This document shows, piece after piece, positions 1 through 64,000 of a stretch of 64,000 nt of DNA. The position numbers and the translations under genes are program-made. Origin of the DNA: an uncultured Patescibacteria group bacterium. GTDB lineage: Bacteria > Patescibacteriota > Gracilibacteria > BD1-5 > UBA6164. The stretch is from NCBI GenBank assembly GCA_963926055.1, contig CAWUVK010000004.1, positions 40,934 through 104,933 on the forward strand, written 5' to 3'. The notes under the pieces were generated by a model. It saw nothing but the letters and a program-made list of their open reading frames with translations. It searched no databases and was not told the origin of the DNA. How positions within the stretch are numbered: position 1 is the stretch's first letter; each line of letters begins with the position of its first letter.

Positions 1-150
1 TCACTATACAAGCTACAAAACAGCTGATAATGAAACAAAAGCCAAATATATCAAAAAGTATTTGTTCGAACTTTTTATAGACCACAAAAAAGACCTTCAA
101 ATAGAGGAAAGTCCACTACTTAAAAGTCTTAAATATTTACATTCACGTTA

Positions 151-226
151 TGGTACGCCCGGCAGGGATCGAACCCACGCAAACCCAGGTCCGCGGCCTG
201 GTGCTCTTCCACTGAGCTACGGGCGC
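151..226 (-). tRNA. tRNA-Arg (anticodon read as GCG)
   Basis: The reverse complement GCGCCCGTAGCTCAGTGGAAGAGCACCAGGCCGCGGACCTGGGTTTGCGTGGGTTCGATCCCTGCCGGGCGTACCA folds as a cloverleaf. It has a 7-bp acceptor stem, a GCTC/GAGC D stem, a CCAGG/CCTGG anticodon stem, a TTCGATC T loop and an encoded CCA. The 7-nt loop CCGCGGA places GCG at positions 34-36. Confidence 0.8.
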
Positions 227-275
227 TTAGTGTGCTCAAGTATTGTATTGAAAAATTGAAATAATCAAATTTAAA

Positions 276-305
276 CAAAAAAAATCCATCCCAGAGGGGA
301 TGGAT
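276..305 (-). terminator. rho-independent terminator of the 371-631 gene
   Basis: On the minus strand the stem ATCCATCCC / GGGATGGAT encloses a 4-nt loop and is followed by a run of about 8 T. Confidence 0.7.
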
Positions 306-370
306 AAAGCTACTTTGCAGTACTACAAAACCTGAAAAGTCTCCAGGGATTTTTTCTGAATAAATATTTA

Positions 371-631
371 TTAAATACATATTCAGAAAAATTTCCTATT
401 AGTAAGCCCAAAATTTCTTTCGGGACTTACTAGAGCTACAAAATATCAGTATAAATCATTTTTATTTTTTTCTATACAATATTTTATAAACTCGGTCGTG
501 TTATTATTTGGATCTTTTTCAAGACCAGAAATTAATATACACTTAGCTGTTTCGTAGCTTACGTCACGTTCTATCATAATTGTAGCAATTAAATCAAGAA
601 ATTTTTGTTTTTTATTTTTTATGTCATACAT
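371..631 (-). CDS. hypothetical small protein (86 aa)
   Basis: Track ORF 446-631 ends in TGA. Read as Gly, it runs 25 more codons to TAA at 371-373, and a terminator follows at 276-305. No family recognised. Confidence 0.55.
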
Positions 632-760
632 CGAGGACCTCTCTTATTTAGATGTAAATTTATAATATATAAAAAATATATTTTGTAAAGTTTTTAATAA
701 AATTATTTTTGTATTTGCGATTTTGCTCTCATCAATATAATAAAAATAATATTTGTTAAC

Positions 761-806
761 TCTCTTCCTCCTATCAAAGGGGGAAGTACCCGAAGGGGGA
801 TGGGGG
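761..806. repeat. GC-rich palindromic island (intergenic copy)
   Basis: The sequence TCTCTTCCTCCTATCAAAGGGGGAAGTACCCGAAGGGGGATGGGGG is a CT-rich arm pairing with a G-rich arm, followed by extra G runs. It stands out from the AT-rich flanks. It resembles the islands at 39514-39552 and 44245-44276. Confidence 0.6.
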
Positions 807-816
807 TATTAAAAAA

Positions 817-2466
817 ATGAAACAAAAAATAAGTATAAAGAAAAATATTATTAAGTATGATAGTGAATCGTTGAATCATGAAATAGAAGAAATTTTAATG
901 AAAAGATTTGATGATCCTCTAGAATTACAAAGAACGATGGCAGATTTACATGATCCATTTGGTTTAAAAGATATGGATAAAGCTGTAGAAAGAATTTTAC
1001 AAGCGAAGCAAGATGATGAAAAAGTAATGATCTTTTGAGATTATGATGTAGATGGAGTGACGAGTACTTCTATTTTGATGCATTTTTTCAAAAAAATTGG
1101 AATAAAAGCAAGTTATAGATTACCACATAGAGTAAAGGATTGATATGGTTTAAAAGACTATTTTGTTGATGAATGCAAAGAATTGGGAGTAACATTAATA
1201 ATTACCGTTGATTGTGGGACTCGTGATATTGATGTGATTAAACATGCAAAAAAATTATGAATAGATATTATTGTGACTGATCACCACGCGGTTCCTGATG
1301 AGATTCCAGAAGAAGCAGTTGCAATTGTAAATCCGAAAAGACCAGATTGTGATTATCCATTTAAAGGTTTAGCTGGAGCTGGAGTTGCATTTAAGGTCAT
1401 GTGCGCGGTTGCAAGTGAGGTATTAGAATTTGAGGAATATGAAGATTATATCAGAGAATCTATAGATATTTGTGCTATCGGAACAGTAGCTGATTGTATG
1501 ACGCTTACAGGTGAAAATAGAGTGATAGTTGTAGAATGATTAAAACAAATCAGAAATTCTCGTAGTAGATGAATTAGAGCACTTATTGAAGATAAAATAA
1601 ATACTGATTTAGATGCAGATGTATTTGGTTTTGTAATTTGACCAAGATTAAATGCAGCATGAAGAATGGATAGTCCTTATAAGGCTGTAAATTTGATTTT
1701 AAATAATGGTGAAACTTTAGAGCAAACACTTCACGAAATAGAAAATCTCAACGAACAAAGAAAATTTCAAACAAAAATGTTTGTTGAAGAAGCATTAGAA
1801 AAAGTAAATCCGAAAGATAATTTATTGTTTTATTATTCCGCTGCAATTGAGCATGGGATAATTGGGATTGTAGCTGGAAGATTGACAGAACAATTTCATA
1901 AACCAAGTATTGTTTTAAAAGATGAATGAGATAAATTAGTAGCGAGTTGCCGTGCTCCAGAATATTTTTCTATGATTGAGGTTTTAGAAAAATACAAAGA
2001 TTATTTTATAGCTTTTTGAGGTCATAAACAAGCAGCAGGTTTTTCTATAAAGCGTGAAAAATTTTGAGAATTTAAAACTAAATTATTAGCTGAACTCAAT
2101 GCTTTGGATTTTTCAAAAAATAGAAAAGAATTGGTCGTAGACAAAGTAGTAAATTTAAATGAGCTAGGTTTTTGATTTTTATATAAAATAAATAAATTTA
2201 AACCATTCGGGATAGGGAATAGAAAACCTCTCTTAATGGTTGAAAATCTCGATTATGATTCAGTTTGAATTTTAGGAAAAAATTCACGAGACCATTTGCA
2301 ATTTAAAACTCCTCATGGATATAAAATTTATTGATTTTGATTTGGGAAGTATTTAGAAGATATTAAAAAATCTAATTGAGTAGATATTATTTTTGATATG
2401 TCTGAAGATTCATGGATGGGAAAGAAAAATTTGATGTTAAAAGTGGAAGATATTATTCTAAAATAA
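817..2466 (+). CDS. recJ: single-stranded-DNA-specific exonuclease RecJ
   Basis: Track fragments 817-1038, 1273-1539 and 1666-1929 share one frame and fuse into a 549-aa ORF when TGA is read as Gly. DHH motifs are IF-G-DYDVDGVTS (that G is the TGA at 1036-1038), TVDCGT and IIVTDHH. The DHHA1-like motif is GHKQAAGFSI. The stop is TAA at 2464-2466. Confidence 0.93.
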
Positions 2467-2502
2467 AAAAAAGACGAAAATTTATTTTTCGTCTTTTTTT
2501 TT
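2467..2502. terminator. bidirectional rho-independent terminator
   Basis: The stem AAGACGAAAA (2471-2480) pairs with TTTTCGTCTT (2486-2495) and is flanked by A and T runs. It lies between convergent recJ and the 2501-2824 gene. Confidence 0.75.
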
Positions 2503-2824
2503 ATGAAAAATTAAAAAATCTTTTTACTTGGGAAAAGAAATTTTTCGAAGAATTATTCTCTTCTTTTTTTATTTCGTTCCAATTTTCTAATCAATGTGGA
2601 TTTTCTTGGTTGCATGCTTCTGATTGTACATTATCAATTTGTTGTTCTAGTGAGTTTTCATCAAAATTCTGCAACGAGTATTTTTCTTGCGCTGATTGAG
2701 AATCTTGTTTTAATTGCTCCATTTTCTCATTGTATAATTCTTGTTGTATAGGAGTCAATTCATTTTTTTCTGAACTTTCATCATATTTTTCTAGGTTATA
2801 AGGATTATTATTGCAATTTTCCAT
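2501..2824 (-). CDS. hypothetical acidic protein (107 aa)
   Basis: Track ORF 2591-2824 continues through TGA at 2591-2593 to TAA at 2501-2503. It is rich in Gln and Glu. No family recognised. Confidence 0.5.
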
Positions 2825-2927
2825 TTTAAAAGAAGAGTTATTTTATATTTAAAGTATTTTATCATAATAAAATATATTTTGTCAAAAAAATACTTTTTAA
2901 CTATTTTTACTTGATTTTAAAGGAAAA

Positions 2928-2961
2928 ATAATTATACATACATCAATGTATGTATAATTAT
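2928..2961. promoter_or_regulatory. perfect 15-bp inverted repeat, candidate TetR operator
   Basis: ATAATTATACATACA, a TCAA spacer, then TGTATGTATAATTAT. It ends 9 nt upstream of the TetR-family gene start and lies in the divergent promoter region. Confidence 0.55.
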
Positions 2962-2969
2962 TGTAAAAA

Positions 2970-3575
2970 ATGAGAAAAACGAAAGAAGAACATGAGATAA
3001 CTAAAAAATTATTGTTGGAAGTAGCAGGATATTTTTTTGAGAAAGAGGGTTATTATCACACTTCTTTAGAAACAATAGCTTCTGGAGCTTGAGTGACCAG
3101 AGGCGCGATTTATTGGAATTTCTCTGGAAAAAATGAAATGTTAGAAAAACTTCTTGATCAAAACTATAAAAAGTATTCTATGATGCTGGAATTAGATTTT
3201 GAAAAAATTACCTCTGTTCGTCAAAAATTTTATTCAATGATAGAAATTTATTTTCAGCTTTTAAAAAATGATGAAAGTTTTCGTCAGGTAGAAAGAATCC
3301 ATTATTTTGAAAAATTTACTGGAGAAGAAAAAATATTATTAGAAAAATATTCTAAAAATGATATTTCAGGTTTTCAAAAGTATGCAGCAGAAATTTATTC
3401 TCAGGGAATTTTACGTTTAGAATTTCAAAATAGATTTTTACCAGAATTATTTTCACAAAGTTTTGTAAGTTTTTTCTTATGAATTATTATTTCATTTTTA
3501 CCAGAAAATAATTTTGATGAAAATTTAGAAAAAGCAAAAAATCGTTTAGATGTTTTTCTTCAATGAGTGCAATAA
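2970..3575 (+). CDS. TetR/AcrR-family transcriptional regulator
   Basis: The N-terminal HTH SLETIASGAGVTRGAIYWNFSGKNEML is typical of TetR regulators (the G before VT is a TGA). Track ORF 3093-3482 is the middle of the gene. The stop is TAA at 3573-3575. Length 201 aa. Confidence 0.85.
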
Positions 3576-3612
3576 AAAAAAGAAGTTTAGCTAAGAGCTA
3601 AACTTCTTTTTG
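3574..3612. terminator. bidirectional rho-independent terminator
   Basis: The stem AGAAGTTTAGC (3581-3591) pairs with GCTAAACTTCT (3597-3607) and has an A run upstream and a T run downstream. Confidence 0.7.
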
Positions 3613-3890
3613 AATTTCCTTTTTTCTTCTTGTGTACGTTGTTCAAAATTAGGCCATTTCCAAATGCAATATGTTGAGTCATATACTAACTCAGAATAAA
3701 TGGAATTGCGTGGTTTTATACTTTTACAAGGAGTGGCGTAATGCCCATGTAAAGTTGAAGTTTTATTAACATCACGAATAATTTCTTCGGGTGTGAGCCG
3801 AGGATTATCGATAATTCGATGCAGTCTACTTTTTCCAAAATAACAAAATAAAAACCAGAGATATTCACCAATTGCTTTTAATGTTTCCAT
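3591..3890 (-). CDS. hypothetical protein (99 aa)
   Basis: Intact track ORF with a TAG stop and no internal TGA. No family recognised. Confidence 0.5.
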   Translation of the reverse strand: METLKAIGEYLWFLFCYFGKSRLHRIIDNPRLTPEEIIRDVNKTSTLHGHYATPCKSIKPRNSIYSELVYDSTYCIWKWPNFEQRTQEEKRKFKKKFSS

Positions 3891-4027
3891 CGTTTTGCTC
3901 CAGCAAAATTTTGACGTAAGAAAATAATAATTTTTTCTCAGCTAATGTCAAAATATTTCTCAAAAAAAGTATTTTATGATATAATTTTTTTGTCATAAGT
4001 TTTTTTTATAAAATAGGAGGGGAAATT

Positions 4028-4228
4028 ATGGCAAAGGCAAGAATAGGAAGTGGAAAATTTTTATATTCTGATTCATCGTATGTTGAACATGATTTTGGCC
4101 GTGGTAAGGTGAAAATCAAGCAAGGATTAAATCCTAAAACTTGGTACACTCAAAATGGTCAAGAAATTTCTGATTTATCAGGAAAGTGCTTTCCTGATGT
4201 AGCTAGATATTTAGGCTACACTACTTGA
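4028..4228 (+). CDS. hypothetical small protein; C-terminus uncertain under table 25
   Basis: This 66-codon ORF has the strongest Shine-Dalgarno in the window (AGGAGGGG, 4015-4022) and an extended -10 (TGATATAAT, 3977-3985). All 8 of its Gly codons are GGN. It ends at TGA (4226-4228), immediately before a strong terminator. Confidence 0.5.
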   Translation: MAKARIGSGKFLYSDSSYVEHDFGRGKVKIKQGLNPKTWYTQNGQEISDLSGKCFPDVARYLGYTT

Positions 4229-4237
4229 GCCAAAAAC

Positions 4238-4270
4238 AAAAAACCAAGCATTTCGCTTGGCTTTTTTTGT
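4238..4270. terminator. bidirectional rho-independent terminator
   Basis: The stem CCAAGC (4244-4249) pairs with GCTTGG (4255-4260), followed by a T run at 4262-4268, with an A-rich run upstream. It lies between the 4028 ORF and convergent mutY. Confidence 0.75.
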
Positions 4271-4274
4271 GTTT

Positions 4275-5270
4275 TTAATTTTCTAAAAAATTATCTTCCC
4301 AAGATTTTTTTTCTTTTTTTGAAAATATTCAAAAATTATTTTCTCAGGTTTGAATTTGAGCATGATACAAATAATAATCTCACTTTGGAAGAGAAGTTTT
4401 TTTATACGCAGGACGAACAGAAAGGGATAAATCAAAGTTATTTTTAAAATAATCTTTTATAAAATGCCTGTGGTCTTCACTAGATTTTCATAAAATAAAT
4501 GGCTCTAAAATATCTGCATTTGAAGAGTAATATTCTTTATGATCTTCATGTAAAAATACTATGATTTCAGCATTTTTTTTGTCTACTTTATGTCTAACTT
4601 TGTCTACTTTTAATTCTCAAACTCATTTTTCTAAATAAAATTTAGATGTTTTTAAAGGATAATTTTCCCAAGAAATATTTATTTTATCGTTAATATCTAC
4701 ATTTGAAGCAAAATCCATCATCGCAGCATTTATTTTTCTCCCAGATATTCATGTTTGTTCAAAAGACGATTGAATTTCTTTTTTTTCAGATGGAGAAAGT
4801 TTGTAAAAACGAGTTCCAAAATAATAACGAGCAAATATTTTTTCTATATTTGTATCAAAAGCAAGAATATTTTGATTGTGTCAAAATGATAAAATTGCTT
4901 GAGCTGTATATGGTCAAATTCCAGGTAGATTTAGCAATTCTTTATAATTATTTGGGAATATTCAATTATATTCTTCTGATACTATTTTTGCTGTTTTAAG
5001 CATATTTCTTGCACGAGAATAATATCAGAGTCATTCATAATATGGAAAAAATTCTTCATAACTAAGTTTTGCAAAATCCTCAACACAGGGAAAATCACGT
5101 ATCACTTTTTCAAAATAAGGAATCACACGTGATACCTGAGTTTGTTGAAGGAATATTTCAGAAATCCATACAAAATATGGATCTTGATCTTTTCTCCAAG
5201 GCAAATCATGACGTCAGTTTATTTCATACCAATCAAGTATTTTTTGATAGGGAAAGTTTGAAAAGTCCAT
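4275..5270 (-). CDS. mutY: A/G-specific adenine DNA glycosylase (MutY family), lacking the Fe-S cysteines
   Basis: The 331-aa ORF appears only with TGA read as Gly. Motifs are LDWYEINGRHDLPWR, SEIFLQQTQV, YEGLGYYSRARN, the HhH LPGIGPYTAQAI and the catalytic-Asp context AFDTNIEKIF. No Cys occurs where the 4Fe-4S loop normally sits. Confidence 0.85.
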
Positions 5271-5360
5271 TTTTTTCTTATTTTTATCAGATATGATATA
5301 ATTATAAAAATATTGTATGAAAAAAGATATTTTTGGAAAGTATTATTTAAAATTAAAATT

Positions 5361-5672
5361 ATGAGTTTACTAAAATGTCCGAATTGCAAAAAGGAAATTT
5401 CGTATTGGAAAGTATACAAAAACATTAATTTGAAAAAAAGAAAATACACTTGTAAAAAATGTCATATAAAATTAAAAGTGAAATGGAAATCAAAAACGTT
5501 TGCTCAAAGATTACTGTGATGTTTCGTTTGGCTCGGTTTTCCAGCAGTACTAATCATACTAGTGGCTGGATGATACCTCAACGCTTTTGTTGCGATGTGA
5601 GCTGTGATTGTATTTCACTTTTTAGGCCTTCATTATATTATTAAAAATTATAAATATAAAATAAAAAAATAA
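5361..5672 (+). CDS. zinc-ribbon membrane protein (hypothetical)
   Basis: CPNC...CKKC is followed by two hydrophobic segments once read through three TGAs. The frame is that of track ORF 5313-5519. An alternative start is at 5313. The stop is TAA at 5670-5672. Confidence 0.55.
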
Positions 5673-5706
5673 AAAGTTCCCGGGAAATTTTCCCGGGAAC
5701 TTTTTA
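5673..5706 (+). terminator. rho-independent terminator
   Basis: The stem AGTTCCCGGG pairs with CCCGGGAACT (5675-5701) and is followed by a T run. Confidence 0.8.
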
Positions 5707-5771
5707 TTTGTTAAAATATAAGAAAACAATATTATTTTCTTATATTTTAGATGAATATATTATTATAAATT

Positions 5772-6065
5772 ATGAATGAAATTGATAAAAAAATCTTAGA
5801 ATATCTACAAAAAATCCCAAAAACAAAAGTGGTAAGTTATAAATTTTTATGAGAAAAATTCTGAGTTCACCCAAGGAAAATAGCAGCAGTTATGAAATAC
5901 AACAAAGATCCGATAAAATATCCTTGTTATAAAGTATTAGCATCTTCAGGAAAAATTTCTGGCTATAATACTGATCGTTGAGTGGAAGAAAAAATAGAGA
6001 AATTAATGTGAGATGGTATAAAGATAGAAAATAATATTGTTGAGAAAAAATATTTTTTAGACTAA
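5772..6065 (+). CDS. MGMT-family DNA-binding protein (methyltransferase / Atl-like)
   Basis: 97 aa. IPKTKVVSYKFLGEKFG...PRKIAAVMKYN...YPCYKVLASSGKISGY matches the O6-alkylguanine transferase C-terminal domain. The active-site PCHR is replaced by PCYK. Confidence 0.7.
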
Positions 6066-6088
6066 AAAAGAAGCATTTGCTTCTTTTT

Positions 6089-7168
6089 TTAATAATTTAT
6101 TTTACTGAGAATTTTAACACGTTCTTCTTTTGCGACAACTATATTTTCTATTCTGACTCAAAATTTTCATGGAATATATATTCAAGGTTCAATAGTGAAA
6201 ATCATGTTTGGTTGAATTATTTCATCAGACATTCTATTTATCCAAGGTCTTTCATGAACATGGAGTCAGATCCCATGACCGGTAGAATGAGAAAAGTATT
6301 CTCCATAGCCATCTTTTTCGATTGATCTACGCGCGAGCAAATCTATTTGGCTTGCTTGCATTCCAACTCTGGCTCATAAAATTGCTTTAATAAGAGCCTT
6401 TTTTACTGATTTATATACTTTTTTAAATTCTTCATAATCCTGTGTTTTATCTCACACCCAAAATGTTCTCGTGAAATCGCTACAATATCAATTTATTTGA
6501 GCTCACATGTCTACTAATAGTGGTCAATTGTCTACAATGGTTTCTCAAGGAGAATGATGCGCAATAGCTGAGTTTTCACCAAAGGCTACGATTGGGGAAA
6601 AACTTTCACATTCTCATCAAAATTCTAATATTTTATTGAGAATAATTTTTCTCACATTATCTTCAGTTTTTCATTTTATTTCGTTTGTATCCACTAAATA
6701 TTGTAAAAATAAACAGACTTTATCAATTATTTCTACAGCATTTTTTATTTTTTTTATTTCATTACTATTTTTTAAAATTCTATCTTCTTCAAAATAATTT
6801 TCTATAATTTCTATTTTTTTCTTTTTTTCTCCTGTTCATAAATCTGATTTAGAATTTATGTCATTATAGTATTTTAGTGTTAAATTTTCTTCTACTTTTA
6901 TACTTGAAGTATCGGCACTTGCTAGCAACATAGCATCAACTAACGGTCATGATATTTGATGAAACTTTATTTCATCTTTTCATGTTTTTTCGCAAATATA
7001 TTTTTCATTTAATTTATTTGTTTTGGCAAAATAACGAGAATCTAAAAATATTTCAACTCTATTTTTTCTGAGCAAAATTCCTCATAAACTTGGTTGAAAT
7101 CACAATAAATATTTAAAATTTTTATTGTCAATATCATTGTCAGAATCAGTAATTAAAAATGTAGCCAT
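6089..7168 (-). CDS. M24-family Xaa-Pro aminopeptidase
   Basis: 359-aa ORF with TGA read as Gly. Metal-ligand motifs are [30 protein letters not shown] (the second G is the TGA at 6266-6268) and FTIEPGIY. Confidence 0.85.
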
Positions 7169-7302
7169 AAAAAACCATTTAAGTATATTATCTGTATTAT
7201 ATCTCACTTTTTGATATTTTTCAAAATTCTCTTGTAAAAAAATATTAATTTATATAATTAAATGTATATATTTTGTATATATTTATTTTAAATATTTTTA
7301 AT

Positions 7303-8430
7303 ATGCCAAAAGAAAAATTAATCTTAAAAGATGTCTTATTTAATCAAGAGAAAATAATATATTTAGCTCGGATTATAAAAAATGTATACTGAGAATTTCA
7401 AAGTGAAAATTTTATTCACGAGACTTTTATCAAATTTCCTCAACTAGAACTCAAACAAAGAATATTACATATTAGAGATATGTTATATAAATATTTGCCA
7501 CATGATTATGTTTCTGCTGTAAATGTTTTGGTAAAAAGTTTACCCGCAGAACTGGATTCAACGAAAAGTGATGGAGATTTTTGAGATTTTATTTTTGCTC
7601 CTTATGGAGAATTTATTTCTCAATATTGATGTGAAGAAAAATATTTAGATTTTTCATTGCAAAATTTAGAAATAATTACAAAAAGATTTTCAATGGAATT
7701 TGCGCTTCGTGATTTTCTAAAAAAATTCCCACAAGAAACGCTGAAATTTGCTCAAAAGTGGTCAAAAAATGATAATTATCATGTGAGAAGATTATCGAGT
7801 GAAGCAATTCGTCCAAATCTTCCATGGGGATGAAAAGTAGATATTTGAATCCAAAATACTTTTAAAATTTTAGATAATTTATTCCCAGATCAAAAACAAT
7901 ATGTACTTCGTAGTGTGGCAAATAATCTTAATGATATTACAAAATTAGATGCAAACGCAGTTATTTCTAAACTTTTAGAGTGGAAAAAATCTGAAAAACA
8001 AAGTCAAAAAAATATGTTATTTTTGATCACACATTCTCTCAGGAGTGAAATAAAATCATGAAATCCCAAAGCTTTAGAGTTAGTATGATATTATCAACCT
8101 GCTATAAAAATAAATGATTTTCATATTTTTCAACAGCAAGTAAATATATGAGATTCTCTAGAGTTTTGATTTGAACTAACTTCAAATATTTCTCAAAAAT
8201 TACTCATAAATTATAAAATATATTTTGTTATGTCGAATGGAAAATTACGTGAAAAAATATTTCATATTTCGAAAAAAAAGATATCAAAATGAGAAAAAAT
8301 TAAGATTACAAAAAAACATTCTCTAAAAAATATGACTACAAAAAAATTATATTCTTGAAAACATTTTGTAGAAATATTTATAAATGGTGAAAATTTTTGA
8401 AAAAAAGAATTTGAATTTACATCAACGTAG
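7303..8430 (+). CDS. DNA alkylation repair enzyme (AlkD-like HEAT-repeat family)
   Basis: 375 aa. WSKNDNYHVRRLSSEAIRP..LPWG and VLRSVANNLNDITK resemble the DNA alkylation repair protein family. The stop is TAG at 8428-8430. Confidence 0.65.
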
Positions 8431-8453
8431 GGAACGAATATTTCTGTTCTTAC
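8427..8453 (+). repeat. REP-like imperfect palindrome with a GTAG head
   Basis: GTAGGGAACGAATATTTCTGTTCTTAC. The left arm pairs imperfectly with the right arm. It shares GTAGGGAACGA with the repeat at 8862-8879 and lies 38 nt upstream of the RAYT start. Confidence 0.55.
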
Positions 8454-8490
8454 TGGAAATAATATTGATATATTATATAAAAAGGAGAAA

Positions 8491-9084
8491 ATGTACGATT
8501 GACCACAACGTAAAAAATTACGATTAAAGGATTACGATTATTCAAGTGATTGATATTATTTTATAACTATTTGTACGAAAAATAGGGAAGAATTTTTTGG
8601 TGAAATTATTGATAGAAAAATGTTTTTGAATGATTATGGAAAAATCGTCAAAAATGAAATTTTCAAAACACCTGAATTGCGTCAAGAAATAAAAATAGAT
8701 GATTTTGTAATAATGCCAAATCATTTACATTTAATAATAATTATTCAAAACAAAAATGTAGGGTGCGATTGCATCACACCGAAAGACATCGCACCGAAAG
8801 ACATCACACCGAAAGACATCGCACAGTGAAAATATATAAGACCGTGAGAAAATAACGGAACGATGCAATCGTTCCCTACGTTATCACGTGTAATTCGTTG
8901 ATTAAAATCAACGATAACTAAACAAATTCGTTATGAAATGTGAGATTTTAATTTTGGATGGCAAAAATCATTTTTTGATGTAATTATAAAAAACCAAGAC
9001 CAGTTAGATAAAACGAGGCAATATATTATTGATAATCCATGCAAGTGGGCAGAAGATAAAAATAATGTAATAAATATAAAATAA
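8491..9084 (+). CDS. REP-associated tyrosine transposase (RAYT, IS200/IS605 Y1 HUH superfamily)
   Basis: 197 aa. It has a Shine-Dalgarno AAGGAG 4 nt upstream. Motifs are YYFITICTKNRE, the HUH motif MPNHLHLII, and C-terminal FKS..TKQI plus RQYIIDNP containing the candidate catalytic Tyr. Track ORF 8620-8829 is its middle. Confidence 0.8.
8758..8879. repeat. inverted pair of GTAG-headed 18-mers inside the RAYT ORF
   Basis: GTAGGGTGCGATTGCATC (8758-8775, plus strand) and GTAGGGAACGATTGCATC (8879-8862, minus strand) match at 16 of 18 positions. The right copy also forms its own 8-bp hairpin, GGAACGAT gca ATCGTTCC. Confidence 0.7.
8775..8824 (+). repeat. tandem 15-nt repeat, 3.3 copies, in frame
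   Basis: C[A/G]CACCGAAAGACAT occurs three times plus a partial copy. It encodes ITPKD-IAPKD-ITPKD-IA within the RAYT. Confidence 0.9.
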
Positions 9085-9153
9085 ATTGTTATTATAATTG
9101 CAATTTAATCGAAAAAAAATATCATTAATAAAAATATTTACTAAAATAAATTT

Positions 9154-10398
9154 ATGTCTCAATCAATTATTTGTCCAAATTGTAGTACGTCAATAGATCT
9201 TGATAAATTAGCAGACGAAAAATATTCTCAACTCATGAAAGATCAAGAAAGAAAATTGAGAGAACAACAAGAAAAACAAAAAGAAAATTTTGAAAAAGAA
9301 ATGGAAGAAAAAACCATTGAAATGAGAAAAAAAGCCCAAGAATATGCTGAGAAAAAAGCATGAGAAGCAAAAAAAGAACTTGAACTAGAAATGAAAGATA
9401 TGCAAGAACAATTGCAAAAAGCACAAAAAGATAGAGAAGAATCGAGAAAAAAAGAACTTGATTTTATGAAAAAACAAAGAGAACTAGAAGATAAAGAAAA
9501 AAATTTCGAGCTTGAAATGGAGAAAAAAATGTACGAAGAAAGAAAAAATATTGAAAAGATGCTCGAAGAAAAAATGAGAGAATCTTCACAAAAAGAAATG
9601 GATTTGAGAATGGAGAAAGTCCAAGAAGAAAATAGAAAAAAAGAATTAGAAATGCTCAAACAACAAGAGCAGATGAAAAAAACTATTGATGATTTAAAAA
9701 GAAAATCAGAACAAGGTTCTCAACAAATTCAATGAGATATTCAAGAAGATGATTTAAAAAATGCTATTTCACAATCTTTTCCAATCGATGATGTAGAAGA
9801 TGTACCAACCGGAATTAAGTGAGCGGATTTAATTCAAACAGTAAAAAATAGTATTGGGCAACCAACTGGTACAATCGTTTGGGAATCAAAAAATACAAAA
9901 TCTTGGACTGAAGCGTGGATTATGAAACTCAAAGATGATAAACTAAAAGTCAATGGAAATATTGCCGTTTTAGTTTCAACGGTTTTACCAAAATGATTGA
10001 AAAATTTTGGAATGGTTGATGATGTGATGGTATGTTCTCCAGAATATGTTATTGCTGTTTGTAGTCTTTTAAGAGACCAACTCATCGCTATTTCGAAAGT
10101 TGAAAAAGCAAATCAATGAAAAGATATAAAAATGGAAATGTTGTATGGATATCTTACGAGTCAAGAATTTTCAAGTAAAATAAATATGATGGTGGATGTA
10201 TTTGCAAACTTAAAATCAGGAATAGATTCAGAAAGAAGAGCCATGGAAAAAAACTGGAAAAAAAGAGAAAAAGATCTCGAAAGAGCCACTTTTGCAGTAA
10301 CTGGAATGTATTGAGAACTTGAGTCTCTCATGGGGCAAGCTCTACCTGGTTCTGAAAAATTAGAACTTGGTGCTGGTGATGAAGAAGACGAAGATTAA
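9154..10398 (+). CDS. DUF2130-family protein (Zn-ribbon + coiled coil + conserved C-domain)
   Basis: Track fragments 9154-9363, 9391-9735 and 10132-10314 are in one frame, giving 414 aa. Motifs are CPNC at the N-terminus, a Lys/Glu-rich coiled coil, then GDIQEDDL..FP.D.VEDVPTGIKGADLIQTV..G.IVWESKNTKSWTEAWIMKLKDD. Confidence 0.75.
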
Positions 10399-10455
10399 AA
10401 AAAATAGCCCAATTTTGGGATATTTTTAAAATAATTAATAAAAAATAATTATCAG

Positions 10456-10872
10456 ATGGAAAATAAACTTTCACTAGATTTTGGTTCAAATCAACCAAAG
10501 TTTCGTAGAAAAATAATGCAAAATATCATAGTCGATAGAAAATCAAAATATACTGCAGTTGCAGGTTTTGTTGAATCAAAAGAAGATGTAAAAAAATTTA
10601 TGTCAGAATTGCTTAGAGATAAATATTTTCAAAAATCTACGCACAATACCTACGCTTTTAGAATAACTTTGGAAAACGGGAGTGTATTAGAATCTAAAAA
10701 TGATGATGGTGAAACTTGAGCAGGAAACTGTGTTTTGAGAGAACTACAAAGGTCAGAATTTACAAATACATTAGTTGTGGTAACACGTTATTTTGGTTGA
10801 GTACATTTACAAGCAGATAGATTTAAAAATGTTATTGAAGTAACAAAAATTATACTAGACGAAATAAAATAA
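10456..10872 (+). CDS. IMPACT/YigZ-family protein (UPF0029 domain)
   Basis: KSKYTAVAG...STHNTYAFR...DDGETGAGN...VVVTRYFGGVHL. The start may instead be the internal Met at MQNII. Confidence 0.75.
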
Positions 10873-10940
10873 TTATTTGCAAAATATAATTAATTTTATA
10901 ACATTTAGTTACTATAAATTTTATAGTTTATTAAAAATAT

Positions 10941-11528
10941 ATGAAAAAAATATTAATTATTACTGCAAATCCTAGCTCTCAAGGATTTACACATCAAATA
11001 GCCGAAAAATATTCTCAAGTATCAAAAAACCTAAATGCTCAAGTGGAAATATTAGATTTATATAAATCAGAGAATATACAAGAATATTTACAATATGAGA
11101 ATATTAGAACAGATTGGCCAAAAGATGAAAAAATAAAATCTATGCAAGAAAAAATTACAAATGCAGATGAACTTGTATTTGTAGCTCCGGTTTGGTGGGG
11201 AAGTGTTCCTGCTGTGATGAAAAATTTCATTGATGTAAATTTCCAAGCTGGATTTGCATATAAGTATGGAAAAAATGGGAAAGTAGAAAAATTATTAACA
11301 TGAAAAAAAGCTACTTTATTTATGACTTGCGATGCACCAGGATTTATTTATAAATATTTACCATTTATGATTTCTCTCAAATGATATTTTGGAACGAATA
11401 TTTTAGGATTCTGTGGAATAAAATTAACAAAATTTCATTTATTTGATCATATGCATAAACATAAAAAATCTCAAGAATGAATCGATACATTATTAAATAT
11501 AGTCGAAAAATTAGCAAAAAAGTCATAA
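10941..11528 (+). CDS. flavodoxin-fold NAD(P)H-dependent oxidoreductase
   Basis: 195 aa. MKKILIITANPS...ADELVFVAPVWWGSVPAVMKNFID is typical of FMN-dependent NAD(P)H quinone or azo reductases. Confidence 0.75.
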
Positions 11529-11590
11529 TATTATGGCTTTTTTTATTTCAAAAAATTTGTATACTATTAAAAATATTAAAAAAATAATTT

Positions 11591-12106
11591 ATGGATATAA
11601 ATATTCAACGTTCAAATAGAAAAACAATTTCCTTGCAGGTGAGAAAGCAGCAAGTTATAGTGAAGGCTCCAATTTTTTTATGAAAAAAATATATTGTTCA
11701 ATTCGTAGAGAAAAATAAAGCATGGATCGAAAATAAATTAAAAAATCACCAAAAATCCCTCATTCAGCCAGAGAAGATTGATGAGTATAAACAACAAGCG
11801 AAAATATTTATACCTAAAAGAGTAGCTGAAATCGCTAAAAAATTTGGTTTTGAGTATAAATCTGTTAAAATAACATCAGCAAAATCAAGATGGTGAAGTT
11901 GTACAAGTCAGAAAAATTTAAATTTTTCATTTCGACTTATTTTAACTCCACCTGAAATTATTGATTATGTGATTTGCCATGAATTGGCACATTTAAAACA
12001 CATGAATCATTCTAGACAATTTTGGTGAGAAGTGTCTAGAATGGATAAAAATTATAAACAACACGACTTTTGGTTAAAGAAAAATTGAGATTTATTTATA
12101 TGTTAA
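11591..12106 (+). CDS. YgjP-like metal-dependent hydrolase (DUF45/M48 superfamily)
   Basis: 171 aa. Motifs are SRWGSCTS.KNLNFSFRLI and the zinc motif YVICHELAHLKHMNHS. Confidence 0.8.
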
Positions 12107-12169
12107 TGTATCTGTAATTTTCATTTTTTCATTTATCAGTTAGAATAATATATATTTATATTTTAATTA

Positions 12170-13255
12170 TTGTATATGGTGTCATTAAATAAACAATTAG
12201 TAAAGATTAATACCCAAGAAGTAGCAGAAATAGAAGAAGTATTTTCTCAAGCAAAAGACTTTAGAGAAGTTGGTGAGAAAATTACAGCTCCAATTGATAG
12301 CATTATTTCAGAAACTACAAAAATAATAGATGCAGATCCTATTATGAATGTTTCATTAGAATTAAGTAAAATGAATTCTGAAGTATCTGGGGTGTATGAT
12401 TCGATTATTGACAATGATGGGAAAGTTATGAAAGTTCTAAAATCAATACCTTTCCTAGGTTGATTGGCAAAGTCATTAGATAAAAAATATGATGAAGCTA
12501 AATTTAATATAAAATCAATTGAATGAAAAATAGAAATGATTTTTTCATGATTTGATATATCATATGATTCTGTAAATACTTCTATTGATATGCAAATGAA
12601 ATTTTTAGATTCTCTTGAACTTAATTTGCAAAAGGTAATCGCATATAAAGAATTTGTTCAACAAAAATCTGAGGAATTTTCACAAAAACTTTCAACAGTT
12701 GAAGATGAAGCTCAAAAACTTAAATATGAAATGTTTGGAAGAAATGTAGAATTTTTTTTAGGAAATTTAACAGTATTGGTTTGAAACCTTGAAATGGCTA
12801 AAAAAAGATTATTAATGAGATTAGATTCAGCTAATAAATTATCTCTTGCCATGAGTTCAAGTAGGCCAATTTTTAAAACTTTGTTATCAACTGCGATTAT
12901 AGAAACTTCAAGCCAAAAAGCAATTGATGCTTCTATTCAGGCGATGGATGTGATGGGATCTACAATTGATAAAATGACGAGTGACCTTACTGATAAAGCA
13001 ATTGAAAGTTCTAAAAAAGCTGAACAAATATCATCTAAACCAGTAGTTTCAGCAACTGTTTTTATTGAAAATGTTACAAAATTAAAAAATCATTTTAATG
13101 AAATTGAAGATTATAGATTACAAGTAGCAAAAGAAGCTCAAGAAGAAAGAAAACTATTTGCTGAAGCAAAAAATCAGCTATCAGAATTAAAAACTTTAGA
13201 CGCTCAAGATGCTCAAGATTTTAAATCACAACTCATTTCACCAGAAGAAAAATAG
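12170..13255 (+). CDS. telA: TelA-family (toxic anion resistance / YaaN-like) protein
   Basis: Track fragments 12170-12463, 12590-12784 and 12794-13255 are in one frame, giving 361 aa. The protein is all-helical, with the layout and length typical of TelA. Confidence 0.65.
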
Positions 13256-13366
13256 TATTATCAAATAAAAAAAATATAAGTCAAAAAAACTTATGTTTTT
13301 TTATTGTAAAATCTAAGTGTTTGTTATATAATTAAAACTAATGTTGTAGTACTAATAAATAGATTC

Positions 13367-14776
13367 ATGAATATAAATCAGAGCTTGAAAGAAATATACA
13401 AGCTGTATTCTGCATGAGATTATAAACAAGCAGAAATCCTGAATAATCAGATTTTAGAAAAATATCCAGAAAATGTTTACGCATCTCGCTATGAACAACT
13501 CATTCAAAAAAATATTCAGTCGGAGTTATCAGCTGAAAAAAAATGACCAATTCCAAAGGTAAAATCAAAAGCATTGAAATGTCCACATTGTACTTCTAAA
13601 ATTCCATATTCATGATTAACTCAAGAAAATAGAAAAAGAATTGATAATAAAGATTTAGATAATTTAGAAATTAAGTGTCCTTATTGTCATACAAAATTTA
13701 TACTACAAAATGCAAAATCAAGTTCTTACTTATGAATCAAAATTTGAGATAAGATTACATATAAACAGAAGTCATATAGAACTGTATGATATGTAAAATA
13801 TGAAGGAAAATGGTATGAATGAAGATATTCTGGTAAAACGGTATATTTAGAATGGATTTTATTGTGAAATGATAATAGTTATTTATATTTTTCAGAATGA
13901 TATTCCATTGATGAATGAAATAAGACTTATGAATTTGAATTTTCAAAAAAAGTTATTCCGAAAACGATTTTATGAGTTGATTTTAATGCTCAGAAATTTG
14001 ATGCAGTCTGAACAAACATAGAATTTACAGAATTTAATAAAATGAAAGTAACAAATGTATATGGAGAAAATTCTAAATCCTATACTATATGAGAAAAAAT
14101 TCAGCTCGCACCCATTGATATAAATGGACAATCACTAGTATATGAAAAAGAAACTTCTGGAAATCAGCAAGAAGTAGGAATATATGAAACTCATACTGTG
14201 AAACTTTCAGTAGCAGAAAGAATATTTAATACAAAATCAGATATTAATAAATCGGCAAATGTAAATTTACCTAAAATTTCAAATTACTTATCATTTTTGT
14301 ATCTATTGATTCCATTATTTATTATCTGATTATCATCTCCAATAGTTTTTCTGTGAATTATTTTTATGCTGGGGTCACTATATATAATATTTTGCGATCA
14401 TTCAAGAAAGACATATATACTCTATTGCTTTTGAATTTTATGACCATTACTACTATTTTTATTTATTCCTTTTTTTAATAATATTATTGAAAAAAAAGAA
14501 CTCATTGAAATTTGAAATATTCAAATGTGAAACAAATATGAATTAGATTTCTGAGCATTGCAAGTATCTCCACAAAATATCATAAATACACAAAATTATA
14601 GTTATTGATGAAAAAGAATATATTATTCTCAAAATATAGGGCTAAAATTTTCCATTAAAACACAAGAAGATAAAGACATAATTCAAAAAATCAATTCATG
14701 GAACTCTTGATATGAAAATCCACAAAATATAATGTTAAAAAATATGTTTGAATGAAATATTTATAAACTTAAATAA
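13367..14776 (+). CDS. Zn-ribbon + DUF4178 + multi-TM protein
   Basis: 469 aa with TGA read as Gly. It has two CxxC pairs (CPHC, CPYC). The DUF4178-like core is GDKITYKQKSYRTVGYVKYEGKWYEGRYSGKTVYLEWILLGNDNSYLYFSEG. It then has 3-4 hydrophobic helices. Confidence 0.65.
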
Positions 14777-14781
14777 ACTCT

Positions 14782-15015
14782 ATGACTAAATGGATATTGC
14801 TTATGGCTGTAGTGTACTGAGGTATATGATATGCAATTGCTTCGACTACTTCATATATTCCTATCTCTCAACAAATTGATGTAAAATCAATGAGTGTACA
14901 AAAACCAGAATATATAGAGAAAAAATGGGATGTATGTGAAGGAACATGTAAAAACTATAGTTCAACATCAACGTCAACTTCAAGTTGGTGAAGTGCGAGC
15001 TATGGGTGAAAATAA
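14782..15015 (+). CDS. small membrane-anchored Ser/Thr-rich protein (77 aa)
   Basis: It has an N-terminal hydrophobic helix and starts 6 nt after the previous stop. No family recognised. Confidence 0.45.
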
Positions 15016-15046
15016 ATATAAATTTTAATTTAATAAAAATATTATT

Positions 15047-15262
15047 ATGGAAATAACAGTTTTAATTCAAGGATTAGTAGGAACAATTATTTATTCATTA
15101 TTATGAATATTCATTATGGCAATGAGTTTCTATTTAATAGAAAAAATGACAAAATTTTCTTTAAAAAAAGAAATAGTTGAAGATGAAAATATGGCATTAT
15201 GAACTATGTTTGCAGGTTTTTTTATTGCAGTTTCAATTATTATTGCTGCAGCTATTATATAA
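15047..15262 (+). CDS. DUF350-family small membrane protein (YjfL-like)
   Basis: 71 aa with two TM helices. The layout ...LIEKMTKFSLKKEIVEDENMALG.. is typical of DUF350. Confidence 0.65.
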
Positions 15263-15277
15263 TATAATTTTAAATTT

Positions 15278-16306
15278 ATGTGATTATTTGATATTTTTAA
15301 AGACCAAACAATGGATGTTATTAGATGGGAAAACCCATCAGATGATTTACTTGTTTGGAAATGGCCACAAAATCTGGATGAAATTAAAAACAATTCTTCA
15401 TTGGTTATAGACCCATGATTAGCTGCAATTTTTATACATAATTGAAAAATAGAAGCTATTCAAACGGATTCAGGTAAATGGAATTTAGAAACAGATAATA
15501 TTCCTTTTATTTCAAGTATGAAAAATATTATGAGTTGATTTGAAACTCATGATAAAGCATCTGTTTATTTTATTAAAACTCATCAACTTACGAATCAAAA
15601 ATGGGGAACTCCAAATAGTATTACTTATGTAGATCCTTCATATAATTTTCCAGTTGAGTTGAGAGCATTTGGTAATTTTACTTTTAAAATTACTGATTTA
15701 GAAAATTTTTGGGTAAATTATGTAGCCAATGTTGCAGAAGTGAAAACAGATGATATTAGAATGATTATTACTGATAGAATTGTTGGTAATATCGCTACGT
15801 TATTTGCAACAAAACAAGTAAGTTATAATACTATTGATTCTTTCACTTTAGAAATTACTCAAGAACTTACGTGACTTACAAAAGATGAATTTGCTAAATT
15901 ATGACTCGAACTTAATGATTTTAGAATAGAAGATATCAATTTCACAGATAAAACTAATGAATATATTGATAAAATTATTTCTAAGATTGCAGATGTTGGA
16001 GCTATAAATGCTACAAAAAATATTGATCCATCAGCAATGTCAAATTACTCAGCAGTTGAAAAACTCAACATTATGAATAAAGCAGCTGAATCAGGATGAT
16101 CTGCTGGAGATATGATGTGAGCTGGAATGTGAATGGCAATGGGTATGAACATGGCAAATGATATGCAAGAACAACAAAAAAAAGTTTCTGTAGATGATAA
16201 TTCTGCTGAAGTAAAATTACAAAAAATAAAATCATTATTTGATAAATGACTTATTTCTCAAGAAGATTATGATACAAAAAAATCAGAGATTTTAGAAAAT
16301 TTATAA
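15278..16306 (+). CDS. SPFH-like (COG4260 virion-core-like) protein with a C-terminal SHOCT motif
   Basis: 342 aa. The N-terminus is MGLFDIFKDQTMDVIRWENPSDDLLVWKWP, followed by KWGTPNSI and LRAFGNFTFKITD. A Gly/Met-rich linker follows. The C-terminus KLQKIKSLFDKGLISQEDYDTKKSEIL is a SHOCT signature. Track ORF 15659-15874 is in the same frame. Confidence 0.75.
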
Positions 16307-16436
16307 AAAAACTTACCATTTAGGTAAGTTTTTTATATTTTTTTAAATTTTAAAAAACTTAATTTTAATATTATTTTGTTTTTTTTATGAATTAATTAAG
16401 ATAATAATATATTTTTTACATACAAAATTTTCAAAG

Positions 16437-17921
16437 ATGATATTATTTTTTACTCTAGTTATTGCTATTTGTGGTATTTTATACGAACTGATTTTATGAA
16501 CGTTGAGTTCATATTTAATTTGAGATAGTGTGAGACAATTTTCATTTACTATCTGATTTTTTATGACGGGTATGTGAATAGGAGCGTATTGTTCTCGTTA
16601 TTTGGAAAAAAATGCTATTAAAAACTTTTTAAGAATAGAGCTTTTATTATCAGTATTAGGGGCTTCTAGTGTCATTATTTTAAAAATTTTATATCTACAT
16701 TTTGGTTTATATTGAGATTTATTCCAGTTCTTTTATTTATTGGTGACTATGTTAGTATGAGCTTTTGTTTGAGGAGAATTACCTTTAGTGGCAACTATTT
16801 ATAAAGAATTAAAAATAAAAACTCAATCGATTATTAGTGATTTATTTACATTTGATTATATAGGATGACTCGTTGCTAGTTTGATTTTCCCACTTCTATT
16901 ACTTCCTATTTTAGGGTTGTATAATGTATCTATTTTTATTGGGAGTTTAAATCTATTAGTTTGTATTTTTTACATTCAATATCTTACAAAATTTAATATT
17001 AATTTAAAAAAATATTATATAGTTGTTGCTATGATTATCGTGTATTTTTTATGATTATTTTTTGCTTCAGCCAAGTTTGAAAATTATTATTTAAGAAATT
17101 ATTATAAAGAGCCAATATTAGAAACATATCAATCAGATTATCAAAATATTGTATTAACAAAAAGATGAGAAGATTTTCGTATGTATATAAATGGCAATAT
17201 ACAATTTTTAAGTTTAGATGAGAATAGGTATCATGAAGCTTTAGTAGATTGGCCAATAAAATTATTAGAAAGTAAAATAAATCTGAATGTATTAGTCTTA
17301 TGATGATGAGATGGTTTAGCTGTGAGGAATTTACTTGAGTATTGAAAAATTGATGAAATAACTTTAGTTGATTTGGATCCTAAAATTACACAAATAGCAC
17401 AAACTCAAACAGATTTACTTGCTTTAAATAAGAATTCTTTATGAAATTCAAAAGTGAAAATAATTCATATGGATGCCATGAAATATTTACAAAAAACTGA
17501 TAAAAAATTTGATTTTGTGATTGCAGATTTTCCTGATCCTAGAGATGTGGCAACGGCAAAGTTATATTCAAAAGAAATGTATTTATGAATCGATAAAGTA
17601 TTAAATATGCAATGAGTTTTTGTTACTCAGGCATCAAATGCATTTTTTTCAAATAAAGCATTTTGGAGTATTGATAAAACTTTATGAACTGTTTTTTGAG
17701 AAACTTTAGCGTACCATAGATATTTACCGAGTTTTTGAGATTGGTGATTTGTTTGAGTACAAAAATGAGGATTTAAAAATAAAAATATTTGTGAAGATTT
17801 ATGATGTACTTTTTTTGATGAAGATTATAAACAACCAATAGAACAAATTAACATAAATACTTTGTCTCATCCAGAAATAATAGAATATTATGGAGAATGA
17901 TATAAAAAATTTAACCTATAA
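16437..17921 (+). CDS. membrane-fused spermidine-synthase-like protein (polyamine aminopropyltransferase family)
   Basis: 494 aa. About 7 N-terminal TM helices precede the catalytic domain, which has VLVLGGGDGLAVR (GGG is TGA TGA TGA at 17301-17309), LVDLDP and IADFPDPRD. Confidence 0.8.
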
Positions 17922-17926
17922 TACGT

Positions 17927-18556
17927 ATGTGAGAAATTTTTATCCCGGAAAAAATATTTGATATAATTCATATCAATAATATTTGAGAAAATATATTACA
18001 AATATTTGAGAAACATTTTTGAAAATATACAAAACAATCATTTGAATCAACCTATTGTAAATGAATAAAATTTGAATTTGAACAGTTAGACCAAGATTTA
18101 GTGAGTATTTTAAATGGTGAGTTTGGAAAATTTTATTTTATTGATTACAATTTTGATAAACAAAATATTATCACTCATGGAAAAAAAATCTTATGAATTT
18201 GAGATATTTGAGATGAAATTAAGAGTATTGAAAATAAATTTGAAAAAATTATTCAAGAATTATCGAGTAATAATTTATTAACGATTTCTAAAAAAGAAAA
18301 AATACATAAAAATATAAAAGAAACATTTTTCACTATATCTTGAATTTTATTTTTACTCTATTGACTCAAACAAAAAATTATAGAAAACCTCAATGATTTA
18401 GAAAATATTGATGATAATCAAATTGAACTGAAATCACAAGCTGCGCTATTACGTGAAAATAATATTACTAAAAAAATTGAAATACAAGCTCAAATATATA
18501 CATTTGAAGCAAAATCGCAATTATTTTTCCAAACAATACATTCATTACTTTTATAA
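17927..18556 (+). CDS. hypothetical single-TM protein (209 aa)
   Basis: It starts 6 nt after the SpeE-like stop and is open with TGA read as Gly to TAA at 18554-18556. It has one hydrophobic helix, FFTISGILFLLYGL. Confidence 0.5.
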
Positions 18557-18557
18557 A

Positions 18558-18785
18558 ATGTTCTACTACGAAGAAATAGAAAAAAAATACTATATTTGGA
18601 CGGATAAAACCAAAGGGAAATATTGACCATTTTCATGAATTTATATAAAAAATATTCATTTATGAAATACTTCAGAAGATTTTCAGGTTGCAAAATATCC
18701 AGGGCATAAATTTGCAATTTGATTTTGAGAAAGAAAAATCTGTGTTATAAATACATCAGAAATTTATGAAATTATAAATAAATAA
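18558..18785 (+). CDS. hypothetical small protein (75 aa)
   Basis: It starts 2 nt after the previous stop and is open with TGA read as Gly. No family recognised. Confidence 0.45.
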
Positions 18786-18809
18786 AATATTATTTAAGCA
18801 AAATAAATT

Positions 18810-19376
18810 ATGCAATGTCCATCTTGTGGGAGACCAATAAGTTATGAAGAAAAATTCACAAAAATACTCAGTTGTGGTTACTGTAACTCTATTTTAGAGT
18901 TGGGAACTTGAGAGCTAACTAAAATTTGAGAACAAACTGAATTTATAGATTTTCCTTCTATTTTCGAAGTATGAAAAACTATTGATTATCAAGGAAAAAA
19001 AATAAGTATAAAAGGGCAATTACGCTACGAATATGATTGAGGTTTTTTTGATAAATTTTATGCAACAGTAGATGGGAAAACGATGTATATAAGAGAAGAC
19101 GATTGAAAAATAACATTTAGTGAAGATGGGAAATTCCAAAATGGGACTATGACTTTGATAGATAAATCGGCAGGAAGTAAAATTAATCTATGATGAAAAG
19201 ATTTATTTGTCCAAGAAGTGTGAACATTTAAACTTATTTCTATGAAAGGTTCAGTACAAAATATGCTTATTCCAGGTAAAAAATATGAGTATTTAGATGG
19301 AATTTATAATCAAAAGATGTATTTCCTAGAAAAAGAAATCTGAGCAGATAAATTAAGAATATGTAAACAAATATAA
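18810..19376 (+). CDS. Zn-ribbon + DUF4178 protein (second copy)
   Basis: 188 aa. CPSC...CGYC is followed by GKTIDYQGKKISIKGQLRYEYDGGFFDKFYATVDGKTMYIRED. Confidence 0.65.
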
Positions 19377-19377
19377 T

Positions 19378-20154
19378 ATGAAAAAACAAGAATTAATACA
19401 ATATTTAGAAGATTTATTACAAAATAAAGAATATAAAGATAGCTCAAAAAATGGATTGCAAGTTGATTGTACAAAAGATGAAATCGTAAAAATCTGATAT
19501 GCAGTAGATGCAAGCACTTATATTTTTGATAAAGCAATTGAAGAAAATGTAGATTTGATTTTGACACATCATGGGATTTTTTGGGGGCATGAAGAAACCC
19601 TAACGTGAGTGGCGTATAAAAGAGCGAATAAATTACTTTCAAATGATATAGCATTATATTCGTCTCATATTCCATTAGATGCAAACCCAAAAGTAGGGAA
19701 TAACATTGGTTTAATAAAAGCATTTGTTAGAATTTTTGGTCTCAGAGAAGAAGACTATCAAATAGAAGATTTTTGAGAATATAAAGGGAAAACTATAGGT
19801 TTTGGAATAAAATTCAAACATAAATTACATATTTCAAATATGATAATGCCATTTGCAGAACAAATGCAATTACAAAAAAAATTATATAACTTTGGACATA
19901 AAACATATTTCAATTCTTTAGCAATCATTTCTTGAGGTGCTGCAAAAGATTTTATTCAAGCAAAAAATCAGTGATACGATATATTTTTAACAGGAGAAGC
20001 AAATCATGCACAAATGATTGCGGCAAAAGAACACGAGCAAACTATGATGCTTTGAGGGCATTATGAAACTGAAAAGATAGGAGTGAAATTATTAGCCTAC
20101 CATCTTCAAGAAAAATTTGGTCTTAAAATAGAATTTCTTGATGAAAAATATTAA
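19378..20154 (+). CDS. Nif3-like dinuclear metal centre protein (YbgI family)
   Basis: 258 aa. Motifs are NGLQV, DLILTHHG.FW, SSHIPLDA and the C-terminal GHYETE. Confidence 0.85.
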
Positions 20155-20187
20155 AAAAATCCTAGGCATTTTCCTAGGATTTTTTTA
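20153..20187. terminator. bidirectional rho-independent terminator
   Basis: The stem ATCCTAGG (20159-20166) pairs with CCTAGGAT (20173-20180) and is flanked by A and T runs. Confidence 0.75.
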
Positions 20188-20793
20188 TATCTGATTAAAT
20201 TGTTTTGTATACGCTTTTTTTGTAGCAATTTTATAAATATCACCTGGAAGTTTAAGTGTATCAATACATATATGTACACATGTTTTTGAAACATGTACGA
20301 TACTTCTGGTTGTACCAACTATGATTCCATCAAAATGATGATGAGGTTTTGAGGGGTTACATACTTGTGCTAATCTTTTGTTAGTAAATAATCCGTCATT
20401 TTTATGATTACTTGAAGCAATTTCATGAATATTTTCTCAAACAATATTTTGTTGTAATTCTGAAAGTTTTTCTTGAGAATTTATTTGTTGTGATTGAATT
20501 TCACCAATGAGATTTTGAAATTTTTCATTTGAAAAATTTCAAAGTGTTTCTTTATCTTGCTGTGAAATTTCTAAGTTTTCTAGATTTCCTCTAAGTTTTT
20601 CTAATTCTCATGAAGTATCATTTTGTAGTTGATTTGTTTGTTTCTCAAATTTAAACTCTTTGAGTTTACCAAGAGTTTCAAGAGATAATCAAAATGTATT
20701 TGTAAATTTTTCTTCTAATCAATCTAACCCAACTTCAATATTTGAAGTTGGGTTATTATTTTGCTCGATAGATGTATTTTTATCTAGAGACAT
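20185..20793 (-). CDS. hypothetical coiled-coil protein (202 aa)
   Basis: It is open with TGA read as Gly and starts 2 nt after the upstream TPR gene's stop. The C-terminus is rich in His and Cys (PHHHFDG...CVHICID). Confidence 0.5.
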
Positions 20794-20795
20794 AA

Positions 20796-22349
20796 TTATT
20801 GATTATTTTCTAAATTTAATTCTTGAATATTTTTCTCAGCAAGTTTTGCATACTCTCAGCTTGGATCAAGAGAAATAGTTTTTTTGTAATAAATAAATGC
20901 TTTTTGTGTATCTTCTTTTATTTCTTCTAATTGACCAAAAGTTAAACTTATCATAGGATTATTTCCATTTAATTCAATAGCTTTTTGTAAATCTTTTTCG
21001 ATTTGTACAATCATTTCTTCATTAATTTCTTCTTTTTGAAGAGCTAGCCAACTTTTATATCAAAGAAATACTTCATTTTCAGGAAATAATTCAAGAGATT
21101 TTTGAGTATATTTTTCAGCTACATCGTAATTATCATACAATATATTGTAAAAAATAGCAAGACTTACATCATCTGATGTAATATTTTCAATATTTTCTTC
21201 CATAAGTTCATCAAATATTTTTAGCATTTTTTTATGATCTCATAATTGATAATAATTATAAATTAATCTTCTTTTTATATCAATAATATTTTCATATCCG
21301 AGTGATTCTGCTTTTCTCATTTGAATAGTACTACGAGTATATTCACGCAGTTTTTGGTGAACTATTCATAAAAAATAACTTACTTCTGGTTCATTATCTC
21401 ATAAATTATTATATTGAATCAAGAATTTTTTTGATTCAATATAGTTTCAAATTTCATAATTACTTCTAGCAATAATTTTAATAAGAGGTCTATAATCAGG
21501 AGATATTTTAAGTGTGTTTGTTGCAGTGGTAATAGCAACTGGATACAATCTATTTTGATAAAAAGCACCACTTATGAGAGCTGATTGATATGAAAGATCG
21601 CTAAATTGAAAATTTTCATAATTTTTTAATGCAATACGTATATTTTCTAGTTCTGGGAAAAACACTACTTTATGTTCTTGTATATTTCATGTACCAGTTT
21701 CTTCGCTATTATCTTGGTTTTCGTCATCTTGTATTCCATTCAGCGCATCAAAATAAGCTGAAAAATTATCTTTACAGGTTACGAAACTTTTTGTACATTC
21801 AATTGATGTTTTATAATAAAATTTTTCATCTTCACTGAGATTATAACTATTGAGTTCTTCGAGTACAAAAATCGTTTTATTTCCATCTAATTCTACAGAA
21901 TAAAACAAAGAACGTAAAGCTCTATGAATATCAAGTTGAGAATAAGTTTTTATCTGAGAATAATATTTGTATGCTTGATCATACTTATGAAGTTTAAAAT
22001 AAATATTTCAGATTTTATTTTTTATTGATTCATCATCAGGACTTTGTTTTATAGCCTGTAGATATTTTGATAGAGCTCTTGTGTATTCTTCATTTTGGAA
22101 GTGTAAATCACCTCATTGGATGAGTCATTTAAGTTCTAAACGCTTTTTAAGTATATTAATTTTAGCTTGAACACTGTCTCCATCAATTTCATCACCTATT
22201 ATTTCAATATCATCGAGTTGTTGTTCTAAGTCTTGTTTTTCTTCTATTTTTTGATTATATTTAAAACTCATAGCGATAAATATAATTACAACGAGTAATA
22301 AAATAATACCAGCAATTATTCATCAAATCTTTTTTTGATTTTTTCCCAT
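20796..22349 (-). CDS. membrane-anchored TPR-repeat protein
   Basis: 517 aa. Track fragments 21447-21665 and 21687-21908 are in frame. It has an N-terminal TM helix followed by repeated A..Y..A...P helical pairs. Confidence 0.65.
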
Positions 22350-22476
22350 ATCGTTAAATAATTATTAAACTACTTAGATAATAATTTTTCATAACACTTT
22401 GTAAAGTCAAAATACACAAATCTCTTTACAAAAACATCTTTGCACTTACACTAGAAAAAAAATAATTATAAAAACA

Positions 22477-23961
22477 ATGCTTAAAAAAATTGCTTCAAAC
22501 ACGTTTGCACAGATTCTATCAAAAGTTGGAACGGCCATTATATCTATTTTTCTCATAAGTATTCTTACGAATTATCTGACGGTAGATTTGTATGGTTTAT
22601 ATTTAAAAATATATAACTATATTTCTATTTTTGTATTTTTAGCAGATTTAGGACTTTATACAATTGCTATTCGCGAAATATCTGCAAATAAAAATGACAC
22701 GCAAAAAATTGTTTGAAATGTTTTAACAATTCGAGTTGTTTTAGCATTTATTATATTTGCTATTGCCATTTGATTGGCATTTTTTCTCCCAGGGTATGAT
22801 TCTTCATTAGCTCTTTGGTGAATCACAATTATTTGTTTCTTTACACTTTTTCAGCTTATCAATTCTTCAATTATGACTTTGATGCAAGCAAATATGAAAA
22901 TAGAATTTTCTTTATTTTCTGCTATTTTTGCTAAGTTGGTAAATCTATGAGCTATTGCATTTATTGTATTCGTAGTATTTGTAAAACAATCAACTAATTT
23001 TGATTATTTTGCTCCATTTTTATGGATTATAGGGACTTCGGTGTTAGCCAGTTTTGTAAATACTGTTTTAAATTATTTTTATGCGAGAAGAATTGAAAAA
23101 TTTGGTTTTGCTTTTGATTGGGAATATATTAAGTACATTTTGAAAATTTCTCTTCCATACGGTATTGCATTATTTTTATCAGTTGTCTACTTTAAAGTGG
23201 ACATTATTCTGCTTTCATTATTAGAAAAAGATGCAGATACTTCTATTGCATTGTACTCAGTTCCTATGAGAATAGTAGAAGTAATAATGGTCTTAGGTTG
23301 ATTTTATCTTAATTCAGTTTTACCATCCCTGTCGCAAAGTTTTAAAAATAAATCTATTGATACATTTCAAAAACTCATTCAAATTTCATTTAAGTTTTTG
23401 TTTGCAGGTTGATTATTAATCTTTGTTTTATGAGTATTATTTCGTGAAAATATGATAGAAATAATTGCCAATAGAGATTATCTTGATACTGGTAGCATGT
23501 TTAATTCATCCGATGCATTTCTTGTAGTATTTGCCGTGGTTTTATTTCACTTTATATCTCTGGTATTTATATATACACTAATTGCCACTAATCATCAATC
23601 AAAATTATTAAAAATCAATATAGCAGTGACTATTTTTAATATTATTTGAAATATTATTTTGATCCCTATTTACTCTTTTATTTGAGCCTGAATTATAACT
23701 TTACTCAGCCAAATATTATTAATGAGTTTAGGATATTTCTATTGTAGACATATTGTCGAGTTTCATTTTCCTTGGACTGATATGATAAAAAATATTTTAT
23801 TTTGATTATTTGTATTTTTTATCTGATGGATTTTATTGAATAATTTTTCACTTTGAGTCGTGCTGGATATGTTATTATATTGAGGATTATTATTTTGAAT
23901 ATATTGTGTATTTTTCTATTTTAATTATAAAAGTATTTTACAAAAAAACTCAGAATCTTAA
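22477..23961 (+). CDS. MOP-superfamily flippase (Wzx/MurJ-like polysaccharide transporter)
   Basis: 494 aa. Track fragments 22477-22716, 23041-23301 and 23452-23649 are in one frame. It has roughly 12-14 TM helices with the typical N-terminal segment. Confidence 0.75.
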
Positions 23962-23975
23962 TTCTGAGTTTTTTG
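23942..23975. terminator. bidirectional rho-independent terminator
   Basis: The stem ACTCAGAAT (23948-23956) pairs with ATTCTGAGT (23961-23969) and has A and T runs. Both convergent stop codons lie inside it. Confidence 0.75.
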
Positions 23976-24878
23976 ATTGTTTCATTGTTCTATAATATTT
24001 TTTAAAACGTGTAACCTTGTTACATGTAAAGGAAAGTATTTGATTTTTTCATCTTTCATTTTTCCAATAATTCCACTAAATAGAAATCATATATTTTCAT
24101 TGCTTTGTAAATATTTTAATTGTTCTCAAGGATCTAAATTGGAAAATTGAGAATAATAACTAAATACTTCAATTATATATTTTATTTGTTGTTGTGAAAT
24201 TCACTGCGTTGTATCTCAGATTTTTATAAAAAGTTCAACAATTTCATCATCAATTTTTGGGTCGTTTAAATCTATATTATATTGAGAAATAGTATTTCAT
24301 TTTTCACTATATTCTTGTTTTTTTAATCTTTGACTTTCATTTTGAGTCCCATAATTTTTAATGGATTTTGTAATTGCGGCCTTTTGAGCTGGTGAAATTT
24401 TAGCATCTGCTGATTCTAAACGAGTTATCCTTCATGATAAAACTCATACTTCAAATTCTTGATTTTTACTATTTGTATAAATATACATTCCATCAGAAAT
24501 ATTTTCGTTGAGTGGTTTATATAATTCTCTATTATTTTGATGTTTTTTGTTCATATGCTCTTTGAGTCTTTGAGAAAGCAATTGTTGAGTTTGAGGTTTT
24601 TGCAAAGATAAATCACGAATAAAAATATTATCTCTATTTTTAGAATTCCATAGAGCTTTTATACTTCCAGCTTCAAATCCATTAAAAATATGTACTTTTT
24701 CTTCTTTATTTTTTTGTCATAATACATAATCAATTTGCCCAGAAACTTTGTTTACTAATGTATAAATACGTTCATTTTTACATTGATATAAATCATATTT
24801 AACGTTATTTATGATATTATTTTTTATGATTTCAGGAGAATAATTTCTATTATTTTCCTTTTGGAAAGGAGTATTCAT
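23958..24878 (-). CDS. hypothetical protein (306 aa)
   Basis: Open with TGA read as Gly. No family recognised. Confidence 0.45.
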
Positions 24879-24899
24879 AATATTTTTATTAAAAATAAT

Positions 24900-25964
24900 T
24901 TATGCAGCTGTATTATAATAATTTGTCCATTGAGGATTATTTTTTGAAGGATTTTGTTTTTTATATTCAACAGAAAGAATCAATATTTCAGATGCAGTAT
25001 TTACTAAATGAAGTAAATGTCTTTGTTGATTTTTCGTTTCGAGAGAATATTCAAAATCTTGATTCAGATAATTTTTAATATATTCTTTTAATACAGTAAA
25101 TCTTTTTGTATCATCTAATCAATGAGTTTTTTCAAATATACTTTTTGGTAATCGAGACATTAATATTTTATATATACTGCTGGCTGAAGAAATTTGTTGA
25201 AATTTTTCTTGTTTTTCACTGTCTGATAAATTTTTTGAAAAATCATTCTGCCAAGAAGAAATTTTTGCTATACCACTACTAAAAGGGTAGAGTGTTTGAT
25301 AATCTTCAAAAATATTTTCTGCATGAATTTTTTTATTCTGTAGAATTTCTTTATTTTTTTGAGTTTCTATTTTTTCTTGTTGTTTTTGTTTTCTTTTTTC
25401 GATAGCTTCTAAATTTTTCTTTTTTTTATTTTCTTGTATTCTTTGGGAAGCAGATTTTTTTGGTTGAATATTTTGAGTATTTTGATTTATTTCCTCAGAA
25501 GAACTATTTTTATTTTTTCAAATTTCTAAAAATATATTTTTAATATGATTTTTATTTTTAGGAGTATTTTTTATTTTTTTGAAAAATGCTCTTTTGTGTG
25601 TTTGATATAAAGCTGTGATTTGTTCTGCTTGATTTCAATAAATAAATTTTCAACCAGTTGCAGGAAAAATTTTATAAATTTCCTGAGAATTTTCATATCA
25701 TAATACAATTATTTTTTCTCATAAAAACTCTATACTATACGGTTGTAGATTTCATTGTATTTCAATAGATTCTCATAATTCAGGATTTTGTTTTTCCTTA
25801 GGTTGTTTTAAAATAGCCTGAGGTATAGTTATTTTTTGTTGAGGATGTTCTAAAATATCTTGGACATTTTTTTTATTTGAATGCAAAATATTTTGTATAT
25901 TTGAGGATAATTTATTTTTTAATAGATGAAAATTTCAGCTAAATTTTTCTCGAAAATTTTTCAT
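24900..25964 (-). CDS. hypothetical protein (354 aa) with a Lys/Gln-rich central segment
   Basis: Open with TGA read as Gly. No family recognised. Confidence 0.45.
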
Positions 25965-26149
25965 AAAATAAAGAAGGAAAAGAAATATTAAACATATTAT
26001 AAAATAATAATTTATATATGTCAAATACTAGATATTTTTTATATTTTATCTTATAATTATAAATAAAATATTGTCAATATAATTTAACTTGTTTTTGCTC
26101 ATTAGATGAGTAATTTTATATATGAAATATACAAATATAACACAAAATA

Positions 26150-27442
26150 ATGAAACATATAAATAAATGATTTACATTAGTTGAATTGATAGTAGTAGTA
26201 ACTATTTTAGCTATTTTATCTACTATTTGATTTGTAGCATATAGTGGATATTTATCATGAGTGAGAGATACAAATAGAATTACTCAGTTAAAATCGATCT
26301 ATGATGGGTTAAAGATTGTTCAGTCGAGATCTCAATTACCATTACCTGATGATTATATAGAAATAAAATCAGGATCAAATATAATATCTTATCAATGATA
26401 TGCTGGAAATAATGTAATAGAAGCAATAGAATATTCGTCTGAATGATTAGACCCAAAAGATCAAACATATTTTACGTACAGCCTTACTGCTGATAAAAAA
26501 TATTATAGTTTAATGGCTCTGCTTGAAAATGATTTAGATGATACTCTTTCGCCAGTATGATATGCACCTAAAACTTCAGCTATAAATTATACACGTAGAA
26601 CTCCTTTTATAGAAGGGAAAAAAGTTTGAATGCTTTTAGATAATACAAATAGACCTATTCAAGAAAATAGTATTGTAAAAGATGTAGGAATATTTGATTT
26701 ACAAGATATTTGAACTGTCGATTTTCAATTATATTTAGATAATTATGAAATGTATTCATGAGATTGAGATCTATTATCTCATATGATTCATAACTATGAT
26801 TGTAAAAGAATAAAAGATTTAAAATGAAGTTCGCAATCTGGAATATATTCAATTGATCCAGATGCAGATGGAGTTACACAAAAAGTTTTTTGTGATATGA
26901 CGACAGATGGTTGAGGATGGACATTTGCTACTATGCTTGCTGATACTACAACACAAAATTTATTTTCAGAATTGAATGTGAATAATACTGAATTTATTAC
27001 CAGTATTAAAAAAGATATTTATACAAAATGAAAATTATCAAATGTTTGGGTAGATGATAGAAATAGAGATATTTTATTACAATGTTTCTCATCTGAACCA
27101 GAACATAAATGATATGAAACTCCTGTGATTATCTATGATTTTTTATGAACAGAAAAAAATAATTTAACAAAAATCAGTAAACAAAATACTCAATTTTCAT
27201 CAAAAAATTTAATAGTAAAGTGGAAAAATAGAACCTTTATAGCAGATGTTTTATATGAAGATGCATCAGATAATGAAACTATGATTATCACTACAAAAGA
27301 CGATAAAGATGACATTTTTTATATTCAAAATGATAGATTAGCTACTTATCAGTATGCTGAAGAAACTGGACCAGCATATTCAGACCCGTTAAAATATAAA
27401 TCTTTTTCTGATGAAGTTTATTGTGTTTCAGCAATTAGATAA
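26150..27442 (+). CDS. type IV prepilin fused to a fibrinogen-like (GGGWT) C-terminal domain
   Basis: 430 aa. The leader MKHINK precedes G/FTLVELIVVVTILAIL, and the cleavage-site Gly is the TGA at 26168-26170. The C-terminal half carries CKRIKDLKGSSQSGIYSIDPDADGVTQKVFCDMTTDGGGWT (about 26801-26925). Confidence 0.8.
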
Positions 27443-27470
27443 AAAAACTGTCTTACGACAGTTTTTTTTG
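27441..27470. terminator. bidirectional rho-independent terminator
   Basis: The stem ACTGTC pairs with GACAGT (27447-27462), with an A run before and a T run after. Confidence 0.7.
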
Positions 27471-28127
27471 TTTTTCTTCTCATTGTTTTTGTACTAAAAA
27501 TACTTTTTTATAATATTTACATTTTTCTTGGAAAGGGCAGGTTTCACATTTAGGTTTTCTAGCAATACAATGATATCTTCCAAATAAAACCAAAGTATTA
27601 TGAAGCATTCAGTGATTTTGTTTTGTAAATCATTTAGAAATTTTTTTATCCGTTTCATTTGGAGTTTTTGTATTAACTAAACCAAGTCTGTTTAAAACTC
27701 TATGTACGTGCGTATCAACTCCGATATATGGAGCATCTTCGATAACAGCGAGAAAAACTTTGGCCGTTTTTATACCAACTCCTGGGAGAGTTGTGAGTTG
27801 TTCGATAGTTTTAGGTATTTTGGAATTGTATTGTTCGACTAATATTTGCGAAGTTTTTTTAATATTTGCAGCTTTATTATTAAAAAATGAAATCGAATTA
27901 ATAAATTCTTTTATATAATCTAAATTCATATTTACTCAGTCTTGAGGAGTAACTAAAAAATTAAAAAAATTTCTATTTACTATATTTACTTGTTTGTCAG
28001 TTGCTTGAGCAGACATAAGAATCGCAATTAAAAGCTGAAATTCATTGTGAAAAATTAATTCAGTTTTAGCATCAGGAAACATTTCATTGAGTTTAGCGGC
28101 GAATTCGGGGATATCTTTTTTAAACAT
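27453..28127 (-). CDS. nth: endonuclease III
   Basis: Track fragments 27936-28127 and 27630-27929 join through TGA. Motifs are the HhH LPGVGIKTAKV, the catalytic-Asp context VDTHVHRV and the Fe-S motif CIARKPKCETCPFQEKC. Under table 25 the ORF runs to TAA at 27453-27455. Confidence 0.9.
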
Positions 28128-28265
28128 TTACAGTTTTAGTTTCATCCGGATATACTATTTAAAATAAATAATATACGGTAAAATAAATTTATAATATTTT
28201 AAGAACTTGAGAAAAATATTATTTTTTTTATACTACTGAAAAATTATTATAAAAAAAGTAAAAAT

Positions 28266-28988
28266 ATGAATAATTATACTTGATTTTATTTGGATGAAGC
28301 AAAAGGGAATAATGCATTTTCATTTGAACAAAGAAAAAATAAAAAACTTTGGGTGCCAAAATTAATCGAAGCAACTATTTGAGATATTGAATTATGAGAT
28401 GAAGTGGTATTTGAAGATTTTTGATTTGACGATCAACTTTCTACCAATACAGGTTTAAAAAATTTTTATAAAATATCGTGGGAATGAAAAGATATTTATT
28501 TATTTGATAATCATAATCACGCATATTATTTTTGGTATTTGGCCAGAAACCAAAATATTATTTGAGATGATAATATTTTAGTTCATGTTGATGAACATGC
28601 CGATACAAGAGATCCTGGAGAATATTTAATGAAACCAGATTCTCAAGATTTAGAAAAGGTATTTCACTATACAAATTATGTGTATAATGTCGGAAATTAT
28701 ATTATTCCTGCGCAAAAAGAAGGATTGATTTCAAAAACTATTCAAGTAAGAAATACATATAATTTGGAAGAATATTTAGATTTAAGGTCTACTTTAGGTG
28801 AAAATGTAATCTTGAACTTAGATTTAGATTTCTTTCAACCGGATCTAGATTTCATTGATTATGATTTGAAGAAAAAAGTAGTATTAGATGCTGCGAAAAA
28901 AGCAAAAATAATCACAGTAGCAACAAGTCCATTTTTTATAAATCAAGACTTAGCTATAAAAGTTTTTAAAGATATTTTTGAAAATTAA
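28266..28988 (+). CDS. UPF0489-like protein
   Basis: 240 aa. FDNHNHAYYFW and LVHVDEHADTRDP resemble the UPF0489 family. Track ORF 28629-28988 is its C-terminal half. Confidence 0.5.
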
Positions 28989-29095
28989 AAAATATTTATT
29001 TAAATTTTTTTGTGAAAAATGAAAAAAGAAAATTATTTTGAAAAAGATAAATTCTTATTATAATCTCATATATATTAATTTATAATTATTACAAA

Positions 29096-29410
29096 ATGAC
29101 TGTAGTTATTAACAAAGAAAACTTCGAAGAAGTTTCAAAAGAAGGTGTAGTTTTAATCGATTTCTGGGCTGAATGGTGTGGACCTTGTCAAACAATGTTA
29201 CCAATCCTAGATCAATTCTCTGAACAAATGGGTGATAAAATGACTGTTGGTAAAATCAACGTAGATGAAAATCCTGAATTAGCAGGACAATTCAGAGTTA
29301 TGTCTATTCCTACAATTGTAGTTCTAAAAGATGGAGAAATGGTAGAAGCTCCTTTAGTTGGAGTACAAACAAAAGATAAATTAGAAGAAGTTTGTTCTAA
29401 ATATTTATAG
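29096..29410 (+). CDS. trxA: thioredoxin
   Basis: 104 aa with WCGPC and typical flanks (VLIDFWAEWCGPCQ...MSIPT). No TGA codons. TAG stop. Confidence 0.95.
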   Translation: MTVVINKENFEEVSKEGVVLIDFWAEWCGPCQTMLPILDQFSEQMGDKMTVGKINVDENPELAGQFRVMSIPTIVVLKDGEMVEAPLVGVQTKDKLEEVCSKYL

Positions 29411-29464
29411 TATAAAAAAGGTAATTTTTATTACCTTTTTTATCTGTTAATTTTTTTATAAAAT

Positions 29465-30124
29465 ATGAGAAAGAATTTCATTTTATATTTAATATCTGTT
29501 GTAATTTTTACTTTGTTCACATCTATCTGGCTTTATAGTTTTTTTGATTTTTTCCCAAAAGACTATTTTGTAGTAAATTATATATTTTCTATTTTAAATC
29601 TCTTTATATGAACAGGTATTTGAATTGCTTTGGTTATATGGTATCTTAATAATATAGAAGAACAAAAAAGAAAAATTTTTGAAATATTATTAGGAAAATT
29701 ACACGAAATAAAAGAACTAAGTTATAAAATAAAAACTAATGAAAAATACTCATCACATTATTTAAAATTACAATCATATACTTTTTGATTTGATGAAAAA
29801 AAGCAAAAAATAGATATAAAAATACTGGAAAATAATGATATATTTAGTATTTTAAAATGTTATGAATTTCAAAAAATATCAGATTTAATTTGAAGCTTTT
29901 ATATGCAATTAAATCTATTTTGATCTAAATTAGATGATAATATGAAAAATATTTTGAAACTTGAGCATGAAAATATCTGAAATTTAGATTTTTATAAATT
30001 AGTTTATATTTATTCTCATTGAAAATCATGAGAGAATATTCATATTCAAGATAATAAATTATACTATTGAGACTCAGAGTCATTAAAAAAAATAATTTCA
30101 ATATTTAAAAAGAACGATTTTTAA
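29465..30124 (+). CDS. hypothetical membrane protein (219 aa)
   Basis: It has two N-terminal TM helices and is open with TGA read as Gly. The terminator hairpin AGAACGATTTTT/AAAATCGTTCT overlaps the stop. Confidence 0.5.
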
Positions 30125-30141
30125 AAATCGTTCTTTTTTTC

Positions 30142-30840
30142 TTAAATAATCCCTCTCACAGCTGAAATATTAAAACTATAGTTCATCTTTAAACTTCAAA
30201 TAATTCAAACGTATCAAATATTTCCATCGATACTTACTGGTTTGAGAATTATTGTATAATCCTTGAGAAAAGGTAAAATATTTTCATCTCAGATAAAAAT
30301 ACATATATCATTATTTTTTGGAAGTTCATCGATAAATTTCTGAAAATGAAATCTATCTTCGAGCATTTTTATAATCGAAAAAATAGAGTTTCACATTCTT
30401 TTATGATTTTCTTCTAAAAATTTTCAGACTCAAGAATATTCTAAAATATGTTTATCTGGAAGTGAAAAAAATGCAATTTCTCAAGTATTTTTTGCTAATT
30501 CAAAACTAATTCTATGTACAAAATCTCAGATTTTTTTTACTTCTTCAAAATATTTTTGAGTATTTTTTTGTTGCAGAAAATAATCAGGACTGCTTTGCAT
30601 AAGGTAATTTACGAATGCTCTGAGTCCTTTTGCTGTTGGGAGTCTTCCTGCAGAATTATATGGTTGATAGAGTAAATCGAGATTTTCTAATTTTGCCATA
30701 TCGTTACGAACTGTTGCCGGAGAAACTCACAAATCATATTTTTGTAACAATCATTTACTCCCAATAACTTCACCACTTTGGATAAATTCATCGACAATAA
30801 TTTTGAGAATTTCTATGTTTCTTTGAGTTAGTTGAGACAT
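30142..30840 (-). CDS. hrcA: HrcA-family heat-inducible repressor (short form)
   Basis: 232 aa. The N-terminal winged helix is [35 protein letters not shown]. It is shorter than typical HrcA proteins. Confidence 0.75.
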
Positions 30841-30850
30841 TATTCTATAA

Positions 30851-31915
30851 TTAATGAATTATTTTTTGGAGAGAATCAACTGTATTTGTAATATTATATT
30901 TTCATAAAATTTCAGTATAATTCGGTGTATTTTTTTGAGTAATATTTTGAATTTTCTCTAAAATAGAATTTGTAGATATTGCAGAAAAATATTCAATTTT
31001 ATCACCACAAATATGTGAAATATTATTCAGATTACTTGCGTAAATTTGTATGTTTAAAGCAAGAGGATTTGATAAACGAAAAGGAAAAGATTCATATAAA
31101 CTTGGAAAAATCACTCATTGAGATTTTGAATATAAAATATGTTCTTCTCCAGGATTCAGATGATCTATGAAGTGGATATGCTCTTTTAAATTTCCCTGTA
31201 CAATAGCGTGACGCAAATCTATATTTTTTCCAATCTTATCTCATAAAAATACCAAGTCTATTTTAATATTTTTTTTGTGTAATCTTTCAAATACCTGTAC
31301 TAATCTATCAATATTTTTTTCGATTCCGTCGCCACCTGAATAAATAAAATATTTATCTGCGAGACTAAATTTTGAGTGAATATCTATTTGTACTTCATTT
31401 TGAATCACTTTTTTATTTGGAATAAAAAAACCAGGTAATAGAAAGATTTTATTTTCGTTAAAATCAAATCTTTCTATTAATTCATCTTTTGTATTTTCAT
31501 CAAAACATAAAACTTTTTTCGAATTTTTTAAATTTTTTTCTAATAAAAATAAATATATATATTTTTCAAAATGATTGGAAAAATTTTGATAAAAAATATC
31601 TTTTAATCATGAAATAATAGTATAATAATCTCATTTATAACCAAGAGGTTTAAAGTGATTAAAGAAAATCATAAATCAATTATTATCACGAGAAAATATT
31701 TTTGATAACTGAAATTGTTCTCTCAGACTACCATTTTTAATATTTATAAAATGCACACGAATATTTTTAACATCCAAAGAAAAAATATCAGTAGGAGTTG
31801 TATAGATATTATAATTATTTTGAGGATTTTTTTCTACAAGATTTTTGACAAGTTCAACAGCAAAATGTGAATACATATCATCTTCTAAAAATCTCAAATC
31901 TATCCCAATATTCAT
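30851..31915 (-). CDS. GT4-family (group 1) glycosyltransferase
   Basis: Track fragments 31676-31915 and 30902-31114 are in one frame, giving 354 aa. The C-terminal motif is FPSLYESFPFRLSNPLA. Confidence 0.8.
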
Positions 31916-31995
31916 AGAGGCTTGCTAAAAAATAAAATTGTAGTTTTTTTCTTTTTTTAGTATACTGTAAAATATGATTTTTAAAAATTTATTTT

Positions 31996-32259
31996 ATGGA
32001 TTTTGTTGAATATATTCGCTCAAACTTGCAGAACAATGTTTTAACGGTAAAAGTAATCCCAAATGCACAAATGACAAAATTTCAAGAAATTTTACCAGAT
32101 GGAACCATAAAAATACGTATTGCTTGTGTGCCAGAAAAATGAAAAGCTAATAAGCATTTACTTGCTTTTCTTAAGAAATCTTTAAGATTAAAAAAAGATA
32201 GTATTTGTATACTTTCTTGAGATACTTCGCAATATAAAAAGATAAAAATAATTTTTTAG
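31996..32259 (+). CDS. DUF167/YggU-family protein
   Basis: 87 aa with VKVIPNA....I....IKIRIACVPEKGKANKHLLAFL. Confidence 0.7.
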
Positions 32260-32267
32260 TTGATAAA

Positions 32268-32495
32268 ATGGAAAAAATGTTCACAAAAATTATAATGGCT
32301 ATTATTTATGTTTTGATGGTTATAGGTTTTTATATTTTCGTTTATAAACGTTTAAATATGCTCAATAAGAGACACATGAAACATATTGAGAGTGTATGTT
32401 TAAAAAGAAATTATCGCAGCGTTATGCAAATTGTTTCATTTTTATTTTTAGCTTCAACGGTGTGTTCACTGTTTATGATATTCACCCTTTTATAA
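32268..32495 (+). CDS. small two-TM membrane protein
   Basis: Intact 75-aa track ORF with a TAA stop. Confidence 0.45.
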   Translation: MEKMFTKIIMAIIYVLMVIGFYIFVYKRLNMLNKRHMKHIESVCLKRNYRSVMQIVSFLFLASTVCSLFMIFTLL

Positions 32496-32509
32496 TATAA
32501 TTGACGAAT

Positions 32510-33076
32510 TATGGCTCATTATTTATTTGTAAAATGATATACGGTTGTAAGAAGACATTATATTTTAGTGGTCTTTCGTATATTAAAATTTATATTTTTG
32601 CTGACCTTAGCAATTTTTCTTTATATAATTTCTTCAGAAATTATTAATAATTATCCAGATTTATATTATCTGAAATTTATATTTTTTGTTTTCGTATTTT
32701 GAACACTTAATTATGCATTTTTAAGTTTAGTTTTATCAATTATTGAATATTATTTTGATTTGATGATAGTGTATAAAGATCAAATAGTTTCAATAAAATG
32801 TTCATTATTATTTAGAGATGATATTGAAATTATTGATGCATATAGAATTATGAAAGTAGACTGATATTCTAGAGGTTTAATGCAAAATATGTTATGATTT
32901 TGAAATCTTATTATAGAGCAACAAAAAGATGATTCAAAAGTGTACCATTTTATACCAAAACCATATAGAATTTTAATGATTATTCAAAAACAAAGAGACA
33001 ATTTATTAGCCGATAGAAAGAAAAAATATATTGTTCCTGAAGAAGATATTCAACAAGAAAAAAAGAAAAAAGCGTA
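32510..33076 (+). CDS. hypothetical membrane protein (188 aa)
   Basis: Translated codon by codon with TGA read as Gly to TAG at 33074-33076. It has two TM helices and then a soluble domain. Confidence 0.5.
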
Positions 33077-33147
33077 GAGCTTTTTTCTTTTTTGATTTTT
33101 CCAAAAAAATTTATAAAATTTCATAAAAATTTCTAAGAATAAAAAAA

Positions 33148-34203
<1,056 letters not shown>

Positions 34204-34284
34204 AAAATTTTTTATTGTAATTGATAATATTTTTATTATTATTTACTTGCTAAACAATTTCTTTATAAAAAAAGGAAAATAAAT

Positions 34285-34497
34285 ATGACATTATTATTAT
34301 TATTTGTACTAATATTGTTGACATACACAATATTAGTTAAACCAAGTTTGGTTGTTATATTGGCTCTATTAACTGGTCAAATTGGTTTGGTTTTCATTAT
34401 GATAATTGTGAGATTATTTGATATACCAAACTGTAAGTTTAATCCATTACGTTCTCAATATTTGAGAGCAAAGTGGTTTACTGTAAATACAGAATAA
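34285..34497 (+). CDS. small hydrophobic protein (70 aa)
   Basis: Intact track ORF with an AAGGAAAA Shine-Dalgarno-like sequence upstream. The terminator hairpin AAGTCTTA/TAAGACTT follows at about 34511-34540. Confidence 0.5.
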   Translation: MTLLLLFVLILLTYTILVKPSLVVILALLTGQIGLVFIMIIVRLFDIPNCKFNPLRSQYLRAKWFTVNTE

Positions 34498-34606
34498 TGT
34501 AGTTTTAGTATAAGTCTTATTAACATAAGACTTTTTTTTAATTTTAAAACAAAAATATTATGCTTTAAAATATAAAATATTTTTCTCGGGAAGTTATTTT
34601 TTTATT

Positions 34607-34634
34607 TTGACAAAAATTATTTTATTTATAATAT
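34607..34634 (+). promoter_or_regulatory. sigma-70-like promoter
   Basis: TTGACA (34607-34612), a 16-nt spacer, then TAATAT (34629-34634). A TATAAT also lies at 34627-34632. Confidence 0.5.
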
Positions 34635-34663
34635 GTGGCTGTTACAAAAATAATTTCAAAATT

Positions 34664-34717
34664 ATGAAAGCAATACAAATTTCTAACATTTTCAGAAGAA
34701 GACTTTTTACAAAATAG
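34664..34717 (+). CDS. candidate 17-aa leader peptide MKAIQISNIFRRRLFTK
   Basis: ATG at 34664. Three consecutive AGA codons lie at 34694-34702, directly abutting hairpin arm 1a. The TAG stop lies across the loop and 3' arm of hairpin 1. Confidence 0.35.
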   Translation: MKAIQISNIFRRRLFTK

Positions 34718-34803
34718 TAAAAAGAATTTTTTCGTTGCTTGTACAAAAATACAAATCTACAAAATAAAAAAACTTTTTACTCTTCAGGTAAAAAGTTTTT
34801 TTT
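34703..34803 (+). promoter_or_regulatory. twin terminator-like hairpins with identical stems (attenuator-like)
   Basis: Hairpin 1 is CTTTTTAC (34703-34710) paired with GTAAAAAG (34717-34724), followed by a T run. Hairpin 2 is CTTTTTAC (34773-34780) paired with GTAAAAAG (34788-34795), with an A run before and T8 after. Confidence 0.55.
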
Positions 34804-34830
34804 ATATATTATACATTTAAAATAATTATT

Positions 34831-35418
34831 ATGTCATTATGAATTTTAGAATCTCATGATTCTCAAGAAAATATTTCTCCAAATAATTCTGTTTCATCAC
34901 AAATGCAAAATACAAAAGCAAAAATTTTTGATTTGTCTCAATGTGATTTTCATGCGGGAAAATTATCTCAAAGTGAAGCACAAAAAGTTTTAGATTTGAT
35001 TATAGAAGAAAATAAAATTAAATCTCATATGCTTGAACCAAGTGTTGAAGAACTCATGCAAACGCAACATTTTATCGCAGCACAAGTAGACGATTTACTT
35101 ATTGGCTATACACGTTTAACCGATATTTGATATAAAAATATTCAAGAAGTGGGGAGTAGTATAGTAGCTCAAGCATTTCGTAGAAAACACGTTGGGTTAA
35201 AGATGATGCAAGAATTAATTGATAATTCTCAAGCAGATCCAGTATACGGAATCACAAATGTCGCTCATGTAGAACATATGTTTGATGAACTCGGTTTAAT
35301 GAAAGTGTTAAAAGAAAATATAGATAAAAAAGTATTAGAAAAAATAGAAGAATTATGAGCATTGTTAGATGATGATGTTATCTATGCAAATACAAAATTT
35401 TTACAATTATATTCGTAA
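34831..35418 (+). CDS. GNAT-family N-acetyltransferase
   Basis: Track fragments 34903-35130 and 35149-35358 are in frame. The acetyl-CoA motif is RRKHVGLKMMQELI. The start is 34831 or 34903. The stop is TAA at 35416-35418. Confidence 0.7.
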
Positions 35419-35429
35419 TATAAAACAAT

Positions 35430-36281
35430 ATGCAATATCCAAAAGTATATGAATTTGAATGAAAAAAATCTGGAAAAACAGCTGTGATTTTTTGAGCGAT
35501 TCATGGAAATGAAATTTGTGGACCACAAGTTTTAGAAAAATTAATTCAAGATATCAAATGTGGAAAAATTATTATAGAATCTGGAAAATTAATTATCGTA
35601 CCAATTTGTAATCCAAAAGCGTATCAAGCGGATGTTCGTCAAATGGAAGATAATTTAAATAGAGTTTTTTATGAGAAAAAAGATAAAAATAATTTGAGTT
35701 ATGAAGAAAAAATTGCAGAATTTTTAAAGAAATACATTGATGAGTGAGATTATATTTTAGATCTACATTCATTTCACGCACAAGGAAATCACTATATTTT
35801 TCAAGATTTCACTGATGAAAAAACCAATGAATTTATAAGTGCACTTGGAGTGAAAAATATAGTCCAAGGTTGGCCAGAACTATATGAAGCAGGAGACGAA
35901 TTAGATACTATTTGATATGCGTATTCACAAGGAAAAATATGAGCACTTATAGAATGTGGTTCTCATAGAGATCCAGAGTGTTTTGATATTGCGAATAAAA
36001 CGATACAAAATTTCATTATTTTTTCTGAAATAATTTCTGGAAAATGAGAAAAAAATATTCAAAATATTACCAAAATTGATTCTATGATTCGTAAAATTAA
36101 ACCAGGAAATTTCACAAAAGATTATATTGAAATGCAAGAAATTACTGCTGGAGAAGTTATTGTGAAATACGATGATGGGGAAGAATTTATAGCAGAAAAA
36201 GATGGAAATATTTTACTGACAAATAAAGATGCAAAAATCTGACAAGAACATTTCTATATAGCCTATAAAAAAAATAATTAA
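35430..36281 (+). CDS. succinylglutamate desuccinylase / aspartoacylase-family zinc hydrolase
   Basis: 283 aa, translated codon by codon. Motifs are FGAIHGNEICG, ILDLHSFH and ECGSH. Confidence 0.7.
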
Positions 36282-36306
36282 AACTTCGTTTTAATTATTT
36301 TTTTTC
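36268..36306. terminator. bidirectional rho-independent terminator
   Basis: The stem AATAATTAAAAC (36273-36284) pairs with GTTTTAATTATT (36288-36299) and is followed by a T run. Confidence 0.65.
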
Positions 36307-37329
36307 GATTAAACGAGGATTTATAGAAATGACATTGATTGGCAAAAATTTTCCTTCACAAGACATTTGAAATAAACTATCTACGTGAGAAGTTCATTTG
36401 AAAAAATGGGCTAAGGTAATATCCGAGTATTCTAAAGTATCTAAATCAGAAAATACAACTTCACTTGTTTTTATATTTTTTTCATCAACATAATAAAATT
36501 TTTCTCAATCGAGCAAAATATTTTTCCCATTGAGTGTAAATTTATAATATTCTAAGAGAGGAAATAATGTATTCAATGCTTCTGGTTTACATGAAAAATT
36601 TTGTGAAATGATATCTTTATGAGAAATATTTTCTTCATTAATTTCTAATATTTTTTTCCATTTTGAAATTCACATATTTTTGGTTATGTGGGAATTATAA
36701 TTTCCAGATTTTAAAATTTCATTTACATATTTTGTAGAGTCGTATAAAAATCAAATATCTCAAAATAATGCTTCTTCTCAAAAAGCTGCGAGAAAAAAAG
36801 ATTTTACCTCATTTATTTCTACACTTTCCCATAAATTTTTTGAATATGCATCAAATGTTTTTGAAAAATCAGCTAAAATTTTTCATCAAAAATGTTTGTA
36901 TGCATCTGGTAAATTCCACGCACTTGCTGGAGTTCTAGTTTTTTGATCCATCATTCAAATATAATACGGAAGATTTTTTCACCATAATTCTTCGCTCAAC
37001 AGCCAAATAAAACCTGCACACAGTTCTAAATCTCTCGCGGATCATGTGACTAAAATAGGAGATTGATGGACATTTCTAATTCCGTCAATTATTTTATGAG
37101 ATGTTTCTGTAAGAGGATATTCAACCTGAGAATAATCTCAAATTTCAAATGTTTCTTCAAAAAAGTGTTTTGTAATAGTATTTTCGATATTATTTTTTTC
37201 TATAAGTTGAGAATAATTTAGATGAATATTTTTTATTTCATTTTGAAAATATCCTATTATTCCTGATAAAATCAAAATAAATATTCATATTATTATGAGT
37301 GAGAAATATAGTATTTTTTTATCTTTCAT
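36295..37329 (-). CDS. hypothetical membrane-anchored protein (344 aa)
   Basis: It has an N-terminal TM helix and is open with TGA read as Gly. No family recognised. Confidence 0.5.
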
Positions 37330-37511
37330 TGTATTTGAAAAGTAGTTATATGTAATTTTTATTATTGTATTCATATTTTATAAAATTCAAAAATTTTATT
37401 CTTTTTTGAAAAAATATACAAAATATATACAATTATAAAAATATTTCAGATTTTTCTTTTTTTTAATAAGTAAATATTTGAAAAACCCAGATGAATTTAT
37501 AACAAAAAATA

Positions 37512-39848
37512 ATGCAAGATTTACAAAAAATATTACAAGAAAAATTTGGTTTAGAAGATTTTAGAGAATGACAAAGAGAAGTTATTGAAAGTGTTGTTTG
37601 AGGAAATGATACGATTGTTTTTATGCCAACATGAGGATGAAAATCTTTGACGTACCAACTTCCAGGAATTGCAAAAAAATGAGTTGCTGTGATAATTTCA
37701 CCACTTATTTCGTTGATGAAAGATCAAGTAGATAAACTCAATGAACTAGGCTTAAGAGCTGAATTAATAAATTCTACGATTTCGTATCACGAACAACAAA
37801 TGATTCTCAATGAATTATCAGCAACATCTTGAGACGAAGAAAATCCAATCAAATTTTTATATGTTGCTCCAGAACGTCTTAATTCTGGAGATTTTTCTCG
37901 TGTATTACAAAAAACTCCTATCAGTTTAATCGCCATTGATGAAGCGCATTGTATTTCTCAATGGGGGCATGATTTTCGTCCGAGTTATATGAAAATAAAA
38001 GGATTTATTCAAAACCTCAGAAGTGTTAATCATTTTCCAGTTATAGCTTTAACGGCAACGGCTACAAAAAAGGTAAGAGCTGATATAGTCGGAAGAATCT
38101 GACTTGAAAATTATAATACGTTTACAAAATGATTCGATAGAAAAAATATTATTACTATTGTACGTGAACTTTCGAAAAAAGAAGAAAAAATGCAAAAAGT
38201 TTATGAAATAGTTCAAAATACACCAGGAAGTGGAATTATATATTGTTCGAGTAGAAAAGTAACCAAAGAAATTTATGAATTTCTTTCTCAAAATGATATT
38301 TCTGTTGGGATTTATACCGGTGAAATGTCAGCTGATCAAAGAGAATCAATGCAACAAAATTTCATGGATTCAAAATTAAAAGTTATCGTGGCAACGAATG
38401 CATTTGGTATGTGAATCGATAAAAAAGATATTCGTTTTGTGGTGCATTATAATCTTCCTGGAAGTATTGAAAATTATTATCAAGAAGTCGGGAGGGCTGG
38501 TCGTGACGGGAAAAAATCATTTGGTGTGGTTATTGCGAGTTATGGAGATACAAAAATTCAAGAATTTTTTATTGAAAATTCGCATCCACCAAAAGAAGAA
38601 ATTCTTCAGCTGTATGATTATCTTTATAAAAATGCGAAAGTCTGAGAATGAAAAAATACTCAAATCCAAGAAACATATATGCAAATGGCAAATAATTCTG
38701 GGATAAATAATGATTTAAAAGTCGGAACGATTATTAAAACGCTGGAAAAATATGGAATTCTTCAAAGAGGTATTTCTGGTGAATTAGACGAATCATTTCG
38801 TGGGAGATGAGTAACCTTAATTCAAGAAAAAAGAAAACCAGAACATATCATGGTAGATTGGAAACACCAAAATTTACTCAAAGAAGAAGCCTATTTCAAA
38901 CTCGAAAAAATTAAAAAATTACTTTTTTATCCAAGTTGTAGAAAACGTTTTATTCTCGAATATTTTGGAGACGAAGAAGACCTTAAAACACTTTCTGATA
39001 ATTGTGGATTGTGTGATTATTGTCTAGAAAAATCTAAATTACAATCAGGAAAAATGGAAAATCTCGTAGCTCTTTCAGTTTTTGAAATTGTACTTGATGT
39101 GGTTTCAAAATTTGATAAAAAATATTGAGCGAAACTCATGGTAAAATTTTTACGGGGTAGTGCTGACGCGAGAATGTCAGAGTGGGGAATGGATAAACAT
39201 GAAATGTATGGAGTGTTAAGTGAATATACGCCAGATCTCGTTGAAGGATTAATAGAATGATTGATTCAACATGATTATTTAGAAAAAACCACAGGACAAT
39301 ATCCACTTTTAGGACTGACTAAAGTTGGTTTTGCTGCACTAAAAAGAGAAGATATTCTCAAAGAAGATGAACCAAATCTTCAAGAATACCTTCATATGAA
39401 AGTAAAAAATGGAGCATTTAAAAAAGCAAAAACAAACACTTCAAAAACTCCAGGAGTTAAAAAACCAAAATGAGCAACGTACAAAGAAACTCTTGCTTTG
39501 ATGGAAAAATATACCCTCACCCCTAACCCCTCTCCCTTGGGGGAGAAGGGAACTGATTTCCAAGATGTTATTAGTTTTGTTTCAGACCAAAGATGATTAG
39601 GAAAAACAACTATTGAATCACATATAGTGACGCTTTATGAATCTGGAGATTTGAGTTTAAATACGGTTTTAAAATTTACAGAATTTTCAAATTTGAAAAT
39701 AATTAAAACTATTATTTCACAAAATTTTACTGGAAGTGTCGAAGCACTCAGACCAGTGAAAGATTTACTCGAAGAAAATGGTCACAAAGATATTCCATAT
39801 TTTGATATCAAACTCGCAGTGAGTATGATGCAAAAATGAGATTTATAA
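37512..39848 (+). CDS. recQ: ATP-dependent DNA helicase RecQ
   Basis: Six track fragments in one frame fuse to 778 aa. Walker A is MPTGGGKSL, with TGA at 37632-37634 and 37638-37640. Other motifs are [45 protein letters not shown] and the Zn-binding CRKR...CGLCDYC. The C-terminal about 100 aa is not an obvious HRDC domain. Confidence 0.93.
39514..39552. repeat. GC-rich palindromic island inserted in frame in recQ
   Basis: CCCTCACCCCTAACCCCTCTCCCTTGGGGGAGAAGGGAA. The hairpin is CCC-C-TCTCCC / GGGAGA-A-GGG (39528-39550). The opposite strand reads GGGAGAGGGGTTAGGGGTGAGGG. The island encodes [12 protein letters not shown]. Confidence 0.7.
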
Positions 39849-39965
39849 TACATTAAATATAAAAAATCACAAAGTTTTCACTTTGTGATTTTTTAGTGAA
39901 GATATTTTGATATAGCTATATTTTTTATACAATACATAATAATATTTATTATTTAATCCAAATTT

Positions 39966-41861
39966 ATGAAAAAAATATTGAGATTTATTTTTACATCTAT
40001 TATTCTGTTTTTCTTCTTCGTCAATATAGTTAATGGAGTCTTATATGGCACTATAGAAGATGTATATTATTATGAAGATTATGAAAAAACATGGAATCAA
40101 GAAATAGATAAACATATTTTAAATAAAAGGGATATATTTATAGGAACTATTACTGATTCAAAAAGAGAGTATCATAAAAAATGAGATATGATGTCTCATG
40201 TTTATGATGTACAAGTTCATGCTTATTGGTGAAATAAACAGACAAAAACAACAAAATTGATAACAGTTCAATATGCAGGAACAAAGTATTGATGATATTA
40301 TATAAACCGTTTTGATAAAAATAAAACATATATCTTTTTTAATAAATCCAATAATAGCTATATTAACAAAGATAATAATATCAAGCTTAAAGAGATAGGT
40401 CAAGGAAATAGTGTGAAGTACTTATCTAAATTATGATCTCCTGATTATGTATATCAATCAGAGGAACATCCAATGCTTGCTGATTTAAAAACATTCCATG
40501 AAAGTCAAGAGGACACTTTAGGTGATTACGAAGATGAAAATTTTATATACAAAAAAAACTATATTGTTCAAGTAAAAAATACAGATAAATTAATCAAGTT
40601 ATGAAAAAATATTTTCCAATATGAAAATAAAATTTTATTTCAGAAAGGAAACAAATATCAACTTTTTATGATTAAATGAAATGATTTCCAATTCAAAGAG
40701 TTATGAGATTATTATCTTGTGCAAAATCATGAAATGATATATGGAATTTCGAAATCAAATCAAAAACAAACTATTTCACTCATATATAACTTATGAAATT
40801 TTAAAGAAATGAAACATAAATTCTGAAATTTTTATGAGGATAATAATAATGTATATTTTATTGAAGGTATGTTTTGATGATTACCAAGTAGTTTTTATTC
40901 CATAGGTCCATCTGTAAGTCAGGAACTGATTCGAGAAGAATGAGATTTTCAAATTTTAAAGAAGATAAATTTAGAAGTTGATTATACAGTGAGATTTGAT
41001 AGTATTTCTAAAGAATTATTCAATAAAGTTCATAATGTATATGAAAGTAAATTAAAAAAATTAAATTATGAAAAAAAATTATCTTTATTAGAGAAACTTT
41101 TAGAAATTAAAAATCCATACTATGATAAAAAAAATTCAAAAAATGATAAATTCGTAAAAAAATATAAAGAAAGTGAATTTATATTAAATTATCTAGTTTG
41201 AAATTTACAGCTGGAAACTCAAAATAGAAAAATAAATACTCAACAACAAAATGATGTAAAACATTTAATGTGAAATGTTTTTGAATATGAAGGAGAAATT
41301 TTAATAAAAAAATGAGATAAATATTTATATTATTACAAAAAGGCAGATGATTTCAATATAAATATGGTGAATGGTTATGTTTTAATATATAATAATTCTG
41401 AATTATACTCAATTTCTCAAACATCACCTAAACCAACAGTTTTAAAAATAAAATTGGGCATTTCCAATGAAGATTTTGATTTTGATACTTTTACTCATGT
41501 AGAATGAAAATTATATAAAGATGACCAGTCATATTACCTTCCGAGTAAAATTAATAGTTTCAGTAAATATGTTGGAAAATTTTGATATGATATTTGATGA
41601 ATAAATCAAAAGGATAATATAAATATACAATATGATTATAGTATTAGATTATATGGAAAAAAGAAATCATATATGTCTTCTTTGTTACGTTTAAGAAATG
41701 CTGAATATACAGATATGACAGAGGATGAAATAAGAGAAAATATAAAATCAATACAGTTAGAACGTAAATATTTTGGAACTAATGTACATATGTTGTTTCA
41801 TGATTATTTCAAGATAGAGGGTTTAGAAAAACAGTTAAAAAGATTACAAGATGAAAAATAA
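39966..41861 (+). CDS. hypothetical secreted protein (631 aa)
   Basis: Track fragments 39966-40184, 40989-41201 and 41673-41861 are in one frame. The N-terminal signal or anchor is MKKILRFIFTSIILFFFFVNIVNG. It is rich in Tyr, Asn and Lys. No family recognised. Confidence 0.6.
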
Positions 41862-41949
41862 ATTTTCGTCTTTTTTTAATTTTATTAGACTTTTTCTTAA
41901 AATAATTTATTATATATGAAAAGGAAAAAATATTTTTTAAATATTTAGT

Positions 41950-42912
41950 ATGGAAAATTATACTGAAAATTCATTATTAGACATGATTTATGATGAAAAT
42001 CAAAACCTAAAAAGTGTGTTGTTGGAAATCAAAAATTTTAATGAAAATTTTTCATTTATTGAGACATTTGCAGATAATATTTCGATGAAAATAAATGATA
42101 TTATTTTGTTGGAAGAATGAGATGAGGATTATTTTAATGAAGAAAGGGAGTATTTAGCAGAAAGAATCCTTAGACTTGATGATGCATTGATGGAAATGTG
42201 ATTAGCAACGTATGAGTATAGAGGAGAAGAATTTTATGGAAATTGAGAAATAAATGCTTTTGGTTGTAAAATTTGAATAAAAATTTCTGATATTGAAATA
42301 TTTGAAGAATTCATTTCTACTCAAAAATCATCGAATATTGATGAGTTATATGAATTTATATATAGTTGCATTCTGGATAGTCAAAATCGTGAAAATTTTA
42401 GAAATATTCAACCTGAAAGTAATGAAAATAATTTAGATATTATTTGAAATTTACAACAAATGTGAGAAATTTCTCATTCAGGTTTAAGGGAATTAGTACA
42501 AAATTATCATAATTGATCATTACACCAAAGTTTACTTTCAAAATTTTATATCACGAAATTTCGTGAATTTTTCCAGCCTAAAAGTATAGAATTTATAGGA
42601 GATTTTCAAGAATTAGAAAAAGTTCGGAAAGAAGGATTATGAGCATTTGAATCAATTATGTCATCGAATTCACCAGATTGAAACTATAAAAAGTCTGCTT
42701 TAGAATTATGAACTTTTTTAGATATGTCACTTGATTACACATATCAATTGATCATACAAGAATTATTACAATTAACGAATAGGATTTCAAATCCAAAGAC
42801 ATCAAAAGAAACAATAAAGTTTAAAAATTTAGAGTATTTACATTTTGTTCAAAAATTTTATCATCTATATGATAAAAGAAAACTTTTTCTGAAGAAAAAT
42901 ATGGATTTATAA
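41950..42912 (+). CDS. hypothetical protein, paralogue 1 (320 aa)
   Basis: In frame with track ORF 42724-42912. It shares blocks with the next gene (YRGEEFY, FEEFISTQ, SLHQSLLSKF). Confidence 0.55.
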
Positions 42913-43024
42913 AAACATACAAAAATTTTGTATGTTTTTATTATGAAAAAAAATTTTTTTATTAGACTTTTTTTTGAAATAATTTATAGTAAAAAAAAGG
43001 AAAAATATTTTTTAAATATTATTC

Positions 43025-43990
43025 ATGGGAAACTTCGGGAAATTAGATTTTTTAGAATGTATTGAAAATCAAGAATATTCTTTAAAATATATTTTAGATG
43101 AAATTATCGAATTTAATAAAGAGTATGGATTTATTGAATCATATGCAAATTCTGTAAAACAAAGAATCAATAAATTAGCCTTATGTGATGAATTCTTTGA
43201 TGATGACAGATTAAAGAAAACTGAAGAAATATTACGTTTTGGTACAAGTTTAGAAAAAATGTGATTAGAAATATATGATTATAGGTGAGAAGAGTTTTAT
43301 GAAAATAATAGACCATCTGCATCTGGAAATAAAATTGGTTTAAATATTTTTGATTGAGAATTATTTAAAGAATTTATTTCTACTCAAAATCCAGAAATTT
43401 CAGAAAAATTTTATACATTTTTATTTCAAGTTATTTTGGATAATTCCCTCAAAAGTGATTTCTACTGAGAGTTAAAAAATTGAGAAGAAAAAAATAAATC
43501 GATTTCTAATCAGCTTGAATATTTAGAAGATTTATGAAATATAACATCTCCTCATTTACAATATCTAATTGAAGATTATAAAAATCGGTCACTGTATCAG
43601 AGCCTTTTATCAAAATTTATTTTCACAAATTATACTCCAGAATTATCAATTACTTCATTACAAAATATCAAAAACTTTACAGTCATAGAAAATGCCTGGG
43701 ATGAGAGTTTTAAAGCATTAAAAGTTATTATGGATTCTGAATCATTTGAAAGTCATCATGAAAATCATTTGAGATTATTAGCAGATTTTTTAAATGATTG
43801 TATTAATAGTACCTATAAACTTATTTTTAGTGATTTAATCCAAGCAAAAGAAGATTATGATTCTGGAAATAAACAAAATTTATATAAAAATAATGAACAT
43901 AAAATTTTTGTACAAGAATTTTATAAAAAACTCAATACAAGAAAGTATTTAATCGAACAAATTTTATGAGAAAAAAAAGATGAAAATTAA
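43025..43990 (+). CDS. hypothetical protein, paralogue 2 (321 aa)
   Basis: Track fragments 43025-43264 and 43730-43969 are in frame. It shares YRGEEFY, FKEFISTQ and SLYQSLLSKF with the previous gene. About 65 nt of the upstream regions also match (41883-41949 versus 42960-43024). Confidence 0.55.
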
Positions 43991-44006
43991 TTTTCATCTT
44001 TTTTTA
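43971..44006. terminator. bidirectional rho-independent terminator
   Basis: The stem AAGATGAAAAT (43977-43987) pairs with ATTTTCATCTT (43990-44000) and has A and T runs. Confidence 0.7.
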
Positions 44007-44759
44007 TAATTTTAAATTTTTCACATCATCTTTTGCATCATTGGTCATGTAATTTGTCTTACAATTCGGACAATTGAAATAATATTTGTAATAAAATTTT
44101 TTCAAAAGAGTTTTTTTTGTATGTTTTGGTATTTTTTTTACCACAGGAGTTAAGCATTTTTTACACGGATCTCCATCTTTTTCTACTTTTAAACTCGGGT
44201 CTCACTTTCAAATTACTTTCATAATTTCTTGAGTTTTATTTTGTTCCTCTCCTGATAAGGGGATGCTAGGAGGGGTTTTAGAATAATAATTATTCATATA
44301 AAATTCATCCACGAGTAAATCATCCATTTTCATTGCTTGAGTTGCGAGTTCATCACATCTTTCATTTTCGATATGTCCGTTGTGTCATTTTACCCAAGTA
44401 AATCCAACTTCATGTTTTTCTACTTCTAGGAGTAATTTTTCCCATAAATCATAATTAACTGCTTTATCTGACTTGGTTCTCATCCAATTATTTGCTTTCC
44501 ATTTTTTTGCCCATCATTTTTGGATTCCGTTTATTGTATATTGAGAATCTGTATAGACTTGTACTTTTGCTTTTTTTGTGAGTTTTGATAATCCTGTGAT
44601 AACTCAGAGTAATTCCATTCTATTATTTGTTGTGCAAGTGAACCCTTGTAAAAACTCTTTTTTTACTCAACCACAACTCAAAATAACTCCATATCATCCT
44701 GGCCCAGGATTTGGATTTGCTCAGCCATCAGAGTACAGCTCTACATTTGGTATTTGCAT
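44004..44759 (-). CDS. rnhA: ribonuclease HI with a C-terminal Zn-ribbon extension
   Basis: 251 aa. RNase H motifs are ELYSDGGANPNPGPGGYG, TNNRMEL, VYTDSQY and WVKGHNGHIENERCDELA. A GC-rich island follows. The tail then carries CKKC...CPNC. Confidence 0.88.
44245..44276. repeat. GC-rich island inserted in frame in rnhA
   Basis: The plus strand reads TCCTCTCCTGATAAGGGGATGCTAGGAGGGGT. The gene strand encodes TPPSIPLSGEE between the RNase H domain and the Zn-ribbon tail. Confidence 0.6.
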
Positions 44760-44902
44760 AATTTTTTGTGATTATAATATTTTTTCTATTTTATCTGATT
44801 TTTTTTGAATTCCAATAATATTTTTATATTTTTTGAGAATATTATCTTCAGGTTATAAATAATACTTTTGTCAAGCAAGAATTTTGCTGAGTTTTTTTAT
44901 CT

Positions 44903-46312
44903 GTGGTATTATTAGTATTAGTAATTTATCTATTATTTTTAGAAATTGTGACTCTCCAAAATTTTTTAAAGAAATCACCTGAAAATAAAACTCCTAAACC
45001 AAAACCACAAAATAAAAAAAATGTGAAGGTTGAGGATTTATTTGATATGGGTTCAGGAGTAAATAATTCTAATACGAAACACCACATGGATTCAGATATG
45101 AATGTGGCAGCTTTGGGAGGGAAAGCTGAGGATTCAGGAATTATTACTTTTGTGAATGATATTTTTTTAGAAGCTATGCGTAAACAGGCTTCAGATATCC
45201 ATATAGAGCCAAGAGATCAAAATATGATTATTCGTCTGAGAATAGACGGAAATTTTATAAACTACAAATCAATTGAACTTACTGATAAAGATGCTATTAT
45301 AGCAAGAATTAAAATCTTGTCTTATTTAAGAATCGATGAACACAGACTTCCGCAAGATGGAAAAATTAATTTCAAATTATTTTGAGGAAAAACGGTCGAT
45401 ATGAGGGTTTCTATTATTCCAACGATTTATTGAGAAAAATGTGTTATTAGAATATTAAAAAAAGATTCAAAACCACCAGAATTAAAAGATTTATGAATTC
45501 TACCTTATAATATGGTAAAAATAAAAAAACATCTCAATGATTCATACGGAATGATTTTAGCTGTTGGTCCAACTGGTTCAGGGAAATCTACTTCACTTTT
45601 CTCACTTTTATCACAATTTGATCCAGAACAACAAAATATTTCTACTCTCGAAGATCCAGTAGAATATAGAATTCCAGGAGTAAATCATACACAAATTAAT
45701 CCCGCGATTAAATTTACCTTTGCTTCAGGTTTGAGAAGTTTGCTCAGACAAGATCCAGATATTATCATGGTAGGGGAAATTAGAGATGATGAAACAGCCA
45801 GGTTAGCAATTGAGGCTTCGATTACAGGACATATTGTTTTTTCGACACTTCATACAAATTCTGCGAGTCATACGATTCAAAGATTGGTAAATCTATGAGT
45901 TGACCCATTGCTGATTTCTTCAAGTTTGAGAATGATTATTTCTCAAAGACTCGCAAGAAAATTATGTACAAAATGTAAAGTTGGGTATAAAGCAAATGAA
46001 AAAATCACGCAAAAAATTGTAGGAACTGTTTGAAAATATATGAAGAAAAAAGAAGATTTAACTTTATATTCAGCAAAACCTCAAGGGTGTGCACATTGTA
46101 ATCACACAGGATACAAATGAAGAATTGGTTTATACGAAGTATTAGAAATGACAGATAAACTCGAAGAGCTCATGTTGAAAAATGCTTCACGATTACAATT
46201 AGAAATTCAAGCAGTTTGAGATGGAATGGTTCCAATTAAAGAAGATGGAATGCTTAAAGTGGTTATGTGAGAAACGTCTTTAGAAGAATTATTATCAGTT
46301 CTTGGGACATAA
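44903..46312 (+). CDS. pilB: type II/IV secretion ATPase (PilB/GspE family)
   Basis: Track fragments 44903-45385 and 45512-45898 are in frame. Motifs are ASDIHIEP, Walker A GPTGSGKST, DPDIIMVGEIRD, TGHIVFSTLHTN and the C-terminal CTKC...CAHC. No ATG lies in frame upstream. The start is a GTG at 44903 or an internal Met, so the usual N-terminal domain is missing. Confidence 0.88.
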
Positions 46313-46406
46313 AAAAATAAATTTGTCTAGAGTAAATAAAAAAAATAGTTTGGAAATATTTGTTTGACGCAGTAAGATATGGTAAAATTATTTTGTATTA
46401 ATAAAT

Positions 46407-46691
46407 ATGAATACACAACTAGAAAAACTATTTTCTCAATACCATATTTCTCAAAAAGATAGGTATGAGATCAGACAAATTTATTCTCTTTTGCCAAATC
46501 ATAAACAAAGAGAATTAATCGAAAATTTTGGACTTCTAGCTACAAAATTTAAGCAAATCGAAGAGGAAATTCAAACACAAAGAGAATTATTACTCGGTGA
46601 AAAAGTTGATGATATAAAACAACTTATCCTCAAAAATAGAGAAAAAATAATGGTTCAATCAGAAATCTGAGAACTCAAACAATCGCTATAA
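46407..46691 (+). CDS. hypothetical coiled-coil protein (94 aa)
   Basis: Track ORF 46407-46670 reads through TGA to TAA at 46689-46691. Confidence 0.5.
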
Positions 46692-46728
46692 AAAATACAA
46701 AAAACAAAAATAAAAATAAAAAATACTT

Positions 46729-47043
46729 ATGGAATCTAAAACACTTGAAGATAAATTTGATCAAACTAGATCACTTGAACACACACAAGAAAGACTTGCA
46801 CAATTATTAGAAATGTGAATTCATCCAGATTTTGCACATAGATTATGTACTATGTGTGAGGAAATTAAAGCTTCAGCAGAAGAGGTTATGACAGTTTCTT
46901 GAGATATTATAGCAGCAAATGAAGAAATTTTTGCACAAAATCAAGCATTTGATATACAAGAAACAAATGCCAAAAGGTGATATTTGCCTGGTAGATTCCA
47001 AAATGCAGCCAATGATGATAATTATTGAAATTTAGCTGCATAA
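46729..47043 (+). CDS. hypothetical protein (104 aa)
   Basis: Open with TGA read as Gly. A terminator follows immediately. Confidence 0.45.
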
Positions 47044-47080
47044 AAAAACAAACTTTTAGAAATAAAAGTTTGTTTTTTTG
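47044..47080. terminator. bidirectional rho-independent terminator
   Basis: The stem AAACAAACTTTT (47046-47057) pairs with AAAAGTTTGTTT (47064-47075) and is followed by a T run. Confidence 0.7.
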
Positions 47081-47088
47081 TTTGATAT

Positions 47089-47643
47089 TTATTGAATATC
47101 CATTGTACCGTTGAGTACATTGATTCGAAACGTTTGTACATGTTCTAAGAAATGAGTTTCAAACTGTAAAATTCTTGCAGAGGGAAGACATGTTCCACCT
47201 AAAGTAATATCATTTCAATTAAATATTATTTCTGCTTGTGTTCAATTATTATCAGCATTGTTTTCATCTAAATCAAAACAAGCAATATTTTCTATACTGT
47301 GTTTTTCTGGAATATTTGGAGTAAATTCATTGAAATCTATCCAGTTAATTCCATTATTGATGGTATATTGAGAATTGATGCTTCAAATTCAATCAGTAGA
47401 ATATTGTATTTTCCACGAATCAGGAACTTCTATAGACGTGTCTATTCATTTTCCGAGTAAAGAATTATTTCTGATAGTTTCATAATGATTCAAAACTTTT
47501 GTGTTAAATATCTCTATTCTCTGCGAATTTCATATTCTACTAAAATCTAATTGTGTCCCAGCTGAAAATAAGAGCATCACTACAGTTATGACTACTAATA
47601 ATTCTACCAATGTAAATCAAAGATGATTTTGCGTTAATTTCAT
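47089..47643 (-). CDS. prepilin-type (minor pilin / pseudopilin) protein
   Basis: 184 aa. The N-terminus is MKLTQNHL-G-FTLVELLVVITVVMLL, and the cleavage-site Gly is the TGA at 47617-47619. Confidence 0.8.
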
Positions 47644-47743
47644 AAAAAAACTTGTAAATTGATATTTTTTCTTATTATGAGAGTATAAGTTGATATTACT
47701 GAAAAAATAGTGAGGTCAAAATTATTTTATAAATTTGTTTTAT

Positions 47744-48799
47744 ATGAAAACTTTAGCGAAATTGTTAGCAGGGTTATTTATTGCTGTTTTAGCAGCATCT
47801 AATACTTTTGCCATTGATGCTCCAGCAAATGTGATATCTACATCTGCTACACAAAATTCTCTTACATTGAATTGGGATACAGTAGAATGAGCTTTATATT
47901 ATAATGTTTACTACAGTGATACAAAAGGAATTGATATTCTAACAGCAGAAACTATTAGTTATGAATCAGAAAATTCTATTGAAATAACTGATTTAGAAAC
48001 TGGAAAAGAATATTACTTTATTTTATCATCTATTGATGATAAAGGGGCAGAAAGTATACTCACTCAAGAATATTCATTCTCAACTATATCATCTCAAGAT
48101 ACTCAAGAAAGTGTTGAAACTCAAGAAGCAGTTCAAAATCAAGATATGACTGCTGCTACAGATTTTCAACTATCTCAAATAGAAGTATTATATCAAAATG
48201 AAGTAGCAGTATTATTTAATGCTCCATTAGAAAATACTCCAGAAACTGAAATGATTTTTTCAGTTACTAATTTACAAGATGAAACAATAGAATATACGGT
48301 TTCAGGTTCTATTGTAGATCCTCAAAATCCTAATCAAGCGATTGTTACATTTCAAGAAAATCTACCATTAAATATGGATTATAAATTAGTTGTTATTTCT
48401 GTTTTTGACCAGTCTGGAAGAAACATTGAATCAGGAATCGAAAGTTATGAAAACTTTTATATGGATCCTAAAACTCTTGTTAAATCAGACGAATCAGATA
48501 CATCAGAAACTACTGAACCAGTTGTAACTGAACCGACAGACCCTGTTACGCAACCAACTGAACCAGTTATAACTCAACCTGCTGAACCAAATCAAGACGT
48601 TACTACCGATTCAGGTGCTATGAATGCAGCAGATGATGGAAATAAAGACACTCAAGAAGTGACTGAACCTGTTCAAGATGTTACTTGAGCTGCAGAAGAT
48701 GTAGATGTTCTTCCTCAAACTGGTCCAACACACATACTTATGTTGTTACTTGCCTTATCTTTTGGAGCAATGGCTGTAGCATTTAGATATAAAAAATAA
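47744..48799 (+). CDS. surface protein: signal peptide + FN3-like domain + LPQTG sorting signal
   Basis: 351 aa, with track ORF 48146-48688 in frame. The signal peptide is MKTLAKLLAGLFIAVLAASNTFA. An FN3-like segment follows (LTLNWDTVEGALYYNVYY...EYYF). A Thr/Pro/Glu-rich stalk follows. The C-terminus is LPQTG + hydrophobic helix + RYKK. Confidence 0.75.
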
Positions 48800-48933
48800 T
48801 TAATAAAAAAGAAGAAATGTTACATTTCTTCTTTTTTTTGTATTGGAATAAAAATTCATACAATAGTAAAAATTTTAAAAAATCTGAGTTGGTTGTATTT
48901 CTTAGACATAAATTTATATAACTTTACATTTTC

Positions 48934-49329
48934 TCAAAGATCTTGTGAAAGTGAAAAAATAACTTCTTTAATATAATAAAATTTATAATTTTTTATAAGT
49001 TTAGGATGTTTACTGCTTACTCTAAATATAAAATCTAATTCTTTATGAATCTTTTGTTGTAAATCAATAGTGTCATAAAAATTATCTAAAAATTTTCTTT
49101 GATTAAATAAAGTAAGGCGAAGACGTAATATTTCTGAAAATATTTCTTCAGGCTTAACTATGTAGTGTTGAGATATTTCATACAAAGCAGGGATAATCTG
49201 ACTTTTTTTATGAAATAAGATATCAATATTTTTTCCTAATTTTATTAATTTAAGATGAAATAAATACAGAAAAAGAAAATATCATATCCCAACGATCGCG
49301 AAAATTCACAATATTATATAAGTGACCAT
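48934..49329 (-). CDS. hypothetical membrane protein (131 aa)
   Basis: Track ORF 48934-49185 extends in frame through two TGAs to ATG at 49329, which adds a TM helix. Confidence 0.5.
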
Positions 49330-49477
49330 GGTATTTTTTTATGAATAATTTACACTCATTATAGCATAAAATTTAATTGAAAGCAAACATTGACTCTGTG
49401 AAAAAAAAACATATAATGTTATTGACAAGTGTTGCTAAGAATTATATATGCAGCATTTTTTTTATTAATTTATTTTT

Positions 49478-49795
49478 GTGAAAATGTTACAATTTGTAAA
49501 AGATTCGATCAGAGAATTAAAACACGTAGTTTGGCCAACGCATGCTGAAACGAAAAAATATTTAACAATTGTTTTAGTTGTTTTAGTACTTTTCGGTGCA
49601 TATTTATTTGCAGCTAGTACAGTATTTTCTGAAATTTTATATGGTATTAAAGACGTAGTAAATCCTAATGAGGCACAAAAAATTAATATTGAAGATATTA
49701 CATCTGAAAATATTCAAATTGAAACAAATCAAGATGTTGAAGTTTCAGAAGAAAATGTTCAGGTTTCAGAAGAAAATACTCTAGAAGTTCAATAA
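49478..49795 (+). CDS. secE: preprotein translocase subunit SecE
   Basis: FVKDSIRELKHVVWPTHAETKKY is followed by a TM helix, and the gene sits immediately upstream of nusG. The start is GTG at 49478 or ATG at 49484. Confidence 0.85.
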   Translation: MKMLQFVKDSIRELKHVVWPTHAETKKYLTIVLVVLVLFGAYLFAASTVFSEILYGIKDVVNPNEAQKINIEDITSENIQIETNQDVEVSEENVQVSEENTLEVQ

Positions 49796-49822
49796 AATTA
49801 TTACGTATTAAACAATTAATAT

Positions 49823-50359
49823 ATGGAAAATAAAGGTGAATGGTATACTATACAAGTAGTATCAGGTACTGAAGAAAATGTAAGAAGTTCTTTATTTCAA
49901 AGAAGAGAATCTCTTGGTATGGAAGATTATATCTTAGATGTTTTTGTTCCTACTTATGATGTTGTTACAGTGAGATCAAATGGGACAAAAGTAAAAAAAC
50001 AAAAAAATCTACTTCAGGGATATATCCTCGTAAAAATGGTAGTTACTAATGAAAGTTGGTATATTGTAAGAAATACTCCAAATGTAACAGGGTTTCTTGG
50101 GGCAGGGAATATTCCAGTTCCAGTTTCTGAAGCTGACTTACAAAAATTAAAAGATAAAGTAGCTGAATACACTGAAACATTTGAAACAATGTATCAAGTC
50201 GGAGATAGAGCATTAGTAACAAAAGGTCCTTTTGAAGGGAATGAGGGTATAATCACTGATGTAAATGATAAAAAATGAATTGTAAAATTAAATATCAATT
50301 TATTATGAAGAGATACTCCAATTGAACTAGAATTTGGATGAATTAAAGTAAATAAATAA
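49823..50359 (+). CDS. nusG: transcription termination/antitermination factor NusG
   Basis: WYTIQVVSGTEENV, PGYILVKM-like, and a KOW motif GDRALVTKGPFEGNEGIITDV. The ORF reads through three TGAs to TAA at 50357-50359. Confidence 0.92.
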
Positions 50360-50376
50360 TTTATAAAAAATTTTAT

Positions 50377-51042
50377 ATGAGGAGAATCATACATGTATTG
50401 TTATTTGTAGTTTTCATCTTCTTGTTAAATATTTTATTTTATTTTCTTTCAGATGATTATAAAAAATTTATTAAACAAGTAAAAACTTGAGAAAAAAATA
50501 CACAAACTACTTCTACATTTCCAGATGACATTAACATTTCAAATCATGTTGATGAAGTTATAAAAGAAATTCAAGAAGATACACAAGATTCGACTGATAT
50601 TTTACCAATTCAACCTAATGCGGAGGACACTTTTGTTTCAGATGAAACTCAAAAAGTATTAGGAAAAAATTATCAAGTTATATTATCAGGTTTTTCTCAA
50701 TATAATTTTGAGGAAATTGAACTTACAACAAATCTTTTTGATATAACCAATGAATATCCGGATGAATATTATGAATTTTATTCAAAAGATCTTACTTTAT
50801 ATTTCTTTGATACAAAGACATATAGTGAAGTAAAAGACATTTTTGATGTACTTTCATATGATATTTCATTTGATATAAATGAAGTAAATAACTTTGCAAA
50901 TTCATCATTTTATATCAACCTAAATGAAGATATAAAAGACAATTATATAAGAATTGTCATGAATTATAAATGAGTGGTAGTAGGTTTAAAAATAAAATCA
51001 GAACAATACACACAAGTAAAAAATATTTTAGAATCACTCTAA
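50377..51042 (+). CDS. hypothetical membrane-anchored protein (221 aa)
   Basis: It has an N-terminal TM helix. No family recognised. Confidence 0.5.
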
Positions 51043-51072
51043 AAAATAATTTAATATTTTATTATTACAACA

Positions 51073-51546
51073 ATGGCTAAACCAATTTATCTAACGCACG
51101 AAGGTCTTGAAAAACTACAAAATGAACTTGTTCATTTAAAAGATATAACAAGAGTTGAAATTGCTGAAAAATTAAAAGAAGCAATCTCATTTGGGGATCT
51201 TTCTGAAAATGCTGAATACGAAGAAGCAAGAAATGAACAAGCGCAAGTTGAAAAAAGAATTCTTGATTTAGAAGAACAACTGAAAAATGTTGAAATTATT
51301 GAAGAAGATAAAGAACATGATAAAGTAACTATGGGTTCTATAGTTACAATTAAAAGTATTGAAACAAAAGAAGAACTATTATATAAAATAGTAGGTTCTA
51401 CTGAAGCAAATATTTTAGCTGAAACTCCTATGATTTCAAATGAATCTCCTGTATGAAAAGCTATTTTAGGGAAAAAAACAGGTGATATAGTAAAAGTATC
51501 TGCTCCATCTGGTAAATTTGAATACAAAATTACAAAAATAGATTAA
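51073..51546 (+). CDS. greA: transcription elongation factor GreA
   Basis: LTHEGLEKLQNEL...FGDLSENAEYEEAR...ISNESPVGKAILGKKTGD. One TGA Gly. Stop TAA at 51544-51546. Confidence 0.93.
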
Positions 51547-51560
51547 TTAACATCATATTC

Positions 51561-51977
51561 ATGGATTACAACATTTTTTATCAAAACTTATTACTTATTC
51601 CTGCAACTACATTTTTAGTAACAGTAGTAATGAAGTGAATCGCTGTAAAAATGCAAACAGGTAAGATTGATCTAATCAGAGCATTTTGAAGCTGAGGAAT
51701 GCCTTCAGTGCATTCTTCAGTTGTAGTTTCTCTTACAACTGCAATGGCTCTCAAACACTGAATAGAATCAGATTTTTTTGCACTTGCAATGGCTTTTACG
51801 GTAATAATTATATATGATGCAATAAACGTTCGTTTTGAAGCATGACTCCATGCAGTTGCTATCAATCAACATTTATGAGAAAAAAGATTTAAAGAATCGC
51901 TTGGGCACCTTCCTTCAGAAGCATTCGCTGGAAGTGTGTTAGGTATTATTATAGCTTTAATTTTATTCTACGTATAA
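51561..51977 (+). CDS. divergent PAP2 / DUF212-family membrane protein (YuiD-like)
   Basis: 138 aa with GGMPSVHSS and IIIYDA..VR motifs. Confidence 0.7.
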
Positions 51978-51978
51978 C

Positions 51979-52016
51979 AAAAAAAAGAAACATTTTTAAA
52001 ATGTTTCTTTTTTTTG
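51979..52016. terminator. bidirectional rho-independent terminator
   Basis: The arms AAGAAACATTTT and AAAATGTTTCTT (51985-52009) pair and are flanked by A and T runs. Confidence 0.7.
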
Positions 52017-52035
52017 TTGCTTAACTTTTGAATTT

Positions 52036-53859
52036 TTACTCAACCGTTACAGATTTTGCTAAATTTTGTGGTTTATCAACATCTTTTCATAATTTTTTAG
52101 CCATCTCAACACTAAATAACCAAAGAGGAATTAACGGTAAAAATGGTGTGAGTAATTCATGCGTTTCAGGTATTTCTATTGTATCATTATAGATTTCTCT
52201 ATATGTATCATTTTTTGAAATAACTCATAAAATTGTTCCATTTCTTGCTCAAATTTCTTTTATATTTGAAATTGATTTTTCTCTTAAAGTTCACATTGGA
52301 TTTATTGCTACAACAGGAAAATTTTCGTGAATAAGTGCCAGTGGTCAATGTTTTAATTCTCATGTTGAATATGCTTCAGCATGTAAATATGTTAATTCTT
52401 TAAGTTTCAGGCTACATTCAGCAGCAGTTCCTTGTAAAATATTTCTTCCAAGATAAAAGAAATTATTATACTTTTTATATTTTTCAGCTAGATCACTATA
52501 ATTTTGAGATTCTGCTAATTGTGTTTCAAGTTGAGCTGGAAGTTCTCATAATTTTTCTATAATATTTTTTGCATCTTTCATTTGTAGATTTCTTTCTCCA
52601 CCAATTGAAATGGCCATTGTGAGTAATACTGCTAATTGCCCAACAACATTTTTAGTAGAAGCAACTCATACTTCGATTCCAGAGTGAGTATACAGTCACA
52701 TATCGCACATTCTTGCAATAGTACTTCAAACAACATTGACAATTCAAAATGTCATACAATCTTTTTGTTGAATCATTTTTACACATTCTCTCACGTCGGC
52801 TGTTTCTCATGATTGAGAAATAACAATATAAAGAGTTTTTTTATTTGGAATAAATTTTTCGTATAAAAATTCTGAACTTATTCTCACTTCAGTTTGAATA
52901 TCTGCGAGTTCTTTAAACCAACTAGCTCCAACTACACCAGCAAAATAACTTGAACCTGATGCTATAATTTCTATTCTATCAAAATCTATTTCATTGAGTT
53001 GATTGAGTGTTTCGTTTTGAATAGTTTTTGTTTCAAAATTAATTCTTCCGTTGAGAGAATTTCTTAAAACGGTAGGAATTTCATGAATTTCTTTTTCAGT
53101 AAATGTTTCAAATAATCATTTATCTGCAGCTTGAAATCTATCATCAACTTCTTCAAAATCTTTTTCTACTTTATTTCCAAGAGAAAAAACTTCATATTTT
53201 CCATCTTTAATTACGACTGTTTCTCTGTCTTCTAGGGTAGTAAATTGTGTAGCAACATGACTTACTGCATTTATATCACTTGATAAAAAAACTCAATCTT
53301 GGCCAATTCAAACGATCATAGGACTTCATAATTTTGCTCCGACAAGAGTATCAGGATTTTGTTTATCAATAACAGCTAGAGCATAAGCTCAGACTAATTT
53401 TTCCGTAACTTTTTCCAGTGTAGAAATACTATTTCCATCAAATAATTCTTCGAATAATTTTGCAATTACTTCTGTATCTGTTTGAGAATAAAAATTATAT
53501 TTTTCTTGTAATTCAGCTTTTAAGGTCATATAATTTTCTATAATTCCATTATGGACTACAAAAAATCTTTCATTTTGTGAATAGTGGGGATGAGTATTTT
53601 CTTGTGTAACTTTCCCGTGAGTTGCCCATCTAGTATGAGCAATTCCATTTGAATATGAAATATTTTTATCTATATTTTTTTCTACTTGTGTGGCTAAGTT
53701 TGAAACTTTCCCAACAGCTTTTTCTACTACAAATTCTCATGAATTATTTATTGAAAATAATCCGGCAGAATCATATCATCTGTATTCTAAATTTCTTAAT
53801 CCTTCTATCAAAAAAGGAACGGTATTATTTTTTCCATTGTACGCAAATATTCCACACAT
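52036..53859 (-). CDS. glmS: glutamine--fructose-6-phosphate aminotransferase
   Basis: 607 aa with TGA read as Gly. The N-terminus is MCGIFAY. Other motifs are [19 protein letters not shown], two SIS domains (SQSGETADV) and the C-terminal LAKSVTVE. Confidence 0.95.
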
Positions 53860-53903
53860 AATTATTTTTTTCAACAATTTAAAAACATATAATCAACAAA
53901 AAA

Positions 53904-54173
53904 TTATATATTTTCCAGTATATTTTTTAATGCAGCTAATGTCAAAGTTTCTATTTGTTTACTGTTTTGTAAATCATCTTGATTTATTACTTTTTCTCCC
54001 TTTATATTCAGGAAAATACGTCTTTTTGCAAGAGTGAAAAGTATTTCTTGAAAATCATTATTATTTTTATATTTTTGAAAAAAATTATAAAAAGCTAAAT
54101 GTGAATAGGGAAGTTTAAGAGAAATTTGCCTCCAAGATTTTTTTAATAAAATATGTTCGATACATGCCTTCAC
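53904..54173 (-). pseudogene. transposase-like HTH fragment (DUF4096/IS5-orfA-like), no catalytic domain
   Basis: ILLKKSWRQISLKLPYSHLAFYNFFQKYKNNNDFQEIL loosely resembles the W-R..P....Y..F..W pattern of IS5-group orfA. There is no ATG (the track uses GTG). The frame stays open upstream to about 54300. No DDE ORF is adjacent. Confidence 0.3.
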
Positions 54174-54344
54174 AAAAATAATCTCTGGAATTTTTCTACT
54201 AGAAAATCAGAGTTTTTGAAATTTACGTTTTATGTAATTGTAATCTTTTGTCTCAAATTTATGAAACCTGATAATCCACAAAATATATTTTTTAGAAAAT
54301 ATCTTTATTATTATATATTTTTTCTTGAATAAAAAAATAGATTT

Positions 54345-54740
54345 TTAATTAAAAAAATCTATTATTCTATCTGGTTGATTGAAAAAAATATCGATTCATA
54401 CATAAACTCCAGAACCTAAAAATAATAAGAAAATATTTATAATAGTGAGCCTTCATCAGAAAAACCCATAAATAAAAGGAATGATATAAAAACCATTTAA
54501 AAGTAATAGCCATTTATATTTTTCAATATTATATAAATGAGTCTTGAATAATTTACAAAGTAATCTTCAAATTATCCAGCAAACTAAACTTAAAATAAAA
54601 ACAGTAATATATACAATTCATGAAATTTCATCTAAAGGAAATGATCCCATAAAAATTCCAAAATAAGGTATTTGGATACTTTGGATAAAATCTAAAAATT
54701 TCTCAGCGAGTGAATATTGATATTGAATAATTCCTTGCAT
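54345..54740 (-). CDS. hypothetical multi-TM membrane protein (131 aa)
   Basis: Translated codon by codon with TGA read as Gly, from ATG at 54740 to TAA at 54345-54347. Confidence 0.5.
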
Positions 54741-54831
54741 ATTAAAATTGTATACAAAATATTATTTGTATTATATAATAAAAAAACATTTTTCAAAATA
54801 AAAAAACGCAGATAAATGCGTTTTTTATTTA

Positions 54832-55284
54832 TTATACTCTTATTTTTGTGATTTTTTCACCATATTTCAAACATTTTGTTGTTATGAATTTTCCAGTGAT
54901 TCCAGAAAATAGAGGAAGTAATCCCATAAATACTAGAAGTGTATCAAAATCAAGATTTGCAGAATCAGCAATTACTGATGATGCGTAAAATAATGCAATA
55001 GCATAAAATAATTGTAAATATTTGATATATTTTTTTTGTAATAAACATTTATTAATAATATTTTTTACTAATGGGAAGATCCCAAGACCTAAAATAGAAT
55101 ATTTTATATATAATTCCATTTGATCTGTAACTTCATTTCCAAAAATTGTAGACTCAATTGAATCACCTTGGTAGATTAAATTATAGTACCCAGCTCATAA
55201 AATAATTAACCCAAATACAATACCAGTCACTCTTATTGTCATATCACTCGGTCTTTTTTGAACAAATTGTATAAATTTTAGCAT
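54832..55284 (-). CDS. hypothetical membrane protein (150 aa)
   Basis: Track ORF 54832-55119 extends in frame through TGA to ATG at 55284. It has four hydrophobic segments. Confidence 0.5.
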
Positions 55285-55427
55285 TTTTCTTTTTCGCTTA
55301 ATAAAGTAAATATACGGCCCTTATTTTAATAAAAGTAAAAAAAAATCAAAATTAATTTTGACTTTTATTTATTTTTTATATAATACACCAGCTGAAGCAA
55401 TGCTGAAGCCGAATTAAAAAAATGTAT

Positions 55428-55502
55428 TGGGATGTCGCCAAGCGGTAAGGCAACGGACTTTGACTCCGTCATGCGTAGGTTCGAATCCTACCATCCCAAC
55501 CA
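55428..55502 (+). tRNA. tRNA-Gln (UUG)
   Basis: TGGGATGTCGCCAAGCGGTAAGGCAACGGACTTTGACTCCGTCATGCGTAGGTTCGAATCCTACCATCCCAACCA. Acceptor stem TGGGATG/CATCCCA. Anticodon stem ACGGA/TCCGT. Loop CTTTGAC. T arm GTAGG/CCTAC. The CCA is encoded. It closely resembles E. coli tRNA-Gln. Confidence 0.9.
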
Positions 55503-55595
55503 TTTACCATAAAGTAAAATAAAAAAACTTTAATTAGGGAAAGTTTTTTATTTTTAGTTTATACAAAAGAAAAAAAATTAAAATTTAATAAAAAT

Positions 55596-55913
55596 ATGCA
55601 CATGTTAGCAGTATTAGAATTAGGTGGAAACCAATTTATCGTTAGAGAAGGAGATATAATCGATGTTAAAAAAGTTGATTCTGAAATCAATTCAATTATT
55701 ACAACTCAAGCATTACTTGTTTCTGATGAAGAAGGGAAAGAAACAAAAGTAGGGTCTCCATTAGTAGAAGGTTCAAAAATTGAACTTAAAGTTGTTGATC
55801 AATTCAAAGGTGAAAAAGTAAGAGTTTTCAAAATGAAGTCTAAAAAAAGACAAATGAAAAATAATGGTTTCAGACCACATCTTACAAAACTAGAAGTTTT
55901 ATCAATTGGATAA
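55596..55913 (+). CDS. rplU: 50S ribosomal protein L21
   Basis: MLAVLELGGNQFIVREGD...KGEKVRVFKMKSKKR..K..GFRPHLT. No TGA codons. No rpmA follows. Confidence 0.93.
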   Translation: MHMLAVLELGGNQFIVREGDIIDVKKVDSEINSIITTQALLVSDEEGKETKVGSPLVEGSKIELKVVDQFKGEKVRVFKMKSKKRQMKNNGFRPHLTKLEVLSIG

Positions 55914-56048
55914 TTGATTTGAAAAATCTTATTTCTTTCATATAATACGAAGAAATAAGATTTTTTTTAAGTCCTTAATTTTCTCTTAAGGTCGAAAGTA
56001 ATAATACACAATACAAGTATATTACTATTTATTATTTAAAAATGTATT

Positions 56049-57170
56049 TTGGTTCATAAAATAAACACTAAAGCTAGGATTCAAAGGCATCTGAGAATCT
56101 ATAATGATTCTACTGTGAGTACATCCAATAATGCAGGAACGTTTAAAAAAGGAGTGAATTCTATTAATTTTAATATTGTATTTCTTATTGTAGTGGTATT
56201 ATTTCCATTTTACCCTACGTTTGCATCATTTGTACATGGAAACAATGAAGCAGAATTTGATAGATGAGATATTAATGAAGATTCTATTTTAAGTGCGTAT
56301 TTTTCAGATGGAGAAGACTTTAGTGATGCACAATTCACTAATGCACCAATTATTTCTCAAGCAGATACTTTTTTATCAATCAATACACTTTTAAATGATG
56401 AAAGAGATCTTACAGGTACAAATGAAATCATTGATTATGAAGTTCAATCAGGAGAATCATTTTCAACAATTGCATCAAAACATCAAGTAACAGCTTCATC
56501 AATTATGTGGGCTAATAATTTTAATTCATCTCATATATTACAACCTGGAGAATTAATAAAAATACCCCCAGTTACCGGAATTATTTATACTGTTAAATCA
56601 TGAGATAATGTTGCTAAAATAGCAAAAAATTATTCAATCGAAGAATCAGATATTTTAGAACAAAATTTACTTGCTTCAAACCAAGAATTAAAAGTCTGAC
56701 AAGAACTTGTGCTTCCAGGAGCAAAGAAAAAAATAATTATTACTAAAAAACCAGCAGTTCCAGCTAATAAGCCAGCTTATAGTTTTACTCAATGAGGTCA
56801 AAGTAATTATGTAAATACAAAAGGGAAATATAATCTTGTATGGAGAAAACCTTTTTCAGGTGTGGGATGAAACTGTACCTGGTATGTGGCTTCATATAAA
56901 AATGTTGATTGGAGGTGAAATGCTAATCAATGGTTGAGAAATGCAAGAGCAAAGTGACATCCTACATGAATGACTCCTCAAACAGGAGCTATAGTAGTTT
57001 TAGACGGGAGATGATATAATCCATGGTATGGACATGTAGCAATCGTAATGGAAGTAAAAGCAGATTCACTGATTGTGTCAGATATGAACTACAGAAGACT
57101 CTATGAAGTTACCTATAGAGAAATACCAAAAAACGATAGAGCAATTCAATGATACATTTACGTAGACTAA
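56049..57170 (+). CDS. LysM (x2) + CHAP peptidoglycan hydrolase
   Basis: 373 aa in the frame of track ORF 56049-56267. It has an N-terminal TM helix. The LysM repeats are YEVQSGESFSTIASKHQV and YTVKSGDNVAKIAKNYSI. CHAP motifs are GNCTWYVA and WYGHVAIV. The start is a TTG at 56049 and is uncertain. Confidence 0.85.
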
Positions 57171-57330
57171 AAAATATTTTTCGAATGAAATTCGAAAAAT
57201 ATTTTTTTTAATATTAAAATTTTATTTGTCAATAGAATATTAATTGATTTATTATTCAAATATTTTAGAATTAAATATAATAGGCAATATAAAATATATT
57301 ATTAATATATGAAATTCATTATTCAGATAT

Positions 57331-57360
57331 TTGACTTTTGTTAATTAAAGATGATATAAT
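57331..57360 (+). promoter_or_regulatory. sigma-70-like promoter of the giant gene
   Basis: TTGACT (57331-57336), an 18-nt spacer, then an extended -10 TGATATAAT (57352-57360). Confidence 0.45.
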
Positions 57361-57424
57361 TAAAATGTCAATAATCTTTGTTTAAAGTAAAGATACATAC
57401 AATATTTTGTTAATATAAATATCT

Positions 57425-60400
57425 ATGAAAAATTTTTATATGTGAATTAAATTATTTTTTAGTTTATTATTTTCTCTTTTTCTTCCCATAGGATATTTAT
57501 ATGCAGACTGTACTATACCTAATGGTACAGGAGTAGAAAATATTGAATATGTACATAAATGGGCAAGTGCTAATATACTAGCAGACACTAGTAGTTGGAG
57601 AGACTGTAATTCAAATGATACATTTTGATCTATATGTACCCCATGAGATAGATGTAAATACAGCAGTTTTATGTGAACAGATGGTAAATTTTGTCAGCAA
57701 ACAACTCAAATAAAATCAAGTGAATGTGAGATTACTAGTTGTGATGAGTGATATATACTTAGTTGAGATAGTTGTATTGAAGATACTTCTGGATGATCTT
57801 GTGTATACAGTTATTCAAGTTCATGTTCTCAATGATATTCATATAATTCATCTACAAACAAATGTGAATTAATAAATGTAGCAAGCCCTTGTCAGTCTGG
57901 TTTTACATATAATTCAAGCACTTGAAAATGTGAAGATAGTTGGACTTGAAAAGGTTTTTGTGAAGAAAGCTGATTTAAGGCTACTTGAGATAATTTAAAT
58001 TGTGAAAAAAGAATTGTTTCAGACCCATTCTACATTGGAGGAGATATTTATAACAACTGAATATTAGCTTGTGGAACATGAACATCTTATAATGTTATTT
58101 CAAAAAAATGTGAATGATTTATTACAAATAATGAATCTCCAAAATGTAATATGTATATAGATTCATTTTATGATTCAGATAATTGGACAACAATTAGAAA
58201 CACTCAATTCCAATGAAATAAAACTGGTTCAAATAATAAATGTGTTTGAAAAAAAATAAAAAATTATTCATGTACGTCTTGATTTATACTAAATTCATCC
58301 ACTAAACAGTGTGAAAAAAAAGAACAACAAAATCCATCATGTTCTATAGGTAACCTTATTACTAGTTGACCAAATGAATGAAAATGTGAATTAGAATCTA
58401 ACTGTTGAGTCGATTCAGTTAATTGAGGTTGGAGTGATTATTCTTATGGATGATGGTCAATTTGTGATACTTCCACAGGTACTAAAACTAGACAATGAAC
58501 TAGAACATGTACGAACCCTACACCATTTTGAGGTTGATCAGATTGTATCTGAGCCAATCAAAATACAGAATCTACAACGTGTAGTGTAAATGCGTCTTGT
58601 TGAGCAAGTGTAAATACTTGTAATACATGAACCTTTTCTGACCGTACTGATTCTAATTGAATGGCAGTGTGGAGTTGTGTAGGATTAAATTCATGAGAAA
58701 ATAAAATTTGTCAATATAATACAGATAATACAGCTCCAACAGGTACAGTATCATATTCACCTTCAAGTTGGACAAATCAAAATGTAACTATTAGTGTATC
58801 ATGTAGTGATAGTGGATCATGATGTGATCAACCTACATATTCAAAAACTGTGACTTTAAATGGAGCTTGAAATATCACTATTAGAGATAAAGTATGAAAC
58901 ACTAGAAATATTTCATATAATGTTACAAATATAGATAATACACCACCAAGTTGAGAAGTATCTTATACTCAAAATTCTTCTACTTGAAATGTAGTAATCA
59001 CAGTTGAGTGTAGTGATAGTGGATCATGATGCAAGCAATCTACATATACAAAATCAGTAAGTTCAAATGGTACCGGCATAATCTCTATTGCAGATAATGC
59101 TTGAAACTCTAGCAATGTTTCATACAATGTTGTAAATATAGATAATATAGCACCCACAGGAAAAGTTTCGTACTCACCATCAAATTGGACAAATTGAAAT
59201 GTAGTAATCACAGTTGAGTGTAGTGATAGTGGATCATGATGTAATCAATCTACATATACAAAATCAGTAAGTTCAAATGGTTCTGGTATAATTACTATTT
59301 CAGATAATGCCTGAAATACAAAAAATATATCATATAATGTTACAAATATAGATAAAGTAGCTCCAACAGCTACAATATCTCATAATCAAGGATGGTATAA
59401 CAATATACAAACTATTACTTTTTCAGCAAAAGATACTGGATGAAGTAGGTTAAAACGAATATATTTGCAAGAAAGTGTAAATGGTTGAAATTATACTTAT
59501 GTTTCAGCAGCGAATTATGATAATTTAAATTCATCTACAAATGTAACAAAAACATTTACTCGCTCTGCTATAAATGGAAATAATTATAAATATAGATTAA
59601 TATCTTGGGATTATACAGGACAATATAGTATTGTATATGGACCAAATTCAGCAATATATTTTGATACTGTTGCTCCAGATGAACCTAATATAAATTCATC
59701 TACGCATCAAAATAATGTGTGGTTAAATAATAATAATCCTTCTTTTTGAATATCAAAAAATAATGTAGGACCAAGTAATTCTACAAATTATTATTGTATA
59801 GATACAAATAATAGTTGTGATCCAAATATATCTTGAGATTATAAATCATATACTAATTTATCAAATGGTGTTTGATATTTTAGAGCTAAAACGTGTGATA
59901 CTGGTTGATGTAGCGGTGTAAAATCGTTTACAATTAAAACAGATATGACAAAAGCTACATGATCATTAGATTATAATACAGGTTGGTATAATAAACAGCA
60001 AATAATTTCTTTTTGAGCTACAGATACTGGATGAAGTAAATTAAAAAGAATTCGGTTACAGGTGAGTAAAGATGGAAATTCTTTTGAATATATTGCAAAT
60101 ACAGATTATAATAATCTTAACACAGATAGTATATATAAAGAATATATCCAAATTCCTAATACTAATATAATTGATAATACTCAATGAGATGTAGTGGAAA
60201 CTCCTTTAGATAATTACGAAGCTACACCTATTGATCAACAACCTGGTATTGATATTCCAAGTTCATGAAATCCAGATTCAACAATATCAAATCCTACTAT
60301 TCCTGACAATCAAATACAACCGAATGATCCTTCGGAAAATGCTATTATGTTTCAATCACAAAACATAGCATACCAAGTTAATATGGATGAAAAAACTTGA

Positions 60401-63400
60401 GAATTAAATAATTATCAATATTTATTTTATCTTCCTACTTCTTTAACTTCTTTAAATAATAGTGGTTATAAGTATAGGCTTATTGTTTGGGATAATGCTG
60501 GAAATATAACTTTTGTACCTGGACCAAGTGGAACAATTAATTTTGATACTATAAAACCTACTGTTTGAGCAACTAATTCGGATGAAAATCTATGGAAAAA
60601 CACCAAAGAAACAGTTACATTAAGTGCTGGAGATCAATGATGAAGTGGAGTTAAATATTCTAAATATATCTGGAATAATAATTCATGTGTAACTAATTGA
60701 GTACTATACTCAAATGGTGATACTACTACGATTCCAGCAGAATGAAAGAATACATTATATTTATGTGCAAGTGATAATGCAGGAAATATACAAACCTGGT
60801 CAGGTATTTATAAATTTGATGAAACAAATCCAGAAGTGAATCATAATTATTTATTTGATGATACATGGACAAATGCATCAAGTGTTATTAATTTTAAAGC
60901 AACTGATCCAAATCCTACTATTCATTCTGACATTAAAGAGACAAAATATTGTAGAAATTCTGAATGTAATCCAAATATTTCTGGAAATAGTATTACTTTG
61001 ACTTTAGATGATGAAAGTATTTACAGATTTCAAACTATTGATCATGCTGGAAATAAAAGTCCTATAAAAGAAGTAAGTGTAAAAATTGAAGATAATACAC
61101 CAAATATATCTGTAGATTTCACTGATACAATTGGACAAAATTATACAGCTTGAAATTGGATAAACTCAAATATAAATGCAAAAATAAATTGTAGAGATAC
61201 AGATGAATCTATAAATTCAGGCTGTAATCCAGATACATATCAATTTAATCTTACAGATAATAAAGATACATGTTTAAGTAATGTAAGTTGATTTGAAAAC
61301 TATACATCTCAATGAGTAAATATTACAACATTAAATAATACAAATAAAGTTCTCTATATTTGTATGAGAGCAAAAGATTTTGCAGAGAATGGATATAGTT
61401 ATTCAGATGTGTATGAAGTAAAAATAGATAAAATTATTCCAAATTATGAAGATATTTCAGTAAATTCTTGATATCCAGATACAAATAGTAAATTACATGC
61501 AAGTGAAAGAGAGTTGTCATATTCTATTGATGATAAATCATGAGCTCCAATAGTAAAAATAGAATGATACTTTGAAGATTATGAAAATAATGATTCATTT
61601 ACTCTTTCTAAAACATCTTCTTGAAATACTTTAACTTTCATGTGAAATATGACAAAAGTTGATAATGAGGAAAGTATATCAGATGGTATGAGAACCTATA
61701 GTTTTCATATTACTAAAATTGAAGATCAAGCGGGAAATAGTATTTCTAGAAATATAACTAACCCTATAAAAACGTATAATTATAATGTTTATGCAAATAT
61801 AGATTCTAATCTAAAAATTTCATTAGTAAAAAATGATTTAAACTCTCATAATATTGCCAATGGAGAAATTAATAATATGAATATTGAAGTTAGAGATGAA
61901 TTTAATAATATAATTATACCAATTGCAAATATTTGAAGAAAAGTAAATATGGTTTTTAGTGGACAAAATACATTAAAATTAAATCAATATAATACTATAA
62001 ATTCAGATTCCTCAATATTTGTGAATATTCCAAACTCAGAGACATTATTTAAAAATGATATTTTTAACTCTTGAGATAATCAATACAATAATTTGCTTTC
62101 AAATAATTGAATATATACTTTTGAATACAAAGTTTATACTCCAACATTTAATGGAATAAAAACAAATGGCCAACAATATGTAAATGGTTGAGCTCATATT
62201 AGTGAAATCGAAGTAAAAACTCAACAAGATTTAGGTATAAACAATGTTTCAGAAACTGAATTTGTGTGAAATAAAATTGAACCAAATATTGATTTTGATT
62301 TTGCACCATTAATTTCAACTCAATTTGACTGAGATTTTTCTAAAAATTATTCTTTGAATCAAGATTTAGAAAATATAATTTCTTTTATAAATACAGATTC
62401 TAGTAAACCACTTTCAAACCAAAAAGTATTTTTATGATTTGGAAAAGCAACTCAAAATACTAATGGTACGCAAGAAAATTTAAATTTAGTAGTAAATTGA
62501 AGTAGTATTTCTGAATGACATCAAACAAATATTACAAATTTAAAAAGTTTTGATAATTTTAATCAAAAAAGTTTTAGCTCTGAAATTAAACAAACAAAAG
62601 AGAGTTTAACGGATAATGAAAAAAAGCATTATATTTCAACTCATATTTGATATACTTTAGATGGAAATAATATTTTTTACAATAGTGATATTATTTGAAA
62701 AACGAATTATTCTGCGGGAACACTTTTAGATAGTTCTACAAATCTTTGAGTAAAAGTACTTTGAAATGTACAATCAAAGAATCAAACAGATATTTCTGAT
62801 AATCAATCTGAAACTGATATTTATCAATTATGAAATAATACAAAAGCTGATTTAAAAGAAAAAATTAAGAAAAATGTAGCTGAAATTTCAATGAATGTAT
62901 CTGCTGAGGAAGTTTCACAAATTACAAATATTTGATGAAATTCTTGGGATAATTCAATAATTGCTCCAAAGTTATCAAATCAAAAAATATTATTAACAAA
63001 ATGAGAAGTAAAATTATCTTCAGCACAAAAATATACAGGGAAGAAAACATTAGTAATACAATGATGAAACCTTTATATAACTGAAAATCTTTTAGCTTCA
63101 AATAAAGTAAATGATATTTTATGAATTATAGTTCTGGAAGATGAAAATGGAAATGGTTGAAATGTTTATATAGATCCAAGTGTAACAGCTTTAGAAGCAG
63201 TAATTTTTGCTGATAAATCTTTATTAAATTACGATGGAAGTAATGTAGTTACAGATGGAAGACAATTAAAAAATCAATTTTATTTCTATTGAACATTGTT
63301 TAGTGAAAATACACTTTGAGGATATGTTTCTCAACAATGTCCATATTTTGTTTCTAATTGTGATTTTGATACAGCTGAAAAATATGATTTAAATTTTCTA

Positions 63401-63565
63401 AGATCATATTATGTCTATGATTCAAATGATGATGGAAATTTAGATGCAGCAAACTGAAATTCATATTTCAATTCTTGAGATGCATATTTTGCTTATCCTG
63501 TTATATTCGAATATAACTCTAATATCCAAAATAATCCTCCAGATTTATTTGAAATTAATCAATAA
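57425..63565 (+). CDS. giant secreted surface protein (about 2046 aa): Cys-rich EGF-like modules, TSP1-like repeat, tandem Ig-like domains
   Basis: This is one frame (track fragments 60836-61153 and 61649-61936 are in frame), open only with TGA read as Gly, from ATG at 57425 to TAA at 63563-63565. It has a signal peptide. Repeated modules have the form C..G[YF]..N....KCE. The TSP1-like segment is GGWSDYSYGGWSICD...R.GTRTCTNPTPFGGGSDC. Many ..W.N..V.I....D..SG. domains follow. Confidence 0.85.
58724..59353 (+). repeat. three tandem ~210-nt (70-aa) domain repeats inside the giant gene
   Basis: Copies 2 and 3 are near-identical over more than 80 nt (TTGAAATGTAGTAATCACAGTTGAGTGTAGTGATAGTGGATCATGATG...), starting at 58984 and 59194. 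Each copy encodes APTG.VSYSP..WTN.NV.I.V.CSDSGSGC....Y.K.V..NG.G.I.I.D..GN...ISYNV.NID. Confidence 0.85.
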
Positions 63566-63592
63566 AAAAACTCGCAATTGCGAGTTTTTTTA
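63564..63592. terminator. bidirectional rho-independent terminator
   Basis: The stem AACTCGCA pairs with TGCGAGTT (63569-63586), with an A run before and a T run after. Confidence 0.7.
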
Positions 63593-63603
63593 TTGTAATA
63601 AAA

Positions 63604-63987
63604 TTATTCTTTCATAGCATTTGAAATTTTATATACTACTTGATTTATAGGGTTGAGATTTTTATGAAGTTCTAAACGTAAATCTACATAACTTTTTTGT
63701 AATAGAGTGAGTAAATCATGAATCGGAAGATTTGTTTCATAATCATTATATGTTTTTAACGCAATCGGGTAGAGATCATATGCTTTTTGTATTTCATTTT
63801 CAATCAGATTTTTTTTCTTCTTTTCTTTTTCTATAATATCAGAAATATTATAATTTTGAGTTATTTTTTCACTATCCTCTAAATTTTTATCTTGTTGAAT
63901 TATATTTGCTGTAATTGAATTGTATTCGTTGAGATATTCTAAATAATTATGATATTCACACAGTTGAAACGTAAGCTGATCAAGCAT
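63604..63987 (-). CDS. hypothetical protein (at least 127 aa)
   Basis: Track ORF with a TAA stop and no TGA. The frame stays open upstream to the window edge, so the true start may lie outside the window. Confidence 0.5.
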   Translation of the reverse strand: MLDQLTFQLCEYHNYLEYLNEYNSITANIIQQDKNLEDSEKITQNYNISDIIEKEKKKKNLIENEIQKAYDLYPIALKTYNDYETNLPIHDLLTLLQKSYVDLRLELHKNLNPINQVVYKISNAMKE

Positions 63988-64000
63988 ATTTTTTTTATCT

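Follow-up and report, generated by a model that had tools for sequence, protein, structure and literature searches.

In the survey of Ravi et al. 2024 (mSystems, PMC11237479), operons combining 7TM-SpeE, DUF350 and DUF4178 have been described both with and without PspA, together with variants in which a Band-7-SHOCT protein replaces the PspA dyad. One such operon, AAN56744-AAN56747 of Shewanella oneidensis, encodes a 7TM-spermine-synthase, DUF350, a Ctha_1186 lipoprotein and DUF4178 along with CesT/Tir-PspA (PMC11237479). A related arrangement is found in E. coli, where the yjfIJKLMC and tolC-ygiBC operons, according to Pederick et al. 2023 as cited in PMC11762307, comprise PspA-like YjfJ, DUF350 protein YjfL, DUF1190 proteins YjfM and YgiB and the peptide-spermidine ligases YjfC and YgiC.

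The locus studied here is probably the form that a widespread membrane module of uncharacterised function takes in Gracilibacteria, in which 7TM-SpeE, DUF350, Zn-ribbon/DUF4178 and a small anchored Ser/Gly-rich protein are joined by an SPFH-SHOCT protein and by g7 and g8, and for which aminopropyl transfer at the membrane and an envelope role are proposed. It lies in a window of 64 kb, which is the whole stretch of DNA that was analysed. When read with table 11 the region falls apart into short ORFs, and long ORFs return across the whole window when TGA is read as sense. Since TGA accounts for 3.4% of the codons in the window and all GGN codons together for 3.3%, TGA was taken to encode Gly (code 25, Gracilibacteria). 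With this code nine same-strand ORFs, g1 to g9, were recovered, with successive gaps of 111, 5, 31, 15, 130, 5, 1 and 24 nt. A sequence-only reading of this DNA had listed nine genes at the same coordinates, and the list is confirmed with TGA read as Gly and in no other way; its single correction concerns g1, whose start is probably ATG 12176 and not TTG 12170, the resulting length of 359 aa being that of its homologues.

The product of g6 (16437..17921, + strand) consists of an N-terminal multi-TM domain of about 7 helices, at least five of them strong by a crude hydropathy estimate, fused to a SpeE-like polyamine aminopropyltransferase domain. It matches Spermine_synth of Pfam (E 6.6e-32) and, over residues 2-491 with the TM domain included, the NCBIfam equivalog NF002956 (PRK03612; 487.9 bits, cutoff 472). 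Among PDB entries, thermospermine synthase 6bq2 matches best (E 4.8e-28), and the YHE, GGGDG, VDLD, DFPDP (DxxDP), TQA and PSFGDW motifs align to the solved spermidine and thermospermine synthases. A membrane polyamine aminopropyltransferase with intact dcSAM- and amine-binding motifs is hence the firmly supported prediction for g6. No speD gene was found in the 64-kb window, and in eight related loci AdoMet_dc is situated directly and divergently upstream of SpeE; the lack of an adjacent AdoMet decarboxylase pointed out earlier is correct for the window, but it is a lineage-specific absence. In CPR, neofunctionalisation can turn SpeD-like genes into ornithine or arginine decarboxylases, which is a point against the module reading preferred here.

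Ordinary polyamine biosynthesis would account for part of these results, g6 being a spermidine, spermine or thermospermine synthase that works with SpeD, and the other genes being unrelated membrane-protein neighbours held in place by genome compaction. The g6 score above the NCBIfam polyamine aminopropyltransferase cutoff, the presence of every catalytic motif and the adjacent speD of the eight related loci are all in line with it, as is a Ralstonia megaplasmid where the sole neighbour of 7TM-SpeE is NAD(P)-binding (amine-oxidase-like) and DUF350 and DUF4178 are lacking. We consider this explanation unlikely, since 7TM-SpeE is accompanied by DUF350, DUF4178 and a small GK-ended protein in four distantly related phyla and the gene order is kept although the proteins are only 28-66% identical. 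Moreover, it leaves the membrane fusion unexplained for an enzyme of soluble metabolites, no putrescine-forming genes were found near g6 among the window proteins scanned, and aminopropylation of other substrates is attributed to Li et al. 2019 in the citation of that work in PMC11237479.

The order g2-g9 was found to be kept in 11 loci across Gracilibacteria, colinear and not scattered, with proteins about 28-71% identical to those of the window; because the order persists at such low identity, the cluster is not a product of chance. The conserved unit is eight genes, g2 to g9, and not the nine originally proposed, as HOT-871-like loci and most others have no g1 in the cluster. Adjacency of g1 to g2 is confined to the window, L008 and L005-7, in each case with g1 111 nt upstream and on the same strand, and is accounted for by relocation of an Impact-YgjP block. 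The locus of the complete HOT-871 genome and eight other loci retain g2-g9 with no g1 nearby, and standalone g1 homologues occur in other Gracilibacteria. There are 587 homologue clusters for g1 and 43 for g9, a roughly 14-fold excess of g1, and the low g9 count suggests that parts of the phylum lack the module. The important role assumed before is not supported as an essential one, since the distribution looks patchy.

The g1 product (12176..13255, + strand) is a soluble, all-helical protein that lies adjacent to the eight-gene unit and is possibly accessory to it. The protein itself gave no match to Pfam TelA (PF05816, gathering cutoff 30 bits) at E <= 0.1, and weak matches were obtained for 5 of 25 family members (best E 3.2e-4, all under the cutoff). 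In hhalign comparisons, the g1 family matched a set of 7 TelA sequences with 93.2% probability (E 3e-7) and a set of 9 with 96.4% (E 1.3e-9), the latter over 311 columns in a colinear, full-length alignment, whereas the reversed and 15 shuffled controls gave E >= 0.22. KlaB was confirmed as TelA with 290 bits. Judged by these profile comparisons, g1 is a remote homologue of TelA over its full length. Its AF2 model is all-helical (pLDDT 61), and the family is narrow, with 84 representatives among 1.84 billion, those with a named source all coming from Gracilibacteria, Altimarinota or Patescibacteria. A genuine TelA (90.9 bits, above the Pfam cutoff) was found in an operon of the Alteromonas mediterranea plasmid pAMCP48-600 (NZ_CP018025.1), which encodes 7TM-SpeE, speD, a 169-aa protein, TelA, DUF4178, a 510-aa lipoprotein and DUF350.

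The sequence-only reading had explained the cluster as a nine-gene PspA-less envelope-stress operon with the TelA-like protein as obligatory lead effector in place of PspA. The remote TelA homology of g1, its position just upstream of g2 in the three settings named above, the Alteromonas operon in which TelA abuts DUF4178 and the lack of a pspA gene among the window proteins scanned all agree with this model. We regard it as improbable, given that HOT-871 and eight further loci do without g1, that its homologues stand alone elsewhere and far outnumber those of g9, that the block relocation explains the adjacency, and that distant g1 relatives occur in unrelated gene contexts. The idea of TelA in PspA's place does gain unexpected and independent support from the Alteromonas operon, which it fits; in most Gracilibacteria loci g1 is unlinked. 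As part of the module reading that we prefer, g1 may fill the peripheral helical-protein role that PspA has in the proteobacterial versions, as a non-obligate member.

Two genes of the conserved unit encode Zn-ribbon proteins with a DUF4178-like beta domain. In g2 (13367..14776, + strand; 469 aa), which is present in every cluster-bearing locus, these domains are preceded by an N-terminal helical/TPR-like segment and followed by 2-3 TM helices (317-335 and 351-369 by a crude hydropathy estimate) and a C-terminal domain, while g9 (18810..19376, + strand; 188 aa) is soluble and consists of the Zn-ribbon and the beta domain. Both stay under the 25-bit Pfam cutoff for DUF4178 (PF13785), g2 with 16.3 bits (E 0.011) and g9 with 20.9 bits (E 4e-4). 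The two families match each other in hhalign with 95.5-95.8% probability (E about 1e-8) over g2 residues 71-267, covering the Zn-ribbon and beta domain. A protein 68% identical to g9 (P0213) is named a DUF4178 protein by NCBI, and its AF2 model is all-beta (pLDDT 86), with no significant fold match in the PDB and hence no hint of a function from the fold. The DUF4178 partners in the Oligoflexia and Alteromonas operons score above the Pfam cutoff, but the g9 profile gave only E 0.012 against the single Alteromonas DUF4178 sequence. Assignment of g2 and g9 to DUF4178 is supported by profile-profile comparison and context, as a prediction.

The product of g4 (15047..15262, + strand) is a 71-aa, half-size DUF350 (YjfL family) membrane protein with two TM helices by a crude hydropathy estimate; it matches PF03994 with E 7.6e-14 (52.3 bits, cutoff 26) at profile positions 2-65 of 133, i.e. 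the first half only. The soluble g5 protein (15278..16306, + strand) combines an SPFH domain (Band_7_1, PF13421; E 5.8e-42, 144.1 bits, cutoff 24), a Gly/Met-rich linker and a C-terminal SHOCT domain (PF09851; E 6.6e-8, 32.5 bits, cutoff 27). Its identity between loci is 60-94%, and the linker GDxMGAGxGMAMGM is nearly invariant. The initial domain inventory is thereby firm for DUF350, SPFH with SHOCT and the membrane-fused aminopropyltransferase, but TelA stands as a remote relationship only and DUF4178 below threshold only. In the gap between g5 and g6 a bidirectional terminator-like hairpin (16306..16334), a 12-bp stem followed by a T-run, marks a module boundary; a scan for such hairpins found 3 sites where 1.4 are expected. 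It is predicted to divide the cluster into two transcription units, g2-g5 and g6-g9. In relatives this junction is occupied by AdoMetDC/DUF1993 or by some 11 kb of inserted DNA.

The small partner g3 (14782..15015, + strand) is a 77-aa single-pass membrane protein with SYxPISxQIDxKTMS and CxGxC motifs, a poly-Ser tail and a C-terminal GGK, which is invariant in an alignment of 10 loci; of the 193 ORFs in the window, g3 alone ends in GK. Positional analogues with a GK end were found in Oligoflexia, where a small anchored protein accompanies the DUF4178/DUF350/7TM-SpeE triad, in Ensifer, where the small anchored protein occurs with SpeD, DUF350, 7TM-SpeE and a membrane protein of 220 aa that matches nothing in Pfam, and in Alteromonas. 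This Gly-Lys end of the small anchored partner in four phyla appears unreported. On the other hand, E. coli YjfM and YgiB, the DUF1190 partners of the peptide-spermidine ligases, end in Gly-Gly. It can be speculated, as a long shot, that the SpeE-type and ATP-grasp-type polyamine-PSP operons are both protein-tail modification systems in which the enzyme acts on the C-terminus of its partner, the amine of the terminal Lys of GK tails being aminopropylated and spermidine being ligated to the Gly carboxylate of GG tails. If this is true, polyamine would be tethered to the envelope, and TelA, PspA and SPFH-SHOCT would be interchangeable peripheral membrane partners.

Two lineage-specific proteins complete the unit. 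The 209-aa g7 (17927..18556, + strand) has a conserved N-terminal domain (IFIP...NGEFGKxYFxDYD) and a C-terminus that is helical, and further an LLTNSKK motif and one short hydrophobic helix; it gave no match in Pfam, NCBIfam or PADLOC and no relation to PspA, g8 or g9 in hhalign. It always stands after SpeE (13 loci, 34-81% identity) and is followed in 13 loci by the 75-aa g8 (18558..18785, + strand; 28-84% identity), for which no match was found in Pfam or NCBIfam and no kinship was detectable to other cluster proteins.

SPFH and SHOCT proteins are found in some defence contexts, and the cluster might accordingly be taken for an anti-phage defence or other conflict system with membrane proteins and an SPFH scaffold, the more so as one locus (L012) has a McrBC/ABC/AAA_14 insertion that parts g8 from g9 and as the g5|g6 junction has collected insertions. 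We find this highly improbable: PADLOC gave no model match except a generic methyltransferase-fold one, the cluster is surrounded by housekeeping genes syntenic across the phylum and does not sit in variable islands, and the predicted enzymology points to polyamine chemistry.

For the preferred membrane module, the genes present, their homologies and order, the intact catalytic motifs and the linkage to speD in relatives are shown by the comparisons above, and the acceptor, complex formation and physiological role are what we infer. A class-1b AdoMet decarboxylase, whose gene is beside SpeE in most relatives and elsewhere or absent in this genome, would make decarboxylated SAM, and the membrane-bound SpeE may use it to aminopropylate an amine acceptor at the membrane. 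An envelope component carrying an aminopropyl group or a locally made and delivered polyamine could be the product. DUF350, the DUF4178 proteins and SPFH-SHOCT would assemble or regulate the SpeE complex at the inner membrane face, and the module as a whole may help to maintain the envelope or to adapt to stress, by analogy with the polyamine operons linked to PspA. The same functional inference for this neighbourhood is given in PMC11237479.

The suggested kinship to PspA-associated polyamine operons is correct, and the 7TM-SpeE/DUF350/DUF4178 neighbourhood is already published. The absence of pspA is likewise confirmed: a scan of 39 window proteins and the precomputed Pfam annotation for +/-10 kb in relatives yielded no PspA/IM30 (PF04012), and g1 and g7 compared with E. 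coli PspA gave E >= 0.18. The PspA-less form is nevertheless no new architecture, as Ravi et al. 2024 (PMC11237479) describe such variants; their survey leaves the code-25 CPR host group unmentioned. With the Shewanella operon the window shares a same-strand cluster that unites a membrane-fused aminopropyltransferase, DUF350, DUF4178 (here sub-threshold) and a small partner that is anchored or a lipoprotein. It differs in that the CesT/Tir-PspA dyad of the 'group 2' operon was not detected in the window, that DUF350 is half-size (2 TM), that there are two Zn-ribbon DUF4178 paralogues, one of them membrane-anchored, and that SPFH-SHOCT and the lineage-specific g7 and g8 are added. The PspA-less Band-7, 2TM and SHOCT variants (PMC11237479) resemble it in having Band-7/SHOCT instead of PspA and, as in the window's relatives, a linked AdoMet decarboxylase. 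Those variants are described for the ATP-grasp (glutathionylspermidine-synthetase-like) group with a polyamine oxidase, whereas the window has 7TM-SpeE and neither of these enzymes, and at the '2TM' position g5 has its Gly/Met-rich linker, which does not score as TM. The E. coli operons likewise unite DUF350 with a Ser/Gly-rich anchored protein and an enzyme that handles polyamines, but with an ATP-grasp ligase, Gly-Gly partner ends and no DUF4178, and with PspA and CesT-like proteins in yjf. Compared with the TelA/KlaB family (PF05816), g1 is of similar length, all-helical and colinear over about 310 columns, and differs in its own lack of a Pfam TelA match and its narrow family. In case of the Alteromonas operon, speD is inside, DUF350 has 8 TM, the GK-ended partner is a large lipoprotein, and SPFH-SHOCT, g7 and g8 are absent. 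Like the window, it has TelA directly upstream of DUF4178, together with 7TM-SpeE, DUF350 and a Gly-Lys-ended partner and without PspA, and the presence of a bona fide TelA inside such a module appears unreported.

The standard bacterial code (table 11) gives only short broken ORFs in this region and fragments every cluster gene, so that code 25 was used for ORF calling instead. Once TGA is read as a sense codon, ORFs of 100 aa or more add up to 29,102 aa across the window, against 5,495 aa otherwise. In the codon usage of 17 long genes TGA accounts for 3.4%, compared with 3.3% for the four GGN glycine codons combined and 0.6% for TGG, and TGA was therefore assigned to glycine (code 25), which is consistent with the homologues, whose sources name Gracilibacteria, Altimarinota or Patescibacteria. 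The spermidine synthase-like gene g6 (16437-17921) contains 25 in-frame TGA codons, and a 2,046-aa ORF elsewhere in the window (57425-63565) contains 91, read as Gly. Read with code 25, the window shows the nine genes of the sequence-only reading (g1-g9, all on the forward strand) at the coordinates given there, with gaps of 1-130 nt; the ATG at 12176 is the more likely start of g1 (12176-13255). Many public homologues are translated with TGA as Trp, as in 'MWEIF...' against 'MGEIF...' in the window, and this mistranslation makes alignments and word-index searches poorer for this lineage.

The domain content proposed earlier was firmly upheld for three genes. Pfam matches were firm for g4 (15047-15262; DUF350 in a half-length 2-TM form), g5 (15278-16306; Band_7_1 and SHOCT) and g6 (Spermine_synth), whereas the DUF4178 matches of g2 (13367-14776) and g9 (18810-19376) were both below the cutoff and Pfam TelA was not matched by g1. 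Over its whole length g6 also exceeds the NCBIfam equivalog cutoff for membrane polyamine aminopropyltransferase (487.9 vs 472 bits), and all signature motifs of its catalytic domain align with those of solved spermidine and thermospermine synthases. The g2 and g9 proteins are homologous over the Zn-ribbon and beta domain (95.5-95.8%, E about 1e-8), the only paralogy detected by hhalign among g2, g3, g5, g7, g8 and g9, and a g9 homologue carries the NCBI name DUF4178. A homologue translated correctly and 68% identical to g9 was used to model the DUF4178-like domain, which is confidently all-beta (pLDDT 86); Foldseek returned no significant solved fold, only FABP-like matches (TM <= 0.27), and the sequence profile matched the PDB through the Zn-ribbon alone. 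No family match was found for g3 (14782-15015), g7 (17927-18556) or g8 (18558-18785), and the four word-index homologues of g7 are mostly mistranslated with TGA as Trp. Hydropathy predicted 2-3 TM helices in g2, one in g3, two in g4 and at least five in g6, while g1, g5, g8 and g9 were predicted to be soluble. Between the SPFH and SHOCT parts of g5, a Gly/Met-rich segment (residues about 272-296, positions 16090-16170; GDxMGAGxGMAMGM) is nearly invariant in 13 of 13 loci and may insert into the membrane, as a counterpart of the '2TM' in the published domain layout.

Comparison of gene order over 25 loci identified g2-g9 as the conserved unit. These genes are colinear in the window, L008, L011 (the complete genome of Gracilibacteria HOT-871), L013, L025-28, L030, L033 and L034, with protein identities to the window falling to 28-66%. 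The order in HOT-871-like and other genomes is DUF2130, g2 to g9, Impact_N and YgjP, with g1 missing. It is at the g5|g6 junction that the cluster varies; in the window this is a 130-nt gap with a strong terminator-like hairpin directly 3' of g5 (16306-16334). The promoter scan was uninformative in this 25% GC DNA (76 sites found, 75 expected). In the lineage of L006, L015 and L017 about 11 kb of unrelated genes, including DUF6159, an M50B peptidase, a second Band_7 protein of 494 aa and a ResIII helicase, occupy the junction (L006 4739-11731, L015 1-4258 and L017 1-5968); the cluster that seemed split there is a single locus on overlapping contigs, not two. In one further Gracilibacteria lineage a block of ABC ATPase, McrB/McrC and AAA_14 genes separates g8 from g9 (L012 2376-10000).

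The absence of pspA noted earlier was borne out: scans of 39 window proteins, and of the cluster surroundings in relatives, detected no PspA/IM30 domain. Likewise, no AdoMet decarboxylase is adjacent to the cluster, and none was detected in the entire 64-kb window; in eight related loci the g5|g6 junction holds a class-1b AdoMet_dc gene in divergent orientation, with or without DUF1993. Plain polyamine biosynthesis is a rather unlikely role for the cluster. We consider a membrane-associated aminopropyl-transfer or polyamine module acting in envelope maintenance to be the most likely function, and a fairly probable one.

The g1 family is narrow (84 representatives among 1.84 billion proteins) and very well conserved within Gracilibacteria (62-78% identity, 587 clusters). 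TelA was the sole recurring family among the weak Pfam matches of its divergent members (5/25). A reference set of TelA sequences was assembled from plasmid genes including RK2-type klaB, whose product scores 290 bits on PF05816. The g1 family aligned with seven of these sequences at 93.2% probability (E 3e-7, 306 colinear columns) and with nine at 96.4% (E 1.3e-9, 311 columns), while the reversed and 15 column-shuffled controls gave E >= 0.22; PspA was ruled out as the identity of g1 by hhalign (E 0.18). The alignment, its clean controls and the PspA result together mark g1, at the level of sequence profiles, as a remote homologue of TelA and not as PspA. The profile of the TelA family is needed for this, since comparisons of the g1 profile with single TelA sequences were insignificant (KlaB, E 0.036; Alteromonas TelA, E >0.05). 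Searches of the PDB with the g1 sequence and two profiles returned nothing. The AF2 model, of moderate confidence (pLDDT 61), consists of helices throughout and includes a long hairpin. No solved fold matched it significantly: Foldseek listed only helical bundles of a generic kind, BAR domains and PaxB (E >= 0.1), with neither ESCRT-III nor PspA among them.

According to the gene-order table, g1 adjoins the cluster in the window, L008 and L005-7 but nowhere else; other lineages have it standing alone, for example after rpoBC, and the neighbourhoods of the distant relatives examined are unrelated, with no link to the module. The nine-gene unit headed by g1, as first proposed, does not hold, because g1 is missing from the cluster in HOT-871-like and other genomes and is found alone elsewhere, and a model in which TelA is an obligatory member appears improbable. 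Two contexts of one divergent relative (P0148; L049 and L050) show a 268-aa g1/TelA-like protein amid many small one-strand genes without Pfam match, an arrangement reminiscent of phage or mobile-element DNA.

TelA as a possible, not obligatory, partner has gained independent support outside the CPR. The scan of genome contigs with g6 gave three loci only. The nearest non-CPR homologues (33-34% identity) are in Oligoflexia, with the order DUF4178, 8-TM DUF350, small anchored protein, 7TM-SpeE, ATP-grasp, GNAT and MFS; an Ensifer megaplasmid carries speD, DUF350, a 220-aa membrane protein, a 78-aa anchored protein and 7TM-SpeE, and a Ralstonia megaplasmid only 7TM-SpeE and an NAD(P)-binding protein. 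On Alteromonas mediterranea plasmid pAMCP48-600 (L047, NZ_CP018025.1, 5956-13193) an operon encodes 7TM-SpeE, speD, a 169-aa protein, TelA, DUF4178, a 510-aa lipoprotein, DUF350 and a 127-aa protein; its TelA is bona fide (PF05816, 90.9 bits), with a stop that overlaps the DUF4178 start, so that the TelA-DUF4178 pairing within the module is present independently in a gamma-proteobacterium. The 169-, 510- and 127-aa proteins have no profile similarity to g3, g7 and g8. In Bacillus sp. N5-665 (L048 4259-9824) a bona fide TelA gene (181.6 bits) lies near flavin amine oxidase, ECF sigma factor, O-methyltransferase and DUF3974 genes, a second, loose hint that TelA may be linked with amine metabolism.

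A further regularity concerns the small anchored protein. The g3 protein is strongly conserved in its TM anchor, SYxPISxQIDxKTMS, CxGxC, poly-Ser stretch and invariant C-terminal GGK. Its positional equivalents share the anchored, Ser/Gly/Arg-rich plan and end in ...FGK (Oligoflexia), ...ESGK (Ensifer) and ...SSGK (Alteromonas), so that a terminal Gly-Lys is found in all small anchored Ser/Gly-rich partners of SpeE-type modules examined, in four phyla. The termini were compared in the window (14782-15015), L010 (9547-9954), L009 (2877-3311), L045 (5714-5950), L047 (10207-11739), L044 (2388-3026) and L052 (2245-2916). Of the five loci that bear the module, four have no GK-ending ORF other than the one in the cluster (1/193 in the window; 1/106, 1/87 and 1/73 in the others), L009 has one further such ORF among 49, and the Ralstonia locus has none. 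The E. coli DUF1190 proteins YjfM and YgiB both end in Gly-Gly, and each gene adjoins a gene named peptide-spermidine ligase in RefSeq; that activity is attributed to Pederick et al. 2023 in PMC11762307, where the physiological substrate is given as unknown. The pairing of a carboxylate-requiring ligase with ...GG and an amine-requiring aminopropyltransferase with ...GK is suggestive of fitting chemistry. The predicted extracytoplasmic location of the tails poses a difficulty for direct modification.

Other features of the window include an IS200-like Y1 transposase gene (8491-9084; PF01797, E 1.3e-8) upstream of the DUF2130 gene and two adjacent, visibly similar same-strand genes without Pfam match (41950-42912 and 43025-43990; 320 and 321 aa), probably tandem paralogues. 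Among 20 mid-sized proteins scanned, the sole other membrane-protein-family match was a LemA-family protein (48820-49329, reverse strand; PF04011, E 1.2e-6). The single Rfam match, a sub-threshold S4-Fusobacteriales ribosomal leader (19484-19545; 31.2 vs gathering 48.8 bits), falls within the NIF3 coding region and is probably due to chance. The PADLOC screen was negative.

Our study thus confirms the sequence-only reading as an observation and supports its interpretation in part. The 7TM-SpeE/DUF350/DUF4178 neighbourhood occurs in many phyla and has no known function; its compact form, recurrent across Gracilibacteria and set in a reduced genome, shows which parts travel together (SpeE, DUF350, two DUF4178, the GK-ended protein and SPFH-SHOCT) and which can be dispensed with (PspA, TelA and an adjacent speD). 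The contrast between Gly-Lys and Gly-Gly ends across phyla and the recurrence of TelA as a partner provide testable hypotheses for a missing acceptor and a missing PspA-like component. Ravi et al. 2024 (PMC11237479) described a 7TM-spermine-synthase/DUF350/Ctha_1186-lipoprotein/DUF4178 operon with a CesT/Tir-PspA dyad. They also described PspA-less variants with Band-7-2TM-SHOCT instead of the dyad, plus AdoMet decarboxylase, and the PspA-less architecture is accordingly not a novelty of this cluster. Mycobacterium tuberculosis CCP45394.1 and CCP45395.1 are listed there to exemplify a related variant that lacks PspA, and the role inferred by these authors is polyamine monitoring or aminopropylation of other substrates. 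Their text mentions neither TelA nor CPR/Patescibacteria, and the main text makes no mention of TelA in a polyamine-linked module. Compared with these systems, the window cluster is a mosaic of the group-2 core and the Band-7-SHOCT variant, to which a half-size DUF350, two Zn-ribbon DUF4178 paralogues, g7 and g8 are added as lineage-specific features, and it is hence best regarded as a variant of the already described module.

Follow-up and report, generated by a model that had tools for sequence, protein, structure and literature searches.

The window (the whole 64-kb stretch of DNA analysed here) comes from a UGA-recoded genome of 26% GC whose nearest relatives are labelled Patescibacteria or Ca. 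Gracilibacteria MAGs. On its + strand, a two-gene operon is preceded by a short leader that carries a promoter, a small ORF with consecutive AGA codons and two hairpins, the second of which is a predicted intrinsic terminator (T2; Table 1). An earlier note on this DNA had described much of this layout. The terminator of the previous gene, which it had put at about 34511-34540, is present at 34512-34539, and the promoter (34607-34634), the short ORF (34664-34717), the three AGA codons abutting arm 1a (34694-34702) and hairpin 1 with its T-run (34703-34724) all lie where they had been placed, as do the arms of hairpin 2 (34773-34780 and 34788-34795), which repeat those of hairpin 1 and are set between A7 and T8. 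The stop codon extends, as claimed there, across the loop and 3' arm of hairpin 1, the 3' arm beginning with the G of TAG. The upstream terminator isolates the leader as a transcription unit of its own, and in relatives that lack the 70-aa ORF the terminator of MnmA stands in the same position.

Table 1. Features of the leader and its operon, in window coordinates
Feature	Position	Strand	Details
Intrinsic terminator of preceding 70-aa ORF	34512..34539	+	AAGTCTTAT-taac-ATAAGACTT plus T8
Sigma-70-type promoter	34607..34634	+	-35 TTGACA 34607-34612; 16-nt spacer; -10 TAATAT 34629-34634
Leader ORF, 17 codons + TAG	34664..34717	+	ATG 34664; TAG 34715-34717; encodes MKAIQISNIFRRRLFTK
Extended hairpin 1 ('1:2' protector, candidate pause hairpin)	34670..34738	+	MFE folds
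Hairpin 1, basal helix	34670-34674 with 34734-34738	+	GCAAU with GUUGC; MFE folds
Hairpin 1, lower stem	AGA run with 34727-34732	+	AGA run with U6; MFE folds
Regulatory codons AGA-AGA-AGA (Arg-Arg-Arg)	34694..34702	+	Also 5' strand of hairpin 1 lower stem, paired with U-run
Hairpin 1, apical helix	34703-34710 with 34717-34724	+	1a CTTTTTAC with 1b GTAAAAAG, then AA + T6
Anti-terminator 5' strand	34716..34724	+	AGUAAAAAG, last two nt of stop codon + 1b; pairs with 34773-34781
Linker hairpin between hairpin 1 and terminator	34739..34754	+	UUGUA-CAAAAA-UACAA; predicted fold
Intrinsic terminator T2 ('3:4')	34766..34803	+	A7; 2a CTTTTTAC(T) 34773-34781; loop; 2b (G)GTAAAAAG 34787-34795; T8 34796-34803
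First regulated gene, GNAT-type acyltransferase, 195 aa	34831..35418	+	PF00583, 23.5 bits (weak)
Second gene, AstE/AspA-family zinc amidohydrolase, 283 aa	35430..36281	+	PF24827 AstE_AspA_cat, 79 bits

The two downstream genes are those named in the earlier note, the GNAT assignment resting on a weak match. The GNAT gene has one in-frame UGA, read as Gly, near its start, and only 19 homologues of its product were found (55-98% identical). At the same locus in L016, L017 and L018 an ATP-grasp ligase takes the place of the GNAT gene, and both types of operon keep the AstE-family gene behind the leader. Two amide-forming enzymes with unrelated folds have replaced one another as the first gene of the operon. 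In a sequence search of the PDB nothing was found for the GNAT protein, the ATP-grasp protein matched entry 7r8p, which is named as uncharacterised, and the AstE-like protein matched superfamily members only. All of the downstream proteins (GNAT or ATP-grasp, and AstE/AspA-family) score below every equivalog cut-off. The second gene is far under those for AstE, aspartoacylase and DoeB, with 41.3 bits against a cut-off of 305.65 for the AstE equivalog TIGR03242 (NCBIfam), so that its assignment goes no further than the superfamily PF24827 and does not extend to the AstE of AST arginine catabolism.

The earlier note had considered a link to arginine conceivable through AstE. That route is weak, but a link of another kind was found: a 39%-identical AstE-like homologue adjoins a divergent ArgR gene, an adjacency that is apparently an independent connection to arginine and the only one, provided by a single distant homologue. 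Two such distant loci were viewed by gene layout; one is that with ArgR, the other has no arginine-related neighbour, and no leader was seen in the layout of either. No ArgR gene is present in the immediate neighbourhood of the operon itself.

Ten distinct versions of the leader unit, that of the window and nine from relatives, represent about four clades and were aligned with MAFFT; a model-guided realignment brought no improvement and was not recounted. The loci that keep all parts of the leader include the most distant copy (L019) and both operon types. A pattern scan of metagenomes added one further locus only, and the covariance model R1 found a single copy per locus; a weak R1 match at 277-405 (-), considered as a further copy that would point to a regulon in the window, turned out to be two ordinary terminator hairpins. 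Identity of the leader RNA to L002, L003 and L006 is 98, 86 and 75%, respectively, compared with 66-81, 51-53 and 32-51% at the four-fold sites of the flanking genes. Being more conserved than these sites, the leader is under purifying selection.

Promoter-like sites are common in this DNA (92 in 10 kb against 71.6 expected) and a match alone is not significant. Support for the promoter comes instead from its conservation in all ten homologues, which have TTGAC(A/T), a spacer of exactly 16 nt and (T/C)AnnAT, with variation confined to the inner positions of the -10 box. In all of them it lies 29-33 nt upstream of the leader ATG.

The leader ORF and its Arg codons, whose loss from relatives the earlier note had regarded as evidence against its reading, are retained in all ten sequences across about four clades. 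The ORF comprises 17 codons without any indel in each of them, and the flanking segments differ in length; its frame is always open, and the other frames are interrupted by stops in nine of the ten. No Shine-Dalgarno sequence precedes it, which is normal here, as only 2 of the 48 genes in the window have one. Frame and length are conserved and the peptide sequence mostly is not: residues 2-10 and 14-17 vary freely, mostly by non-synonymous changes, and the residues that follow the Arg run are dissimilar (LFTK, LFTN, LFTH, PLINK). Nine of the ten leaders share S7 and I9, L019 having the same Ser/Ile motif one codon earlier, and an (I/V)-S-x-I motif before the Arg run is partly conserved in all clades.

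Two to four consecutive AGA codons occur in every homologue, including L019 with its differing hairpins and L013, where the first AGA has become ACA and two Arg codons remain. Among the 17,065 residues of the window's proteins there is no Arg-Arg-Arg, and Arg accounts for 2.4% of codons. The sequence AGAAGAAGA occurs only twice in the 64 kb, the occurrence outside the leader, at 19746, being inside a gene. A limiting AGA tRNA-Arg, which the earlier note had suggested checking, does not fit the codon usage: AGA makes up 72% of Arg codons and is thus the major one, so that the idea of a rare codon was discarded and an argument from a rare tRNA is unneeded. The AGA run is in addition the pairing partner of the hairpin 1 U-run, so some of its conservation may reflect structure.

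The segment 34640-34810 folds with a predicted free energy of -28.2 kcal/mol (z = -4.1). On the alignment, 90% of the cells of hairpin 1 are paired, compared with 55-62% in slid controls, and the stop codon lies inside the loop of this hairpin in all ten sequences. A small hairpin is predicted at the linker position in all clades, and its sequence is not conserved. T2 has the same predicted A6-stem-loop-stem-T6+ form as the gene-end terminators of the window. Every homologue has a T2, built from other stems in L006/L016 and in L019, the one in L019 being GC-rich. The apical helix of hairpin 1 in L019 is likewise unrelated (ACCAUUG/UGAUGGU). In all ten, T2 ends only 20-32 nt before the first gene, and the operon would therefore depend on read-through. 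The window contains the pattern CTTTTTAC-N3-12-GTAAAAAG twice, where 0.00 occurrences are expected. Read on the + strand, the helices across relatives contain seven G-U pairs and no other mismatch; because every non-Watson-Crick pair is a G-U on that strand, the structure is that of an RNA. We also considered a DNA operator, a pair of identical palindromes separated by about 70 bp and recognised by a dimeric repressor. It was rejected: on the opposite strand the seven G-U pairs of the relatives become A-C mismatches, spacers are not the same, and in L019 the sequence is replaced wholesale.

According to the earlier note, the identical stems would allow arm 1b to pair with arm 2a. The pairing is kept in all clades, but the stems are identical only in the clade of the window; the general rule is complementarity of the segment formed by the stop codon and 1b with 2a and the terminator loop. 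Arm 2a of T2 doubles as the 3' strand of this anti-terminator, and the two structures are thus mutually exclusive. The anti-terminator is 9-12 bp long across clades. In L006/L016 it has 10 bp (GAGUGAAGAG with CUUUUUCACUC), and in L019, where the hairpin sequences are unrelated to those of the window, a pairing of 12 bp is still kept (AGUAGUGAUGGU with ACCA(C)UCGCUACU) by using loop bases of both hairpins. In all ten sequences the anti-terminator starts 16 or 17 nt downstream of the last Arg codon (+16/+17) and overlaps the stop codon, a geometry judged here against the generally accepted size of a ribosome footprint. The energy of the duplex differs from that of shuffled sequences at p values from about 0.014 to <0.0005, the RNAalifold consensus includes 1b:2a, and 92.5% of the 1b:2a pairs are formed, with three pairs changed on both sides. 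The covariation score exceeds 500 of 500 shuffles, a comparison in which, as the tool itself warns, related sequences can beat shuffles; with no more than about four independent clades and a narrow host range, the covariation statistics are weak.

The earlier note had also called for a comparison of the energies of the alternative folds. When we made it, the terminator was the thermodynamic optimum in every modelled state and the comparison was uninformative; for the ribosome-masked states a co-transcriptional windowed fold was used in its place. When a ribosome occupies the last Arg codon in the model, the predicted MFE structure of every clade is then the anti-terminator (segment folds from -9.6 to -13.7 kcal/mol), and in the window sequence it appears as a 9-bp helix in a segment fold of -9.9 kcal/mol. 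With the ribosome modelled at the stop codon, the 5' strand of the anti-terminator is covered and 2a is unpaired. Since the terminator is optimal in all states, the switch must, according to these models, be kinetic and rest on the coupling of transcription and translation in a CPR bacterium.

The unit is probably a trp/his-type attenuator of transcription, mediated by the ribosome and reading Arg codons, as conservation and modelled folds together indicate. The earlier note had proposed such an attenuator, and its interpretation gains from the retention of the ORF, the Arg run, the stop codon in the loop and the 1b:2a pairing across about four clades. Transcription would start about 7 nt after the -10 box, and RNA polymerase would make the leader and hairpin 1, with the U-run after hairpin 1 as a likely pause that lets the ribosome catch up. 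If Arg-tRNA(UCU) is plentiful, a ribosome translating the ORF would run as far as the hairpin 1 loop, where the stop codon lies, and cover 1b; 2a and 2b could then fold, and transcription would end at the T-run that stands 27 nt ahead of the GNAT gene. If no ribosome has loaded, hairpin 1 and T2 would both form and transcription would stop as well. If charged Arg-tRNA is short, the ribosome would stall on the last AGA codons and cover 1a, leaving free the segment 16-17 nt downstream; the freed stop codon and 1b could then pair with the emerging 2a and the terminator loop, T2 would not form in time, and polymerase would read into the operon of GNAT (or ATP-grasp) and AstE-family genes. This logic predicts induction on Arg shortage and thus fits a role of the operon in supply or salvage rather than in catabolism of the AST type.

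Other explanations would keep some of the same parts. The compact and highly conserved unit, bracketed by a promoter and a terminator, might instead make a stand-alone transcript of about 165 nt that ends at T2 and serves as an sRNA, as the mRNA for a functional basic peptide of 17 aa, or as both, the operon being transcribed by leak-through or from an unseen promoter. RNAs and leader peptides that derive from attenuators and act in trans do exist (rnTrpL/peTrpL), and the near-invariance of S7 and I9 would suit a functional peptide. We nevertheless consider this unlikely: the unit always precedes an AstE-family operon at the same short distance, even where the first gene is swapped, a second promoter would have no room, the conserved anti-terminator uses loop bases, which would be pointless in a simple terminated RNA, and the remaining peptide residues are free to change. 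Such a transcript would in any case be compatible with an attenuator rather than exclude one. Somewhat less likely still is a factor-dependent attenuator in which an RNA-binding protein or ligand reads the (AGA)n repeat or the hairpins, as with TRAP, PyrR or ribosomal-protein leaders, and the ORF is incidental. TRAP-like proteins bind triplet repeats, and no nucleotides here vary less than those of the (AGA)3-4 repeat and of the stems; the match to the PyrR site (18.2 bits, E = 4.7; Rfam, 34450-34900) is at chance level. A factor of this kind leaves unexplained the fixed, indel-free frame of 17 codons and its start codon, the constant position of the stop codon in the loop and in the anti-terminator strand, and a +16/+17 spacing that matches the ribosome footprint; in addition, the hairpin sequences are wholly replaced in L019 and no Rfam protein-binding leader was matched.

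The same architecture might also respond to something other than the supply of Arg-tRNA, such as general translation speed or arrest by the nascent peptide or a ligand, for example free arginine at the stop codon (compare the fungal arginine attenuator peptide) or sensing of the TnaC/SpeFL type. Arrest peptides of a length similar to this leader are known (speF orf34), and the (I/V)-S-x-I motif could belong to one. What follows the Arg run in the peptide is not conserved, however, and a run of identical codons one footprint before the anti-terminator strand is the hallmark of leaders that sense starvation; we give this idea a slightly lower probability again. Least probable of all, and very doubtful in our view, is that nothing is regulated and that the hairpins are tandem or bidirectional terminators, insulators or a leftover duplicated repeat, with the ORF a chance frame in AT-rich DNA. 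AT-rich hairpins with A-runs, stems and T-runs are indeed frequent at the gene ends of this genome, promoter-like hexamers are abundant, and by our own rough estimate a 17-codon frame would be open by chance in roughly 30% of lineages at this composition. Such an account is at odds with conservation well above that of four-fold sites, with an ORF, start, stop position and Arg run kept in four clades, with a promoter of exact spacing, and with an anti-terminator complementarity that outlasts replacement of the stems; both flanking genes are on the + strand, moreover, and the G-U pairs are strand-specific.

A ribosome-mediated attenuator at this locus would share much with trpL, hisL, pheL, leuL, thrL and ilvL of E. 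coli and Salmonella: a short ORF close to the promoter in which codons for a single amino acid follow one another, a 1:2 hairpin with its 5' strand inside the ORF, a 2:3 anti-terminator incompatible with the 3:4 intrinsic terminator, a segment 2 blocked by a ribosome terminating at the stop codon, and regulatory codons about one footprint before segment 2 in an otherwise variable peptide. It would differ in that arginine is the amino acid read, the host is a UGA-recoded CPR bacterium without Shine-Dalgarno sequences, the genes under control do not form any recognised biosynthetic operon, segment 1 is identical to segment 3 and segment 2 to segment 4 in the clade of the window, and the Arg codons also pair with the hairpin 1 U-run. 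It also has no sequence or covariance similarity to Rfam families. The whole window matched no Rfam family at the gathering score, covariance models of the His, Trp, Leu, Thr, Phe and other Rfam leaders, the T-box and the PyrR site included, and the best matches in 34450-34900, searched at E up to 10, had E values of at least 0.14, far under gathering scores. In pyrBI (pyrL) of E. coli, UTP is sensed by polymerase pausing, with neither an amino-acid codon run nor a 2:3 anti-terminator; a U-rich pause region and a ribosome on a leader ORF that physically prevents a hairpin would be common to both, whereas the distinct, conserved anti-terminator is found here. Bacteria usually sense Arg-tRNA or arginine through T-box leaders and ArgR repression. 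The presumed signal here, arginine status, would be the same, but the sensor would be the translating ribosome, and no T-box family was matched. A swap of sensing system has been described by Naville & Gautheret 2010 (PMC2965389), and the ArgR gene beside the distant AstE-like operon suggests a swap of that kind. The leader orf34 (SpeFL) of speF in Salmonella and E. coli also has consecutive Arg codons, which tie the progress of the ribosome to arginine supply and so select between mRNA structures (PMC6386406). The abstract of that paper describes action through Rho-dependent termination, unmasking of the RBS and sensitivity to RNase G, and not through a pair of intrinsic terminator and anti-terminator (PMC6386406); as orf34 appears there, with 34 codons and a conserved domain, it resembles the present leader in choosing between alternative mRNA structures by an Arg-codon ORF, and the 17-codon leader has no similarity to it in sequence or layout. 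According to an account of 2010, leader-peptide attenuators had been found only in Proteobacteria and Actinobacteria, apart from a histidine leader that had just been predicted in Firmicutes (PMC2965389). Our literature search found no paper combining 'Gracilibacteria' and 'attenuator', and none of the papers on leader peptides and attenuation that it listed mentions CPR or Patescibacteria. We thus found no report of an attenuator of this type in CPR, and we lean, if only slightly, towards regarding this as the first ribosome-mediated transcription attenuator in that group and the first intrinsic-terminator attenuator with arginine codons.

To our knowledge, almost nothing has been learnt about how CPR bacteria regulate their genes, as these organisms are uncultured and encode few recognisable regulators. 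The element, being small and self-contained, lends itself to tests in vitro and in heterologous hosts. If the proposed attenuator is real, compact and protein-free control operates in CPR, and ribosomes must follow closely behind RNA polymerase, which would mean tight transcription-translation coupling in a UGA-recoded bacterium without Shine-Dalgarno sequences. The range of leader-peptide attenuators would extend beyond the 2010 list (PMC2965389), and arginine would join the amino acids read by terminator/anti-terminator leaders. The operon of an amide-forming enzyme (GNAT or ATP-grasp) and an AstE/AspA-family hydrolase would be part of an arginine-starvation response, induction on arginine shortage offering a functional hint for this clade-restricted operon, and its host would probably depend on other organisms for arginine.

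All elements that the earlier note had read as an attenuator-like switch, with an Arg-Arg-Arg leader and twin identical-stem hairpins, were found in 34500–34840, at the coordinates given there (see table). The hairpin pattern is present at two sites in 64 kb, where zero are expected, and the predicted fold of the leader region is 4 standard deviations better than that of shuffled sequences. The near-consensus promoter is present, though its match alone is not significant (92 promoter-like sites per 10 kb versus ~72 expected in DNA of 26% GC, the GC content of the window). A covariance model of the leader unit found a single copy at each locus and no others in the window. A weak match to this model (28.5 bits) lies at 277–405 on the minus strand, where a 90-aa ORF is followed by a tRNA-Arg(GCG) gene (151–226, minus strand); it consists of two ordinary terminator-like hairpins, with no leader ORF. 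The best promoter-like match of a 10-kb scan (ATGACA-18-TATAAT, 11/12) lies on the minus strand at 34808–34837, where it overlies the GNAT start codon and faces the terminator. Possibly it is a mere consensus match in AT-rich DNA.

Features of the leader unit and its neighbours in the window
Feature	Position	Remark
MnmA	33148–34203	upstream of leader
70-aa membrane-like ORF	34285–34497	between MnmA and leader, with own terminator
Terminator of preceding small ORF	34512–34539	
Promoter-like TTGACA-16 nt-TAATAT	34607–34634	
Leader ORF	ATG at 34664, TAG at 34715–34717	peptide MKAIQISNIFRRRLFTK
Three AGA codons	34694–34702	directly adjoin arm 1a
Hairpin 1, arm 1a	34703–34710	CTTTTTAC
Hairpin 1, arm 1b	34717–34724	GTAAAAAG, then AA + T6
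Terminator hairpin, arms 2a and 2b	34773–34780 and 34788–34795	CTTTTTAC/GTAAAAAG again, flanked by A7 and T8
GNAT, weak match	34831–35418	downstream, start 27 nt past T-run
AstE/AspA-family hydrolase	35430–36281	downstream of GNAT

The nearest relatives of the host are MAGs labelled Patescibacteria and Ca. Gracilibacteria. The host reads UGA as a sense codon, since translation tables 25/4 yield 28,972 aa of long-ORF sequence versus 5,452 aa under table 11 (~five times more) and the 48 long window genes contain 519 in-frame TGA codons, versus 547 GGN codons. AGA is the main Arg codon of the window genes (72%), in which Arg accounts for 2.4% of codons, and RRR is absent from 17,065 aa of window proteins. 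A Shine-Dalgarno-like motif was found in only 2 of 48 genes, and the leader ORF lacks one, as do the other 46. The terminator has the A-run/stem/loop/stem/T-run form seen at gene ends throughout the window. These ends carry symmetric A6-stem-loop-stem-T6+ hairpins, readable as terminators on both strands and often with near-pure A/T stems (for example at 13285, 20170, 23959, 33076, 36286, 39878, 43989, 47061, 48821, 51997 and 57188). Both strands are open at once at 9141–10398 (417 codons on each) and 12163–13255 (362 and 315 codons), and 57419–63565 is occupied by a very large ORF (2,048 codons).

Protein searches for relatives used the products of the AstE-like and GNAT genes as queries. The GNAT has 19 homologues at 55–98% identity, a narrow clade, and upstream DNA was obtained for nine further distinct leader versions. 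A metagenome scan for the Arg-codon-plus-hairpin pattern added one locus, in which the same leader lies 5′ of an ATP-grasp ligase and a second AstE-family gene, and ATP-grasp homologues led to two loci with the same neighbourhood as the window's (L016 and L017) and to the most distant leader copy, in a different neighbourhood (L019). The order common to the window, L016 and L017 is HrcA, glycosyltransferase, MnmA, small ORF, leader, ATP-grasp (L016 and L017) or GNAT (window), AstE-like gene and a minus-strand gene. The leader is thus linked to AstE-family operons regardless of which amide-forming enzyme their first gene encodes.

One amide-forming fold has been exchanged for an unrelated one at this orthologous locus, which is marked by its HrcA, glycosyltransferase and MnmA neighbours and, in the further relative L018, by RecQ downstream. 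The GNAT is replaced by a 398-aa ATP-grasp L-amino-acid-ligase-like protein in L016 (5213–7287), L017 and L018 (65–2139; 34831–36281 in the window), with the leader and AstE-family gene retained. The MnmA-leader interval is a variable insertion slot: a 366-bp segment (34208–34573) holding the 70-aa ORF and its terminator is missing in five relatives (L001, L002, L003, L009 and L014), where the leader promoter directly follows the MnmA stop and terminator, and unrelated ORFs of 165 aa and 124 aa occupy the slot in L006 and L016, respectively.

The promoter is conserved in all ten leaders as TTGAC(A/T), exactly 16 nt and (T/C)AnnAT, 29–33 nt 5′ of the ATG, and apart from the (A/T) and (T/C) ends its variation is confined to inner −10 positions. 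The leader ORF has 17 codons and zero indels in 10/10 leaders, and its frame is open in all ten, whereas both other frames contain stops in nine. Length does vary in the linker, in the 5′ UTR and in the spacer between terminator and first gene. The peptides are MKAIQISNIFRRRLFTK, MKAIKISHIFRRRLFTK, MKAIQISHIFRRRLFTK, MKAIKISHIFTRRLFTK, MNAIQISNISRRRLFTK, MNAIQVSNISRRRLFTK, MNAIQFSNISRRRLFTH, MFGVNISVIRRRRLFTN, MFGTNISVIRRRRLFTN and MQVTVSNIRRRRPLINK. Because changes in codons 2–10 are mostly non-synonymous and third-position bias is absent, the peptide itself is not the conserved object; the constant features are frame, length, a run of 2–4 AGA codons and a stop codon within the hairpin-1 loop. 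Leader RNA of the window is 98, 86 and 75% identical to that of L002, L003 and L006, versus 66–81, 51–53 and 32–51% at four-fold sites of flanking genes. The leader unit is under purifying selection.

The free RNA is predicted to fold into an extended hairpin 1, then the terminator. Hairpin 1 would comprise a basal tier (codons 3–4 with bases past the U-run), a middle tier (AGA run with U-run) and an apical tier (1a:1b), and 90% of its alignment cells are paired versus 55–62% in slid controls. Hairpin 1 is CUUUUUAC/GUGAAGAG and the terminator AGACUUUUUCA/UGAAAAGGUCU in L006/L016, so the stems are no longer identical there; in L019 they are ACCAUUG/UGAUGGU and the GC-rich AACCACUCGC/GCGAAGUGGUU. 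The relatives' helices deviate from Watson-Crick pairing by seven G-U pairs on the plus strand and zero other mismatches, which points to plus-strand RNA and argues against a DNA operator. From terminator to first gene is 20–32 nt in the ten leaders, which therefore leaves no room for a separate promoter.

The terminator was the thermodynamic winner in every modelled state, as it is in the trp attenuator, and co-transcriptional folding was therefore used. In the stalled-ribosome model, the mask on the RNA extended 11 nt beyond the initial base of the final Arg codon, and folding was limited to RNA already transcribed when synthesis of the terminator's 3′ arm begins. The minimum-energy fold in all clades was then the anti-terminator, in which the stop codon and 1b pair with 2a and the first terminator-loop bases (9–12 bp; segment folds of −9.6 to −13.7 kcal/mol). 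A mask for a ribosome at the stop codon covered the anti-terminator 5′ strand and left 2a unpaired. The 1b:2a anti-terminator proposed in the earlier note recurs in all clades, whereas the identical stems from which the note derived it are a trait of the window's clade only.

The anti-terminator has 10 bp in L006/L016 (GAGUGAAGAG with CUUUUUCACUC) and 12 bp with one bulge in L019 (AGUAGUGAUGGU with ACCA(C)UCGCUACU), and in both it uses loop nucleotides not required for either hairpin to form, as selection on the alternative pairing would predict. Shuffling of the 5′ strand gave p ~0.014 (window), 0.002, 0.0025, 0.004, 0.0045 (L016) and <0.0005 (L019). The RNAalifold consensus includes 1b:2a, 92.5% of anti-terminator cells pair in the MAFFT alignment versus 45–71% in slid controls, and three pairs changed on both sides, with a covariation score above all 500 shuffles; with only about four clades, these statistics are supportive, not decisive. 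Counted from the initial base of the final Arg codon, the anti-terminator strand starts at +16 or +17 nt in 10/10 leaders, a distance of about one ribosome half-footprint, and in each it includes or abuts the stop codon.

An Arg-codon leader-peptide transcription attenuator is the best explanation of the leader unit and, in our judgement, probably the correct one; conserved frame, stop-in-loop and anti-terminator support this reading overall. The main rivals would make the unit an independent gene for a small RNA or peptide, an attenuator that depends on a factor and whose ORF is incidental, a variant based on nascent-peptide arrest, or unregulated tandem terminators. Each leaves unexplained at least one of the fixed frame, the stop-in-loop placement and the conserved anti-terminator.

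Computationally, the leader unit shares every structural and geometric hallmark of trp- and his-type leader-peptide attenuators, including the 1:2, 2:3 and 3:4 geometry, with 1b left free by a modelled stalled ribosome, that had been claimed for it. By sequence it belongs to none of the Rfam leader families, the leader region having no family match at gathering score or at any E value up to 10. Our literature search found one other arginine-codon leader, speF orf34 of Salmonella, which is described (PMC6386406) as acting via Rho, RBS unmasking and RNase G, not an intrinsic terminator. According to Naville and Gautheret (PMC2965389), who added a case from Firmicutes, leader-peptide systems had been demonstrated in Proteobacteria and Actinobacteria alone. 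In the literature searched, no work joining 'Gracilibacteria' and 'attenuator' was found, nor any mention of CPR or Patescibacteria among the leader-peptide and attenuation papers listed.

The arginine link drawn from the AstE family is weak. The hydrolase is of the AstE/AspA family but scores well short of the AstE, aspartoacylase and DoeB cut-offs, and in PDB it matches superfamily members only. The GNAT weakly resembles amino-acid N-acetyltransferases, and the ATP-grasp is similar to LdmS, an L-amino-acid ligase (118 bits, below cut-off); the operon putatively combines an amide-forming enzyme with an amidohydrolase. One independent arginine hint comes from L020, a standard-code AT-rich organism, where a 39% identical AstE-family gene (within 1722–5346) shares its operon with genes for an MFS transporter and for a 266-aa protein in which a GNAT signal is faint. 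This operon is divergent from an adjoining ArgR gene with both ArgR Pfam domains above cut-offs. The intergenic DNA there contains repeated ATAATTATATAAATA-like motifs. A second distant AstE-like locus has neither ArgR nor another arginine-related gene as a neighbour. Attenuator logic predicts that the operon would be induced under arginine shortage, which is consistent with a role in supply or salvage and not with AST-type catabolism, and the leader unit is compact enough for direct testing.

Follow-up and report, generated by a model that had tools for sequence, protein, structure and literature searches.

By its sequence, the island in the recQ gene of this CPR bacterium belongs to the BoxC / PIT / TMECO "intrastrand triplex motif" family, of which it is a solo copy. 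It entered the gene recently and in frame, within an inter-domain linker. Inverted pairs of BoxC-type repeats bracket DUF559 domains in Gracilibacteria, Proteobacteria and Bacteroidota, and in this association the repeat-nuclease-repeat cassette is carried in frame by conserved housekeeping genes, with polymorphism at fixed sites. To our knowledge, no function, origin or spreading mechanism has been assigned to BoxC/PIT/TMECO repeats in the roughly thirty years that they have been known, and we know of no role for DUF559 (E. coli YcjD; PDB 3HRL). The link between the two gives each a concrete partner and makes DUF559 a candidate spreading enzyme.

The recQ island as a recent in-frame insertion

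The window, the whole 64,000-nucleotide stretch that was analysed, belongs to a 1.32-Mb genome of 12 contigs with 26% GC and 94% completeness. TGA is a sense codon in this genome (long-ORF coverage rises from 5% to 98% when TGA is read through), and under code 25 recQ is a single ORF of 778 aa (Table 1). The island codes for aa 668-681, in the linker between RQC and HTH_40; this Pfam placement agrees with an earlier sequence-only reading, which had put the island at the junction of the helicase/Zn/winged-helix core and the C-terminal domain. The same reading had quoted 39 bases at 39514-39552, a position that proved exact, and had described a hairpin of 9 paired positions with one mismatch together with an antisense G-quadruplex motif. 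Both features were recovered: the plus strand forms 9 pairs with a single C.A mismatch and the minus strand 10 pairs including one G.T, and the minus strand carries four G-runs with 3-nt loops. The energy of the hairpin was not unusual when compared with shuffled sequences (z -0.8 and -1.4), and we therefore dropped folding energy as evidence; the significance of the island derives from its family membership and not from its hairpin. A search of the whole window against Rfam at the gathering threshold returned two tRNAs only, and thus no described RNA family spans the islands.

Table 1. Coordinates of the repeats and of the genes discussed, numbered along the window
Feature	Coordinates	Strand	Remarks
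recQ	37512..39848	+	Pfam order DEAD, Helicase_C, RecQ_Zn_bind, RQC (aa 527-621), linker with insert, HTH_40 (690-769)
Solo triplex-motif (BoxC/PIT/TM-type) repeat in recQ	39514..39550	- (G-rich strand)	
recQ repeat, complement of mirror purine block G2	39514-39523	+ coordinates	
recQ repeat, loop between G2 and G1 complements	39524-39526	+ coordinates	
recQ repeat, complement of purine block G1	39527-39536	+ coordinates	
recQ repeat, loop between G1 complement and stem complement	39537-39540	+ coordinates	
recQ repeat, complement of pyrimidine stem	39541-39550	+ coordinates	
39-nt (13-codon) stretch missing from RecQ orthologues	39510..39548	+	From the alignment
Second family member, in RNase HI	44244..44271	+ (G-rich strand)	In frame as PPSIPLSGEE, C-terminal extension
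RNase HI CDS	44004-44759	-	Identity by Pfam
Intergenic three-block repeat, other sequence sub-family	764..800	+	17 nt upstream of recJ
recJ	817-2466		Identity agrees with Pfam
IS200-like Y1_Tnp (RAYT-like) gene	8491-9084		Preceded by a GTAG-headed palindrome; both within 8427-9084

When RecQ orthologues from 11 related genomes were aligned, 11/11 lacked the island, including those of two congeners at 92% identity. This alignment was the check that the sequence-only reading had named for its claim that the 12-13 residues are an insertion, and the claim holds. The insert is exactly 13 codons (39 nt) long and is placed after an A-run, and the ~30 nt that follow it are unusually diverged from the congeners. 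None of the best 30 RecQ matches in a collection of 5.8 billion proteins carried the insert, and no donor RecQ allele was found among them. Contigs that span the insert were found for the source run, for another sample of the same study and for a relative at 95% identity from a lake-water study, and in those metagenomes the repeat-only matches with 1-3 differences sit in other flanks. Elsewhere in the genome there is no near-identical copy of the recQ repeat, the closest copies being those in other metagenomes, and the 94%-complete genome holds no cognate DUF559 for the sequence sub-family of the recQ copy. The insert is translated as a Pro/Gly-rich spacer.

The repeat family and its identity with BoxC, PIT and TMECO

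An nhmmer search recovered 20 family members in the genome, and a structural detector that imposes three-block geometry only, with no sequence, found 17 sites, including the island upstream of recJ, versus 0 in the block-shuffled genome. The repeat unit measures 35-40 nt. Its three-block design, made up of a pyrimidine stem, a purine block that pairs with it in Watson-Crick fashion and a second purine block in mirror repeat, is kept in 20/20 copies. The mirror block co-varies with its partner, with a fit of 0.88 versus 0.58 +/- 0.03 when G2 was permuted among copies, a level reached by 0/2000 permutations. Stem mismatch types by strand (T.G 20 vs C.A 10) were found to be inflated by flank positions and were not used for choosing the functional strand.

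Approximately 13 of the 20 copies, or about two thirds, lie inside long ORFs and are translated, which is the outcome of the genome-wide family search, mapped against ORFs, that the sequence-only reading had recommended. By Pfam the intragenic copies reside in RecQ, RecG (two copies), RNase HI, an RNase HII-QueH fusion, QueA, Tex, an NAD-epimerase (two copies), an RHS protein and DUF7897. Orientation and frame are strongly biased: the C-rich strand is the sense strand in 11/13 intragenic solo copies, all read in one frame and yielding Pro/Gly-rich peptides of the form TPPS.PPL[ST]GEGS. Owing to TGA=Gly, every frame of the G-rich strand is open in this genome. The hosts are rich in nucleic-acid-structure enzymes (RecQ, RecG, RNase HI, RNase HII, Tex and QueA, on contigs C1, C3, C4 and C11), in what are small numbers. 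On contig C11, one ORF at 10778-12115 (L141:579-1916) fuses RNase HII to the epoxyqueuosine reductase QueH; the repeat interrupts its QueH part, and another repeat lies 11 nt upstream of its start.

Two related islands had been proposed from the sequence, in rnhA and upstream of recJ. The rnhA island is a member of the family, and the recJ island has the same design in a different sequence; the closest relatives of the latter flank a free-standing DUF559 gene on contig C7 (68304-68651). The copies in Tex, in epimerase site 2 and in QueA are private to this genome and missing in congeners at 84-94% identity. Polymorphism, with a variant copy in some of the congeners, was seen at the RNase HI site and at epimerase site 1; for RNase HI, the repeat is common to G001, present as a variant copy in G002 and missing from G003 and G004. 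Six pairs of filled and empty sites showed no target-site duplication, and the 10-30 nt adjoining the inserts there are unusually diverged. An A-run, GAAAAA, precedes the insert at 4-5 of the 6 sites, a recurrence that is weak evidence because the genome has 26% GC.

In the recQ copy the blocks are 10 nt long, with 9 Watson-Crick pairs plus one G.T and 10/10 mirror triads, and each block of the antisense strand, like its TTA second loop, has a counterpart in E. coli TMECO type A. In Table 1 of PMC4666352, type A has the same blocks, GGGAGAGGG(G) / TTA / (G)GGGTGAGGG. The exact published pattern, CCCTCNCCC N3-6 GGGNGAGGG N3 GGGNGAGGG, was matched by 0/20 copies, and by 2 when up to 3 substitutions were allowed, because the blocks here are 8-10 nt, the second loop is 1-3 nt and the G-run lengths are slightly different. 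With a 24-base composite pattern derived from the family, >120 loci in many phyla were found among the matches listed from a species-genome collection, including loci in Pseudomonas, Xanthomonas, Enterobacter, Nostoc, Dehalococcoidia, Planctomycetes, Bifidobacterium and Omnitrophica. At three loci of other phyla (L054, L066 and L125) the repeats are two-sided: a mirror block flanks the hairpin at either end, which makes the whole unit a perfect palindrome. Such a palindrome would be expected to remain if an inverted pair underwent deletion between its direct-repeat parts.

Earlier work on BoxC/PIT elements was reportedly carried out by Bachellier in the 1990s and by Hoyne and Maher in 2000 and 2002. 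BoxC, the PIT element and TMECO are one and the same, comprising a C-rich stem, a pairing purine block and a second purine block in mirror symmetry (Holder 2015, PMC4666352). As single-stranded DNA the E. coli motif forms a purine-motif triplex in vitro by CD and NMR, the latter excluding a G4, and when its complement is present it forms a duplex only, with no in vivo footprint (PMC4666352). According to Holder et al., the E. coli motif is always intergenic, with no link to mobile elements, no transposase nearby and local instability (PMC4666352). By analogy, the G-rich strand of the repeats described here may be able to fold as a hairpin or as an intrastrand purine-motif triplex.

DUF559 nuclease cassettes and their turnover in RecG

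In RecG, a DUF559 domain (aa 346-448) lies inside the DEAD domain, between two inverted repeat copies (aa 317-329 and aa 450-461). This insert is one of three DUF559 matches in the genome; the second, on contig C10, is a decayed copy with a repeat on either side, and the third is the free-standing gene on contig C7, which is flanked by its own repeat sub-family, shared with the island upstream of recJ. In the cassette inserts Pfam detected DUF559 and a weak MTES_1575 match only, and no Hint or other splicing domain around the nuclease as would be expected of an intein, so that the insert apparently stays in the protein. The closest solved structure to DUF559 is PDB 3HRL, an uncharacterised "endonuclease-like protein". 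When the cassette was considered as a MITE, it was found to have inverted ends, with no duplication and with diverged flanks at the six filled/empty pairs.

The association of repeat and nuclease extends well beyond this genome. Among the matches listed for loci chosen by the repeat pattern alone, 6/6 DUF559 copies lie within 170 nt of a repeat, two of them in frame, in the MetRS of a beta-proteobacterium and the LeuRS of a member of the Cytophagales. In E. coli K-12, TMECO no. 9 lies 168 nt downstream of ycjD (DUF559), a proximity whose chance is ~0.002 by our own arithmetic (23 copies in 4.6 Mb). In 30 relatives, a three-block repeat was present within 400 nt at 24/30 DUF559 loci and two or more were present at 20/30, usually as an inverted pair 4-140 nt away, versus a background of ~1.4% per interval of that size in this genome. 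Five genomes of other phyla contributed 15 DUF559 copies not used for ascertainment, of which 5 have repeats, and at the same loci the repeat density was 1.26 per kb near DUF559 versus 0 in 47 kb elsewhere. The block sequences vary by cassette lineage, and the three-block geometry is kept. In-frame hosts of DUF559 in the relatives comprise RecG, RecQ (G008), RarA/MgsA, LeuRS, TsaD, a MiaB-like enzyme, two radical-SAM proteins and an SDR. A literature search found no paper linking DUF559 or ycjD with BoxC/PIT, and the sequence-only reading, which had recognised the family, the insertion and the related islands, had missed both the BoxC identity and the DUF559 cassette.

Two loci stood out for their arrangement. 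At L182 (G011:C3:74025-77339), a LeuRS contains two in-frame inserts, a NUDIX domain at aa 258-378 and, at aa 501-605, a DUF559 flanked by repeats, and at L176 (G006:C21:18291-21599) a DUF559 gene sits within an array of 12 triplex-type repeats, several of them ~55 nt apart, in a BIME-like manner.

We compared the RecG site at one codon position among 14 genomes. The full cassette was present in G000, G002, G007, G010, G012, G013 and G017, a two-repeat remnant without the nuclease was present in G008, and the site was empty in G001, G004, G005, G006, G009 and G018. On the host tree, G007 (full) and G009 (empty) are sisters with 100/100 support, and within the genus the branching order is (G004 empty,(G000 full,(G002 full, G001 empty))). 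Synonymous differences between G000 and G002 amounted to 7/131 in the cassette versus 137/623 in the host gene (Fisher p = 2e-6), falling to 0-3% over ~90 codons. Since host synonymous sites give equal distances for all three species pairs (0.22-0.24), this low divergence indicates that the cassette is younger than the species split. The omega of DUF559, 0.17-0.33, indicates that the nuclease is under purifying selection. Site-specific presence and absence together with horizontal spread, by which a homing element is judged, are found at RecG in the site states, the host tree and dS; plain recombination could also have carried the cassette, given the other low-dS windows in RecG.

How the repeats may spread, and comparison with known systems

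We are evenly divided on whether the nuclease drives repeat spread, with solo copies as its non-autonomous derivatives. On such a mechanism the cassette would be a homing-type selfish element whose putative nuclease would cut in or close to either the folded repeat or the empty target; the ensuing repair would then copy the element into the cut site. Solo repeats such as that in recQ would have moved in trans or been copied in the same repair, standing to the nuclease as REPs do to RAYTs. Several observations speak against this mechanism: the solo copies exceed the cassettes in number, only 5/15 unselected DUF559 loci of other phyla have repeats, no target-site duplication was found, the sub-family of the recQ copy lacks a cognate DUF559 and the copy itself a near-identical partner in the genome, the other low-dS windows in RecG would allow ordinary recombination to have moved the cassette, and Holder et al. 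saw neither an in vivo triplex nor a tie to mobile elements in E. coli.

In the main rival account, which we consider less likely, host replication and repair acting on the non-B structure of the repeats (fork stalling, template switching, error-prone repair) would generate or spread them, and DUF559 would be a passenger or use repeat pairs as safe landing sites. Such an origin is consistent with solo copies being far more numerous than cassettes, with insertions that have diverged flanks and no target duplication, with a recQ sub-family that has no cognate DUF559 in the genome, and with the published tie of the motif to local instability with no transposase nearby (Holder et al., PMC4666352). 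It nevertheless leaves unexplained the tight (4-140 nt), symmetric bracketing of the nuclease in three phyla, the co-variation of block sequences with cassette lineage and the repeated hits at one RecG codon position.

It is improbable that the recQ island is the leftover of a full repeat-DUF559-repeat cassette that decayed at that spot. Two-repeat remnants devoid of a nuclease do exist, at the G008 RecG site and on contig C10, but the congener sites in recQ are empty and the insert is exactly one 39-nt unit; moreover, the only RecQ cassettes seen (G008 plus two database proteins, among the matches listed) lie between DEAD and Helicase_C.

More doubtful still is the suggestion that the island is kept for recQ function, as a regulatory G4 or hairpin or as an adaptive Pro/Gly linker, for which one could cite the canonical G4 motif on the antisense strand and the position of the insert in a linker with the ORF intact. 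Close relatives do without the island, the unit also occurs in unrelated genes and spacers, and the mRNA has the C-rich strand. Canonical G4 motifs (four runs of >=3 G with 1-7-nt loops) are kept in 6/20 family copies only, with no other such motifs in the genome, which rules out the G4 as a conserved feature. Together the two mirror purine blocks account for the four G-runs, and with three blocks in 20/20 copies and a canonical G4 in 6/20 the G4 is a by-product of mirror G-blocks; the G4 potential of the recQ island is probably incidental.

Scarcely tenable is the notion that the island is a Rickettsia palindromic element, or that it serves as REP to the window's RAYT-like gene. The sequence-only reading had likened the island to the Rickettsia elements, and the in-frame copies inside ORFs do bear out that likeness, but it fails on size (38 nt versus ~150 bp; review PMC10969869) and on the distribution across many bacterial phyla. 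For the REP partnership one could point to the Y1_Tnp gene itself, but its flank is a GTAG-headed palindrome and not BoxC-type repeats, which carry no GTAG head here, and no triplex-type repeat lies beside it. The Y1_Tnp gene and its palindrome form a separate repeat/enzyme system.

Returning to the nuclease-driven mechanism, we tentatively entertain, with somewhat less than even confidence, a broader reading in which repeat-DUF559-repeat is a new class of homing element that invades conserved coding sequence without splicing. The repeats would serve both as nuclease-recognised ends and as translated Pro/Gly linkers that let the host protein tolerate an extra domain, and the BoxC/PIT/TMECO elements found everywhere, including in E. 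coli, would be non-autonomous offspring with YcjD as their enzyme. The genus supplies dated events, with solo copies private to one species and a RecG site that is full, decayed or empty and whose cassette postdates the host gene. Translated selfish DNA is thus tolerated in essential enzymes (RecQ, RecG, RNase H, aminoacyl-tRNA synthetases and TsaD), a tolerance that is relevant to CPR protein annotation and to the interpretation of "insertions" in CPR alignments.

Compared with BoxC/PIT/TMECO as described, the repeats have the same three-block architecture, near-same block sequences, a multi-copy, dispersed occurrence as singlets and inverted doublets, and unstable surroundings. In E. coli, however, these elements are reported to be intergenic throughout and to have no mobility gene, whereas here about two thirds are translated in genes and repeats bracket DUF559; the insertions here are also datable against congeners, in a host that is a 26% GC, TGA=Gly CPR bacterium. 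Rickettsia palindromic elements are likewise palindromic repeats inserted in frame into unrelated genes and translated, but by description they are set apart, being ~150 bp, Rickettsia-restricted and devoid of a third block or nuclease, in contrast to the 36-40 nt of the unit described here.

Homing endonuclease genes resemble the cassettes in their site-specific presence and absence in housekeeping genes, their cycle of full, decayed and empty sites, a cassette younger than the host gene and a Vsr-like nuclease fold, for which the EDxHD homing endonuclease family of I-Bth0305I provides a precedent (PMC3239194). The cassettes differ in that there is no intein or intron and repeat-encoded Pro/Gly linkers flank the insert. 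REP/REPIN elements and their RAYTs share with the present system short, structured, dispersed repeats in singlets and inverted doublets, a single-domain nuclease gene between an inverted pair, and a repeat sequence that co-varies with the enzyme lineage. Here, in contrast, the enzyme is a PD-(D/E)XK Vsr-like protein where RAYTs are HUH Y1 transposases, a third, mirror block is present in the repeats and a GTAG head is absent, and the cassettes lie inside coding sequences.

What the first reader, a model, noticed from the sequence alone, without database searches (positions are those of the whole stretch)
57425..63565. Giant (about 2046 aa) secreted protein built from eukaryote-like adhesion modules
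This is a single 6.1-kb ORF that is visible only under table 25. It is built as follows:
- A signal peptide.
- About 300 aa of Cys-rich modules of the form C..G[YF]..N(S)....KCE. Examples are CDEGYILSGDSC, CSQGYSYNSSTNKCE, CQSGFTYNSSTGKCE and CTSGFILNSSTKQCE. These are EGF-like in spacing.
- One segment matching the thrombospondin type-1 repeat pattern W..W..C...G...R.R.C..P.P..GG..C, namely GGWSDYSYGGWSICDTSTGTKTRQGTRTCTNPTPFGGGSDC (about 58424-58546).
- At least a dozen Ig-like modules with the recurring W.N..V.I....D..SG. signature, including three tandem 70-aa copies.
- A non-repetitive C-terminal region of about 600 aa.

A very large surface protein with eukaryote-type adhesion motifs is a prime candidate for host or prey attachment.
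Basis: partly seen in the sequence, partly recalled or inferred. Interest (0 to 1): 0.7.

Follow-up and report, generated by a model that had tools for sequence, protein, structure and literature searches.

The report
Giant Gracilibacteria surface protein with thrombospondin repeat
This is a real 2046-residue secreted surface protein of an uncultured Gracilibacteria bacterium that reads TGA as glycine; it joins a genuine animal-type thrombospondin repeat and a stalk of bacterial Ig-like domains to a conserved, unannotated C-terminal core found so far only in such recoded bacteria, and it probably serves attachment to another cell.

Summary
The ORF is real. It spans 57425-63565, has 91 in-frame TGA codons and no TAA/TAG, and TGA means Gly (code 25). 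The public copy of this protein is translated with TGA=Trp.

Architecture:
- A signal peptide.
- A 305-aa Cys-rich region.
- One thrombospondin type-1 repeat (TSR).
- A small Cys module.
- Nine beta-sandwich modules.
- A 708-aa C-terminal core.

The TSR call holds. The window segment alone hits human thrombospondin-1 TSR3 at E=3e-11, and essentially all top PDB hits are TSR proteins. It is a 4-Cys variant and scores below Pfam's TSP_1 cut-off.

The Ig-like call holds (DUF7743 and OmpL47-type, both above cut-off).

The EGF call does not hold. The modules are 2-Cys hairpins, cEGF is below cut-off, and there is no match to any solved EGF.

The "non-repetitive C-terminus" is the defining core of a large unannotated family. 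It has 1533 representative clusters, always sits at the C-terminus, and its named members are all Gracilibacteria "hypothetical proteins".

Orthologues in two related genomes are 1752 and 1300 aa, with different module and TSR counts.

The most likely function is a modular surface adhesin: a conserved base with a variable distal tip. This is inferred, not shown.

The parts
57331..57360 (+). Promoter-like site: TTGACT, 18-nt spacer, TG-TATAAT. It lies about 65 nt upstream of the ATG.
   Evidence: 11 of 12 consensus matches, with an extended -10 TG. This is a consensus match only. An AT-rich hairpin after the upstream gene is visible by eye, but the scan did not call it a terminator.
57425..63565 (+). 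Complete gene, 2046 codons plus TAA, read with genetic code 25 (TGA = Gly).
   Evidence: The same protein is in public databases as P0001, translated with TGA=Trp.
57425..57505 (+). Sec-type signal peptide, aa 1-27 (MKNFYMGIKLFFSLLFSLFLPIGYLYA | DC).
   Evidence: This is the only hydrophobic segment of the protein (Kyte-Doolittle maximum 1.85 at aa 4-22). The cleavage site is inferred from the pattern. There is no lipobox and no other transmembrane segment.
57506..58420 (+). Cys-rich N-terminal region, aa 28-332, with 24 Cys. It contains seven 2-Cys hairpin modules of the form C-x2-G-[YF]-x8-10-C-E (aa 105-323).
   Evidence: Pfam cEGF scores 24.4 bits, below its 26.6 cut-off. There are no EGF hits in PDB. 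The region is conserved in the L001 orthologue. In L002 it is largely replaced by two extra TSRs and shorter Cys-rich sequence.
58421..58591 (+). One thrombospondin type-1 repeat (TSR), aa 333-389. It is a 4-Cys variant that lacks the second and sixth canonical Cys.
   Evidence: Matches include TSP-1 TSR3 (1LSL) at E=3e-11, UNC5B/D, BAI1, C6-C8, ADAMTS and properdin. Pfam TSP_1 gives only 8.9 bits.
58592..58729 (+). Small Cys-rich module, aa 390-435, with the pattern CG..x..C..G.F....W.C.G.N.G...C. It is conserved in the L002 orthologue.
   Evidence: Seen by reading. No family match.
58730..59356 (+). Three tandem 70-aa Ig-like modules, aa 436-505, 506-574 and 575-644. Each has a Cys pair and the DxxGN...NID motif.
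   Evidence: Pfam DUF7743 scores 36.3 bits (cut-off 27), with weaker Big_3_2/Big_9 matches. The module HMM gives 123-138 bits for each copy. TRF finds a 210-bp period, 3.1 copies and 77% matches.
59357..60553 (+). Three divergent beta-sandwich-type modules, aa 645-749, 750-842 and 843-1043. The last one carries a P/N/Q/D-rich insert of about 90 aa.
   Evidence: They match positions about 94-230 of the family profile (i-E 1e-8 and 1.5e-6). Those positions form a beta-sandwich in the P0067 model. Residues 766-1055 are absent from the L001 orthologue.
60554..61438 (+). Three OmpL47-type Ig-like modules, aa 1044-1134, 1135-1225 and 1226-1338.
   Evidence: NCBIfam NF047446 scores 59.7 bits (cut-off 40) over 2 stretches. 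The third module is assigned by the DxAxN...ID..P motif and a weak match to the module HMM.
61439..63562 (+). Conserved C-terminal core, aa 1339-2046. It consists of four beta-sandwiches, one long helix, and a beta-rich terminal domain. That domain carries a Cys pair, the KYDLNFLRSYY motif and the terminal ...YPVIFEYN...NPPDLF.
   Evidence: The family profile matches at i-E 1e-185. There are 1533 representative clusters at E<=1e-3, and the core is always C-terminal. The model of homologue P0067 has pLDDT 85. There is no Pfam or PDB sequence match. Identity to L001 is 86-95% here, against 51-88% upstream.
63560..63595 (.). Bidirectional intrinsic terminator, shared with the convergent downstream gene.
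   Evidence: The same hairpin follows the orthologue in L001.

Best explanation
The gene encodes a Sec-exported, modular cell-surface protein of a Gracilibacteria bacterium (genetic code 25). It most likely acts as a fibrillar adhesin.

**Conserved base.** The C-terminal 708 aa is the core that defines a large family seen so far only in TGA-recoded bacteria. I infer that this end is the cell-proximal base. It may attach to the envelope or carry the family's common function.

**Variable extension.** The N-terminal 1310 aa is a clade-specific extension. It contains nine beta-sandwich (bacterial Ig-like) modules, which would act as a stalk. At the far end the stalk would present a disulfide-rich tip made of seven 2-Cys hairpins, one thrombospondin type-1 repeat and a small Cys module.

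**Proposed ligand.** By analogy with eukaryotic TSRs, the tip would bind anionic glycans or glycoconjugates on the partner cell. Eukaryotic TSRs bind sulfated or phosphorylated glycans, including the LPS inner core in BAI1.

**Evolution.** Modules are gained and lost between related species, as expected for a fast-evolving contact protein.

**Shown:** the ORF, the genetic code, the domain identities, family membership and module variation.

**Inferred:** surface location, orientation, binding and the ligand.
For: - **Real gene, code 25:**
- **Own promoter-like site and terminator:**
- **Export:** one N-terminal hydrophobic signal and no other transmembrane segment.
- **TSR homology:**
- **Ig-like modules above curated cut-offs:**
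- **Core family:**
  - 1533 representative clusters, 303 of them at E<=1e-30.
  - The core always ends the protein, and the N-terminal extension varies from about 100 to 1100 aa.
  - Most representatives have 4-10% Trp, the signature of TGA misread as Trp.
  - All named members are hypothetical proteins of Candidatus Gracilibacteria.
- **Structure of a core homologue (P0067, pLDDT 85):** a chain of beta-sandwiches plus a beta-rich end domain. Foldseek matches only tandem Ig/MG/FN3/Big-1 arrays, such as the PrgB Ig-like domains, the FdeC adhesin and Hoc.
- **Conservation gradient:** the core is 86-95% identical to L001; the extension is 51-88%.
- **Module indels:** orthologues are 2046, 1752 and 1300 aa long, with 1, 1 and 3 TSRs and 3, 3 and 1 copies of the 70-aa module.
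- **Literature:**
  - Large surface proteins of Absconditabacteria and Gracilibacteria have been proposed to mediate host attachment (PMC8080830, PMC6851277).
  - TSRs are adhesion modules that apicomplexan parasites acquired laterally (PMC3417536).
  - BAI1 TSRs bind the LPS inner core (bioRxiv 10.1101/2023.01.30.525907).
Against: - There are no expression, localisation or binding data.
- No known anchoring device was found: no LPXTG, no C-terminal transmembrane segment, and no SLH, CWB2 or LysM domain in this protein. The claim that the core is the cell-proximal base rests only on its conservation and its C-terminal position.
- The last roughly 230 aa of the core have no fold assignment and could be catalytic.
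- The N-terminal tip could not be modelled.
- The TSR fails Pfam's own threshold and lacks one canonical disulfide.
- The host or prey of this organism is unknown.
Confidence: 0.6

Rival explanations
1. The protein is a structural envelope component rather than an adhesin. In this reading, the conserved core family builds or decorates the S-layer or outer fibrous coat of Gracilibacteria. The N-terminal modules are then spacers or protective decoration with no specific ligand.
For: - The core is widespread in TGA-recoded genomes and strongly conserved.
- It is an all-beta, multi-sandwich architecture of the kind seen in S-layer and coat proteins.
- The only PDB sequence hint is a surface-layer protein (4uid), and it is non-significant (E=0.23).
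- Gracilibacteria are predicted to have S-layers, and Vampirococcus has a fibrous surface (PMC6851277, PMC8080830).
Against: - There is no match to any S-layer family (SLH or others).
- A TSR and a disulfide-rich tip are typical ligand-binding modules.
- Rapid module turnover at the distal end fits recognition better than scaffolding.
Confidence: 0.18
2. The protein is a predatory effector or enzyme. In this reading, the beta-rich C-terminal domain of the core is a glycan- or cell-wall-degrading (beta-helix type) enzyme, and the N-terminal modules only target it to the prey envelope.
For: - The terminal roughly 130 aa before the last subdomain form many short strands, resembling a solenoid.
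- One weak BFVD hit is to a pectin-lyase-fold protein (rank 23, TMq 0.08).
- A LysM-CHAP peptidoglycan hydrolase lies directly upstream in all three close loci.
- A distant family member sits next to a secreted SNase nuclease.
- Giant proteins of other predatory bacteria have been linked to cell-wall degradation (bioRxiv 10.1101/2023.11.21.568195).
Against: - No catalytic family is detected in Pfam, NCBIfam or PDB, either for the core or for correctly translated homologues.
- The conserved polar residues were not mapped to a pocket.
- The CHAP gene appears to be a separate transcription unit: a hairpin follows it and a promoter-like site precedes this gene. It is also absent next to the distant member.
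Confidence: 0.12
3. The long ORF is an artefact: a metagenome mis-assembly that fuses repeats, or a pseudogene that only looks open.
For: The sequence is derived from a metagenome-assembled genome and contains internal repeats.
Against: - The repeats are only 77% identical at the DNA level.
- An independent assembly (L001/P0002) has the same order of parts and the same three copies.
- The frame stays open for 2046 codons in a 26% GC genome.
- The core is 86-95% identical to the orthologue.
Confidence: 0.02

Closest known systems
Thrombospondin type-1 repeat (TSR; Pfam TSP_1 PF00090), as in thrombospondin-1 TSR2-3 (PDB 1LSL), UNC5 receptors, BAI1, properdin, complement C6-C8 and apicomplexan TRAP/CSP
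   Same: - The motif order is the same: GGW-S-x-aromatic ... W-S-x-C ... T-G ... R ... R-x-C-T-N-P-x-P-x-GG-x-x-C-x-G ... C.
- Similarity to solved TSRs is significant (E=3e-11 for the single sequence, E=6e-12 for the profile).
- It sits in an extracellular, modular protein.
- Apicomplexan parasites offer a precedent for recruiting laterally acquired TSRs for host-cell adhesion (PMC3417536).
   Different: - The host organism is bacterial (CPR).
- It has four Cys instead of six. CSxTCG has become C-D/N-x-S-T-G, and the last Cys is missing. To my knowledge these two Cys form one disulfide in TSP-1.
- There is a 2-residue insertion in the Trp strand.
- The middle Arg of the ladder is replaced by Gly or Asp.
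- It scores below Pfam's threshold (8.9 bits).
- The fold itself was not tested.
Bacterial Ig-like surface-protein modules: OmpL47-type beta-barrel domain (NCBIfam NF047446), DUF7743 (PF24893) and Big_3_2 (PF12245), as found in large Firmicutes surface proteins such as P0005 and P0010
   Same: - Tandem 70-110-aa modules begin with xAPxG and end with DxAGN...IDxxxP.
- Scores exceed the curated cut-offs.
- The top database relatives for this part are large multi-Ig surface proteins.
   Different: - Several modules carry an internal Cys pair.
- Four of the nine modules match only the family's own profile and no curated model.
Giant or large surface proteins of Absconditabacteria and Gracilibacteria (Vampirococcus lugosii, PMC8080830; Gracilibacterium BD02T64, PMC6851277)
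   Same: - They come from the same group of TGA-recoded, host-dependent CPR bacteria.
- They are large, secreted, multi-domain proteins proposed to mediate recognition of and attachment to the host.
   Different: - Those papers list WD40, PKD, DUF11, integrin, fibronectin and invasin domains and a PTD repeat.
- None mentions a type-1 thrombospondin repeat or the C-terminal core family described here.
- P0067, a family member from the BD02T64 genome, is annotated only as a hypothetical protein.
Gram-positive fibrillar adhesins (MSCRAMM-like proteins, enterococcal PrgB, E. coli FdeC), the top structural matches
   Same: - They share the architecture of a signal peptide, a distal binding region and a stalk of tandem Ig-like domains.
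- Foldseek's best hits for the core homologue are the PrgB Ig-like domains and FdeC.
   Different: - There is no LPXTG or sortase signal, no autotransporter or intimin beta-barrel, and no known wall-binding domain.
- The TM-scores are low (<=0.21 of the query) and reflect only generic tandem sandwiches.

Membership tests
Thrombospondin type-1 repeat (TSP_1 / TSR) | Score at or above Pfam PF00090's gathering threshold (21.6 bits) | tested here: not met
   the window repeat scores 8.9 bits (E=2.3) and the three L002 repeats together score 15.4 bits. PTN_MK_C scores 17.8-21.4 bits, also below its cut-off; to my knowledge that family has a TSR-related fold.
Thrombospondin type-1 repeat (TSP_1 / TSR) | Significant and specific sequence similarity to experimentally solved TSRs | tested here: met
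   the single window segment hits TSP-1 1LSL at E=3.3e-11 (best domain 33.9 bits). The top hits are almost all TSR-fold proteins; a 5-repeat profile hits UNC5B at E=6e-12; the real sequence scores 31.4 bits against a maximum of 9.9 in 200 shuffles.
Thrombospondin type-1 repeat (TSP_1 / TSR) | WxxW(xxW) tryptophan strand and an R-x-R arginine ladder | tested here: inconclusive
   The window has W-S-D-Y plus a second W just before the first Cys, with a 2-residue insertion. L002 repeats 1 and 3 have the canonical W-T-S-W. Two of the three ladder positions are Arg (R24 and R28 are invariant); the middle one is Gly or Asp.
Thrombospondin type-1 repeat (TSP_1 / TSR) | Six conserved Cys forming three disulfides | tested here: not met
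   four invariant Cys. The second Cys (of CSxTCG) and the sixth are both absent. To my knowledge these two form one disulfide in TSP-1, so the loss would be coherent.
Thrombospondin type-1 repeat (TSP_1 / TSR) | Three-stranded, layered Trp/Arg fold | not testable with these tools
The accepted public version, P0001, has Trp at 8 Gly positions of the repeat.
EGF / cEGF domain | Six-Cys EGF pattern, or a score at or above Pfam's cut-off | tested here: not met
   Each module has 2 Cys. cEGF PF12662 scores 24.4 bits against a 26.6 cut-off, summed over 4 stretches. On the whole protein it gives E=0.99.
EGF / cEGF domain | Similarity to solved EGF-containing structures | tested here: not met
   a 12-hairpin profile finds no EGF; the best hit is a Sushi-domain hairpin of beta2-glycoprotein I at E=0.29; aa 29-332 gives no hit below E=1.
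Bacterial Ig-like modules (OmpL47-type NF047446; DUF7743 PF24893) | Score at or above the curated cut-off | tested here: met
   NF047446 scores 59.7 bits (cut-off 40) in aa 1040-1350. PF24893 scores 36.3 bits (cut-off 27) in aa 436-645.
Unnamed C-terminal core family of TGA-recoded bacteria (represented by QFR39597.1 = P0067) | Near full-length match to the roughly 710-position family profile, located at the extreme C-terminus and ending ...YP-V-I-x-EYN...PP-x-LF | tested here: met
   i-E 1e-185, profile positions 108-882 against aa 1245-2046; the same layout and the same terminal motif appear in more than 150 representatives.
Sortase-anchored (LPXTG) or membrane-anchored adhesins | C-terminal LPXTG motif plus a hydrophobic segment, or any transmembrane helix besides the signal peptide | tested here: not met
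   the only hydrophobic window is aa 4-22; the C-terminus is ...NNPPDLFEINQ, with no LPXTG.
Alpha-2-macroglobulin / complement C3-C5 (many Foldseek hits) | Thioester domain (CGEQ) and a global fold match | tested here: not met
   TMq is 0.10-0.13 and rmsd is above 35 A, so only MG-like sandwiches are shared. The window core has just two Cys (aa 1972 and 1979), so no CGEQ is present.

The most novel reading that the evidence does not exclude
A small clade of Gracilibacteria acquired an animal-type thrombospondin type-1 repeat by lateral transfer. It mounted the repeat at the tip of a lineage-specific surface fibril.

The same genome also carries a type IV pilin fused to a fibrinogen/intelectin-like lectin domain. 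Together these would mean that an ultrasmall episymbiont or predator recognises its partner cell with the same kinds of pattern-recognition modules that animal innate immunity uses to recognise bacteria. Examples are the BAI1 and properdin TSRs, ficolins and intelectins. The partner could be a Gram-negative bacterium (via LPS or other glycans) or a eukaryote.

The conserved 710-aa core would then be a previously unrecognised envelope-attachment or display platform specific to TGA-recoded CPR bacteria.
Probability: 0.15. Interest if true: 0.8.

Novelty: new variant of a known kind. Interest (0 to 1): 0.55.

Why it matters
**The open question.** Gracilibacteria are uncultured and host-dependent, and how they recognise partner cells is unknown.

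**What this locus offers.**
- It gives a concrete, testable candidate for partner recognition.
- It carries a bona fide type-1 thrombospondin repeat, a domain regarded as an animal-type adhesion module. I found no report of one in CPR bacteria.
- It reveals a large surface-protein family, defined by a 710-aa C-terminal core with no Pfam model. There are 1533 representative clusters.

**Why the family has been hard to see.** Most database copies are mistranslated, with TGA read as Trp or as a stop.

**What follows.** Retranslating these genomes with code 25 and modelling the tip and the core would allow two kinds of experiment:
- binding assays against LPS, glycosaminoglycans and glycan arrays;
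- host-fishing experiments.

Tried and rejected
- **Pfam on the whole protein:** nothing usable. Only scans of separate segments gave hits.
- **The look-up of encoding contigs for P0001 and P0003:** not on record, so the source record of the window was not identified. The nearest genome found is a Candidatus Gracilibacteria MAG, CAXHZN010000001.1.
- **First structure job (9-sequence alignment):** unusable, with pLDDT 44.6. The second job, with 80 family members and a correctly translated homologue as target, worked.
- **A 118-sequence alignment:** too large to submit.
- **Foldseek of the whole model against PDB and BFVD:** only generic tandem Ig-like matches, with no assignment for the last 230 aa. 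Domain-level searches were not possible because models cannot be cut.
- **Self-BLAST of the protein:** returned only the identity hit. It was replaced by an HMM of the repeat.
- **EGF reading:** rejected.
- **Alpha-2-macroglobulin / complement reading of the Foldseek list:** rejected (low TM-scores, no thioester).
- **Functional link to the upstream LysM-CHAP hydrolase:** considered. The synteny holds only in the close clade, and the two genes look like separate transcription units.
- **Link to type IV pili through the PilB-like ATPase downstream in L001:** considered. The two genes are separated by a stretch of sequence, and the window ends before that region.

Full report
**1. The observation**

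Region 57425-63565 (+) is a single 2046-codon reading frame. It has 91 in-frame TGA codons and no TAA or TAG until the terminal TAA. With table 11 it falls into 92 pieces.

The window has 26% G+C. TAA plus TAG should therefore be about 7% of random codons, so an open frame of this length is not a chance event (about 1e-66, my arithmetic).

Every long ORF in the window contains TGA, so the whole genome is recoded. TGA means Gly, not Trp:
- In GlmS (52036-53859, -) and RecQ (37512-39848, +), TGA falls on textbook Gly positions: YR-G-YDSAG, SQS-G-ETAD, ELKH-G-PLAL and Walker A MPT-G-G-G-KS (the motifs are from my own knowledge).
- Within the gene itself, opposite the 30 TGA codons of the C-terminal core, eight correctly translated homologues have Gly 109 times and Trp 6 times.

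The TSR-like string lies exactly at 58424-58546.

A near-consensus promoter-like site (TTGACT, 18 nt, TG-TATAAT; 57331-57360) precedes the gene. A bidirectional terminator (63560-63595) follows it. The gene therefore looks like its own transcription unit.

**2. Origin and public record**

The same protein exists in NCBI/ENA-derived collections as P0001, on a 128,562-bp contig. There, every TGA is translated as Trp, which is why it appears only 96% identical.

The nearest genome in the species-representative collection is an uncultured Candidatus Gracilibacteria MAG (L001, CAXHZN010000001.1). A second relative is labelled "Patescibacteria group bacterium" (L002).

I retranslated both orthologues with code 25. 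They are 1752 and 1300 aa long.

**3. Anatomy (window protein, code 25)**

| Residues | Part |
|---|---|
| 1-27 | Signal peptide; the only hydrophobic segment |
| 28-332 | Cys-rich region with 24 Cys, including seven 2-Cys hairpins C-x2-G-[YF]-x8-10-C-E |
| 333-389 | One thrombospondin type-1 repeat |
| 390-435 | Small Cys module, conserved in L002 |
| 436-644 | Three tandem 70-aa modules |
| 645-1043 | Three divergent modules; the last has a P/N/Q/D-rich insert of about 90 aa |
| 1044-1338 | Three OmpL47-type modules |
| 1339-2046 | Non-repetitive C-terminal core |

Module borders follow the recurring [IF]D-x-x-x-P motif.

**4. The thrombospondin repeat**

The window segment alone (72 aa) hits human thrombospondin-1 TSR3 (1LSL) at E=3.3e-11, with a best domain of 33.9 bits. 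It then hits UNC5B/D/A, BAI1, complement C6/C7/C8, ADAMTS13/5, properdin and midkine/pleiotrophin. These make up almost the whole hit list, apart from a few weak matches at E>0.1.

A profile of the five bacterial repeats (window x1, L001 x1, L002 x3; alignment A1) gives the same list, with UNC5B at E=6e-12.

In a control against a 25-repeat eukaryotic protein (P0008), the real sequence scores 31.4 bits for its best domain. Two hundred shuffles average -1.5 bits, with a maximum of 9.9.

The alignment covers GGW...W-S-x-C...T-G...R...R-x-C-T-N-P-x-P-x-GG-x-x-C-x-G...C.

The bacterial repeats differ from the canonical form in several ways:
- They have four, not six, Cys. The second (CSxTCG) and the last are both missing. 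To my knowledge those two pair with each other in TSP-1, so the loss would be coherent.
- They have two extra residues in the Trp strand.
- Gly or Asp replaces the middle Arg of the ladder.

Pfam's TSP_1 model scores only 8.9 bits for the window repeat and 15.4 bits for the L002 triplet, against a cut-off of 21.6. The formal Pfam membership test therefore fails, although homology to solved TSRs is clear.

Among 182 family proteins collected, TSR-like repeats occur only in the window/L001/P0002 clade and the L002/P0003/P0033/P0034 clade. The repeat is thus a recent, clade-restricted addition.

I found no paper reporting type-1 repeats in CPR bacteria. The type-3 repeats reported in bacterial giant proteins are a different domain.

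**5. The "EGF-like" modules**

These are 2-Cys hairpins, not 6-Cys EGF domains.
- Pfam cEGF reaches 24.4 bits summed over four stretches, below its 26.6 cut-off.
- A profile of 12 hairpins finds no EGF in PDB; the best match is a Sushi-domain hairpin at E=0.29.
- The entire Cys-rich region finds nothing in PDB.

I therefore reject the EGF assignment. The region is best described as a disulfide-stapled hairpin array of unknown fold.

**6. The Ig-like modules**

- The three 70-aa copies match Pfam DUF7743 above its cut-off (36.3 against 27 bits), with weaker Big_3_2/Big_9 hits.
- Residues 1040-1350 match the NCBIfam OmpL47-type domain (59.7 against 40 bits, two stretches).
- The remaining modules match positions about 44-255 of the core family's own profile. 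Those positions form a beta-sandwich in the structural model. They therefore look like duplications of the family's own N-proximal sandwich.
- The three tandem copies are only 77% identical at the DNA level, and the same three copies are present in an independent assembly. This argues against an assembly artefact.

**7. The C-terminal core: the main new point**

The word-indexed search found only about a dozen relatives, all without Pfam domains.

An exhaustive profile search of 1.84 billion representatives found far more:
- 1533 clusters at E<=1e-3.
- 303 clusters at E<=1e-30.
- More than 150 near full-length matches.

In all of them the core ends the protein, with the terminal motif ...YPVVIEYNPxIQxxPPPLF. 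The N-terminal part varies from about 100 to 1100 aa. A typical member is 820-1050 aa long.

Most representatives have 4-10% Trp and 1-3% Gly, the signature of TGA misread as Trp. All named members are "hypothetical protein [Candidatus Gracilibacteria bacterium]". They include QFR39597.1 from the curated complete genome of Sieber et al. 2019 (PMC6851277).

No member matches Pfam or any PDB sequence.

With an 80-sequence alignment, AlphaFold2 models the homologue P0067 well (36% identical to the window core; mean pLDDT 85, pTM 0.69). The model shows four beta-sandwiches, one long helix, a region of many short strands, and a small terminal subdomain. That subdomain holds the conserved Cys pair and the KYDLNYLRRY motif.

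Foldseek finds only generic tandem Ig/MG/FN3/Big-1 arrays: PrgB Ig-like domains, FdeC, Hoc, complement MG domains and phage Big-1/FN3 proteins. TM-scores are at most 0.21. The last roughly 230 aa remain unassigned.

**8. Variation among relatives**

- The window and L001 proteins are 78.6% identical overall.
- The core is 86-95% identical; the N-terminal and middle parts are 51-88% identical.
- Window aa 766-1055 are absent from L001.
- Relative to the window protein, L002 has only remnants of the hairpin array, has one rather than three copies of the 70-aa module, and lacks the OmpL47-type modules. It has three TSRs.

This is the pattern expected for a conserved base carrying a fast-evolving distal end.

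**9. Context**

- Upstream is a membrane-anchored LysM-LysM-CHAP peptidoglycan hydrolase (56049-57170). It is conserved at this position in L001 and L002 but not next to a distant family member, which instead sits beside a secreted SNase nuclease.
- Downstream is a convergent small secreted protein that shares the terminator.
- Only one family member lies in the window.

**10. Mechanism**

Shown:
- the gene and its genetic code;
- an export signal consistent with Sec;
- the domain identities;
- family membership;
- modular variation.

Inferred:
- the protein is displayed on the cell surface;
- the conserved core is the cell-proximal base;
- the Ig-like modules form a stalk;
- the Cys-rich/TSR tip binds a ligand on another cell.

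The inference draws on three lines of support:
- the architecture of known fibrillar adhesins;
- proposals for giant surface proteins in the sister group (PMC8080830) and in Gracilibacteria (PMC6851277);
- the known behaviour of TSRs, which are adhesion modules recruited laterally by apicomplexan parasites (PMC3417536) and which bind the LPS inner core in BAI1 (bioRxiv 10.1101/2023.01.30.525907).

I give this reading 0.6. The rivals are a structural envelope or S-layer component (0.18), a targeted enzyme or effector (0.12) and an artefact (0.02).

**11. Verdict**

- Observation: confirmed.
- Interpretation: partly supported. The TSR and Ig-like calls hold, the EGF call does not, and adhesion is plausible but untested.
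- Novelty: a new variant of a known kind. It is a modular bacterial surface adhesin-like protein with an animal-type TSR and a large, unannotated, lineage-restricted C-terminal core.
- Interest: 0.55.

Noticed in passing
window 26150-27442 (+): A 430-aa type IV pilin-like protein. It has an N-terminal methylation motif (Pfam N_methyl, 31.4 bits). Its C-terminal part matches the start of the fibrinogen-related domain: Fibrinogen_C at 32.8 bits (cut-off 22), and FIBCD1, intelectin-1 and XEEL in PDB at E=4e-7 to 1e-5, with the motif VFCDMTTDGGGWTF. This is a second animal-type lectin or adhesion module in the same genome, here fused to a pilin.
   Followed up: partly
whole window; public proteins P0001-P0004, P0033, P0034 and most of P0036-P0182: Public database copies of this protein and of most family members are translated with TGA=Trp (4-10% Trp, 1-3% Gly). 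This hides Gly-rich motifs such as the TSR and weakens profile and structure searches. Only a minority are correctly translated, for example QFR39597.1, MDD4151144.1 and MDD3720113.1.
   Followed up: yes
window 56049-57170 (+): The gene directly upstream encodes a protein with a transmembrane segment, two LysM domains (83 bits) and a CHAP peptidoglycan-hydrolase domain (58.8 bits). It occupies the same position in L001 and L002 but not next to the distant family member in L003. A hairpin separates it from the giant gene.
   Followed up: partly
window aa 915-1000 of the protein (about 60167-60424): A low-complexity insert rich in P, N, Q and D lies inside one Ig-like module (...TPLDNYEATPIDQQPGIDIPSSGNPDSTISNPTIPDNQIQPNDPSEN...). 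It sits within the 290-aa block that is absent from the L001 orthologue, and is probably a flexible loop or linker.
   Followed up: no
window aa 390-435 (58592-58729) and L002 orthologue aa about 285-330: A small conserved Cys module follows the TSR(s), with the pattern C-G-x4-5-C-x2-G-x-F-...-W-x-C-x-G-x-N-x-G-x2-3-C. It has no Pfam or NCBIfam match. I recall similar motifs in other large bacterial surface proteins but did not test this.
   Followed up: no
L001 12302-13663 (+); beyond the end of the window: In the closest relative, a PilB/GspE-type ATPase (Pfam T2SSE, 394 bits) lies about 1.4 kb downstream of the orthologue. The window ends before the equivalent position.
   Followed up: no
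L003 8718-11462 (+): Next to a distant family member (P0028) lies a 914-aa secreted or membrane protein with a staphylococcal-nuclease (SNase) domain and repeated Cys-containing modules. This fits the nucleic-acid scavenging proposed for these bacteria.
   Followed up: no
window 63604-63987 (-): A convergent downstream gene is cut by the window end. Its full-length orthologue in L001 and L002 is a 286-aa protein with an N-terminal hydrophobic segment and no family match. It shares the bidirectional terminator with the giant gene.
   Followed up: no
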